From a bacterium (GTDB lineage: Bacteria; Patescibacteriota; Minisyncoccia; Minisyncoccales; CG1-02-41-26), in contig JAUXAO010000001.1 in the NCBI GenBank assembly GCA_030619905.1, forward strand, positions 1 through 46,347: a stretch of DNA of 46,347 nt, read 5' to 3'. Below, piece after piece: positions 1 to 46,347 of the stretch (positions are counted from its first letter, which is position 1; each line of letters opens with the position of its first letter). A program made the translations under genes and the position numbers. The notes under the pieces were generated by a model. That model saw only the letters and a list, made by a program, of their open reading frames with translations. It was not told the DNA's origin and searched no databases.

Positions 1-77
1 AAAGTTGGTTGATAAATCCAATAACCCAATCCTGCAACAACGATTATAATAATGATTACAATTATTGTTTTTGACAT
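1..77 (-). CDS. 5' end of a membrane-anchored/secreted protein (partial, runs off the window)
   Basis: ATG at 77; translates MSKTIIVIIIIIVVAGLGYWIYQPT..., a basic residue followed by a hydrophobic helix; promoter-like TGGTAGAAT at 130-122. Confidence 0.65.
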   Translation of the reverse strand, partial: MSKTIIVIIIIIVVAGLGYWIYQPT

Positions 78-120
78 ATTGTTTTTTTATTAAAGTTATT
101 TTATTTTGACCTTTCGTTTT

Positions 121-168
121 CATTCTACCAAAAAACCGCCTTCACTAAAAGACGGCTTCACTACTCTG
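121..168. repeat. Copy 1 of a hairpin + extended -10 direct repeat
   Basis: First 21 nt (cattctaccaaaaaaccgcct) are identical to 589-609; 37/48 ungapped identity to copy 2. Confidence 0.85.
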
Positions 169-321
169 CTCCCCAGTTCAAAGCTTATTATAACTCTGGA
201 AAATAGGGATTATATGGCAATAATGAAGAAAAAATTGTTAGAAATTAAGAGATTTTATAGAAATTTGAAGTTAAATACACTGACTGGACGATGTTTGATG
301 AAAGGTTAGAAAGAAAAAACT

Positions 322-546
322 CTAAAAGAAAGCATACAATACAGCCATTGCCAACGTGATAAATAGAGTCATACCAATCCAAAGTTTAGCACCAACTCTC
401 CTTGTTATGTATCCAGTATAAAGAAACACTGGAATTAAATACAAGGGCACCACATTCAGCGGTCTGTATATTACATTCTTAAAAATTATTATCAATCCTA
501 TCATGAGAACAGCTGTAACTATTGCTGTTTTTGTTTCATCTTTCAT
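322..546 (-). CDS. Small hypothetical membrane protein (about 3 TM helices)
   Basis: 74-aa ATG ORF with three hydrophobic segments; has its own promoter module upstream. Confidence 0.7.
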   Translation of the reverse strand: MKDETKTAIVTAVLMIGLIIIFKNVIYRPLNVVPLYLIPVFLYTGYITRRVGAKLWIGMTLFITLAMAVLYAFF

Positions 547-588
547 ATTTTTTGGTTGTTTATAAATTACTTTATATGACCTTTAAAA

Positions 589-636
589 CATTCTACCAAA
601 AAACCGCCTCCTTGACGAGGCGGTTTCGCTATCCTG
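589..636. repeat. Copy 2 of the hairpin + extended -10 direct repeat; likely terminator for the methyltransferase and promoter for the 74-aa gene
   Basis: aaaccgcctc/gaggcggttt 10-bp stem; on the minus strand it is followed by T6 and then (T)GGTAGAAT. Confidence 0.85.
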
Positions 637-637
637 T

Positions 638-1525
638 TTAGGCTAGAGAATTAATATTTAGTTTAGAATCGTTTTTTACAACCTTAGCAAGAGCAATCCT
701 TTCAATTTCAAATACTTTTAAATCAAGGTCTACTAATTTCATATAACGTTCCTGAACCTCCTTTCTTCCGATGTCTTCAATAAGAGAAATGGAATATTTT
801 GAAAGATAATCATTTATATCTTCCGGGTCCAAGCCATAAATAAACATCTTAAATCCTTTAACCAGCCATTTATAAAGGCTCTTTTTTGTAGAATTATTGA
901 GGTCTTTACCCTCAATAAAACTTTTTAGAACATAGGTAAAGACAATTTTGCTACCAGGAGCAGCCTGTGCTACATATTTTAATATACTATCATTGGCTTC
1001 TTTTGAAATATATTGCGTAACTCCTTCTAAAATAAAAAGAGTCTTAGAGGTTAAATCGTATCCTGCTTTTTTTAATTCAGCATCAAGACTTTGCTTCTCA
1101 AAATCAATAGAAACATAAACCACATGGTCTGGAAGCTTTCCTAGTATTTTTTTTATTTTTGTTCTTTTCTCTTTCATTACTGATGGATAATCCACTTCAA
1201 AGTAATGTATATTTTCTATACCAGGAATATAATAAGCACGGCAGTCCATTCCAGCACCAAGATTGACTACTGCTTCAATTTCCTTAATATTATTTTTTAA
1301 TACATCATCTATATAACGAAAGCGGCAAAAAAACCAACCCATTTCTTTCAATTTTACAATGGCATTATTTATTTTAGGTGAATGCTGGAGAAATATAAAA
1401 AATTTGTAAAAAGGCGACAATAATTTTTCAGAATATGGATCTTCAAAAAGTCGTTTTTCTTTCGGATATAACATTCCTGTAGCTCTTACATAAGCAACAC
1501 CCATACCTGTATTGATTGCTTTCAT
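638..1525 (-). CDS. Class I SAM-dependent methyltransferase (LCM/leucine-carboxyl methyltransferase-like family)
   Basis: N-terminal VAYVRA...LFEDPYS, motif I VVNLGAGMDCRAY, FEVDYP, TLFILEGVTQYI. Confidence 0.88.
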   Translation of the reverse strand: MKAINTGMGVAYVRATGMLYPKEKRLFEDPYSEKLLSPFYKFFIFLQHSPKINNAIVKLKEMGWFFCRFRYIDDVLKNNIKEIEAVVNLGAGMDCRAYYIPGIENIHYFEVDYPSVMKEKRTKIKKILGKLPDHVVYVSIDFEKQSLDAELKKAGYDLTSKTLFILEGVTQYISKEANDSILKYVAQAAPGSKIVFTYVLKSFIEGKDLNNSTKKSLYKWLVKGFKMFIYGLDPEDINDYLSKYSISLIEDIGRKEVQERYMKLVDLDLKVFEIERIALAKVVKNDSKLNINSLA

Positions 1526-1554
1526 AATATTAATAATAATTAATAATCTTCTTT

Positions 1555-1589
1555 TATTCTACTAAAAAACTGCCTAAACGACAAGGCGG
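1555..1589. repeat. Copy 3 of the repeat; terminator of tRNA-Asn plus -10 box for the methyltransferase
   Basis: tattctactaaaaaactgcct...aggcgg, 27/35 identical to copy 2; lies 7 nt beyond the tRNA 3' end. Confidence 0.75.
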
Positions 1590-1596
1590 AAATTTG

Positions 1597-1910
1597 CTCC
1601 GCGGGTAGGATTCGAACCTACAACCTAGTGCTTACATCTTGTCCTAATGTTTCCAATAGGCATGGACTATATCATCACCCTTCTTGTATAAAGACTAGGG
1701 TGCGAGGCGCTTCCCCCGGCATAAATCCGGGGTACTCCATTATAGGATAGTCTCTGAACCTTCCCTAAAAATCAATTAGGACTTGGCTGCGGATTACCAT
1801 TTCCTTTTAGGAATTAGGCTTCCCGCAATTCACCTCGTTTTTCAATCCCGATTTCTCGAGAAAGCTGCAAATTTTCACAGGCACCCGCGCTACCATTGCG
1901 CCACCGCGGA
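1597..1910 (-). tRNA. tRNA-Asn(GUU), split by a group I intron (exons 1910-1877 and 1634-1597)
   Basis: Joined exons fold as a tRNA: acceptor TCCGCGG/CCGCGGA, D-arm GCGC/GCGC, anticodon stem GGTGC/GCACT with loop CTGT^TAA, T-arm GTAGG-TTCGAAT-CCTAC, discriminator G; CCA not encoded. Confidence 0.93.
1635..1876 (-). ncRNA. Group I self-splicing intron (242 nt, no ORF) in the tRNA-Asn anticodon
   Basis: Core elements on the minus strand: P AATTGCGGGAA (1830-1820), Q AATCCGCAGC (1795-1786), R GTTCAGAGACTA (1759-1748), S ATGATATAGTCC (1675-1664). 5' exon ends in U, paired U.G in P1 (CUGU/GCAG); terminal omega-G at 1635. Confidence 0.93.
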
Positions 1911-1951
1911 ATATAATTATATTACTCTATTTTTAATATATTTTCAACTAA

Positions 1952-3190
1952 TTAGTAATCTTTTAATTTTTTCAGACCTTCCAGCTTGCGGATTCTCTCC
2001 AAAGCTTTGGCTTGAATCTGACGAATTCTTTCTCTGGTCACTCCAAACACCTTTCCTACTTCTTCTAAAGTATGAGTAACTCCATCTTCTAAGCCAAATC
2101 TCATTGCTAAAATCTTTTTCTCGCGTGGAGTCAATTCGGCTGAGATTTCCTCTAATCTTTCTTTTAAAAGATTGCGGGCCGCCATTGTCAATGGAGAAGG
2201 AGTTTTCAAATCTTCAATAAATTCGGCTAAAACGCTATCTTTATTATCTTCCCCAACCGGTGTTTCCAGAGAAACCGCTTTTTGTTTAATCTGCATTATA
2301 TGATGGACTTTTTCCACTTCAATCCCCATTTCAGCAGCAATTTCTTCTGGAAGAGGGTCGCGGCCTAAACTTTGTAAAAGCTTTCTTTTTGCTTTCTCAT
2401 ATTTAGAAATTGTTTCTATCATATGAACCGGAATTCGAATAGTTCTGGCCTGGTCAGCAATAGCTCTTGTAACTGCCTGTCTTATCCACCAAGTAGCGTA
2501 AGTGGAAAACTTGTATCCCTTCCGCCAGTCAAATTTCTCTACAGCTCGGAAAAGTCCTAAGTTTCCTTCTTGAATCAAGTCTAATAAAGTTAAATTCCGT
2601 GAACGACCAACATATCTTTTAGCTATAGAAACTACTAATCGTAAATTGGCTTTAGTCAAAATCTTCTTAGCCTCCTCGTCCCCTTTCTCAATTCTTTTAG
2701 CTAATTCTTTCTCTTCACGAGCCGATATCATTGAAGTTCTCCCAATTTCTTTTAAATACATTCGAATTGAATCAATTCTTGGACCAACTAAGGCTTTTTT
2801 AGTTTTTTCGTTTTTATCTTTTATCTCTAAAAATCCTTTTTTCTCTTTTATTTCAATACCTTTGTTTTCCAAATCTTGATAAAGTTTTTCCAAACCTTTA
2901 ATGTCTTTTTCTAAATTAGGAAAAAAACTCAAAACCTCATTCAAGGTAATGAAACCACGGTTCTTTCCTTTTCTAAAAAGCTCTTTAATTTTTTCCGGTT
3001 GGAAAACAGGAGAACGCCGTTTAGAAAAAGGTTTCAAAATAGCGACTTTTCTCCTTTTCTTTATCATTCTTTTTTTCGCTTTAATCTTTCTTGGCCGACT
3101 CTTTCTTGTTTTAGTTTTTTTAGGCCGATTCTTTCTTTTCTTTATTATCTTCTTTATTTTCTTTGGTTTTGACTGTTTTTTTCTTGGCAT
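1952..3190 (-). CDS. rpoD: RNA polymerase primary sigma factor (sigma70/SigA)
   Basis: [53 protein letters not shown]; downstream of dnaG. Confidence 0.97.
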
Positions 3191-3191
3191 G

Positions 3192-4967
3192 TTATTGCAA
3201 ATTATTTTTATTTAATTTTTTCGCTGATTCATTAAATTCCTCTATCAGTTTTTTCATTCTTTTTTCATCTTTATTTCCTTCTGCTTCCCGAATATCCTTT
3301 GATATTTCCTGAAGTTTATCCTTTATAACCAATGTATTCAATTCTTTTAAACAAATATGAAGCTCCTGTTTAGGATCTAATTCCTCTTCAATTTCAGATC
3401 TTAAAGCAAGAACATCCAAAAATTCTTTCATCTCAGGTGGTACTTTTGATTTCTTTTTTTTCAAAAAAGTTAAGACTTCTTTTGTTTTAGGAGAGAGTAA
3501 GAAAAGATAGTTTTTATCAAATGATTCCAGTTCATCCGGCAATTTTAAAAGCAAAGAAAGGATTTTCTCTTCCAATATTTCTTTCCTTGTTTTTTCTTTC
3601 TCCAGAGTCTTATCTTCTTCTGTAATTGGTGATTCTTCATACTTTTCCCCGCCTTTTCTTAAAACTTTTCTAAGTTCTTCTAAAACTGACTCTTCTGAAA
3701 CTTTTAACTTTCTAGATAATTCCTGAAGCCAGTGAGATTGTAAAATTTTGTTTGGAATCTTAGCTATAACAGTTAAAAGAGTTTTTGAAATTCCTTTTTT
3801 CCCTTCAGCTGAATTTTCATCAAATTTTGAAAATGCGCTTTCAAAGTAAAAATCAAGGATTGATTTAGAAGAGTTAATTAATTTCTCCCATTTCTTCGGA
3901 TCCTTGGAAATAATGTCAGCTGGGTCACTTCCCGAAGGCATAGTAATAACTTTTATCTGAAAATCCTCTTTTTGAGACAAGTCAATTCCTCTTCGAGTAG
4001 CAGAATCACCAGCAATATCCATATCAAAAGCAGTAATTAGATTTTGAGAATAACGCTTTAGAATTTTTAATTGAAAAGGAGTTAAGGCTGTGCCGCTTGT
4101 GCTTACTGTATTCTGAAAACCAGTCTGATGGGACAAAATTACATCTGTGTACCCTTCAACCAAAATACAAGCATCATTTCTTCTTACTTCTATCCTGGCA
4201 GAATTTAGTCCATATAGAACCCGGCTTTTGTCATACAATAAAGTATTTGGAGTATTAATATATTTGGCAACCTCCTCGTCTTTAGTTTTCAGCTTTGGGT
4301 CTTGAGCTTTTTCAAATACCCTTCCTCCGAATCCAATAACCTGAGAATTCAAATCAAAAACAGGAAAAATGATTCTCCCTCGAAATCTATCATAAGCTGA
4401 ATGAACTTCCTCAGATTCTTTTTTTATAGCCAAACCAGCTTTTACTATTTCTTCTCTTTCATATCCCTTGGAGACCAGAAAATCAGATAAACCTCGCCAG
4501 GTATTCGGAGCATAACCCAATCGCCATTTTTTAATTGATTTTTCATTTATTTCCCTTTTTAAAAGATATTCTTTAACTTCCAATCCGATTTTACTTTCTT
4601 TTAACTGTCTTTCAAAAAATCGACAGGCCAACTCTGTAATTTCATATAATCTTTTTCTCTCAGTTTCTAATTTAGGATCTTGTCTCCTGAGTTCAATTCC
4701 CGCTCTTTTAGCTAAAATCCTTAAGGCATCACCGAATTCCAGTCCTTCAATTTCCATTACAAATTTAAAGACATCCCCAAATTTTCCACATCCGAAACAC
4801 TTAAAAATCTGCTTGGAAGGCGAAACAAAAAATGAGGGCTTCTTTTCTGAGTGAAAAGGACAAAGGGCCCGGTAATTAATTCCTGTTTTTTGAAGTTTGA
4901 TATAAGAACCAATTACTTCAACAATATCCAATCTTGATTTTATTTCTTCAATTGGATTTTGATCCAT
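3192..4967 (-). CDS. dnaG: DNA primase
   Basis: Zn finger CPFH...[33 protein letters not shown] and FDMDIAG. Confidence 0.97.
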
Positions 4968-4971
4968 AATA

Positions 4972-5520
4972 TTATTTACGGGAGAAATTAGAAGCCTTTT
5001 TTACCTGGCTATTTGGAATATAGTGTAAAGTATTTTCTGTATCTATTATAGTAGTTATTCTCAGATTAAAATCTTTAACTTTTCCTTTAGTTCCAGAAAT
5101 TTCAATTTCTTCTCCCACTCGGTACTGATCTTCTAAAAGAATAAAAAGTCCAGATAAATAATCCTGAATCAAGCTCTTAGCTCCGAAACCTAAAGCCAAA
5201 CCACCAACACCAATACCAGCTAAAAGAGGAGCAATTTCCACTCCAAACTCAGGAAGAATCGTTATAAGAGCAAGCATCCAAATTACTACTTTAAGAAGAG
5301 TAAAGCAAACTTTTTCCAGAGTTTCTAATCTTTTTTCTTCAAACTTTGACTCTACTTTTCCGAGTTTAATGCCGTTTTTGGCAAGATTCTTAAGAAGTCT
5401 CAGAATGAAAGTCTTAACAAAACGGATGGCTATTGAAGCTCCAATTAAAATGGCTAATACTTTAATTCCATGAGAAATCATCCAGGATATTAAATTTTCT
5501 AAAATGTTTTCTAAAACCAT
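4972..5520 (-). CDS. Small-conductance mechanosensitive channel family protein (short MscS/YkuT-like)
   Basis: AGIGVGGLALGFGAKSLIQDYLSG, EDQYRVGE, HYIPNS. Confidence 0.88.
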   Translation of the reverse strand: MVLENILENLISWMISHGIKVLAILIGASIAIRFVKTFILRLLKNLAKNGIKLGKVESKFEEKRLETLEKVCFTLLKVVIWMLALITILPEFGVEIAPLLAGIGVGGLALGFGAKSLIQDYLSGLFILLEDQYRVGEEIEISGTKGKVKDFNLRITTIIDTENTLHYIPNSQVKKASNFSRK

Positions 5521-5559
5521 ATATTTATTATTTATTATTTTACTTCGATAAAGTAAAGG

Positions 5560-5645
5560 CGGTAGGGGTGGGATTCGAACCCACGAGGCGCCAAAGACGC
5601 CACGGCTTTCCGGGCCGTTCCTTTAAACCACTCAGGAACCCTACC
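5560..5645 (-). tRNA. tRNA-Ser(GGA)
   Basis: Acceptor GGTAGGG/CCCTACC, anticodon stem ACGGC/GCCGT with loop CCGGAAA, long variable arm, GTGGG-TTCGAAT-CCCAC, G73. Confidence 0.92.
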
Positions 5646-5651
5646 AATAAT

Positions 5652-6554
5652 TTATACTTTCATTCCCCTTAATGCTTTTGTCCTTTCCTCAACTGATGGA
5701 TGAGTCATAAAAATCTTTGTAAACCAGCTTTTTTTCTGCTTTCCTCTAAATGGCGAGGCAATGAATAAATGAGCAGTGGAATTATTAGCTACTTTCATCT
5801 GAGTTTGGTCAGAAGAGATTTTCTCCAAAGCACGAGCTAATCCCTCAGGATACCTAGTTAAAAGAGCGCCGGAAGCATCGGCTAAAAATTCTCTTTTTCT
5901 GGATATAGCCAAACGAATCAAACTGGCTGCCAAGGGAGCTAAAATAGCTGCTACTAATCCTAGAACTAAGATTAAAAGACCTAAATATCCTTGTTTTGAA
6001 TCTCTTCTATTTAATCCACCATAAAAAGTTATTCTCAAAAAGAAATTAGAAAGCAAAGCTACAATCCCTACTAAAATAACAATGACTGTTCCTAAAAGAA
6101 TATCTCTGTTTTTAATATGGCTGAGCTCATGCGCTATAACCCCTTCCAGTTCCACCCTGTCTAATTTTTCCAAGAGCCCTTTAGTAACAGCAATAACAGC
6201 ATGTTTTTCATCTCTTCCGGTAGCAAAAGCATTGGGTTGTGATTCAGGAAGAATACAAATTTTTGGCAAAGGCAATCCAGCAGTAATGCAAAGGTTTTCA
6301 ACCAGCCGATAAAGTTCTGGATTATCTTGCTTTTTTATTGGCTTGGCCCGGGTAATTCGAAGAACAATTTTATCTGAGTGCCAGTAACTTAAAAAACTGC
6401 TAACAATGCTGAAAATTACTGCTACTATCAGAATAAGGGAATTTTCAAGCAAATAGCTAAAAAGCCAGCCCAAAGCAATGATAAAAACCAAAAAGAAAAT
6501 AATAAACAGCCAGGTCTTGCGAATATTTGATTCAGCCTGAGAATATAATGTCAT
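5652..6554 (-). CDS. htpX: Zinc metalloprotease HtpX (M48)
   Basis: QPNAFATG, HELSH (HExxH), SRKREFLAD, THP; adjacent to lemA. Confidence 0.93.
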   Translation of the reverse strand: MTLYSQAESNIRKTWLFIIFFLVFIIALGWLFSYLLENSLILIVAVIFSIVSSFLSYWHSDKIVLRITRAKPIKKQDNPELYRLVENLCITAGLPLPKICILPESQPNAFATGRDEKHAVIAVTKGLLEKLDRVELEGVIAHELSHIKNRDILLGTVIVILVGIVALLSNFFLRITFYGGLNRRDSKQGYLGLLILVLGLVAAILAPLAASLIRLAISRKREFLADASGALLTRYPEGLARALEKISSDQTQMKVANNSTAHLFIASPFRGKQKKSWFTKIFMTHPSVEERTKALRGMKV

Positions 6555-6561
6555 TAGAAAA

Positions 6562-7116
6562 TTAGAAACTTACTTTTGGTGTTTCTTTGGCTTCAGCCTC
6601 TTCTAATTCAAACAAATCCATTTTCTTGAAATTAAAGGTTCTGGCAACAATATTTGATGGAAAAGCTTCTCTTTTGATATTCAAATCTCTGACATTTCCA
6701 TTATAGAAACGTCTGGCTGCCTGAATCTTGTCCTCAGTATCACGAAGCTCTCTTTGTAATTCTAAAAAATTCGCTGAGGCCTTAAGGTCTGGATAATTTT
6801 CTGAAACAGCAAAAAGGGATTTTAACGTGTTAGTCAACATATTCTCGGCTTTGGCTTTTTCTTCAACACTTTGAGCTCCCATTGCCCGAGATCTTGCTTC
6901 AGTAACTTTTTCAAAAACTCCTTTTTCATGAGCAGCATATCCTTTAACTGTTTGCACTAAGTTGGGAATTAAGTTGTACCTTCTTTTCAACTGGACATCA
7001 ATGTCAGACCAGGCTTCTTTTGCTCTGTTTTTTATTTTAACCAAGCTGTTATAAATTCCAATAGTCCAAAGAGCAAGAATAAAAACTACAATTAAAACTA
7101 TATTAAGAGTTGTCAT
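6562..7116 (-). CDS. lemA: LemA family protein (ATG start at 7116 preferred)
   Basis: AWSDIDVQLKRRYNLIPNLV, ENYPDLKASANF, ARRFYN. Confidence 0.95.
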   Translation of the reverse strand: MTTLNIVLIVVFILALWTIGIYNSLVKIKNRAKEAWSDIDVQLKRRYNLIPNLVQTVKGYAAHEKGVFEKVTEARSRAMGAQSVEEKAKAENMLTNTLKSLFAVSENYPDLKASANFLELQRELRDTEDKIQAARRFYNGNVRDLNIKREAFPSNIVARTFNFKKMDLFELEEAEAKETPKVSF

Positions 7117-7153
7117 ATTATTTTTAATTATCAATTATCTCCGACCTTTGAAA

Positions 7154-7684
7154 TTATTTTGGTAATTCTAAAATTATTTTACTGATTGTCAGATGCTGAG
7201 CAATAAATTTATAATTAAGAAGTTTTAAAACCATTAAGAAATCGGAAAGTTCAGAGCGGAAAGTTTCCGGACCAGTAAATACTTCCATACCCTGTTTTAC
7301 TAAATTTTTAAAATAATTTTTCAATATCTCTTCCTTTCCTTTTTCCTTCAAATAATCAACAATTTTTTTAAACTCTCCCCTATCAAGCCAAATTCCCTGA
7401 CATAGATTGCAAACATCAACTTTAATTTTGGAATCATTATACTTGACTGAATAGAGGGGAGTTGAACAAACAGGACAATACTTTTGAATCTGGCTGATTT
7501 TAAACTTTGTTTTATCCTGCCAAAGATCTATATCTAACCAGCTTAAATCCTTGTCTTTTTCATCTTTAGCCTGGCTCAATTCATCCTTTTCAAACCAAAG
7601 TCCAAGACATTGGGAACAATAATCAATTTCCACTCCATAGAAAACAACTTTTTTCATTTCTATTTTACAAAGAGGACATTTCAT
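7154..7684 (-). CDS. Tandem zf-TFIIB-like zinc-ribbon domain protein (ATG start at 7684)
   Basis: Two repeats of CPxC...(I/V)DxCxxCxG(L/I)W(F/L)x(K/R)xE. Confidence 0.82.
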   Translation of the reverse strand: MKCPLCKIEMKKVVFYGVEIDYCSQCLGLWFEKDELSQAKDEKDKDLSWLDIDLWQDKTKFKISQIQKYCPVCSTPLYSVKYNDSKIKVDVCNLCQGIWLDRGEFKKIVDYLKEKGKEEILKNYFKNLVKQGMEVFTGPETFRSELSDFLMVLKLLNYKFIAQHLTISKIILELPK

Positions 7685-7754
7685 GTTTTTTATTATAACC
7701 AAAAACTCCCTCAAAATCAATTAAGAGAGCTTCTGATAGATTTTTATACAATGT

Positions 7755-9395
<1,641 letters not shown>

Positions 9396-9686
9396 CTAAT
9401 CAAGAATCGCTAAAATATCTTCTTCTTTGGCAATTAAATATTCTTTATCGCCGACCTTTATTTCGCTTGGGCCATACTTTGTAAAAAGAACCTTGTCTCC
9501 CTTTTTTACTTCTATGGCAACCCTTTTGCCTGAAGACAATCTTTTGCCAGGACCAACAGCAATTACCTTGCCTTGTTCTGGCCTATCTTTTTCTACTGTC
9601 TCTGGAAGCAAAATTCCTGATTTTGTTTTTTCTTCTTGAGAAATTGGTTCAACAAGAATATGATCTGATAATGGTTTAATGTTCAT
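9396..9686 (-). CDS. groES: Co-chaperonin GroES
   Basis: IKPLSD, KTKSGILLP, VIAVGPG, EEDILAI. Confidence 0.98.
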   Translation of the reverse strand: MNIKPLSDHILVEPISQEEKTKSGILLPETVEKDRPEQGKVIAVGPGKRLSSGKRVAIEVKKGDKVLFTKYGPSEIKVGDKEYLIAKEEDILAILD

Positions 9687-9741
9687 GTTAATTATTAATT
9701 AAAAAAAGTTTTTGGTTGTGACCTTTATTGTTAATATCTCT

Positions 9742-9769
9742 ATTCTAATTACAAAATAAATTTTGTCAA
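9742..9769 (-). promoter_or_regulatory. Sigma70-type promoter of groES-groEL
   Basis: TTGACA (9769-9764), 16-nt spacer, TAGAAT (9747-9742). Confidence 0.65.
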
Positions 9770-9797
9770 ACTCCAATTGGGTTCTCTTCATAATTTG

Positions 9798-9839
9798 AAA
9801 AAAGTAAGAGGGTGTCAATTCTATTTTGACACCCTTCTT
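9798..9839 (-). terminator. Intrinsic terminator after the 161-aa ORF
   Basis: GGGTGTCAA/TTGACACCC 9-bp stem, 7-nt loop, followed on the minus strand by a T-rich tract. Confidence 0.75.
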
Positions 9840-9842
9840 AAG

Positions 9843-10328
9843 TCAACAAATCTCATAAAAGTAAAATATAGCAGAAAGACTTCTTTCTCTTGCTTCTTTC
9901 TTTATCTGGTCTGCAGTTTTCTTTTCTTTTCTATTAAATAATTTTCTATTAAATAATGAAATCCTTATTAAGCAAATGCCCCTTCTCTTGAATTTTCTTT
10001 CTGCCCCTTTTTCCCACCAATCTCGAATCTGAACTGATAAGATCTCGATATCTGATTGAGGCCCTGTTTGAAATTTTATAAAAGCATCTATTCCACTTTG
10101 ATCAGCAGCACTGTAATGAGCAGTAGGAATAACTTCTATTATTCTCCTTCCACCCGGAAATTCCGTCTTCTTTTTCTGATAATACTCTAAGGCTTGAATG
10201 ACATATTGTTCTGTTTCTAAGCCCCGCCGAGTTTCAGGTGAATAGGGAATTTTTAATATACATAAAACTCTTTTTATCTCGTTTTCTGTTTTTCTATCGA
10301 CTCTTTTTTCTTTTACTCTTCTCACCAT
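9843..10328 (-). CDS. Hypothetical protein, possible degenerate PD-(D/E)XK nuclease fold
   Basis: ATG with a strong SD (AAGGAGGT) and TGcTAAGAT promoter; pattern G..TE ... D..GID ... VQIR. Confidence 0.6.
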   Translation of the reverse strand: MVRRVKEKRVDRKTENEIKRVLCILKIPYSPETRRGLETEQYVIQALEYYQKKKTEFPGGRRIIEVIPTAHYSAADQSGIDAFIKFQTGPQSDIEILSVQIRDWWEKGAERKFKRRGICLIRISLFNRKLFNRKEKKTADQIKKEARERSLSAIFYFYEIC

Positions 10329-10426
10329 TTTCTTTACCTCCTTTTAAGAAATATTTTATTATTCACGTGCTAATTTCATCTTAGCATAAATTTTGAATAT
10401 TACCAGAGTAGTTCTTTGTTTTTAAA

Positions 10427-10455
10427 TTGACTTTGAAATAAAATCTTGATAGAAT
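10427..10455 (+). promoter_or_regulatory. Sigma70 promoter, probably giving a leaderless mRNA
   Basis: TTGACT, 17-nt spacer, TGa-TAGAAT; ATG lies 6 nt after the -10 box. Confidence 0.7.
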
Positions 10456-10461
10456 GAGTTA

Positions 10462-10833
10462 ATGAAACAGTTTCTCTGGCAAATTATTGTTGGTATTTTA
10501 GGATTATATTTAGCCATTCTTCTAGTTCCAGGTGTGGCAATATCAGGGGGAGAAGAACTTACTCAGCAAGGAGTTAAAACTCTATTTTTAGCCGGGGCTG
10601 TCCTAGGATTAATAAATTTCTTTATTAAACCAATAATTAAGATTATTACATTTCCTTTAAGATTGCTTACCTTAGGTCTTTTTGGCTTAGTTATTAATAT
10701 GGCAATGGTCTGGATAGTTGATATTATCTTTCCTGAATTAATCATTGCTAATCTCTCTGCCATTTTTTGGACATCACTTATCATTTGGCTACTTAGTTGG
10801 TCTATACTAAGAAAAGAAGCAAAAAGAATTTAA
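10462..10833 (+). CDS. YvlD/4-TMS phage-holin-family membrane protein
   Basis: LGLINFFIKPIIKIITFPLRLLTLGLFGLVIN signature; four hydrophobic helices. Confidence 0.88.
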   Translation: MKQFLWQIIVGILGLYLAILLVPGVAISGGEELTQQGVKTLFLAGAVLGLINFFIKPIIKIITFPLRLLTLGLFGLVINMAMVWIVDIIFPELIIANLSAIFWTSLIIWLLSWSILRKEAKRI

Positions 10834-10848
10834 AACTATCCAATTATT

Positions 10849-11064
10849 ATGAATCAAATATTAACAATTGTTCAAATTGCTGTTTCAGCCCTCTTGGTCT
10901 TGCTTATTCTATTACAGCAAAGAGGAACAGCTCTTGGTTCTGCTTTTGGCGGCGAAGGAGGATTTTACTTAAAAAGACGTGGAATTGAAAAAAAGATTTT
11001 TGGAGCAACAGTAGTTTTAGCAACTCTCTTTATTGTTTTATCTATAATAAATCTCTTTCTATAA
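10849..11064 (+). CDS. secG: Preprotein translocase subunit SecG
   Basis: LILLQQRGTALGSAFGG...RRGIEK; two TM helices. Confidence 0.93.
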   Translation: MNQILTIVQIAVSALLVLLILLQQRGTALGSAFGGEGGFYLKRRGIEKKIFGATVVLATLFIVLSIINLFL

Positions 11065-11113
11065 AAATCTGAGTCAAAATCTACTCAAAAATTTTTTTGG
11101 TTTTTTAAATAAA

Positions 11114-13144
11114 TTGATAGAAAAATGTAAAAATGTTTTCCCTCCAGAAAAGAGGAATCGGTTTTTTAATTTTCTAAGATTACGGAAAAAAGTTTATCTG
11201 CCAATATTTATTGGCTTATTGCTGATTTTGGGAGTTCTGGGGATAAATTATTATTTTAAAAATACTGAGGTTCAGCCAGGTTTTGGTGGCACTTTCCGAG
11301 AAGGAGTAATCGGTCAGCCAAGATTTATTAATCCCCTTTATCTCTCAGGCAATGATATTGATAGAGATTTGGTTGAACTGTTGTTTTCCGGACTAATGAA
11401 ATACGATGAAAACGGTAAAATAGTGAAAGATTTAGCTGATGATTTAGAAATCAAAGAAGAAGGTGAGATTTATGAAATTAAGTTAAAGGAAAATATATTC
11501 TGGCACGACGGAGAATTGCTAACTGCTAATGATGTAGTTTTCACTATAAATTTATTACAAAATCCTGAGTATAAAAGCTCTTTGGCAATAAAATGGTCAG
11601 GAGTAAGTGTTGAAAAATTATCAGACAGGGTTGTTCAGTTTAGATTACAAAAATCTTATTCTGGCTTTTTAGAGACATTAACTGAAAAAATAATACCTAA
11701 GCATATTTTCAAAGATATACCTCCCAAAAACCTCCCATGGACCCTGAGTTCCAAAGAATATTTAAATAAAGAATGTTTGATTGGTTCCGGTCCATTTCAA
11801 TTCAAACAATTAGATCAGGATAACAAATCCGGTTATATAAAATCTCTAACATTAACAAGGAATGAAGATTATTTTGTTAAAAAGCCATTCATTTCTCAAA
11901 TCTCTTTTCATTTTTTCAACAATAAAGAAGATTTGTTAGAATCAGTTTCTCAGGGAAAAATTGATGGTTTCTTAATTTCCGACCCCAATGATCTAGAAAC
12001 TTTCTCTGATGAAACATTTAAAATCCTTGAACTTTCTCTACCCAGATATTTTGCAGTTTTCTTTAATCAAGATCCTCCTGAAGATAAATCAAAACTCTTA
12101 ACTTCAAAAGGAGTAAGAGAAGCTTTAAATTATGCCATTAACAAAGAAGAAATTCTGAAAGAGGTTGTTCTGGAAAAAGGCAAAGTGGTTGATTCCCCTA
12201 TTTTGCCGGATTTCTATGGATTTGATCCTCCATCAAAAATTTATGAATTTGATAAAGAGAAAGCAGAACAAATCTTAGAACAAGCTGGATTCAAATATAT
12301 TGATGAGAGCGGAATAAGGAAAAAAATAATTTCTGAAAAGCCTACTTTTTCTTTTACCAAGACCCTTCGATATGGAAGTAGAGGCAATGAAGTAACCCAG
12401 CTTCAAAAATGCTTGGCTAATCCATCAGCTGGAGGACCGGAAATTTATCCTAGCGGTAAAGTTACAGGATATTTCGGTAATGAAACAAGACAAGCTGTTA
12501 TTCTCTTCCAGGAAAAATACAAAGAGGATGTTCTTGCTCCATTTGGTTTAGAAAAAGGAACAGGACAAGTGAAGAGCAAGACAAGAGAAAAACTTAATGA
12601 GCTTTGCTTTCCTCAAAAAGAAGAAATTCTGCCTTTACAATTTTCTCTAGTAACAGTAAATAAACCTTTGATGGTTGAAATCTCCCAACTTTTACAAAAA
12701 AATTGGAAAGAAGTAGGAGCCAGTGTTCAGATTAAATTCGAAGCCATTTCCACTATAGAAACCGATATTATCAAACCCAGAGATTTTGAAGCCCTCTTAT
12801 TCGGAGAAGTTCTCAATTCATTACCAGACCCCTTCCCTTTCTGGCACTCAAGCCAAAAACAAAGTCCGGGTCTTAATCTAGTAAGTTATGAAAACAAAAA
12901 GACTGACAAGTTATTGGAAGAAGCCCGGGCAACTTTAGATAATTCTCTAAGAAGAGAAAAATTAGAAGAATTCCAAAACCTTTTAATTGAAGATATACCT
13001 TGCCTATTCTTACTAAGACCAGATTTGGTTTATTTTACCTCTAAAAAAGTTAATGGACAGATTGTAGAAAAAATTATTGAACCATCAAAAAGATTCGTCA
13101 GTATAGAAAATTGGTATATTAGAACTCGCCGAGTCTGGAAATAA
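11114..13144 (+). CDS. Family 5 (peptide/nickel) ABC substrate-binding protein with an inserted peptidoglycan-binding domain; TTG start uncertain
   Basis: GGTFREGVIG, LFSGL, FWHDGELLTANDVVFT, IGSGPF, VREALNYAINK; N-terminal TM anchor. Confidence 0.88.
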   Translation: MIEKCKNVFPPEKRNRFFNFLRLRKKVYLPIFIGLLLILGVLGINYYFKNTEVQPGFGGTFREGVIGQPRFINPLYLSGNDIDRDLVELLFSGLMKYDENGKIVKDLADDLEIKEEGEIYEIKLKENIFWHDGELLTANDVVFTINLLQNPEYKSSLAIKWSGVSVEKLSDRVVQFRLQKSYSGFLETLTEKIIPKHIFKDIPPKNLPWTLSSKEYLNKECLIGSGPFQFKQLDQDNKSGYIKSLTLTRNEDYFVKKPFISQISFHFFNNKEDLLESVSQGKIDGFLISDPNDLETFSDETFKILELSLPRYFAVFFNQDPPEDKSKLLTSKGVREALNYAINKEEILKEVVLEKGKVVDSPILPDFYGFDPPSKIYEFDKEKAEQILEQAGFKYIDESGIRKKIISEKPTFSFTKTLRYGSRGNEVTQLQKCLANPSAGGPEIYPSGKVTGYFGNETRQAVILFQEKYKEDVLAPFGLEKGTGQVKSKTREKLNELCFPQKEEILPLQFSLVTVNKPLMVEISQLLQKNWKEVGASVQIKFEAISTIETDIIKPRDFEALLFGEVLNSLPDPFPFWHSSQKQSPGLNLVSYENKKTDKLLEEARATLDNSLRREKLEEFQNLLIEDIPCLFLLRPDLVYFTSKKVNGQIVEKIIEPSKRFVSIENWYIRTRRVWK

Positions 13145-13148
13145 AATT

Positions 13149-13709
13149 ATGGATATTAGATTTTTGGATGATATGAAAAAGGTGCTCTATGATAAGAAAT
13201 GGGCCAAAAATGCCCCTAATTTTGAGCTTTATTATATGGATCGGGGCCTGAAAAGAAAAAAAGAGTTGAGATATGATATCACCACTATTCCTCCTAGAAT
13301 GCTTGGAAAAGAATTTGTTAAAACAAAGGGTCATGAGCATTTAGGCGATTTTGGAGAAATTTATATTGTTTTAGAGGGACAAGGAATGTATTTAATGCAA
13401 AAATACAAAAAAGGAAAAATAGAAGATGTTTATGCAGTTAAAGCAAAGAAAGGCGACGTGATTGTTATTCCACCTTATTACAGCCACGTTACTATAAATC
13501 CATCAAACAAGACTTTGAAAATGGCGAACTGGATATCTGACAAATGTAAATCCTGTTATGATTTATTTGAAAAAAAACAAGGTGCTTGTTATTATTTTAC
13601 AAAATCTGGCTGGATAAAAAATAAAAAATACAAGAATTTGCCTAAATTGCGTTTTGAAAAACCTCTAAAGAAAACACCCAAAAATTTAGATTTCTTAGGG
13701 GGAGAATAA
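13149..13709 (+). CDS. Cupin-type (archaeal-like) glucose-6-phosphate isomerase
   Basis: LRYDIT, EFVKTKGHEH, EIYIVLEG, IPPYYSHVTIN. Confidence 0.85.
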   Translation: MDIRFLDDMKKVLYDKKWAKNAPNFELYYMDRGLKRKKELRYDITTIPPRMLGKEFVKTKGHEHLGDFGEIYIVLEGQGMYLMQKYKKGKIEDVYAVKAKKGDVIVIPPYYSHVTINPSNKTLKMANWISDKCKSCYDLFEKKQGACYYFTKSGWIKNKKYKNLPKLRFEKPLKKTPKNLDFLGGE

Positions 13710-13712
13710 ATT

Positions 13713-13739
13713 GCAAGTACGGTGAAGCTGAAAAGCATA
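13713..13739 (+). pseudogene. Decayed remnant of a tRNA-Leu 5' half
   Basis: 15/27 ungapped identity to the first 27 nt of the tRNA-Leu at 14384; 10 of 12 mismatches are transitions; D-stem GTG/CAT can still pair. Confidence 0.5.
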
Positions 13740-13752
13740 AAATTTCTATTCT

Positions 13753-14382
13753 ATGAAACCAAAAGGCAAAAAAGTTCAATGGAGCCTTGAAATTGCTTAC
13801 GCTGTAGGATTAATTACTACTGATGGCAGTTTATCTATTAACAAGAGAACTATCGATTTTACTTCTAAAGACAAGGAATTAGTTAGAACATTCCGAAAGT
13901 GCCTCAACTTGAAAAATAAAATCGGTTATAAATACTCATCAAAAGAAAAGATAAGAAAGTATTGGCGAGTGCAATTTGGTAACATTATCTTTTATAAATG
14001 GCTACTTAAGATTGGACTAATGCCAAATAAGACAAAAAGAATTGGTTTGCTCAGAATCCCTAACAGATATTTCTTTGACTTTTTACGAGGTCATTTAGAT
14101 GGGGACGGATGTATACGTAAATTTCAGGACCCAGTTTACCCAAATAGTCAAAGATTATATACTATTTTTTATTCAGCAAGTTTTAATCATTTAAAATGGT
14201 TACAACAAAAAATAAATTTTTTATTAAATATTCATGGTTTTATTGGGCCTACAACTAGAGAGTTTCGACTAACTTTTGCAAAAAAAGAATCTCTAAGACT
14301 ATTACCTAAAATCTATCCCAGTCGAGATATTCCTTATCTTAAAAGAAAATATAAAAAAATAGAATCATTATTGAGTAATTAA
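13753..14382 (+). CDS. Free-standing two-motif LAGLIDADG homing endonuclease
   Basis: Motif 1 AYAVGLITTDG, motif 2 FLRGHLDGDG, both with the acidic catalytic residue; GLMPNKT and C-terminal LKRK; very basic. Confidence 0.9.
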   Translation: MKPKGKKVQWSLEIAYAVGLITTDGSLSINKRTIDFTSKDKELVRTFRKCLNLKNKIGYKYSSKEKIRKYWRVQFGNIIFYKWLLKIGLMPNKTKRIGLLRIPNRYFFDFLRGHLDGDGCIRKFQDPVYPNSQRLYTIFYSASFNHLKWLQQKINFLLNIHGFIGPTTREFRLTFAKKESLRLLPKIYPSRDIPYLKRKYKKIESLLSN

Positions 14383-14383
14383 A

Positions 14384-14467
14384 GCCGGGGTGATGAAACC
14401 GGGAAACATGCATGGTTCAGAACCATGTGTCCTTAAGGGCTTGTGGGTTCGAATCCCACCCCCGGCA
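14384..14467 (+). tRNA. tRNA-Leu(CAG)
   Basis: Acceptor GCCGGGG/CCCCGGC, anticodon stem CATGG/CCATG with loop TTCAGAA, long variable arm, GTGGG-TTCGAAT-CCCAC, A73. Confidence 0.93.
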
Positions 14468-14469
14468 CT

Positions 14470-16152
14470 ATGAAAAAAATTCAAAAACAAGCAAACCTTC
14501 GCATTATCCCATTAGGCGGACTTGGCGAAGTTGGACTTAATATGATACTCCTTGAATACAAAGGGAAGATTTTGATTATGGATATGGGACTTGGTTTCCC
14601 TGGAGAAAATATGCCCGGGATTGACTGCATTATTCCAAACATTTCCTACCTCAAAGGAAAATCAAAAAACATTTTAGGGGCAATTCTTACCCATGGGCAT
14701 TATGACCATATTGGAGCTATCCCATATATTCTCCCTAAAATAGGCTCAATTCTCATGTATGCCAGTCCTCTGGCTAAGGGAATAATTTTAAACAGACAGG
14801 AAGATTTTCCGAATCAGCCAAAACTCAATATAAGGGAAATAACAGATAATTTTAAAGTTAAATTAGGGCCTTTTCAGATTGAATTTTTCCGGCAGAATCA
14901 CAATATCCCAGATAATTTCGGTTTTGTCATCAACACTCCCGTTGGAAATATTGTTCATACTTCTGACTTTAAATTTGATAAATCACCTGTTAATGAACCG
15001 CCGACTAATTTTGAGAAACTAAAAAGAATTGGCCAACAAGGTATTTTACTCTTGATGTCTGAGTCCACAGGAGCAGAAGAAGAAGGACATTCACGTTCCG
15101 AAAAAACAATTTTTGAAAACTTAGACAAAATTTTCAAGGAACCCAGAGGTAGGATTATAGCCGCTTCTTTTGCTTCTCTTATTAATAGAATCCAACAATT
15201 AATCACCCTTTCGGAAAAGCATGGCAGGAAAGTAGCTATTGAAGGACATAGCATGAAGACTAATATTGAAATTGCTCAAACATTGAAAAAGATTAAAGTA
15301 AAAAAGGGAACTTTTATAAGCATTAAAGAGATTCATAAATTTCCCGATTCAAAGATAACCGTGATTTGTACCGGCGCTCAAGGGGAAGAAAGGGCTGTTT
15401 TTATGAGAATTGCCAACCGAGAACATAAAGTCATCCGAATCAAAAAAGGAGACGCAGTTATTTTTTCCTCCTCGGTGGTCCCGGGAAACGAGAGAAGCGT
15501 TCAGTTCTTAAAAGATGAGTTTCATCGTCAGGGAGCTAAAGTTTTTCATTACAAAATGATGGATATCCATGCCTCAGGACATGCCCAAGAGGAAGAATTA
15601 AAAGAAATGATCAGGATTATGAAGCCAAAATTTTTTCTCCCTATTTATGGTCAGTATTCAATGCTGGTAAGACATGCTGAATTAGCTGAAGATGAAGGAA
15701 TTCCCAAAGAAAATATATTAGTTGTTGAAAACGGAAGTATTATAAATTTAAATCAAAGAAAAATCTTTAAAGAAAAAGGAAAGGTCCCTTCTAATTATGT
15801 AATGGTTGATGGTTTAGGAGTCGGAGATGTGGGAGAAGTAGTTTTAAGAGACAGACAGAATTTGGCTAGAGACGGAATGTTTGTTATTGTAGTAATAGTA
15901 GATAGACAAGCAGGAAAGGTTAAGGGTTCTCCAGATATAATATCAAGAGGATTTGTTTATTTAAGAGAATCAAAACAATTACTGAAAGAAACCAGACAAC
16001 GAGTAATAAGAATTGTTGACATAGCAGCTGGTTCAGGTGGAGCAGTTAACTGGACCTATGTTAAGGACGAATTGAGAAACAAGATTGGTAAGTTTCTTTT
16101 TTCCAAAACAAAAAGAAGACCAATGGTCCTTCCCGTGGTCATAGAAGTATAA
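14470..16152 (+). CDS. rnj: Ribonuclease J (ATG start at 14470)
   Basis: PLGGLGEVGLN, THGHYDHIG, HTSDFK, CTGAQGE, HASGH, SRGFVY, RRPMVLP. Confidence 0.95.
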   Translation: MKKIQKQANLRIIPLGGLGEVGLNMILLEYKGKILIMDMGLGFPGENMPGIDCIIPNISYLKGKSKNILGAILTHGHYDHIGAIPYILPKIGSILMYASPLAKGIILNRQEDFPNQPKLNIREITDNFKVKLGPFQIEFFRQNHNIPDNFGFVINTPVGNIVHTSDFKFDKSPVNEPPTNFEKLKRIGQQGILLLMSESTGAEEEGHSRSEKTIFENLDKIFKEPRGRIIAASFASLINRIQQLITLSEKHGRKVAIEGHSMKTNIEIAQTLKKIKVKKGTFISIKEIHKFPDSKITVICTGAQGEERAVFMRIANREHKVIRIKKGDAVIFSSSVVPGNERSVQFLKDEFHRQGAKVFHYKMMDIHASGHAQEEELKEMIRIMKPKFFLPIYGQYSMLVRHAELAEDEGIPKENILVVENGSIINLNQRKIFKEKGKVPSNYVMVDGLGVGDVGEVVLRDRQNLARDGMFVIVVIVDRQAGKVKGSPDIISRGFVYLRESKQLLKETRQRVIRIVDIAAGSGGAVNWTYVKDELRNKIGKFLFSKTKRRPMVLPVVIEV

Positions 16153-16156
16153 AATT

Positions 16157-17140
16157 ATGAGGATATTTTCAGGCATTCAGCCAAGTGGCGAAATACATAT
16201 AGGTAATTATTTAGGCGCTTTAAAACAGTGGCTTCAACTTCAGGAAAAAAATGAATGTGTTTTTTGTATTGTTGATCTTCACTCTATAACTGTTCCCTAC
16301 CAAACATCCACGTTTAAAAAAAGAATATTAGAAAAAGCTATTACCTATCTGGCAGTTGGACTTGATCCTAAAAAAACAATCATCTTTGTCCAATCTCAAG
16401 TTCCAGAACATACTGAATTATCCTGGCTTTTATCAACTGTAACCTCAATTGGAGATCTTTTAAGAATGACTCAATATAAGGAAAAATCAAAGAAATATAA
16501 AAAACAGATCAATGCTGGACTCTTGAATTATCCAATCTTAATGGCTGCTGATATTCTTCTCTATCAAACCGAAGCCGTACCTGTAGGTAAAGATCAAGCT
16601 CAGCATATTGAATTAACAAGAGAAATTGGCAGACGTTTTAATCAAAAATTTGGACAAACTTTTAAAATTCCAAAGACCTTTCTTCCAAAAAAAGGAGCAA
16701 AAATTATGTCTTTGACTGAACCAGAAAAGAAAATGTCAAAAACAGATTCTCCTCAAAGCTGTATTTTCTTGTTTGAAAAACCGAAGATGATAAGAAAAAA
16801 GATAATAACTGCTCAGACCGATTCCGGAAAAGAAATAAAATATAATCCCTCTTCAAAACCAGGAATTTCAAATCTCTTAACGATTTACAGTATCTTTTCA
16901 GATATCCCAATTGCTAAAATTGAAAAAGAATTTAAGGGCAAAGGTTACAAAATTTTCAAAGAAAAATTAGCTGAGCTTTTAATTGAAAAACTTGAGCCTT
17001 TTCGGCGAAAGAAAAAAGAGCTTGAGAATCAGCAAGCTCTCTTGGAAAAAATTCTGGAAGATGGAAAAAAAAGAGCCCAAATTATTGCTTCCCAGACAAT
17101 GAAAAAAGTTAGAAAGAATATGGGATTAGGAAAAATTTAA
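16157..17140 (+). CDS. trpS: Tryptophan--tRNA ligase
   Basis: FSGIQPSG, HIGNY, YPILMAADIL, VPVGKDQ, KMSKT. Confidence 0.97.
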   Translation: MRIFSGIQPSGEIHIGNYLGALKQWLQLQEKNECVFCIVDLHSITVPYQTSTFKKRILEKAITYLAVGLDPKKTIIFVQSQVPEHTELSWLLSTVTSIGDLLRMTQYKEKSKKYKKQINAGLLNYPILMAADILLYQTEAVPVGKDQAQHIELTREIGRRFNQKFGQTFKIPKTFLPKKGAKIMSLTEPEKKMSKTDSPQSCIFLFEKPKMIRKKIITAQTDSGKEIKYNPSSKPGISNLLTIYSIFSDIPIAKIEKEFKGKGYKIFKEKLAELLIEKLEPFRRKKKELENQQALLEKILEDGKKRAQIIASQTMKKVRKNMGLGKI

Positions 17141-17143
17141 CTA

Positions 17144-18544
17144 TCAAGTAATCTTTAATATCTCTCGGATTTTTTCTTTCATTAATTTCTTTGTTCTAGC
17201 TTCAACAAAAATTCTCAAAAGGTCTTCGGTGTTTGATAGTCTAGCATTAAACCACCAATCCTCAAAATCCACTCTTAAGCCATCCAAATGGGAAACTCTG
17301 CCCTTTTTAAATTTTTCTTCAAGCTCCTTGAGCTTCTTTTTTTTATCTTTCACTTTTAAGTTTATCTGACCAGAATGAAAATATTTCTGGAAGGATTTAA
17401 GAAGTTGAGAAATCGTTTTAGTCTTTTGGGAAATTTCTTCTAATATTTTGAACAAAGTAAATAAAGGAACTTCAAAGAAGAATGGAGACCCTAAAAAATA
17501 ATGACCGGAGAATTCTCCAGCAAAGATTATATTTTCCTTTCTCATTCTTTTTTTAATAAATGTATGGCCTATCTTCCCTGCTATGGCTACTCCACCACTT
17601 TCTTCAACAACATCTTTAATTATATTACTTGAACAGACATTATATAGAATCTTAGTTCCAGGGTTTTCTTTTAAAATTCTTTGTGATACCAAACACATTA
17701 TGAAACTAGAAGGAATCCTTTTACCATTTTCATCAACAAAAATAATTCTATCTCCATCACCATCAAAAGCTATTCCTAAATCAAGTTTTTTTTCTTTAAC
17801 AATCTTTTTTAATTCTTTTATATTTTTTTCTTCTAAAGGATCGGCTAAATGATTAGGAAAACGACCATCAAGTTCTGGAAAAAGATGATATATCTTACAT
17901 GGTAAACGTTTTTTAAATTCTTTTATTAAAATTCCCGAAACAGCATTGGCAGTATCAATAGCAATCTTCAGCCCCTTGATGTTCAATTTTAAAAGATTAG
18001 TTTTTGAGAAATTAAAATCTAAATATTCTTTTAAAACATTTTTCTTTTTAATCTTTCCTCTTGTTTTTTTGATTCGTTTACCTTTAACTAAGATACCTTT
18101 GGCAGAATCAAGCATTTTCTTTTCTTCTTGAAGGGTAATTTTTTTTATTTCTTCCAATCCATTTTCTTTGCCAATTGAAATTGCCTTCTCCTTAGTAATC
18201 TTAAATCCATTATATTCCGGGGGATTATGGCTGGCAGTTATCATTATTCCTCCATCAAGTTTATATTTCCAAACAGTAAAATAAAACATTGGAGTGGAAC
18301 TTAATCCAATGTCAATCACATCTGCTCCATATTCCAAGATGCCTTTTTTAACAGCTCGACATAAAACTGGCGAAGAAACACGATTGTCCGTAGCAATAAC
18401 AATTTTCAATTTACCTTTTTTCTTCTTACCTAAAAATGTAACGAACCCTTTGGCTATATTTAAAGCCGCCGAAGGATTAACCTCTCTTGGATAAATACCA
18501 CGAATATCATACGCCTTGAAAATACTTGGATTGATTTTTGTCAT
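17144..18544 (-). CDS. Phosphomannomutase/phosphoglucomutase
   Basis: FKAYDIRG, TASHNP, DGDGDR, GEFSGH. Confidence 0.94.
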   Translation of the reverse strand: MTKINPSIFKAYDIRGIYPREVNPSAALNIAKGFVTFLGKKKKGKLKIVIATDNRVSSPVLCRAVKKGILEYGADVIDIGLSSTPMFYFTVWKYKLDGGIMITASHNPPEYNGFKITKEKAISIGKENGLEEIKKITLQEEKKMLDSAKGILVKGKRIKKTRGKIKKKNVLKEYLDFNFSKTNLLKLNIKGLKIAIDTANAVSGILIKEFKKRLPCKIYHLFPELDGRFPNHLADPLEEKNIKELKKIVKEKKLDLGIAFDGDGDRIIFVDENGKRIPSSFIMCLVSQRILKENPGTKILYNVCSSNIIKDVVEESGGVAIAGKIGHTFIKKRMRKENIIFAGEFSGHYFLGSPFFFEVPLFTLFKILEEISQKTKTISQLLKSFQKYFHSGQINLKVKDKKKKLKELEEKFKKGRVSHLDGLRVDFEDWWFNARLSNTEDLLRIFVEARTKKLMKEKIREILKIT

Positions 18545-18567
18545 ATGTATTTATTATAGAAAAAAAT

Positions 18568-18595
18568 TTGACATTATGAAAGATTTTGATAAGAT
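18568..18595 (+). promoter_or_regulatory. Promoter of rpsF-ssb-rpsR
   Basis: TTGACA, 16-nt spacer, TGa-TAAGAT; start codon 18 nt after the -10 box. Confidence 0.65.
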
Positions 18596-18613
18596 AAGAA
18601 CATATAAAAAACT

Positions 18614-19018
18614 ATGAAGCTATATCAATTGACTTATCTGATCTCTCCAGAATTAAATTCTGAAGAGGCAACAGATTTTTCTCAAGAAATTGACTCTCTA
18701 ATTTCAAAAAAAGGCAAGCTTATAAAACCTGCTATTCCCAGCAAGAAGATTTTAGCTTATCCAATCAAAAAACAAACTACCGCCTATTTAACCAGATCGG
18801 AATTTCATCTAGATCCTCAGGAGACAGAAAACTTTAAAAAAGAAATTAAAACAAAAAGTAAAATTCTTAGATTCCTTCTTTCAGAAAAGAAAGTTCATAA
18901 AATTAAACCAGAAAGACCAAAAATAAAGGTTGCTCCAAAAGAAAAAAGGGGGCCTGCTCCCAAAAAGGCCGAATTAGAAAAAATTGAAGAAAAATTAGAA
19001 GAAATTTTAAAAGAATAA
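18614..19018 (+). CDS. rpsF: 30S ribosomal protein S6
   Basis: YQLTYLISP, LAYPIKK, ILRFL; conserved rpsF-ssb-rpsR order. Confidence 0.92.
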   Translation: MKLYQLTYLISPELNSEEATDFSQEIDSLISKKGKLIKPAIPSKKILAYPIKKQTTAYLTRSEFHLDPQETENFKKEIKTKSKILRFLLSEKKVHKIKPERPKIKVAPKEKRGPAPKKAELEKIEEKLEEILKE

Positions 19019-19019
19019 T

Positions 19020-19514
19020 ATGAATTTAAATAAAGTATTTGTTTTGGGAAATGTTACTAGAGATCCGGAACAAAAAAGTTTACCTTCTGGACAATCAGTT
19101 GCATCATTTGGTCTGGCCACTAATCGTTTTTATACCCAGAACGGAGAAAAAAAACAAGATACCGAATTCCATAATATTGTAACCTTTGGACGCTTAGCCG
19201 AAATCGCCTCCCAATATTTAAAAAAAGGGTCTTTAGTTCTAATTGAAGGACATTTGAGAACCAGAAGTTGGCAGGATTCTTCAGGAATTAAACATTATCG
19301 AACCGAAATCACGGCTGAGAGAATACAGCTTGGACCAAGAGCAGGAGGATTTCAAACATCAGAGCCAGAAACAACTGGAGAAAAAACAAAAGTGCCGGAA
19401 GAAGAAATTCCAGTTATTGAGGAAGAGCCAACCCCAAAAGAGAATCCAAAGGATAATCCTGCTAACGATAAAAACGACGATAAAGAAATCGACGTGAACG
19501 AAATACCATTTTAA
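19020..19514 (+). CDS. ssb: Single-stranded DNA-binding protein
   Basis: NKVFVLGNVTRDPE, acidic tail ending EIPF. Confidence 0.97.
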   Translation: MNLNKVFVLGNVTRDPEQKSLPSGQSVASFGLATNRFYTQNGEKKQDTEFHNIVTFGRLAEIASQYLKKGSLVLIEGHLRTRSWQDSSGIKHYRTEITAERIQLGPRAGGFQTSEPETTGEKTKVPEEEIPVIEEEPTPKENPKDNPANDKNDDKEIDVNEIPF

Positions 19515-19515
19515 T

Positions 19516-19713
19516 ATGCATTGTTATTTTTGCCGACACAATACAAAAGAGATTGATTTTATTGAGACAGAAACTCTTAAACCTTTTATTTCCCTTTTAG
19601 GAAAAATAAAAGCCAGAAAAAAAACTGGACTCTGTTCTCGTCATCAAAAACAAGTATCTCAGGCAATTAAAAGAGCAAGAGAACTTGCTCTCTTGCCTTA
19701 TACAAAAAAATAA
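19516..19713 (+). CDS. rpsR: 30S ribosomal protein S18 (Zn-ribbon type)
   Basis: CYFC, GKI...TGLC..HQ, AIKRARELALLPY. Confidence 0.95.
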   Translation: MHCYFCRHNTKEIDFIETETLKPFISLLGKIKARKKTGLCSRHQKQVSQAIKRARELALLPYTKK

Positions 19714-19716
19714 ATA

Positions 19717-20703
19717 TCAGATTTGCTTTTTTATCTCTTTTTTTATTTCTTGAACTGTTTTGGGATTTTTCTTCAAAAATTCTTTGGCCCCTTCTATTCC
19801 CTGGCCTATTTTTTTTGTTTCAAATTCATACCAAGACCCTTTTTTCTTTATAATTCCGTAGTTTAAACCAGTATTAATAAGGTCGGCCAGTTTGGAAATT
19901 CCTTCGTTATAATAAATATCAAATTCAGCAATTTTAAAAGGAGCAGCTACTTTGTTCTTCACAATTTTTGCTTTAATCCTTGAACCTATAATTTCATCTT
20001 TTCTTTTAATCTGGGCAATTCTTGTCAACCTTATCCTTACTGAAGAGTAGAATTTTAGGGCCATTCCTCCAGGCGTTGTTTCAGGATTTCCAAACATGAC
20101 TCCAATCTTCATTCTAGTTTGATTTAAGAAGACAATTGACGTTCTGGTTTTAGAAACAATACTAGATAACATTCTTAATGCTTGACTCATTAATCTGGCT
20201 TGGCGGCCTATGTGCTGGTCACCGATTTCTCCTTCAATCTCAGCTTTGGGAGTTAAAGCAGCTACTGAGTCAATTACGATTACATCAACTGCTTTCGATC
20301 GGACTAAAGTCTCGACAATCTGCAAAGCCTGTTCCCCAGAATCAGGTTGGGAAATTAAAAGATTATCAACATTTACTCCAATTTTTTTGGCATACCCAGG
20401 ATCTAAAGCATGCTCAGCATCAATAAAAGCCCCTATCCCTCCTTTTTTCTGGGCTTCAGCTAAAATGTGCAGAGCCAAGGTAGTCTTTCCAGTGCTTTCT
20501 GGTCCAAATATTTCAATCACTCTCCCTTTTGGCACTCCGCCAACTCCTAAAGCCGAATCTAAAGAGATTGAACCTGTAGGAATAACATCAACATCCACTC
20601 GTTTGACATCATCTAACTTCATCACTGCCCCTTCTCCAAATCTTTGCTTTATCTCTTCTAGGGCATCATCAAGGCCTTTATGTTCTTTTTTTTCTTTTGC
20701 CAT
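19717..20703 (-). CDS. recA: Recombinase RecA
   Basis: [33 protein letters not shown]. Confidence 0.98.
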
Positions 20704-20748
20704 ACTTTTCTATTTTATCACTAATTATTGATAATTGATAATTTTAAA

Positions 20749-22923
20749 TTATACTTTCTGCCAGTCATCATTCTCCTCTTTGGTGCCGTTTTCTTTTAAA
20801 TATACTTTTCTTGGTTTTGCCCCTTCTCCAGGACCTATGATTCCTCTATTCTCTAATAAGTCCAAAAGTCGAGCCGCTCTAGCATAACCAACTCTTAGTC
20901 TCCTTTGAAGTAAAGAGGCAGACGCTTTATTTGCTTCAATTACTACTCGTTTTGCTTCCTCATATAAAGAATCATCTTCAAGCATAGAAATTTCCGAAGA
21001 ATCCGTCTGTTCTTCTAACTCTTTTTCCAAACTTTCCTCAAGCGTTTCTTCTCCTTCCTTTTCCACGAGATTTTCTTTTTTACAAAAAGCAACTACTTTT
21101 TTGACTTCACGTGGAGAAATATATGCACCTTGAATTCTTTTCGGCTTTGATAATTGAGAAGAGATGAAAAGCATGTCTCCTCCACCCAAAAGGGTCTCAG
21201 CACCAGCACCATCTAAAATTGTTCTGGAATCAATCTGGGAAGCTACCTGAAAGGCAATCCGGGAAGTGATATTCGCTTTAATCAGGCCAGTGATTACCTC
21301 AACTGAAGGTCGCTGAGTAGCCACTACTAAATGAATACCAACTGCTCTTGCCATTTGAGACAATCTTACAATCCCTGCTTCAACTTCCCTCCCTTTAGCA
21401 GCCATTAAATCAGCCAATTCATCGATAATTAAAACAATATATGGCATAACTTCGGATTCCTCTTTTTTCCTATTAGCATTTCTACTCAACATCTCATTAT
21501 AATTTGATATGTCCCTTGCTTTTACAGCAGACAATACTTCGAATCTTCTTTCCATTTCACCTGTTAGCCAGTTTAGAACATTTATTGTTTTTTGAGCGCT
21601 AAAGATTATAGGACCAAGAAGATGTGGTAGTCCACTGTAAACCGGGAATTCAACTCTTTTAGGATCAATTAAAATAAACTTTAAATTCTGGGGAGAATTT
21701 CGATAAATCAAACTCAGAATTAAAGAGTTCAGACAAATGGTTTTTCCTGAACCAGTGGAACCGGCCACTAAAAGATGAGGCATTTTCCCTAAGTCAGCAA
21801 AAAGTGGCTTTCCCGAAACATCCCTGCCTAAGGAAAAAGTCAGAGGCAAAGGCGAATCCTGAAAACTAGGAGAGCTAATCAAGTCCCGCAAGCGGACAGC
21901 TGCTCGAGTCTTATTTGGCACCTCGATTCCCACCAAAGAGCGACCGGGAATTGGTGCTTCAATTCTTAATGGATGAGCAGCTAAAGCCAAAGAAAGATTG
22001 CTGGTTAGAGCTGTAATTCTTGACAACTTTACTCCTTCAGCCGGTTTTAAAGTATACTGAGTAACAGTGGGGCCGACATTTATTTCTGACATTTCGACCT
22101 GAATACCAAAATTCTGCAATGTTTTTTTAATTTGTAATGAATTAGTTTCGATATCGCCAGTACTAACTGCTTTTTCATGATTAATCTCCAGAAGATTAAG
22201 AGGAGGAAATTTATATTGAGCAGACTCTTTAATCGCTAATCCAGATTCCTCTAATCCTCCAGCAAATAATTCTTCTTTTTTTAATAAATCTTCTGAAGTT
22301 TTTTCTCTCTCATCTTTTTTAATTAAAGGAGGACTAATGTCTTTCAACTGGAATTCTATCTTTTTCTTTTCAATTTCTTCAGAAGTTTGAGAAGGAATTT
22401 CCTTTTTCAGAAATATTTTTTTATGAGGTAGAAACTCCCAAAAAATTAACAGACCTATAAAGATAAAAACAAAAAAAATAATAAGTGTTACCCAGGGACC
22501 AAGATAACTCAAAAGAGGATATGAGCTAATGTAACCTATCCATCCCCCTTCTCTTTGAGTTAAATCCTTTGAACCTAACATGCCTGAAATTCCTAAAATT
22601 AAAAGAGCCACAGCTAAAAAGATAGGGGTTACTAATCTTTTCTTTTCCGATCTTAAAAAGACCAAACCTGCCAATACTAGAAATAAAGGAATAAGAAATA
22701 TCGTTTTCCCGACTAAGATATAGATTCCCTGAAAAAGCAAATCTCCAGCAATTCCTGATTGATCAAAAAAAGAAAGACCAATAATAATGGCCGTTAAAAA
22801 TATTAAAACTACCCCGATCATTCTTCTCAATCTCGAAGTAAAAACGGGATAATTTCCTCTTTCTTTAACATTATTCATTCTCCTTGAAATCTTTTTATCC
22901 TTTTCTTTTTTTCTCTTTTTCAT
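20749..22923 (-). CDS. ftsK: DNA translocase FtsK/SpoIIIE
   Basis: N-terminal TM domain, RIEAPIPG, HLLVAGSTGSGKT, IDELADLM, gamma domain LLQRRLRVGYARAARL. Confidence 0.96.
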   Translation of the reverse strand: MKKRKKEKDKKISRRMNNVKERGNYPVFTSRLRRMIGVVLIFLTAIIIGLSFFDQSGIAGDLLFQGIYILVGKTIFLIPLFLVLAGLVFLRSEKKRLVTPIFLAVALLILGISGMLGSKDLTQREGGWIGYISSYPLLSYLGPWVTLIIFFVFIFIGLLIFWEFLPHKKIFLKKEIPSQTSEEIEKKKIEFQLKDISPPLIKKDEREKTSEDLLKKEELFAGGLEESGLAIKESAQYKFPPLNLLEINHEKAVSTGDIETNSLQIKKTLQNFGIQVEMSEINVGPTVTQYTLKPAEGVKLSRITALTSNLSLALAAHPLRIEAPIPGRSLVGIEVPNKTRAAVRLRDLISSPSFQDSPLPLTFSLGRDVSGKPLFADLGKMPHLLVAGSTGSGKTICLNSLILSLIYRNSPQNLKFILIDPKRVEFPVYSGLPHLLGPIIFSAQKTINVLNWLTGEMERRFEVLSAVKARDISNYNEMLSRNANRKKEESEVMPYIVLIIDELADLMAAKGREVEAGIVRLSQMARAVGIHLVVATQRPSVEVITGLIKANITSRIAFQVASQIDSRTILDGAGAETLLGGGDMLFISSQLSKPKRIQGAYISPREVKKVVAFCKKENLVEKEGEETLEESLEKELEEQTDSSEISMLEDDSLYEEAKRVVIEANKASASLLQRRLRVGYARAARLLDLLENRGIIGPGEGAKPRKVYLKENGTKEENDDWQKV

Positions 22924-25900
22924 TTCTTAAATCCAGTGCCAGCTGGTATCAGCTTCCCTATTATAACATTCTCCTTGAGGCCGCGCAATTTATCCTCTTT
23001 ACCCTCAAGACAACTTTTAATCAAAACCCTAGAAGTTTCCTGGAAAGAAGCTGCTGAAAGAAAACTATCTGAAGTTAAAGAAACTTTGGAAATACCAAGA
23101 AAAATAGGGGAGGCCTTAGGTAAAATTTTCTTCTTTTCCTTTAATTCATTCTTCACTTCCTCAAACTCTGCTCTGGTTATAATCTGGCCTGGTAGCCAGC
23201 TGCTGTCACCTCCATCTTTAATTTTCACTCTGGAAAACATCTGCCTGGTTATCATCTCAATATGCTTGCTATGAATACTTACTCCTTCCGAAGAATAGAT
23301 TCTTTTAACCTCTCTGGTAATATAACGTTTGGTTTCTTCTGGACCTTGAGTTTTAAGGACTTTTCTCAAGTTCAAACTTCCTTCACAAAGCTGCTGGCCT
23401 TTTCCAATTCTTTCTCCTTTTTCAACCCAAATACCCATGCCTAATGGGATTTCATATTCTCCAATGCTTTTCTTCCCATTTTCCTTCTGTCCTACAATGG
23501 TTATAATTCTCTCTTTTAAATCTATCTTTTTCACTAGGCCGGCTATCTCAGATATAACTGCCTCTCCTTTTGGTTCTCTAAGCTCAAAAATTTCTTCTAC
23601 TCTAGGTAAACCCTGGGTAATATCTCCTCCCCCAGCAACCCCTCCTAAGTGAAATGTTCTTAAAGTTAACTGAGTGCCAGGTTCGCCTATTGATTGAGCA
23701 GCTATAATTCCTGCTGTTTCTCCTATCCTTACCAGTTTATTTTTACCCATTTCCCAGCCATAACATTTTTGACAGACACCTCTTAAAGTTTTACAGCTCA
23801 AAGGAGAATAAACCCTCACTTCTTCAATTAAAGAGTGATCAATTATTTTTGCTTTTTCCCAATTTATAATTTCTCCAGCTTTTACTATTTTAACTTTTGA
23901 TTTGGGGTGTTTAATGTCTTCCAGCGTTATTCTCCCTACAATTTCAAAAGCAAAATCCTGTCCAATATCTTTAGAATCTTTTCGGCGTAAAACTACACCA
24001 TTTTTATCACCACAATCTTCCTCTCTAACAACTAATTCATGGGAAACATCAATAAGACGTCTGGTCAGATAACCACCAGCTGAAGTTCTTAAAGCAGTAT
24101 CAGCTGTCCCCTTCCTGGCACCATGAGTAGAAATAAAATACTCCAAAATATCGAGTCCTTCTTTAAAAGAATGTTTTATGGGAAGTTCAATTATTCTTCC
24201 GGCTGGATTAGTCACTAATCCTTTCATGCCAGCCATTTGAACAGGCTGTTCCCAGGAACCTCGAGAACCCGAACCAACAATAGAAATAACTGGTCCGTCT
24301 TTAGGTAAGGTTTTTATTACTAATTTTTCAATTTTTTCCTTCACATCCTGCCAGGTTTCAATCACTTTAGCGCTTTTTTCCTCTAAACTTAAAAGTCCTT
24401 TTTTGTAGTGTTTTTTAATGAGATCAACTTTTTCTTTGGCTTCTTTCAATAATTCTTTTTTCTCTTTAGGAACGATCAAATCATCCATTCCCCAACTAAT
24501 TCCTGACAGGGTAGAATATTCAAATCCTAGTTCTTTAATTTTGTCTAAGGTTTGTTCAGTTTCATCTTCATTATATTTTTCAATCATGTCGGCTGTAATT
24601 TTGGAAAGAATTTTAAAATTAATATGTTCATTAAAATAAGGATAATCTTCTGGCATAGCTTGATTAAAAATAATCCGGCCAGCTGTAGTTTCTATTAATT
24701 GTTTTGAACTTGCTTCTTTAATTTTTTTCTTTAAAGAAGAACTCAAAACCTTGATTTTAGCCTGAAGGTCAATCTTTCTTAATTCATAGGCCAAGATAAC
24801 TTCTTCCGACCCAGAAAAGTTTTTTCCTTCGCCTTGAGCTCCCTCTTTGATTTCAGTTAAAAAATAACAACCTAAAACAATATCTTGAGATGGACTAACA
24901 ACTGGAAGTCCGGTAGAAGGTTTAAGAAGATTTTTAACAGAAAACATTAAATTTCTGGCTTCTTTCTGAGCGTTTTCAGATAAAGGAAGATGGACAGCCA
25001 TTTGATCGCCATCAAAGTCAGCATTAAACGCTTTACAAACCAAAGGATGAATTTTTATTGCTTCGCCTTCAATAAGAATCGGCTGGAAGGCCTGAATACC
25101 TAAACGATGAAGAGTAGGAGCTCGATTGAGCAAAACCAATTTATCCTTTACTACTTCTTCTAAGGATTCCCAAACTTCATCTGATCCTTCCTCAACCAGT
25201 TTTGAAGCTCCACGGATATTGTAAGCTAATTCTTTATCAAGCAGTTTTTTAATAACAAACGGTCGAAAAAGCTCCAGAGCCATTATTTTTGGCAAACCGC
25301 ACTGAGAAAGTTTAAGTTTTGGACCTATAGCAATAACCGACCTTCCTGAATAATCCACCCTTTTCCCTAAAAGATTCTTCCTAAACCTTCCTTGTTTTCC
25401 TTTTAAAGTATCAGCTAAAGATTTTAAAAGCCGTCTTCCACCAGTAGTAGCAGTTGTGGTCTGTCCTTTGCGCATTCCATTGTCCAGAAGGGCATCAACC
25501 GCCTCCTGAAGCATTCTTTTTTCGTTCCGAATAATAACTTCGGGAGCAGAAATTTCAATAAGATATTTAAGGCGGTTATTTCTGTTAATTACTCTTCGAT
25601 AAAGGTCGTTTAAATCTGAAGAGGCGTATCTTCCGCCATCTAATTGAACCATGGGCCGCAATTCCGGAGGCAAGACAGGTAAAGTTTCTAAAAACATCCA
25701 CTCTGGCCTGATTTTTGCTTTCTCCATCCATTGAAAGAACCTTAATCTTCTTAAAATCTTGAGTCTGGGAGAAGCAATTGCTTTTTCAGCTTGTTTCTTC
25801 AATTGACTGATAATTTTTTTTAGGTCAATTTTTTCAAATATTTTTCTCAAGGTCTCGGCTCCAGTTCCGGCTTCAAAAATCTCCCCATATTTTAAAGACA

Positions 25901-26492
25901 AACTCCAATATGCAGTCTCTGATAAAACTTTTAGTAATTTTAATCCCAAAACTTCTTCTCTGGCTACGTCTCTGGCTTTTTTTAATTCATCTTTACCAAA
26001 TTTTTTGCTTTTGTCTCTGGATTTTGATTTGTGTTCCTCATCAATCTCGTGAAGGATTCTCTTTTTTGCTTCCTCATTCACTTCCGTAATAATGTAGGCG
26101 GCAAAGTAAATCACTTTTTCCAACTGCTGCATTGATACATCCAAAACTAATCCTATTCTGGAAGGAACTCCTCTTAAAAACCAGATATGAGAACAAGGCG
26201 TGGCTAATTTTATATGTCCCATCCTTTCTCTTCTAACTGAACTTCTGGTGACTTCAACTCCACATCTATCACAAACAACTCCTTTATACCTGATACCCTT
26301 GTATTTTCCACAGTAACATTCGTAGTCTTTTGTAGGACCAAAAATTTTCTCGCAAAACAAACCGTCTTTCTCGGGTTTCTGAGTACGATAATTAATGGTT
26401 TCTGGTTTAATCACTTCACCTTGCGACCAATCTAAAATGTCTTTAGATGAGGCAAGCTTAATCCTTATCGATTCTAAACTAGAGATTCGCAT
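22920..26492 (-). CDS. rpoC: RNA polymerase beta' subunit
   Basis: GLFCEKIFGP, NADFDGD, SIGEPGTQLTLRTFH, GLKENVI. Confidence 0.98.
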   Translation of the reverse strand: MRISSLESIRIKLASSKDILDWSQGEVIKPETINYRTQKPEKDGLFCEKIFGPTKDYECYCGKYKGIRYKGVVCDRCGVEVTRSSVRRERMGHIKLATPCSHIWFLRGVPSRIGLVLDVSMQQLEKVIYFAAYIITEVNEEAKKRILHEIDEEHKSKSRDKSKKFGKDELKKARDVAREEVLGLKLLKVLSETAYWSLSLKYGEIFEAGTGAETLRKIFEKIDLKKIISQLKKQAEKAIASPRLKILRRLRFFQWMEKAKIRPEWMFLETLPVLPPELRPMVQLDGGRYASSDLNDLYRRVINRNNRLKYLIEISAPEVIIRNEKRMLQEAVDALLDNGMRKGQTTTATTGGRRLLKSLADTLKGKQGRFRKNLLGKRVDYSGRSVIAIGPKLKLSQCGLPKIMALELFRPFVIKKLLDKELAYNIRGASKLVEEGSDEVWESLEEVVKDKLVLLNRAPTLHRLGIQAFQPILIEGEAIKIHPLVCKAFNADFDGDQMAVHLPLSENAQKEARNLMFSVKNLLKPSTGLPVVSPSQDIVLGCYFLTEIKEGAQGEGKNFSGSEEVILAYELRKIDLQAKIKVLSSSLKKKIKEASSKQLIETTAGRIIFNQAMPEDYPYFNEHINFKILSKITADMIEKYNEDETEQTLDKIKELGFEYSTLSGISWGMDDLIVPKEKKELLKEAKEKVDLIKKHYKKGLLSLEEKSAKVIETWQDVKEKIEKLVIKTLPKDGPVISIVGSGSRGSWEQPVQMAGMKGLVTNPAGRIIELPIKHSFKEGLDILEYFISTHGARKGTADTALRTSAGGYLTRRLIDVSHELVVREEDCGDKNGVVLRRKDSKDIGQDFAFEIVGRITLEDIKHPKSKVKIVKAGEIINWEKAKIIDHSLIEEVRVYSPLSCKTLRGVCQKCYGWEMGKNKLVRIGETAGIIAAQSIGEPGTQLTLRTFHLGGVAGGGDITQGLPRVEEIFELREPKGEAVISEIAGLVKKIDLKERIITIVGQKENGKKSIGEYEIPLGMGIWVEKGERIGKGQQLCEGSLNLRKVLKTQGPEETKRYITREVKRIYSSEGVSIHSKHIEMITRQMFSRVKIKDGGDSSWLPGQIITRAEFEEVKNELKEKKKILPKASPIFLGISKVSLTSDSFLSAASFQETSRVLIKSCLEGKEDKLRGLKENVIIGKLIPAGTGFKK

Positions 26493-26513
26493 ATTATCAA
26501 TAATTAATTATGA

Positions 26514-29500
26514 CTATTCTCTTTTTTCCTTTATTTCCACTCCTATACCTAGGGATTTTAATTCCAAGGCCAGTAAATTGAAAGAAGCTGGCACATTGAG
26601 GTTTTTTATTGGTTCCCCTTTCAAAATTGCTTCATAGGCAGCTCCTCTTCCTTGAATATCATCTGATTTTATGGTTAACATCTCTTGGAGAGTATAAGAC
26701 GCTCCGTAACCCTCTAAACTCCAGACTTCCATTTCTCCAAATCTCTGACCTCCAAACTGAGCTTTCCCTCCTAATGGCTGCTGAGTTATCAAAGAATAAG
26801 GACCTATGGACCTCATATGGATTTTATCTTCAACCATATGAACCAATTTCATCATATAGATATAACCTATTGTTACCTTCCTCGGGAAGTGTTCCCCTGT
26901 TTTCCCGTCATATAAAGTTACCTGGCCTGATTCTGGGAAACCTGATTTTTTTAATTCTTCTTTAATATCTTGTTCATCTGCTCCTAATAAAGCCGGACTA
27001 ATTGCCAGATATCCTAATTTCTTAGCAGCTAAACCAAGATGCGTCTCAAGAATTTGTCCGATGTTCATCCTGGAAACTACACCCATTGGGTTTAAAACAA
27101 CATCAATCGGTGTTCCGTCTTTCAAAAAAGGCATTTCTTCCTCTGGTAAGATTTTTGAAATTACTCCCTTGTTACCATGTCTGCCAGCCACTTTATCACC
27201 AACCTTAATCTTTCTAACCTGGGCTACCTCTACTTTTATTCTTTTTAAAACTCCGGGCTCTAATTTATCACCTTTTTCTCTGGAAAAAATCTTTACTGAA
27301 ATTACTCTTCCTTTCTTCCCATGTTCCACCTTTAAAGAACTATCCTTAATATCTTTTGCTTTCTCACCAAAAATCGCTCTAAGTAATCTCTCTTCAGCTG
27401 TTAGACCGGTCTCTCCTTTTGGAGAGATTTTTCCTACTAATATGTCACCAGGTCCTACCTCGGCTCCAATCCTAATAATTCCTTCTTCGTCCAAGTCTTT
27501 TAATTTTTCCTCTCCGATATTTGGGATATCACAAGTAGTAAGTTCTGGACCTAACTTTGTTTCTCTAACATCGCAAGTAAAATCTTCAATATGCAAAGAA
27601 GTAAAAACATCATCTTTTACTAATTTTTCAGAGATACAAATAGCATCTTCAAAATTTCCCCCTCTCAATGGCAGAAAAGCAACCAGGATGTTTCTACCCA
27701 AAGCTAACCGTCCTTTGTCAATTGCTGTTCCATCTGCCAGAACTTCTCCTTTTTTTACTTTCTGTCCCTTAACTACCCGGGGTCTTTGATGAAAACATGT
27801 ATATTGATTGCTTCGAACAAAAGTCCGAAGATTGTAAGTTATTTCCTTTTTTTTACTTTTGAATTTAATATGGGAAGCATCAACTGAAATCACTTTGCCG
27901 TCTTCAGGCGCTAATATTTCCTCTCCAGAATCACGAGCCACATTTCTTTCCACTCCGGTCCCTACTAGAGGTGCTTGTGGTCGGACCAATGGCACTGATT
28001 GCCGCTGCATATTTGAACCCATCAAAGCCCGACCAGCATCATCATTTTGCAAAAATGGAATCAGAGCCGTGGCCACGCTAATAGGCTGTTTTGAAGAAAC
28101 ATCTATAAAATCAATTTCTTCCCTCTTAATTAACGTTGGTTCTCCTTTTTTTCTGGCTTCAACTTCTTTGTCTAAAATATTTCCATTTTTATCCATCTTG
28201 ACCCCAGCATGAGTAATATTATATTTTTCTTCCTCGTCTGCTGTCATATAACAAGCTTCCTTGCTTACTTTTCCATTTTTAACCCGAAAATATGGCGTTT
28301 CTAAAAAGCCATAAGGATTAATCCTTGTAAAACAGGACAAATGATTAATTAAACCAACATTTTGGCCCTCAGGAGTCTGTATTGGACAAATTCTCCCATA
28401 ATGAGAAGGCTGGACATCCCTGACCTCAAAGCCGGCTCTTTCTCGGGTCAATCCTCCCGGACCAGTAGCTGTTAGTCGTCTTTTATGTTCCAATTCAGAT
28501 AAGGGATTTTCATTGTCCATAAACTGAGATAATTGAGAAGAGCCAAAAAATTCTTGAAGCACAGCCATAACAGGTCGAGGATTAACAACCTGGGAAGCAG
28601 TTAAGGTAGATGCTTCTAAGGTTGACATTTTATCTCTAACAATTCTCTCCATTCTCATAAAACCCACCCTTAATCTATTTTGTAGAATTTCATGAAGGGT
28701 TCTTATCCTCCGATTTCCCAAATGGTCAATTTGGTCGGGTCGAGCGAGAGGGTCGTTATTCAAACGAATAATTTCCGCTATTACAGCAATAAGATCTTCT
28801 CCCTTTAAAACACGGTCTTCTTCTTTAATCTCCTGATTTTTTTGCATTTTCAACTCTGAAAGCCGCTGGCTCATTTTCCACCTTCCCACTTTGCTGAGGT
28901 CATATCTCTGAAAATTACAGAACATATTCCAAATCAATTCCTTGGCCGCATCAGGGCCAGCCAAATCTCCTGGTCTTAATTTTCTGTAAATTTCGACAAA
29001 AGCCTCTGGTTGATTGTGGGCATTATCTCTTTTAAGAGTTTTTTCAATATATTTAATTTTACCTTTATCAATATTTTTGAATCTCTTATTTATTTCTTTA
29101 TCATCTTTTAAACCAAAAACTCTTAATAAAGTAGTGGCCGCCACTTTTCTTTCACGATTTATCCGAACTGCAATAAAACCTGATGATTCAGTCTCAAATT
29201 CCAACCAAGCTCCTCGAGAAGGAATAACTTTTGCTCCAAAAAGATTCCTGCCTTGAGAAGATTTGGCAGTAAAAAAAACTCCCGGTGAACGAATTAACTG
29301 AGAGATTACAACTCTTTCAACTCCATTGACAACAAAAGTTCCCTTCTCAGTCATCAAAGGGAAATCAGTTAAGAAAACTTCCTGTTCTTTTGTTTTATCA
29401 GTCTTCAGATTACGAAGAATAGCTCTTACCCTTAATGGAGCGTCATAAGAATCATTATTCTTTCTAGCCTCAAGACCGTCCTTGTATTTTGGTTTCCCAA

Positions 29501-29681
29501 GTTTGTAATCTTTAAAAGTAAGTTCAAACTGCTTTTTAGTATAATCTTGAATGGGAAAAATTTCTTCAAGAAGTTCTTTCAAGCTATGGTTCCAAAACCA
29601 TTCCCAACTTTCTTTTTGAAGAGATAAGAGAGATGGGAGAGGAAAAGAGAGTTTGGATTTTGAAAAATTTTTAATTTTCAT
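26514..29681 (-). CDS. rpoB: RNA polymerase beta subunit (ATG start at 29681 preferred)
   Basis: NGVERV, DHLGNRR, SQLSQFMD, GSNMQRQ, GDKVAGRHGNKG, GGQRFGEME. Confidence 0.98.
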   Translation of the reverse strand: MKIKNFSKSKLSFPLPSLLSLQKESWEWFWNHSLKELLEEIFPIQDYTKKQFELTFKDYKLGKPKYKDGLEARKNNDSYDAPLRVRAILRNLKTDKTKEQEVFLTDFPLMTEKGTFVVNGVERVVISQLIRSPGVFFTAKSSQGRNLFGAKVIPSRGAWLEFETESSGFIAVRINRERKVAATTLLRVFGLKDDKEINKRFKNIDKGKIKYIEKTLKRDNAHNQPEAFVEIYRKLRPGDLAGPDAAKELIWNMFCNFQRYDLSKVGRWKMSQRLSELKMQKNQEIKEEDRVLKGEDLIAVIAEIIRLNNDPLARPDQIDHLGNRRIRTLHEILQNRLRVGFMRMERIVRDKMSTLEASTLTASQVVNPRPVMAVLQEFFGSSQLSQFMDNENPLSELEHKRRLTATGPGGLTRERAGFEVRDVQPSHYGRICPIQTPEGQNVGLINHLSCFTRINPYGFLETPYFRVKNGKVSKEACYMTADEEEKYNITHAGVKMDKNGNILDKEVEARKKGEPTLIKREEIDFIDVSSKQPISVATALIPFLQNDDAGRALMGSNMQRQSVPLVRPQAPLVGTGVERNVARDSGEEILAPEDGKVISVDASHIKFKSKKKEITYNLRTFVRSNQYTCFHQRPRVVKGQKVKKGEVLADGTAIDKGRLALGRNILVAFLPLRGGNFEDAICISEKLVKDDVFTSLHIEDFTCDVRETKLGPELTTCDIPNIGEEKLKDLDEEGIIRIGAEVGPGDILVGKISPKGETGLTAEERLLRAIFGEKAKDIKDSSLKVEHGKKGRVISVKIFSREKGDKLEPGVLKRIKVEVAQVRKIKVGDKVAGRHGNKGVISKILPEEEMPFLKDGTPIDVVLNPMGVVSRMNIGQILETHLGLAAKKLGYLAISPALLGADEQDIKEELKKSGFPESGQVTLYDGKTGEHFPRKVTIGYIYMMKLVHMVEDKIHMRSIGPYSLITQQPLGGKAQFGGQRFGEMEVWSLEGYGASYTLQEMLTIKSDDIQGRGAAYEAILKGEPIKNLNVPASFNLLALELKSLGIGVEIKEKRE

Positions 29682-29979
29682 AATCTTGCCAAATTCTATA
29701 AAGAATTGAGGTTCTGCCAAAAGCAGATTATTAATTAGAAAAAATATTCCTTAAAAAACTAAAAAGCGCCCTTATTCAAAAGGATCCTCATTAATGATAA
29801 ATTATCAATGGGTTAATAATAAACAATAATTGATAAATAGTCAACAATAAATAATAAATGATGCATTATCGCTACTCACTACCTTAGAATTTTTCCTTAT
29901 CCCCTTTCTGTAGATCGAATATACTGGACATATTAATTCTTTACCAAAGAACATACATCTTTGCATCATTCATCACTAC

Positions 29980-30007
29980 ATTATGACTTATTAAATATTC
30001 CTGTCAA
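29980..30007 (-). promoter_or_regulatory. Candidate promoter of rpoBC
   Basis: TTGACA (30007-30002), 16-nt spacer, CATAAT (29985-29980). Confidence 0.5.
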
Positions 30008-30026
30008 GACCTGCTTACAAATAATT

Positions 30027-33457
<3,431 letters not shown>

Positions 33458-33458
33458 A

Positions 33459-33992
33459 TTAATATTCAATATCTAAGTCTCTTTGGGAAATAGTTGTTTG
33501 AAGATTTAATTTTTGAGGTTTTGCTTCTTTTGTTTGGATCTCTATAACAATTGTTACTTTTGGCTGAAGTTCATCATCCTGACATCCTCCCGAAACCCTA
33601 AAAACAAGTTTGTTCACTTGAAAATTGTCCGAAGTTAGAGCAGTAAATCCAGAGGCAGGCTCTTTTTGCTCTTTTATCTGTCCATTTTGTAAAATAAATT
33701 CCTGCTGTTTTCCATTATAATTTAAAAATCTTATATAATTTGCCTCACTATCCGAAGGTTCAAAATTACAACCAGCAGAAACATAAGTCCCCATCAAATC
33801 TTTTTTGGCCATTCTTATGGTCCGACTCATATACTCAATAGTGTAAGATGTACTGTTAGAAAGTGTCTGCATGGCCAAACTCTTTCTTTGGCTTTCAATA
33901 CCAGCATTAAAAAGACCTATAGCTGAAATCATAACAATCGAAAAGATAGTCATAGATACGAGAAGCTCAATTAAAGTAAAACCTCTTTTCAT
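33459..33992 (-). CDS. Type IV minor pilin (PilW-like)
   Basis: MKRG|FTLIELLV class III signal; C-terminal LQTTISQR. Confidence 0.85.
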   Translation of the reverse strand: MKRGFTLIELLVSMTIFSIVMISAIGLFNAGIESQRKSLAMQTLSNSTSYTIEYMSRTIRMAKKDLMGTYVSAGCNFEPSDSEANYIRFLNYNGKQQEFILQNGQIKEQKEPASGFTALTSDNFQVNKLVFRVSGGCQDDELQPKVTIVIEIQTKEAKPQKLNLQTTISQRDLDIEY

Positions 33993-33996
33993 AGTA

Positions 33997-34458
33997 TTAT
34001 TTCCAATTATATAAGTGCTCTTCAACTTCCAATGGAGAACCTTTCTCCGACCAAGTGATTTGAATTTTGACCTTTATCTCATCTAGGCTTATATGAGTTA
34101 TTGTTACTTTCCTTGTAAATCTTGTCGAACTGCCAGAATCATAATTATAAAAACCATTGCTGTCGATTTTTAAAGGAGTATCAGAATATGTTAGCAAATT
34201 TTCTTCATTATACTGGACTAAATGATTACCATCATTTAAACCATTGTCCCAATCAGTTCTTTCAACCCAGTTTGCATCCCGGATGTTAGTAACAATCTCT
34301 ATTCCCTCCTGAGCTAAACGAGAGGCTATAAAGCGATATGAGTTAGAAAAGGTAATAGAAGCAACCCTTGTAATTGCTGCATAAGATCCAACAACCCCAA
34401 TGGTAATAACTGTAATAGCTATTAGTATTTCAATTAAAGTAAATGCTTTTGAAGACAT
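33997..34458 (-). CDS. Type IV minor pilin (PilV-like)
   Basis: KA|FTLIEILIA; LAQEGIE; FTRKVTI. Confidence 0.85.
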   Translation of the reverse strand: MSSKAFTLIEILIAITVITIGVVGSYAAITRVASITFSNSYRFIASRLAQEGIEIVTNIRDANWVERTDWDNGLNDGNHLVQYNEENLLTYSDTPLKIDSNGFYNYDSGSSTRFTRKVTITHISLDEIKVKIQITWSEKGSPLEVEEHLYNWK

Positions 34459-34462
34459 AATT

Positions 34463-34993
34463 TTATTTTATTTCTATCATTCCCGAGGTATTTACCCTAA
34501 TGGTTTTCTGCCTGGAAGGATAGTCGAGAAGATAAATAGTTATTACTGCTTCCATATCCGAAGGGTCATTCTTAATAAAAGTTGTAGGATCTGGAGGGAC
34601 AAAAAGAATATTAAAAGCGGTAGCTGGTGATAAAGCCGGTGCTGCCAGGGTAGAAATTTCAACTCCTTTCTCAAAATAAACAATTCTTAATTCTTCGTCA
34701 TTAGCATCATAAACTTTATTATTGTTACAATCTACAAACAATATATAATAAGTAGGCCAGGATATTTTAAATTGGATACCGAAACTTGAACCAGTTTCTC
34801 CATTACAGCTCATCTCTTGAGCTTCCATTGCCATTTCCTGCATTTCTCTTATATCCTGAACTAATTTATGAGCCGAGTTCTGGAGGGCAAAGGTTGCTTC
34901 TCCAGATCTCCAATTAAAAAACAAAACAGAAGAAAGTATGCCAATTATAAATACTACTACAAGAAATTCCACCATTGTAAAGCCTTTATTCAT
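34463..34993 (-). CDS. Type IV minor pilin (FimT/FimU-like)
   Basis: MNKG|FTMVEFLVV; C-terminal IRVNTSGMI. Confidence 0.85.
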   Translation of the reverse strand: MNKGFTMVEFLVVVFIIGILSSVLFFNWRSGEATFALQNSAHKLVQDIREMQEMAMEAQEMSCNGETGSSFGIQFKISWPTYYILFVDCNNNKVYDANDEELRIVYFEKGVEISTLAAPALSPATAFNILFVPPDPTTFIKNDPSDMEAVITIYLLDYPSRQKTIRVNTSGMIEIK

Positions 34994-35793
34994 ATTATGA
35001 AATTGACGTACCAATTAATTAAATTTTGCCCCCAAAATAAAGCAATAAATGTTCCCATTATTAAAAATGGAGCAAAAGGAACCTGACTCTTTAAGGTTTT
35101 TTTACCTAAGGCTATCAATCCTATTCCTATTATAGCACCAATAAAGAAAGCAGAAAACAAAGCTACTAGAACATTGGGCCAACCTAAAAAAAACCCTATA
35201 AAAAACCCTAATTTAACATCGCCAAATCCCATCCATTTACCTTTAGATATTAACCATATAAGAAAGAAAAAACCTGCTGCTCCGAAAGCGCTTAATAGAA
35301 AAGACCAAAAACTAGGACCAACTGCTTGAAAGCTGTAAATTAGCTGATAAAAAAATGTTATTCCAATTGCTGAATAAATTACTTTATCCGGAATAATATA
35401 ATGCTTTAAATCATAAACAAAGACAAGAACAAATAAAGATGAGGCAATTAGTAAATAAAAAAAACGAATGGAGGTTAAAAGACTAAAGATTGAAAATTGC
35501 GATCCGCCAAATTGAAGATTGAGAATTAATAGAAACAGTCCGCCAGTGGCTATTTCGACTAAAGGGTATTGCCAAGATATTTTTTTACCACAGTAACGAC
35601 ATTTTCCTTTTAAAACTATAAAGCTAAAAATCGGGATTAAATCAAAAAGACTTAATTCATGTTTGCAATGAGGACAAAAAGAACGACCCCTTAAAAAGCT
35701 CTGCTTGCTGTTAAGGCGATAAATTAAACAATTCAGAAAACTGCCTATACATGTTCCAAAAATAAAAGTAATTAAATAGAAAATTAAGTTCAT
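34990..35793 (-). CDS. pilD: Prepilin peptidase/N-methyltransferase
   Basis: GSFLNC, RSFCPHC...GKCRYC, YPLVE, MGFGDVKL, VPFAPFL. Confidence 0.95.
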   Translation of the reverse strand: MNLIFYLITFIFGTCIGSFLNCLIYRLNSKQSFLRGRSFCPHCKHELSLFDLIPIFSFIVLKGKCRYCGKKISWQYPLVEIATGGLFLLILNLQFGGSQFSIFSLLTSIRFFYLLIASSLFVLVFVYDLKHYIIPDKVIYSAIGITFFYQLIYSFQAVGPSFWSFLLSAFGAAGFFFLIWLISKGKWMGFGDVKLGFFIGFFLGWPNVLVALFSAFFIGAIIGIGLIALGKKTLKSQVPFAPFLIMGTFIALFWGQNLINWYVNFII

Positions 35794-35807
35794 TTTTCTA
35801 TTCTAAC

Positions 35808-35844
35808 AAAAACTGCCCGGAAAGAAAACTCCGGACAGTTTTTT
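35808..35844. terminator. Intrinsic terminator after the major pilin
   Basis: aaaaactg.ccgga/tccgg.cagttttt inverted repeat flanked by A/T tracts. Confidence 0.75.
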
Positions 35845-35868
35845 AATAAAAATGTCAATCAATATTAA

Positions 35869-36336
35869 CTAATCAAGAGTAGGACATTTAGCAGTTGCAG
35901 CCAAACAATATCCTGCTCCACCAGGATTATTTGCTGCACCAGAAACAAATCCAGCTACACCTGTACTATCAGCACAATACCAATAATCTGTCTTAGCATT
36001 CAATGGAGAATAAATACAAGCTGCAGGTCCACTCTGGGGACCACAAGTAAGACAAGCTGCGATTGTTGGCTCTAAACCATCATCAGTTCCGTAATTTGTA
36101 TCAATTTCCTGACAGAGAGTTACCATATCTCCATGAGTACATAAAAAATTAGTATAATTGCCATCATTTCCAGAGACATAAACCATTACTGTCCTGGCTT
36201 GAGAAATTCCTGAAACAATTCTTGAATCCTTTGCTTTTCTAGTAGCGCCAGGAAAGGCAACTAAAACAATAGAAGCCAAAATCCCAATAATGGCAATAAC
36301 TACCAAAAGTTCAATAAGAGTAAAACCTTTTTTCAT
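35869..36336 (-). CDS. Probable major type IV pilin
   Basis: MKKG|FTLIELLVVIAIIGILASIV; own leader and terminator; WYCADSTG. Confidence 0.9.
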   Translation of the reverse strand: MKKGFTLIELLVVIAIIGILASIVLVAFPGATRKAKDSRIVSGISQARTVMVYVSGNDGNYTNFLCTHGDMVTLCQEIDTNYGTDDGLEPTIAACLTCGPQSGPAACIYSPLNAKTDYWYCADSTGVAGFVSGAANNPGGAGYCLAATAKCPTLD

Positions 36337-36434
36337 ATATCTAAATTACATAATTTGAACACTCGACCTTTTGATTTATTCCTTTAATCTATTTTTAAAC
36401 TTTTAAAAGATAAAGTCAACCCTCTCAGATAATA

Positions 36435-37655
36435 TTATATTGCCCCTGCTCCTCCAAGTCCAATTTGAAACAAAGGTATAAAAATTGAAATAACTAATAT
36501 ACCAACTAATCCTCCCAGAAAAAGCATTAATGTTGGTTCAAGGATTTTTGTTAAGTTATCAATAAATCGATCTATGTCTCCTTTATAGAAATTAACTACA
36601 TCCATTAAGGTGTTCTCCAATCTTCCTGTTTCTTCTCCTGTTGAAACCATCTGGGTCAAAAATGAAGGAATTTGCTCTGGATATCTAGAGAGAACCGAAC
36701 TTATTGTTTCTCCTCTAGCCACTTTTTCCTCAGTTTTTTCTATTATTTTTTTGTAAAAGCTGTTATCTATCACATCTGCTGTAATTTTCAAGGCTTGAGT
36801 AATTGGCAGACCGGCCGCAATAAGAACTGAGAGATTCTCGGCAAATCTGGTAAGATAAATCTTTTTGTAAAAATCGCCAAACAGGGGCATTTTAAGAGAA
36901 GCTTTATCCCAAAAATCTTTTCCTTCTTTAGAACGCCTGAAATATTGAAAAAGAAAAATCAAGCCGACAAAAAAGATTAAAATCAGAATCCATCCTCCTT
37001 CTCTGATAAAATAAGAAAAAGATATCATCGCTCTAGTAGCAAAAGGCAGTTCTTCAGCCATGTCTTCCAAAACATCTATCAATCGCGGAATAATAAAGAA
37101 TATTATAAGAAGGGTTACACCTAAAGCAACTGTAATAACCATGATAGGATAAAGCATCGCTCCTTTAATCTTTGCTTGCAGTTCATACTCACTTTCTAAA
37201 TGCTGGGCTAAATAATCTAGAGAATCAGCGACCTTTCCTGAGGCTTCGCCTGATTTTACACAGCTTACATAAAAAGTATTAAAGATTTTAGGATGGGAAG
37301 AAAATGCTTGACTTAAAGAACTTCCAGTCTCTACCATTTCAGCAATTTTTAAGATCGCCTCTCGAAAGTCTGAGTTTTCTGCCTGAATTACCTGAGTTCT
37401 TAATGCTTCGACAGGAGGTATAGCTGACTTAAGCATAACTGAAAGCTGACGGGTAAAAATTACTATATCTTTAATGGAAGGTTTCTTTGTAAATATTTTC
37501 TGTTGGAAAAAAGTTGCTCTCCCCGCTTCCTTAAGAGAAGTTACATAAAATCCATACTTTTCTAAGACATCAAGAGCGCCTTTTTTTGAAAAGGCTTCAA
37601 TCATTCCACTTTGAATTCTTCCTTCTTTAGTTCTAGCCCGATAATGAAATTTCAT
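36435..37655 (-). CDS. pilC: Type IV pilus platform protein
   Basis: FTRQLSVML, GEASG, AMLYP, GEETG, LEP. Confidence 0.94.
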   Translation of the reverse strand: MKFHYRARTKEGRIQSGMIEAFSKKGALDVLEKYGFYVTSLKEAGRATFFQQKIFTKKPSIKDIVIFTRQLSVMLKSAIPPVEALRTQVIQAENSDFREAILKIAEMVETGSSLSQAFSSHPKIFNTFYVSCVKSGEASGKVADSLDYLAQHLESEYELQAKIKGAMLYPIMVITVALGVTLLIIFFIIPRLIDVLEDMAEELPFATRAMISFSYFIREGGWILILIFFVGLIFLFQYFRRSKEGKDFWDKASLKMPLFGDFYKKIYLTRFAENLSVLIAAGLPITQALKITADVIDNSFYKKIIEKTEEKVARGETISSVLSRYPEQIPSFLTQMVSTGEETGRLENTLMDVVNFYKGDIDRFIDNLTKILEPTLMLFLGGLVGILVISIFIPLFQIGLGGAGAI

Positions 37656-38722
37656 ATTCTTTTAAAACGGCTATTTAGTTCTTGAGGGTTTAGAGAATAT
37701 TTTATAGCCGTTTCTTTAGTAATTTCTTCTTTATCAACAAGTTCGGCTAACGATTGATTAAGGGACATCATCCCATCTTTTCTTGAGGTCTCAATAACTG
37801 ATGGTATCTCATGAATTTTATTCTCCCGAATCAAATTATCTATTGCCGAATTAGAAATCATCACCTCGCAAGCTGGGATAAAACCATTGCCGATTCTTGG
37901 CACAAGCCGCTGGGAAACTACTCCTAAAAGAGAGCCAGATAGCTGAGCCCGAATTTGATTTTGCTGAAAGGAGGGAAAAACATCAACAATTCGATGAATC
38001 GTCTGACTGGCTGAATTGGTATGAAGCGTAGCAAACACTAAATGTCCTGTTTCAGCTGCTGTAATCGCTGTGGCTATGGTTTCCAAATCCCTTGACTCAC
38101 CTACCATAATAACATCAGGATCTTCCCTTAAAGTGGATCTTAAAGCTCTAGAAAAGCTTAAAGTGTCATGATAAACCTCTCTTTGATCAACAATAGATTT
38201 ATCGTCATCAAAGACATATTCAATAGGTTCTTCAATAGTAATTATATGTTCTTTTCTTTGATGATTAATTTCGTTAATCAAAGAAGCCAAAGTCGTAGAT
38301 TTCCCTTGAGAAGAAGCTCCTGTAATTAGAACGAAACCCTGAGTAGCTTCGGTAAACTTATGTAAAACATACGGAAGATTAAGCTCTTCAATTGTCCTAA
38401 TTTTGGATGGAATAAGCCTCAGGGCAATACTTACCACCCTACGTTGAAAGAAAATATTCACTCGGAACCTAGCTGAATTATCGAAGTCATAAGCAAAATC
38501 TATTTCTTTTTCTCTTAAAAATTTTTCTTTCTGCCGTTCGTCCATCAAAACAAAAGCTAATCCTTCAGAATCTTCTGCCGTGATTATTTTCTCTTTCTCT
38601 AACCAGATTAAATTTCTGGTTATCCTTAAAACAGGGAAATGACCAACCGAAATATGTAAGTCTGAGGCTTTTTTTTCAATAGTAATTTCTAGAAGTTTTC
38701 TAAGCTGAATTTCATAATTCAT
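37652..38722 (-). CDS. pilT: Type IV pilus retraction ATPase
   Basis: ASDLH, RFRVN, GKSTT, LREDPD, AAETGHLVFATLHT, AIDNLIRE. Confidence 0.94.
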   Translation of the reverse strand: MNYEIQLRKLLEITIEKKASDLHISVGHFPVLRITRNLIWLEKEKIITAEDSEGLAFVLMDERQKEKFLREKEIDFAYDFDNSARFRVNIFFQRRVVSIALRLIPSKIRTIEELNLPYVLHKFTEATQGFVLITGASSQGKSTTLASLINEINHQRKEHIITIEEPIEYVFDDDKSIVDQREVYHDTLSFSRALRSTLREDPDVIMVGESRDLETIATAITAAETGHLVFATLHTNSASQTIHRIVDVFPSFQQNQIRAQLSGSLLGVVSQRLVPRIGNGFIPACEVMISNSAIDNLIRENKIHEIPSVIETSRKDGMMSLNQSLAELVDKEEITKETAIKYSLNPQELNSRFKRI

Positions 38723-38749
38723 GATTTTTACTATAATTTATTATAGTTT

Positions 38750-40477
38750 TTATTTTTCCTCAATTACCCTCATTATTTCCTCGATGGAAGTAATACCTTC
38801 CAAAACCTTTAATATTCCATCTTCCTTCATTAAAATCATTTCTTGTCTTCTGGCTTCCTCTAAAATCTTAATTCTAGTTGGCAAACGGATAATTATTTCA
38901 GATAATTTGTCAGTCATTTCTATAACTTCAAATATCCCAGTTCTTCCTGAATATCCCTTGGAATTACATTTTGGACATCCTTTTGCTTCAAAAATGTAAA
39001 TTGGTTCTGGAACTTTAATCTTCTTTCGGAAAATAGCTGGCATTTTTCCAATTGTTTCCAAAATAAGTTTTCTTTCTTTACCAGAGGCCTTCACCTTTTT
39101 CTTACAATGAGGACATAATACTCTTATTAATCTTTGACTTAAAGCTAAAACTAAACTAGGAGAAATTAGGAACGGTTTTATGCCCATATCAATAAGCCTA
39201 GGAATGACATCGGAAGCATTATTGGTATGTAAGGTTGAAAAAACCAAATGACCTGTTAAGGCAGCATGGACAGCTAATTCTGCTGTTTCTTCATCTCGAA
39301 TCTCACCAACCATAATGATATCTGGATCCTGTCTTAAAATCTGACGAAGTCCTTTAGCAAAAGTATAATCAATTTCCGGTTTTATCTGAGACTGATTAAT
39401 TCCAGTCATAAAATATTCTACAGGATCTTCTAAGGTCACAATATTTACTCCTTCGGTATTTAGTATTCTCAAAAGAGCATAGAGAGTTGTAGTTTTTCCA
39501 CATCCAGTAGGACCAGTGACTAAAATCATTCCATATGGTCTTCCAAGAGATTTTTTTACTTTATTAAGATTTTCTCTATCTAATCCAAGCTCTTTTAAAG
39601 ATCTAAGCCCTTTTTCCGGATCAAGAACCCTAAGTACGACTTTCTCTCCTAGGGTGGTAGGAAAAGTAGAAACCCGAAAATCAATATCTTTCTCTCCAAT
39701 ATTGGCCGAAAAACGACCATCTTGAGGAATTCTTGTTTCGTCAATTTTTAAGCTACTGAGAATTTTAACACGAGCAACAATTGCCAGATGGGCTTTTAAG
39801 GGTAAAAATAAGCTTGAATGCAAAATACCGTCTAATCGATAACGAACTTTTAAATTTTCTCGAGTAGGTTCAATATGAATATCTGATGCTTTCCCTTCAA
39901 CAGCCTGCCTTAAAATTACGCTCACCATTTTTATTATTGGTGCTTCCTCTACCAGTCTCTCAAATCTCTCCTCTTTTATGACTCCTCCTTCTTTTTCCTC
40001 AGCTTTCATTTGAGTCTCCAATCTTTCTAGGGCTTTCCTCATCTCTCGCTGAGGAACACTATATCTTTCAAGGCATTTTTTAAAATTAGATAAGCTGATT
40101 AGAAAAAAATTATAAGATAATTTGCTCTGTCTCGCTAAAAACTTCAGGGCTTCCTGGGCTTGGCTGTCCTCTGGATAAACCATTCCTACGTCAAAACTGT
40201 CTTTCTCTTTTTTAAAAGGTATTATTTTATAATACTGGGCTGATTCTCTAGGAATTAATTCTAAAACTTCTGAGGGAATTTTCGCAGGAACAATCTGTTT
40301 GAAAGGAATTTTAAGTAATTTACTTTTTAACTTAAATAATGTCTCCTCTGGAAGAACTTTTTCCTTTAAAATTATCTCCTCTATTGCCCTATTGCCTTTC
40401 TTGGCTTCCATTTTTAACCGAGCACCTTCCTCTCGGTTAATAGTTTTCCTTTTTATTAATGTTTGAATTAAATCCAC
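38750..40477 (-). CDS. pilB: Type IV pilus assembly ATPase
   Basis: ASDIHIEP, PQDGRF, GPTGCGKTTT, LRQDPD, CPHC...CPKC. Confidence 0.94.
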   Translation of the reverse strand: MDLIQTLIKRKTINREEGARLKMEAKKGNRAIEEIILKEKVLPEETLFKLKSKLLKIPFKQIVPAKIPSEVLELIPRESAQYYKIIPFKKEKDSFDVGMVYPEDSQAQEALKFLARQSKLSYNFFLISLSNFKKCLERYSVPQREMRKALERLETQMKAEEKEGGVIKEERFERLVEEAPIIKMVSVILRQAVEGKASDIHIEPTRENLKVRYRLDGILHSSLFLPLKAHLAIVARVKILSSLKIDETRIPQDGRFSANIGEKDIDFRVSTFPTTLGEKVVLRVLDPEKGLRSLKELGLDRENLNKVKKSLGRPYGMILVTGPTGCGKTTTLYALLRILNTEGVNIVTLEDPVEYFMTGINQSQIKPEIDYTFAKGLRQILRQDPDIIMVGEIRDEETAELAVHAALTGHLVFSTLHTNNASDVIPRLIDMGIKPFLISPSLVLALSQRLIRVLCPHCKKKVKASGKERKLILETIGKMPAIFRKKIKVPEPIYIFEAKGCPKCNSKGYSGRTGIFEVIEMTDKLSEIIIRLPTRIKILEEARRQEMILMKEDGILKVLEGITSIEEIMRVIEEK

Positions 40478-40498
40478 AGCTTAAAATGTTTAATTTTT

Positions 40499-40756
40499 CT
40501 AGTATGATTCAAATGGATTTTCTCGGCCAATTTCTTCTGGTACTAGAATTTTTTCCAAAGGTAAAAGTTCTTCCACTTTTTGGCTTTCTAATGTCTGGTA
40601 ATCAATATCAATCTTGTGAATTGCCTCTGGCAAAAACGGAATATAAACTTTAGATCTCAGAAAAACATCTTTGTAAATAATGAAACAACCAATAATTACT
40701 AAGGCGATCGTCAGATACATTAAGATTTTATTTTCCAATGTTTTTTCTTCTACCAT
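40499..40756 (-). CDS. Small membrane-anchored pilus-cluster protein (PilP position)
   Basis: Single TM helix; C-terminal GRENPF; lies between pilO and pilB. Confidence 0.65.
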   Translation of the reverse strand: MVEEKTLENKILMYLTIALVIIGCFIIYKDVFLRSKVYIPFLPEAIHKIDIDYQTLESQKVEELLPLEKILVPEEIGRENPFESY

Positions 40757-40761
40757 ATATT

Positions 40762-41304
40762 TTAATAGGAATAAACCTTTAATAATAAGTTAAGAGTTGA
40801 TAGTCCTTCGGCTAATACTTCTTTCCCTTCTTTCCTGATTTGAACTTCTTCAATTTCAATTAAACGAGAAGATTTTTCTATTGATTTAAGAAAATTCTCA
40901 AAGCCATCATAAAACCCTATTAATTCAATGTTGACATATTCTTCTTGGATTTTTTTAGCTGTTTCTTCTTCTGTTTTCTTTTTTGATACAACATCTAAAT
41001 TTACACTTTTTAAGAATACTCCATTTTCAGTACTGATTTTTTGAAGATAATTAAACAAAGAAGGCATAAAAGAATCAGCTGGAAGAGATGAGTCAATTTT
41101 TCCTAAACTCTCCTGATATTCTTTAAGTTTATTGAAATTATCATGAATGTCCTTATAGTAATTTTCTATTGCCAGAGCTTCTTTTTCTCTCATTTCAAGT
41201 TCTTTATTTGAATTACTAAAATCAGAAACTATAGGAAGGATTAAGTAGACAGTTATCAGTAAAGCAATAAAAAATAAAATTGGTATTGCAAAAGATTTAT
41301 TCAT
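40762..41304 (-). CDS. pilO: Type IV pilus assembly protein PilO
   Basis: TM helix, coiled coil, SLP, FLKSIEKSSRLIEI; position in pilMNO. Confidence 0.82.
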   Translation of the reverse strand: MNKSFAIPILFFIALLITVYLILPIVSDFSNSNKELEMREKEALAIENYYKDIHDNFNKLKEYQESLGKIDSSLPADSFMPSLFNYLQKISTENGVFLKSVNLDVVSKKKTEEETAKKIQEEYVNIELIGFYDGFENFLKSIEKSSRLIEIEEVQIRKEGKEVLAEGLSTLNLLLKVYSY

Positions 41305-41830
41305 TTTTAAATATTTCGGGGTCAAGAGAAAGACTTATATTGAATTTAACATCTCCCTCTTTTCCCAGAGCAAGGTTAGATAAGCCTAGACCTTTTATAA
41401 ACTCACTTCCTTTAAGATAAAGGATTTGTTCACCCAATGTTTTAAAGCTTTCTGTTTCGCCCCCTAGAATAACTTGAGCAGTTTCTGTATTCAAGGTTAA
41501 TGTTGAAAAGGAAACTTTTAAATGGGTTGAATCTCTTAGAAGCTCTAAAAAATAAGAAACAACCTTATGTTCCTTAAAAAGTTCGGAAAAATCATTAATC
41601 TTTTTTTGATAACCGAGAACTTGTCTTTCTGTTTCTTTGTCCCCTTCGATTTTGATTTTAGCTACATTAACCTTAGTTTCCTCTATTTGAGATTTAATAG
41701 AAGAAGTTTTTATTCTCATTCCAAAATAACAGGCTCCTAGGATTATTATGAGAATTAAAGATGAATAGAACAGAAAGTTAGTGAAAGAGGGTGTTTTTAA
41801 TTTTTCTTTTGGAATTAATTCTTGAACCAT
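41297..41830 (-). CDS. pilN: Type IV pilus assembly protein PilN-like
   Basis: N-terminal ELIP, TM helix, coiled coil; position between pilM and pilO. Confidence 0.72.
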   Translation of the reverse strand: MVQELIPKEKLKTPSFTNFLFYSSLILIIILGACYFGMRIKTSSIKSQIEETKVNVAKIKIEGDKETERQVLGYQKKINDFSELFKEHKVVSYFLELLRDSTHLKVSFSTLTLNTETAQVILGGETESFKTLGEQILYLKGSEFIKGLGLSNLALGKEGDVKFNISLSLDPEIFKNE

Positions 41831-41834
41831 AAAT

Positions 41835-42905
41835 TTATCGTCCTATTCCTCTCAAAGCCAATCCAATGGCTATGGCAAAAGAAGGGCCTATTTCTTCCAG
41901 GCGACCTTCCAAGAGAGGAGGATAGGAAAGATTAGAATTACGAAAAGGATTAGCGATTTTAACTTCTTTTTTCAAAAAAACTCTAAAATATTCTTTTAAT
42001 CCAGGAAGAGAAGCCGCTCCTCCAGCCAATATTATACTTTCAACTTTCTTGCCCTCTACCTGGTAAAAATTCTGGCAAACTTTTTCTATTTCCCGGGAAA
42101 TAGAATCAATCTGAGGACGTAAAGCAAGAAAAACAGATTGTTCTTTAGGGTTCAAACCAAACTTCTGTTTTGCCTTTTCTGCTTCCTGCCAGTTAATTTT
42201 CAAGGAATCGATTAATGCTCGAGTTAAACTATTGGCTGAGATATCAAAACTGTAGCTTTGTCTTAATAGATTATTCTCAACAATACTAATGGTAGTGCTT
42301 GTATAGCCAATATCAACTAAACAAACAGTATCTTCTTTTTCCGTCTCTTCGATTGAAGATCTTATTAAGGCAAAAGCTTCTGCTTCTAGTCCCTTAATCC
42401 GGATATTAGATAAAGTTGCTATTCTTTCATATTGCTGAATCACCTTCTTAGGAACAGCCACCAGTAACACCTTATGACTTTTTCTTCCTCCAAGTTCTTC
42501 CTCGATTTTAATTGTCTGCCAATCAAAGGTAACTTCAGATAAAGGAAAAGGAATATGGTGTCGAGCTTCAAATTCCACTGCCTTTGGAATTTCAGACATG
42601 GTCATCGGAGGTAGCTCAAAAGTAGTAAAAAAAGTAGAAAAATCAGGAACTGAAAGAAAAGCCTTTTTCTCTCTAATTCCTGCACTCTTTAATAGAGCAT
42701 CTAAGATCTCCGCCATTTTATCACTCAAGAGTAAAAGATGTTTTTCTCCAAAAACCCTAAAAAGAGAATCATTTTCAGAAGGGACTTGAAATTGAATATA
42801 ATTCTCAACCCTTATTTTTTTCCCGAAACGAGAAAGTTCAATTATCTTGATAGAAAAACTTCCGATATCAATTCCCAAACAAGTTTTAGAAAGACCTAAA
42901 ACCAT
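41835..42905 (-). CDS. pilM: Type IV pilus assembly protein PilM
   Basis: LGIDIGSFSIK, VDIG, ILAGGAA, AIGLALR (actin-like fold). Confidence 0.93.
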   Translation of the reverse strand: MVLGLSKTCLGIDIGSFSIKIIELSRFGKKIRVENYIQFQVPSENDSLFRVFGEKHLLLLSDKMAEILDALLKSAGIREKKAFLSVPDFSTFFTTFELPPMTMSEIPKAVEFEARHHIPFPLSEVTFDWQTIKIEEELGGRKSHKVLLVAVPKKVIQQYERIATLSNIRIKGLEAEAFALIRSSIEETEKEDTVCLVDIGYTSTTISIVENNLLRQSYSFDISANSLTRALIDSLKINWQEAEKAKQKFGLNPKEQSVFLALRPQIDSISREIEKVCQNFYQVEGKKVESIILAGGAASLPGLKEYFRVFLKKEVKIANPFRNSNLSYPPLLEGRLEEIGPSFAIAIGLALRGIGR

Positions 42906-42951
42906 AAATTTTTTTATTCTATCTTATTGTATATAATAACATAAAAGATAA

Positions 42952-43683
42952 ATGAAACAAATCTTACTACAAATGAAAAGAAAAGTTTTTGATGTCCTTT
43001 TTCCAGCCATCTGTTTGAACTGTCAAAAAGAAGGAGCTTGGGTATGCGGAGATTGTCTTTCAAATATCGAAGTTTTGGAATATCACTATTGTCCCTTTTG
43101 CAAAGAAAGAGTTTTTGAAAAAGGGACTTGTAAAGAACATAAAGAAAAAAATCTCAACGGCCTTTTCTTCGCTACCTCTTATAAAAATCCTTTAGTCAAA
43201 AAACTTATTAAAAAACTCAAATATCCGCCTTTTTTAAGAGAACTTACTCTCCCTTTATCTTCTTTAATAATAACACACTTTATTTTAAGTGAAAATAAAA
43301 TAATCTTTAATAATCAAAGGGGTTCTCTTTTTATCCCTGTTCCTCTTTTCCCTTCTAAAAAAAGATGGCGGGGATTTAACCAATCAGAAGAAATTACTAA
43401 AGAACTTTCTAAATTTTTAAAAATTCCATATCAAGTTAATGATCTCATAAAAATTAAGAAAACTCAATCACAGATTGAGCTCTCTAAAGAGGAAAGGGAA
43501 AGAAATATCAAGAATAATTTTAAAATAAAAAATCCCCTAAGAATTCAGGGAAAAAGAATATTTTTAGTTGATGATATTTTTACCAGCGGAGCGACAATGG
43601 AAGAATGCGCTCGCGTCTTGAAAGAAGCTGGAGTAAAAGAGGTCTGGGGAATTGCTGTGGCCCGGGAAGGAAATAAAGTATAA
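42952..43683 (+). CDS. comF: Competence protein ComF
   Basis: Double Zn ribbon, RGFNQS, LVDDIFTSGAT PRTase motif. Confidence 0.93.
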   Translation: MKQILLQMKRKVFDVLFPAICLNCQKEGAWVCGDCLSNIEVLEYHYCPFCKERVFEKGTCKEHKEKNLNGLFFATSYKNPLVKKLIKKLKYPPFLRELTLPLSSLIITHFILSENKIIFNNQRGSLFIPVPLFPSKKRWRGFNQSEEITKELSKFLKIPYQVNDLIKIKKTQSQIELSKEERERNIKNNFKIKNPLRIQGKRIFLVDDIFTSGATMEECARVLKEAGVKEVWGIAVAREGNKV

Positions 43684-43685
43684 AC

Positions 43686-43772
43686 TGGCGGAGGGGGTGG
43701 GATTCGAACCCACGAGTCCGTGAGGACGGCGGTTTTCAAAACCGCTGGAATAAGCCGCTATCCGACCCCTCC
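43686..43772 (-). tRNA. tRNA-Ser(TGA), CCA encoded
   Basis: Acceptor GGAGGGG/CCCCTCC, stem GCGGT/ACCGC with loop TTTGAAA, long variable arm, G73-CCA. Confidence 0.95.
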
Positions 43773-43778
43773 AAGAAG

Positions 43779-43860
43779 CGGAGGAGGTGGGATTCGAACC
43801 CACAAGCGACAAATCGCCACGGCTTAGCAAGCCGCTGGAATACCATTATCCGACTCCTCC
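43779..43860 (-). tRNA. tRNA-Ser(GCT)
   Basis: Acceptor GGAGGAG/CTCCTCC, stem GCGGC/GCCGT with loop TTGCTAA, long variable arm, G73. Confidence 0.95.
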
Positions 43861-43940
43861 AAATAATTATTTATGTTAACATCAAAATATTAATAAATCA
43901 AATTGATAAATAGTTATTTTCATGATATTTTGAAATATAA

Positions 43941-44012
43941 GTCCCCATAGCTTAACGGATAAGGCGCATCCCTGCGGAGGATGATATGGAAGTTCGACTC
44001 TTCCTGGGGACA
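43941..44012 (+). tRNA. tRNA-Arg(GCG)
   Basis: Acceptor GTCCCCA/TGGGGAC, stem CATCC/GGATG with loop CTGCGGA, T-arm GGAAG-TTCGACT-CTTCC. Confidence 0.92.
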
Positions 44013-44014
44013 CT

Positions 44015-46165
44015 ATGAATTTAGATACTCCAATTAAGGAAATTCCAAGAATTGGGCCGGTCTTTTTGAAAAAACTCCAAAGGATTGGAATCAAAACAGT
44101 GGAAGACCTGCTTTTTCATTTCCCTCATCGTTATGAGGATTTTTCTGATATTCGACCAATTTCCAAGATTAAAGTAAATGAAACTTGTTGCTTGCAAGGA
44201 AAAATTCTGGAAATTGGAAATTTGAGAACGTGGAAAAAGAGAATAATTTTAACCGAAGCAATTGTTGAGGATAAAACAGGAGCAATAAAAGTTATTTGGT
44301 TTAATCAATCATATTTAACCCAAACCTTAAAACAAGGAGATTGGGTTTGCTTGGCTGGAAAGATCAGCTCTGGGAAAAAAGGAATTTACCTATCCAGCCC
44401 AGCCTATGAGAAAATACCAGTGATAAATGACAAATTATCAATGACTAATCTAACCCACACCGGTGGGATTATCCCTGTTTACCCAGAGACAGAGGGTTTA
44501 TCTTCAAGATGGCTTCGTTATATTTTAAGACCTTTATTAATAAAACTCAAAAATGAAATTCCAGAAATTTTACCTTTAGAAATAATAAAAAAATACAATT
44601 TTTTACCTAGGGCTCAAGCTCTATGGCGAGTTCACTTCCCTGATTCAATATCTTCAGCCCAAAAAGCAAAAGAAAGATTTTCTTTTGAAGGACTTTTTTT
44701 AATAGGGCTTTCAGTTTTGAAAGAAAGATTAAAATTAAACAAAGAAAAAGCACCAGCAATTCCTTTTAATGTCAATCTTACAAAAGAATTTGTTGCTTCC
44801 CTGTCTTTTAAGTTAACTGATGCCCAAAGAAAGTGCACCTGGCAAATTTTCAAGGATTTAGAGAAACCAAGACCAATGTCCCGGCTCCTAGAAGGAGATG
44901 TTGGTTCTGGGAAAACTGTAATAGCTGTAATGGCTGCTTTAAATGTTGTACGAGCCGGCTATCAAGTTGCTTTTATGGCCCCAACTGAAATTTTAGCTAA
45001 ACAGCATTTTCAAGAAGTAACTAAACTTTTAAGACCATTCAAGATAAAGATTGCCTTTTTGACTGGTAAAGAAGATAAAATTATCTCTCTGAAATTAAAG
45101 AATGAAATTTTGGAAATCTCCAGAAGAAAACTCTTGGAAAAAACAAGAAAAGGGGAAATTGATATTTTAATCGGAACTCATTCTTTAATTCAGGATAAAG
45201 TAAGATTCAAAAACTTAGCTCTCTGTATTGTGGATGAACAACATCGATTCGGAGTAAAGCAGCGAGCTCATCTTATCCAATCTCCAATGTCCAATACACA
45301 ACACCGAATAATTCCTCACTTATTATCAATGACAGCTACTCCTATCCCCCGAACTTTGGCTTTAACGGTTTATGGAGATCTTGATTTATCAATCTTAGAT
45401 GAGATGCCGAAGGGAAGAAAAAAAATAATCACTAGAGTTATTCCTCCAAAAGAAAGAGAAGAGGCCTATAATTTTGCAAAAGAGCAGACCAAATTTGGCA
45501 ATCAGGTTTTTGTTATCTGCCCAAGAATAGAATCAGGAAAATCCAAAATTAAAAAAGAAACAGCTATGGGCTGGGATGAAGTTAAAGCAGTAAAAGAAGA
45601 ATATGAAAAATTATCAAAGAAAATTTTCCCTGATTTAAAGATAGAAATGCTGCATGGAAAAATGAAGGCCAAAGAAAGAGAAAAAATAATGAAAAACTTT
45701 AAAAACAAAAAAATCGACATTTTGGTTTCAACTTCAGTGGTAGAAGTAGGGGTTGATGTTCCCGGAGCTACGGTGATGATAATTGAAGGAGCAGAGAGGT
45801 TTGGATTAGCTCAATTACATCAATTCAGGGGAAGAGTAGGAAGATCAAATTTACAATCATATTGTTTTTTGTTTACTGATTCATCAGCCAAAAGAACTCG
45901 TCAAAGATTAGAAGCAATTGTCAAAGCCGATGATGGATTTGAATTAGCCCAAAAAGATTTAGAAATCCGAGGACCAGGCAGTTTGTACGGAGTCAAACAA
46001 TGGGGAATTCCTGATTTAGCAATGGAAAATCTCAAAGACATTTCTTTGGTTGAAAAAACAAGAGAAGAAGCGAAAGAACTTTTGGCCAAAGATCCAGAAT
46101 TAAAAAAATACCCTTCTTTAAAAGAAAGGTTAGAAAAGTTTCAAAAAAGAATTCACTTGGAATAA
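44015..46165 (+). CDS. recG: ATP-dependent DNA helicase RecG
   Basis: GDVGSGKT, MAPTEILA, DEQHRFG, MTATPIPRT, QLHQFRGRVGR, DLEIRGPG. Confidence 0.97.
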   Translation: MNLDTPIKEIPRIGPVFLKKLQRIGIKTVEDLLFHFPHRYEDFSDIRPISKIKVNETCCLQGKILEIGNLRTWKKRIILTEAIVEDKTGAIKVIWFNQSYLTQTLKQGDWVCLAGKISSGKKGIYLSSPAYEKIPVINDKLSMTNLTHTGGIIPVYPETEGLSSRWLRYILRPLLIKLKNEIPEILPLEIIKKYNFLPRAQALWRVHFPDSISSAQKAKERFSFEGLFLIGLSVLKERLKLNKEKAPAIPFNVNLTKEFVASLSFKLTDAQRKCTWQIFKDLEKPRPMSRLLEGDVGSGKTVIAVMAALNVVRAGYQVAFMAPTEILAKQHFQEVTKLLRPFKIKIAFLTGKEDKIISLKLKNEILEISRRKLLEKTRKGEIDILIGTHSLIQDKVRFKNLALCIVDEQHRFGVKQRAHLIQSPMSNTQHRIIPHLLSMTATPIPRTLALTVYGDLDLSILDEMPKGRKKIITRVIPPKEREEAYNFAKEQTKFGNQVFVICPRIESGKSKIKKETAMGWDEVKAVKEEYEKLSKKIFPDLKIEMLHGKMKAKEREKIMKNFKNKKIDILVSTSVVEVGVDVPGATVMIIEGAERFGLAQLHQFRGRVGRSNLQSYCFLFTDSSAKRTRQRLEAIVKADDGFELAQKDLEIRGPGSLYGVKQWGIPDLAMENLKDISLVEKTREEAKELLAKDPELKKYPSLKERLEKFQKRIHLE

Positions 46166-46347
46166 CTTTTTCTTGGTTTGGGAGTATTCCAGAATTCTAA
46201 ACGTTTTCCAAGAATTAACCTGATTTGAGCATCTAGTGCAGGAAAAGCACCAAAAATTATCAAAGTGAAAGGAAGGAGAAACCATTGTAATATCATAGAC
46301 AAATTCTTAAACCAACTCATCTTTTTAGGTCTGGGAGGTATAAAATA
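46153..46347 (-). CDS. 3' end of a membrane protein, possibly a GT2-family glycosyltransferase (partial)
   Basis: Open frame YFIPPRPKK...LQWFLLP...FPALDAQIRL...FWNTPK...* ending at TGA 46155-46153; family call is from recollection of similar C-termini. Confidence 0.55.
   Translation of the reverse strand, partial: YFIPPRPKKMSWFKNLSMILQWFLLPFTLIIFGAFPALDAQIRLILGKRLEFWNTPKPRKSYSK

Follow-up and report, generated by a model that had tools for sequence, protein, structure and literature searches.

The window, by which we mean the whole 46,347-nucleotide stretch of bacterial DNA analysed here, carries a LAGLIDADG nuclease gene lodged between pgi and a tRNA-Leu(CAG) gene, with rnj following the tRNA (Table 1). 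The nuclease stop codon (TAA, 14380-14382) is separated from the tRNA by a gap of 1 nt, as the first-pass annotation of this DNA had noted, and according to the tRNA list of the genome this tRNA-Leu is its sole CAG isoacceptor. The nuclease open reading frame (ORF) is complete within the interval from pgi to the tRNA, with start and stop codons of its own, and is not embedded in a host protein. Near it, Rfam at the gathering threshold matches tRNA only, and a permissive scan of 13500-14600 (E up to 5) adds chance-level matches but no intron model. The gene lies neither inside an intron nor in frame within a host protein, in agreement with the earlier observation that it has no intein domain and no group I core around it. 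A consensus promoter scan gave no full promoter in 13710-13752, and a terminator scan of 12900-14700 found none. Elsewhere in the window (1643-1975), an ORF-less group I intron occupies the anticodon loop of tRNA-Asn(GTT) (Rfam 95 bits).

Table 1. Features of the interval from pgi to rnj, with positions in the window
Feature	Position	Strand	Remark
pgi (cupin-type glucose-6-phosphate isomerase)	13149..13709	+	left flank of insertion; Pfam PF06560, E 1.3e-35
Inserted segment absent from empty alleles	13710..14383	+	spacer, tRNA-like fragment, leader, nuclease gene
Probable decayed tRNA-Leu 5' fragment	13713..13739	+	acceptor 5' strand and D arm; weak taken alone
TAAAAT, candidate -10 box of nuclease gene	13736..13741	+	11 nt before ATG; inferred by reading
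Probable LAGLIDADG homing endonuclease gene, free-standing, single-chain	13753..14382	+	209 aa
Intact tRNA-Leu(CAG)	14384..14468	+	ARAGORN; Rfam 55.6 bits
rnj (RNase J)	14470..16152	+	right flank; Pfam RNase J domains; ATG 1-2 nt past tRNA

The protein matches Pfam LAGLIDADG_3 (PF14528) at residues 14-67, in its N-terminal half only (E 4.5e-9; 36.9 bits against a cut-off of 22.5). Both catalytic aspartate motifs described earlier are present: an alignment of 11 sequences shows D24 and D118 unchanged throughout, with conservation of G25, G117 and G119. The AlphaFold model (pLDDT 90.1, pTM 0.88) consists of two alpha-beta-beta-alpha-beta-beta-alpha halves, and its top fold match in the PDB is I-Tsp061I (2DCH; E 7.7e-12, TM 0.70). 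There are 140 PDB fold matches with E <= 0.001, and all among the matches listed by name are LAGLIDADG-fold proteins, comprising nucleases, a maturase and WhiA; I-Tsp061I, the bI3 maturase, E-DreI, I-AniI and I-SceI lead them. Compared to three homologues that are 68-73% identical (L132-L134), the window gene has a dN/dS of 0.10-0.19 at a dS above 1.2, and the dN/dS range over all six pairs of these four genes is 0.10-0.21. The gene is intact and, judged by these ratios, under purifying selection, and the motifs and fold suggest that its product is a single-chain homing endonuclease which is probably active.

Occupied and empty alleles

We found the nuclease gene at none of the 29 rnj loci of relatives. 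A tRNA-Leu(CAG) stands beside rnj at 23 of these 29 loci, and pgi lies upstream of the tRNA at 11 of them; at L023, L024, L026, L027 and L029 the pgi stop codon is 0-6 nt before the tRNA. Empty alleles were also recovered from metagenomes. In one contig from run X4, 11 other letters stand between 13697 and 14384, and in one from run X1, 30 stand between 13673 and 14380. Low or absent contig cover over 13710-14357 in runs X3 and X4 was not counted; for X4 the joining contig alone was counted. The occupied form is also present in runs X1 and X2, and the occupied contig of X1 is 96% identical to the window cassette. As the first-pass annotation had supposed, the nuclease gene has been inserted into a pgi - tRNA-Leu(CAG) - rnj locus that is conserved in other respects. 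Presence and absence at otherwise identical loci was found for the rnj loci, in runs X1, X2 and X4, and between genomes G016 and G015.

One explanation for such an insertion, put forward in the first-pass annotation, is an element made of the nuclease and a replacement tRNA 5' half (or, in a variant of this explanation, a whole tRNA), which would have cut the local tRNA near the D/anticodon arm, left the old half to decay and installed a resistant tRNA. Fungal mitochondrial mobile ORFs act likewise, according to the part of the source available (PMC3630166). Three pairs of occupied and empty alleles, a small sample, bear on this explanation (G016/G015, G040/G047 and the window/X4 contig), and in all three the resident tRNA is, over its whole length, the allele that the nuclease-free relative carries. 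Between G016 (occupied) and G015 (empty) the resident tRNA is identical at 80 of 83 positions, and between G040 (occupied) and G047 (empty) it differs, by reading, at one position. At the two loci with a comparable clear fragment of a tRNA-Leu ahead of the nuclease gene (G016 and L065), it is the fragment that differs and not the resident tRNA; the G016 fragment agrees with the sister's tRNA at 17 of 25 positions, compared to 24 of 25 with the tRNA of another species. The window's own fragment is too decayed for this comparison. In the genus of G039, G044 is occupied, G045 has a decayed copy, and there is no nuclease-free sister for comparison.

The arrangement in which the working segment is foreign and the displaced segment native was therefore not found in these three pairs, against what a replacement half borne by the element, with the old local half decaying, would have left. 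The window tRNA was further compared to 24 nuclease-free alleles, and no feature of its sequence marks it as resistant; the anticodon stem is freely variable in the empty alleles as well. It is an ordinary allele that agrees with G024 in the acceptor, the D stem and the T arm, and this argues against a cleavage-resistant replacement. We regard the replacement of the local tRNA as unlikely, and return below to the features that it would explain.

Association with tRNA-Leu across the family

We gathered 511 relatives of the nuclease in species genomes using a single peptide pattern and inspected the neighbours of the best 80. Among these 80, 70 lie directly upstream of a tRNA-Leu gene (56 GAG, 11 CAG, 2 AAG and 1 TAG) and 6 directly downstream of tRNA-Leu(CAA), which agrees with the earlier expectation that homologues adjoin tRNAs; 2 of the remaining 4 stop at a contig end. 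In a metagenome set, tRNA-Leu directly follows the nuclease gene in 20 of 22 cases, the other 2 being cut by a contig end. In relatives the nuclease gene is hard against a tRNA at 14 of 18 homologue loci. Where the nuclease gene follows tRNA-Leu(CAA) or tRNA-Leu(TAA), inspection by eye showed no 3' fragment downstream of it.

The identity of the partner tRNA is clustered on the phylogeny of the protein. On the protein tree, which was made by a quick search with SH-aLRT support only, the partner tRNA changes 14 times compared to a mean of 37.1 after shuffling, and none of 200 shuffles was as low. These counts describe a large family in which each lineage stays with a single tRNA-Leu isoacceptor gene. 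The distribution in host genomes is patchy: a homologue of any kind occurs sporadically, in 13 of 38 family genomes. On the quick tree the window gene falls within a CAG clade that includes rows from CPR bacteria, Chloroflexota and Planctomycetota, and such cross-phylum clades indicate transfer across host lineages. A literature search of a collection with few subscription journals found no published account of LAGLIDADG genes flanking tRNA-Leu, and the family is apparently undescribed.

These distributions bear on the question of whether the protein is still mobile. Occupied and empty forms both occur in environmental runs, this locus is empty in 29 of 29 relatives, homologues are confined to 13 of the 38 family genomes, and the cross-phylum clades of the quick tree indicate transfer. 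A frameshifted paralogue sits at tRNA-Leu(TAA) within the same genome, and degenerate nuclease copies are found in G029, G017 and G045. Together with the invariance of both catalytic aspartates, these observations make it improbable that the protein is a domesticated, immobile LAGLIDADG protein serving the host as a DNA-binding regulator or processing factor for tRNA-Leu expression, even though that reading would be consistent with the purifying selection on the protein, with its constant position before tRNA-Leu across phyla and with a conserved tRNA-like piece over its own promoter that could be an operator. LAGLIDADG folds have been recruited as regulators and maturases, and the fold matches include both WhiA and the bI3 maturase.

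The constant partner of the family is tRNA-Leu and not tRNA-Asn, which bears on a second possibility raised by the first-pass annotation, that the nuclease mobilises in trans an ORF-less intron elsewhere, such as the group I intron of tRNA-Asn in the same window. Homing in trans by a free-standing nuclease is known for T4 mobE, going by the accessible portion of that report (PMC2790892). The distributions of intron and nuclease do not coincide: the intron is found in at least five relatives that have no nuclease homologue (G001, G034, G035, G036 and G037), and tRNA-Asn is, from match coordinates, without intron in G021, G023 and G028, which do have homologues. We give this possibility almost no weight.

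The tRNA-like fragment

Many homologues carry a tRNA-Leu 5' fragment upstream, as the first-pass annotation would predict. A tRNA-Leu profile scores at least 5 bits in 15 of 82 upstream segments, a score that no control segment (0 of 156) and no shuffle (0 of 82) reaches. A pattern running from the D loop to the anticodon is present in 37 of the 82 segments, of which at least 3 are false matches in coding sequence. At GAG, CAG and TAG sites the anticodon of the fragment is that of the resident tRNA. Clear full-length fragments are found at L132 (73% identical), L133 (70%) and L005; L132 and L133 are the two closest homologues with assessable upstream sequence, and their fragments take the same place relative to the ATG as in the window. 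In most homologue loci a TATAAT or TAAAAT box, identified by reading, follows the fragment 4-9 nt before the ATG.

The fragments are best resolved at 27 GAG loci, where the mean identity of the nucleases is 54%. Identity is 0.78 among the fragments, 0.72 among the resident tRNAs and 0.71 when a fragment is set against the resident tRNA of its own locus. The core measures 21 nt in 25 of the 27 fragments and 20 nt in 24 of the 27 tRNAs. The GAG-site fragments, which are one base longer than the real tRNAs and abut a -10 box, are conserved across phyla and have a signature, CGC T A T, that is absent from the resident tRNAs. Because these fragments are conserved like working tRNAs and share the extra base while the nucleases are 54% identical, free decay does not fit, contrary to the proposed decay of an old 5' half, and this comparison points to a fragment kept under constraint as part of the cassette. 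No fragment was found at the occupied loci L134 and L135, or at eight loci where an upstream gene, a putative rplS judging from its C-terminal residues, ends directly at the nuclease start. Since several occupied loci are without it, the fragment is not essential for persistence.

Part of the family data would nevertheless suit a cut local tRNA with an installed replacement. The acceptor stems of fragment and resident tRNA differ in L005, L132, L133 and L065, as expected if one copy is foreign. In 33 of the 70 upstream loci the nuclease ORF extends 10-45 nt into the tRNA, and the overlapped bases must therefore travel with the gene. The dS of more than 1.2 that separates the window gene from L132-L134 would scramble a neutral co-inherited fragment, so that clear fragments may be recent local leftovers. 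Set against these are the GAG fragments, conserved across phyla with their extra base and a signature foreign to the resident tRNAs, and the resident tRNAs of the three pairs.

In the window itself the evidence is a 27-nt match. We reproduced the reported alignment of 13713-13739 with the first 27 nt of the tRNA (14384-14410): 15 of 27 positions are identical and 10 of the 12 differences are transitions. The match to tRNAs of relatives ranges from 10 to 16 of 27, and typing of the acceptor stem against the allele types of relatives was indecisive. The significance against shuffles depends on the register: P is 0.002 with the register fixed, 0.006 if the match must begin at the tRNA 5' end but may lie anywhere in the intergenic sequence, and 0.16 if any register is allowed. 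With a weight matrix built from the 13 distinct 5' 27-mers of tRNA-Leu(CAG) in nuclease-free relatives only, 13713-13739 ranks in the top 0.039% of 1.23 million genome 27-mers, with P about 0.005 after correction. The match is marginally significant in these comparisons and weak alone.

The best support for the match is its position. It begins 3 nt past the pgi stop (TAA ATT), and its start is the exact tRNA start in the empty allele of G027 (L026), a correspondence that the replacement of a local tRNA would also explain. By the matrix, 13713-13739 is the best of the 12 registers past the pgi stop by at least 16 bits (shuffle P 0.0012). Both results, and the unmistakable fragments that L132 and L133 have in the corresponding position before the ATG, argue against the similarity being due to chance and the 43-nt stretch before the ATG being simply a nuclease leader with its promoter. 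We hold a chance match to be possible but doubtful; the homing explanation given below would otherwise stand. In its favour, the log-odds of the 27-mer are slightly negative (-2.6 bits), 485 genome 27-mers score equal or better, P against shuffles is 0.16 when any register is allowed, and L134 and L135 are occupied without a fragment. A search by nhmmer with a tRNA-Leu 5'-half profile did not detect the window fragment, local alignment of the upstream 130 nt with the resident tRNA gave nothing (P 0.98), and gapped global alignment of the 43-nt intergenic stretch with the upstream sequences of L132, L133 and L134 gave P 0.98, 0.90 and 0.38. If the match is genuine, the window's fragment is probably old and degraded, while the nuclease gene has been kept intact by selection.

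Proposed homing at tRNA-Leu and known counterparts

We hypothesize that the insertion is a mobile cassette, made of fragment, promoter and nuclease gene, which homes at tRNA-Leu, and on the sequence comparisons above we consider this the probable explanation, homing itself being the conjectural step. A cassette of about 670 bp would have entered behind the pgi stop codon and directly ahead of the first base of tRNA-Leu(CAG), composed of a fragment copied from the 5' part of a tRNA-Leu gene, a short -10 box lying a few bases ahead of the ATG, and a nuclease gene whose end meets, or elsewhere overlaps, the 5' end of the intact tRNA-Leu. The enzyme would cut the tRNA-Leu gene in genomes without the nuclease gene, and the cassette-bearing copy would serve as template for repair of the break. 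The tRNA-like fragment would provide the left homology arm, and the resident tRNA with the downstream gene the right one, so that the cassette would be copied in and the working tRNA never split. The fragment would travel with the cassette under constraint, probably also as a promoter part or operator.

Several observations count against the homing cassette, among them the marginal significance of the window's own fragment and the occupied loci that lack one. The resident tRNA has the sequence found in empty relatives, and how the host copy is protected while the empty copy is cut would need explaining; the cut site may span the 5' boundary of the tRNA, or those empty alleles may all be resistant. 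The clear fragments with an acceptor like that of a real tRNA (L005, L132 and L133) could equally be fresh local leftovers. Finally, the three pair results could also come from a tRNA allele spreading through repair without the nuclease gene.

It is conceivable, and we offer it tentatively as less likely than not, that the cassettes are selfish elements widespread among bacteria which can live at an essential gene with neither intron nor intein. A mimic of the 5' part of the target tRNA-Leu, kept by conservation, would act as homology arm, as core of the element's own promoter giving a near-leaderless transcript, and perhaps as operator through which the element represses itself, while the cassette enters right before the tRNA and rides on its transcription unit. 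A second family would do likewise at many other tRNAs of these genomes. As a side effect, alleles of tRNA-Leu would be rapidly replaced and exchanged in CPR bacteria, Chloroflexota and other phyla, which might account for fast change of tRNA alleles in ultra-small bacteria.

To our knowledge, a homing endonuclease can last in an essential gene only when hidden in a self-splicing intron or an intein, or else, in phages, by sitting between genes. The present case is chromosomal and bacterial and is bound to one tRNA gene class, with hundreds of members across phyla. It would be a tractable test case for intron-less homing into an RNA gene, and the family may represent a natural set of LAGLIDADG enzymes with related yet distinct tRNA-gene targets. 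A caution for annotation is that tRNA-like fragments beside such genes may be cassette parts and not random pseudogenes. For genomic islands carrying an integrase, a tRNA gene is likewise the landing site and a partial tRNA copy forms a direct repeat at one end. Those islands use a tyrosine recombinase, duplicate the 3' end and are kilobases long, unlike the window cassette.

LAGLIDADG genes inserted in the rRNA genes of CPR bacteria come from the same broad host group and superfamily and also invade conserved RNA genes (PMC11270868, as far as the accessible text goes). They lie inside the rRNA genes, unlike the window gene, and the words 'tRNA' and 'free-standing' do not occur in that accessible text. 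Fungal mitochondrial mobile ORFs (mORFs), described for atp6 of Allomyces macrogynus and for atp6, atp9, cox2 and nad3 of Glomus, share with the window family a LAGLIDADG (or GIY-YIG) ORF in an essential gene without intron, and a duplicated gene segment with one working and one displaced copy, in the available part of the account (PMC3630166). In mORFs the carried 3' end becomes the expressed part and the native end is displaced downstream, whereas in the window family the duplicated piece is an upstream 5' fragment that looks like a conserved cassette part, and the working tRNA looks native in the three pairs.

T4 SegB, a free-standing homing endonuclease of the T4 tRNA gene cluster, similarly has its gene lodged among tRNA genes; as described in the accessible portion of the report (PMC2330249), it recognises a conserved tRNA-gene element and, without any intron or intein, spreads with flanking tRNA genes through break repair. 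The fold of SegB is GIY-YIG and its host a phage, while the window nuclease is LAGLIDADG and lies on a bacterial chromosome; SegB acts with relaxed specificity on the T-psi-C region of many tRNA genes, and that portion of the report describes no tRNA fragment before its gene and no strict pairing with one amino-acid family (PMC2330249). More generally, the window gene is free-standing and intergenic like those of Seg/Mob-type phage nucleases, but its fold is LAGLIDADG and not GIY-YIG or HNH. Counterparts in structure are the archaeal enzymes I-Tsp061I (2DCH), which besides being the top fold match is also the best sequence match (E 9e-4) at an identity of only 19%, and I-DmoI. They have the same fold and size, about 200 aa with two motifs per chain, but lie inside rRNA introns and rely on splicing, whereas the window gene is intergenic without an intron.

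The nuclease gene and its alleles

The window is C7:1-46347 of a genome 617 kb long, 32% G+C and 99.9% complete, probably that of a CPR/Patescibacteria-type organism, judging by its size and by the hosts named for the homologues. The nuclease gene is intact and as the first-pass annotation described it: with both catalytic Asp residues, intron-less, 1 nt ahead of tRNA-Leu(CAG) and preceded by a 27-nt match to the 5' end of that tRNA. The two aspartates, D24 and D118, are invariant in an alignment of the window protein with ten relatives. An AlphaFold model of the protein (pLDDT 90.1, pTM 0.88) has a duplicated alpha-beta-beta-alpha-beta-beta-alpha fold, and the nearest solved structure is that of the archaeal intron enzyme I-Tsp061I (2DCH; sequence E 9e-4, fold E 7.7e-12, TM 0.70). 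No intron model matches near the gene, permissive thresholds included, and the ORF is not within a larger protein. Compared with the homologues at fetched loci L132-L134, dN/dS is 0.10-0.19 with dS >1.2, indicating that the protein is under selection and that neutral sites are saturated.

Coordinates of the features discussed (plain numbers, window; C3 and C7, contigs of the window's genome; L003, a fetched locus)
Feature	Position	Strand	Remark
Candidate box TAAAAT	13736-13741		Not called by consensus promoter scan
LAGLIDADG nuclease ORF, 209 aa	13753-14382	+	Pfam LAGLIDADG_3, E 4.5e-9
tRNA-Leu(CAG)	14384-14468	+	Directly behind nuclease stop codon ending 14382
rnj ATG	14470	+	Right after tRNA-Leu(CAG)
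ORF-less group I intron	1643-1975	-	Rfam 95 bits; splits anticodon loop of tRNA-Asn(GTT)
226-aa ORF	C7:60760-61437 = L003:1761-2441	+	Outside window; ends 1 nt ahead of tRNA-Gly(GCC)
Second copy of 226-aa ORF family	C3:146375-146797		Beside tRNA-Thr(GGT)
Nuclease paralogue, 35% identical	C7:62485-63125 = L003:3360-4126	-	Outside window; adjoins downstream side of tRNA-Cys - tRNA-Leu(TAA)
157-aa HNH-motif ORF	C7:66578-67051 = L003:7579-8052	-	Outside window; between tRNA-Arg(TCT) and tRNA-His
Another LAGLIDADG_3 match	C7:134242-134397	+	Outside window; within 447-aa open frame

We recovered RNase J loci in 37 of 38 family relatives and fetched 29 of them. Of these 29, 23 have tRNA-Leu(CAG) next to rnj, 11 have pgi upstream and none has the nuclease gene; the distance between pgi stop and tRNA is 0-6 nt in L023, L024, L026, L027 and L029. 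Both allele forms occur in public metagenome runs X1, X2 and X4, whose contigs come from related organisms at a likeness of at least 85% that may not belong to one population. An X4 contig links 13697 to 14384 via 11 other letters (a variant pgi end, the stop and 2 nt) and an X1 contig links 13673 to 14380 via 30 letters, each joining the pgi end to the tRNA. X1 also holds the occupied form, as a 774-nt contig over 13640-14413 with 30 differences, and in X2 this form is represented by an identical stretch of 251 nt, alongside a pgi end that abuts 14382. The empty pgi-tRNA-Leu-rnj alleles expected by the first-pass annotation therefore exist, and the nuclease gene is an insertion at a conserved locus, polymorphic for presence.

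The rnj start codon falls 0-2 nt past the tRNA-Leu 3' end in the window (14467-14472) and in relatives (L023, L026 and L037), so that tRNA 3' processing would give an essentially leaderless rnj message.

Pairing of the nuclease family with tRNA-Leu

Of 38 family genomes, 13 have homologues, and the gene is hard against a tRNA in 14 of 18 fetched loci. One group at 44-50% identity occupies tRNA-Leu(CAA or TAG) sites, another at 31-36% occupies tRNA-Cys - tRNA-Leu(TAA) sites and a third at 35% is flanked by tRNA-Met and tRNA-Asp. Scanning one genome per species with a pattern yielded 511 relatives. Among the best 80 of these (43-55% identical), 70 are directly upstream of a same-strand tRNA-Leu (56 GAG, 11 CAG, 2 AAG and 1 TAG), at a median gap of 0.5 nt and with the open frame entering the tRNA in 33; 6 more sit 2-10 nt downstream of tRNA-Leu(CAA), and 2 of the 4 exceptions end at a contig edge. 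In a metagenome scan tRNA-Leu follows 20 of 22 homologues, the remaining 2 being cut by contig ends. The predicted association of homologues with tRNAs is thus borne out.

A quick maximum-likelihood tree of 95 proteins shows strong clustering of the partner tRNA, which requires 14 changes compared to 37.1 in shuffles, none of the 200 shuffles being as low. The window's gene and L132 form a pair in a CAG clade with Chloroflexota and Planctomycetota rows among its members, and a separate second CAG clade is nested among GAG rows. Pairing with tRNA-Leu is near-absolute and lineages are faithful to their site.

Multiple copies are found in G042, a 1.4-Mb genome (locus L088), where three family members are each ~47% identical to the window protein. 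In the paralogue of the window's own genome a frameshift separates a frame of 182 aa from one of 73 aa, the counterparts at L011, L013 and L019 being single proteins of 247-267 aa; judged from these frames it is a decaying copy.

The upstream fragment and the origin of the resident tRNA

The window's 27-nt match is identical to the resident tRNA at 15 of 27 positions, and 10 of the 12 differences are transitions. Against shuffles it is significant in the fixed register (P 0.002) and loses significance when any register is allowed (P 0.16). From 13 distinct 5' 27-mers of tRNA-Leu(CAG) in nuclease-free relatives we derived a weight matrix that does not draw on the window's own tRNA. It places this register among the top 0.039% of 1.23 million genome 27-mers and scores it far over 11 adjacent registers (~P 0.005 after correction), at a log-odds of -2.6 bits. 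An nhmmer search missed the fragment, and aligning it with gaps to the clearer fragments seen in its closest homologues gave no significant result. Taken alone the match is only modestly beyond chance; it gains weight from its position, starting 3 nt past the pgi stop (TAA ATT), the exact tRNA start in the empty allele of relative G027 (L026). The closest two homologues with readable upstream sequence, L132 (73% identity) and L133 (70%), have unmistakable tRNA-Leu 5' parts in the same place.

Such 5' fragments, postulated from the window, recur across the family: a 5'-half profile reaches at least 5 bits in 15 of 82 upstream segments and in none of 156 control segments or 82 shuffles. Of the 82 segments, 37 show a D-loop-to-anticodon pattern, with no fewer than 3 of these hits being false ones that fall in coding sequence. 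The fragment extends through the anticodon and ends one base past it, and its anticodon is that of the tRNA behind the gene at GAG sites, L131 (CAG) and L005 (TAG); the L111 fragment also reads CAG, the sole tRNA-Leu(CAG) there being on the opposite strand. Occupied loci devoid of any fragment include L134, L135 and those where the upstream gene (putative rplS) ends at the nuclease start. Reading by eye, a TATAAT-like box follows right after the fragment, 4-9 nt ahead of the ATG, suggesting a nearly leaderless nuclease transcript.

At 27 GAG loci, fragment cores are 78% identical to one another, compared to 72% among the resident tRNAs over the same region and 71% between a fragment and its own resident tRNA; mean nuclease identity at these loci is only 54%. 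In 25 of the 27 the fragment core exceeds that of real tRNAs by one base, with 10 nt from the D-loop GGTAKA to the TT-anticodon in fragments at GAG sites (L058-L130) and 9 in real tRNA-Leu genes. Nearly all fragments share the extra base, CAG and TAG sites included. This conservation and common extra base are not the behaviour of a freely decaying leftover. In many members the tRNA-like fragment is conserved and a box resembling a -10 element goes with it.

The first-pass annotation had proposed that the element brought a replacement tRNA 5' half and left the old local half upstream to decay. We compared occupied and empty alleles in three pairs. In genus g15, the flanks of G015 and G016 are nearly identical and G015 has no nuclease gene; its tRNA-Leu(TAG) is identical to the G016 resident tRNA at 80 of 83 positions and meets the flank at the exact start point of the G016 fragment. 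That fragment matches the G015 tRNA at 17 of 25 positions and the G018 tRNA at 24 of 25. In nuclease-free G047, of the same genus as G040, tRNA-Leu(GAG) read by eye differs once from the resident tRNA of G040 at L065, where the fragment's acceptor stem differs from the resident's. The empty X4 contig runs into a tRNA at least 85% like the window's resident tRNA over 45 letters, the window's own fragment being too decayed to type. The resident tRNA thus resembles that of the nuclease-free relative in all three pairs, which does not support rebuilding with a foreign 5' half; the replacement model is improbable. Judged by these comparisons the working tRNA seems to be native or shared, and in the first two pairs it is the fragment that differs. 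The same picture could arise if a cut tRNA were repaired from the donor's resident tRNA alone, the allele spreading without the nuclease gene.

Four species of genus g15 (L155, L156, L159 and L005) have three quite different tRNA-Leu(TAG) acceptor stems beside a shared hairpin flank, and tRNA allele turnover at this locus seems to be fast.

Mechanism, analogues and other tRNA-flanking genes

We consider the selfish-element reading right in outline. The nuclease would cut tRNA-Leu gene DNA in naive genomes, and break repair would copy the cassette of fragment, promoter and nuclease gene, using the fragment as left arm and the resident tRNA with the downstream gene as right. The fragment may also be the promoter core and possibly an operator; I-TevI represses itself. 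That the gene is instead a domesticated regulator is very unlikely, given the retained catalytic residues, the patchy distribution and the existence of decayed copies. Mobilisation of the tRNA-Asn intron in trans, also raised previously, is disfavoured since the intron is present in five relatives with no nuclease homologue and missing in three that have one.

The tRNA-Asn(GTT) split by that intron is the genome's only tRNA-Asn and is missed by ARAGORN; some family genomes have the intron and others do not.

Phage T4 SegB and fungal mitochondrial mobile ORFs are the nearest working analogues. SegB is a free-standing GIY-YIG gene in the T4 tRNA cluster that recognises a tRNA-gene element and spreads together with neighbouring tRNA genes (PMC2330249); the tRNA-Leu nuclease has another fold and another host, and it pairs strictly with tRNA-Leu. 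Mobile ORFs of the fungal kind enter atp6, atp9, cox2 or nad3, leaving a duplicated gene end (PMC3630166); in the tRNA-Leu cassette the copy that looks native is the other one. For CPR bacteria, LAGLIDADG genes have been described within rRNA insertions, in a paper where the word 'tRNA' does not appear (PMC11270868). In full-text searches of mostly non-subscription literature we found no description of a tRNA-Leu-flanking LAGLIDADG family.

Other nuclease-like genes lie elsewhere in the window's genome. The 226-aa ORF combines an N-terminal helix-turn-helix with one LAGLIDADG-like motif (..LYWAEG..), its sole Pfam match being a sub-threshold HTH. Its family is found in 25 of 38 relatives, a genome having as many as 5 copies, and lies ~8-100 nt (by eye) upstream of a same-strand tRNA in 18 of 19 fetched loci, covering at least 9 specificities (Gly, Arg, Met, Asn, Lys, Trp, Gln, Ala and Thr). 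This seems to be a second family of tRNA-flanking nucleases, one with more promiscuous partners than the first. The 447-aa open frame could be an intein or a fused form. The stop of the 157-aa ORF is 7 nt ahead of tRNA-His, and its Pfam HNH matches are under the cut-offs.
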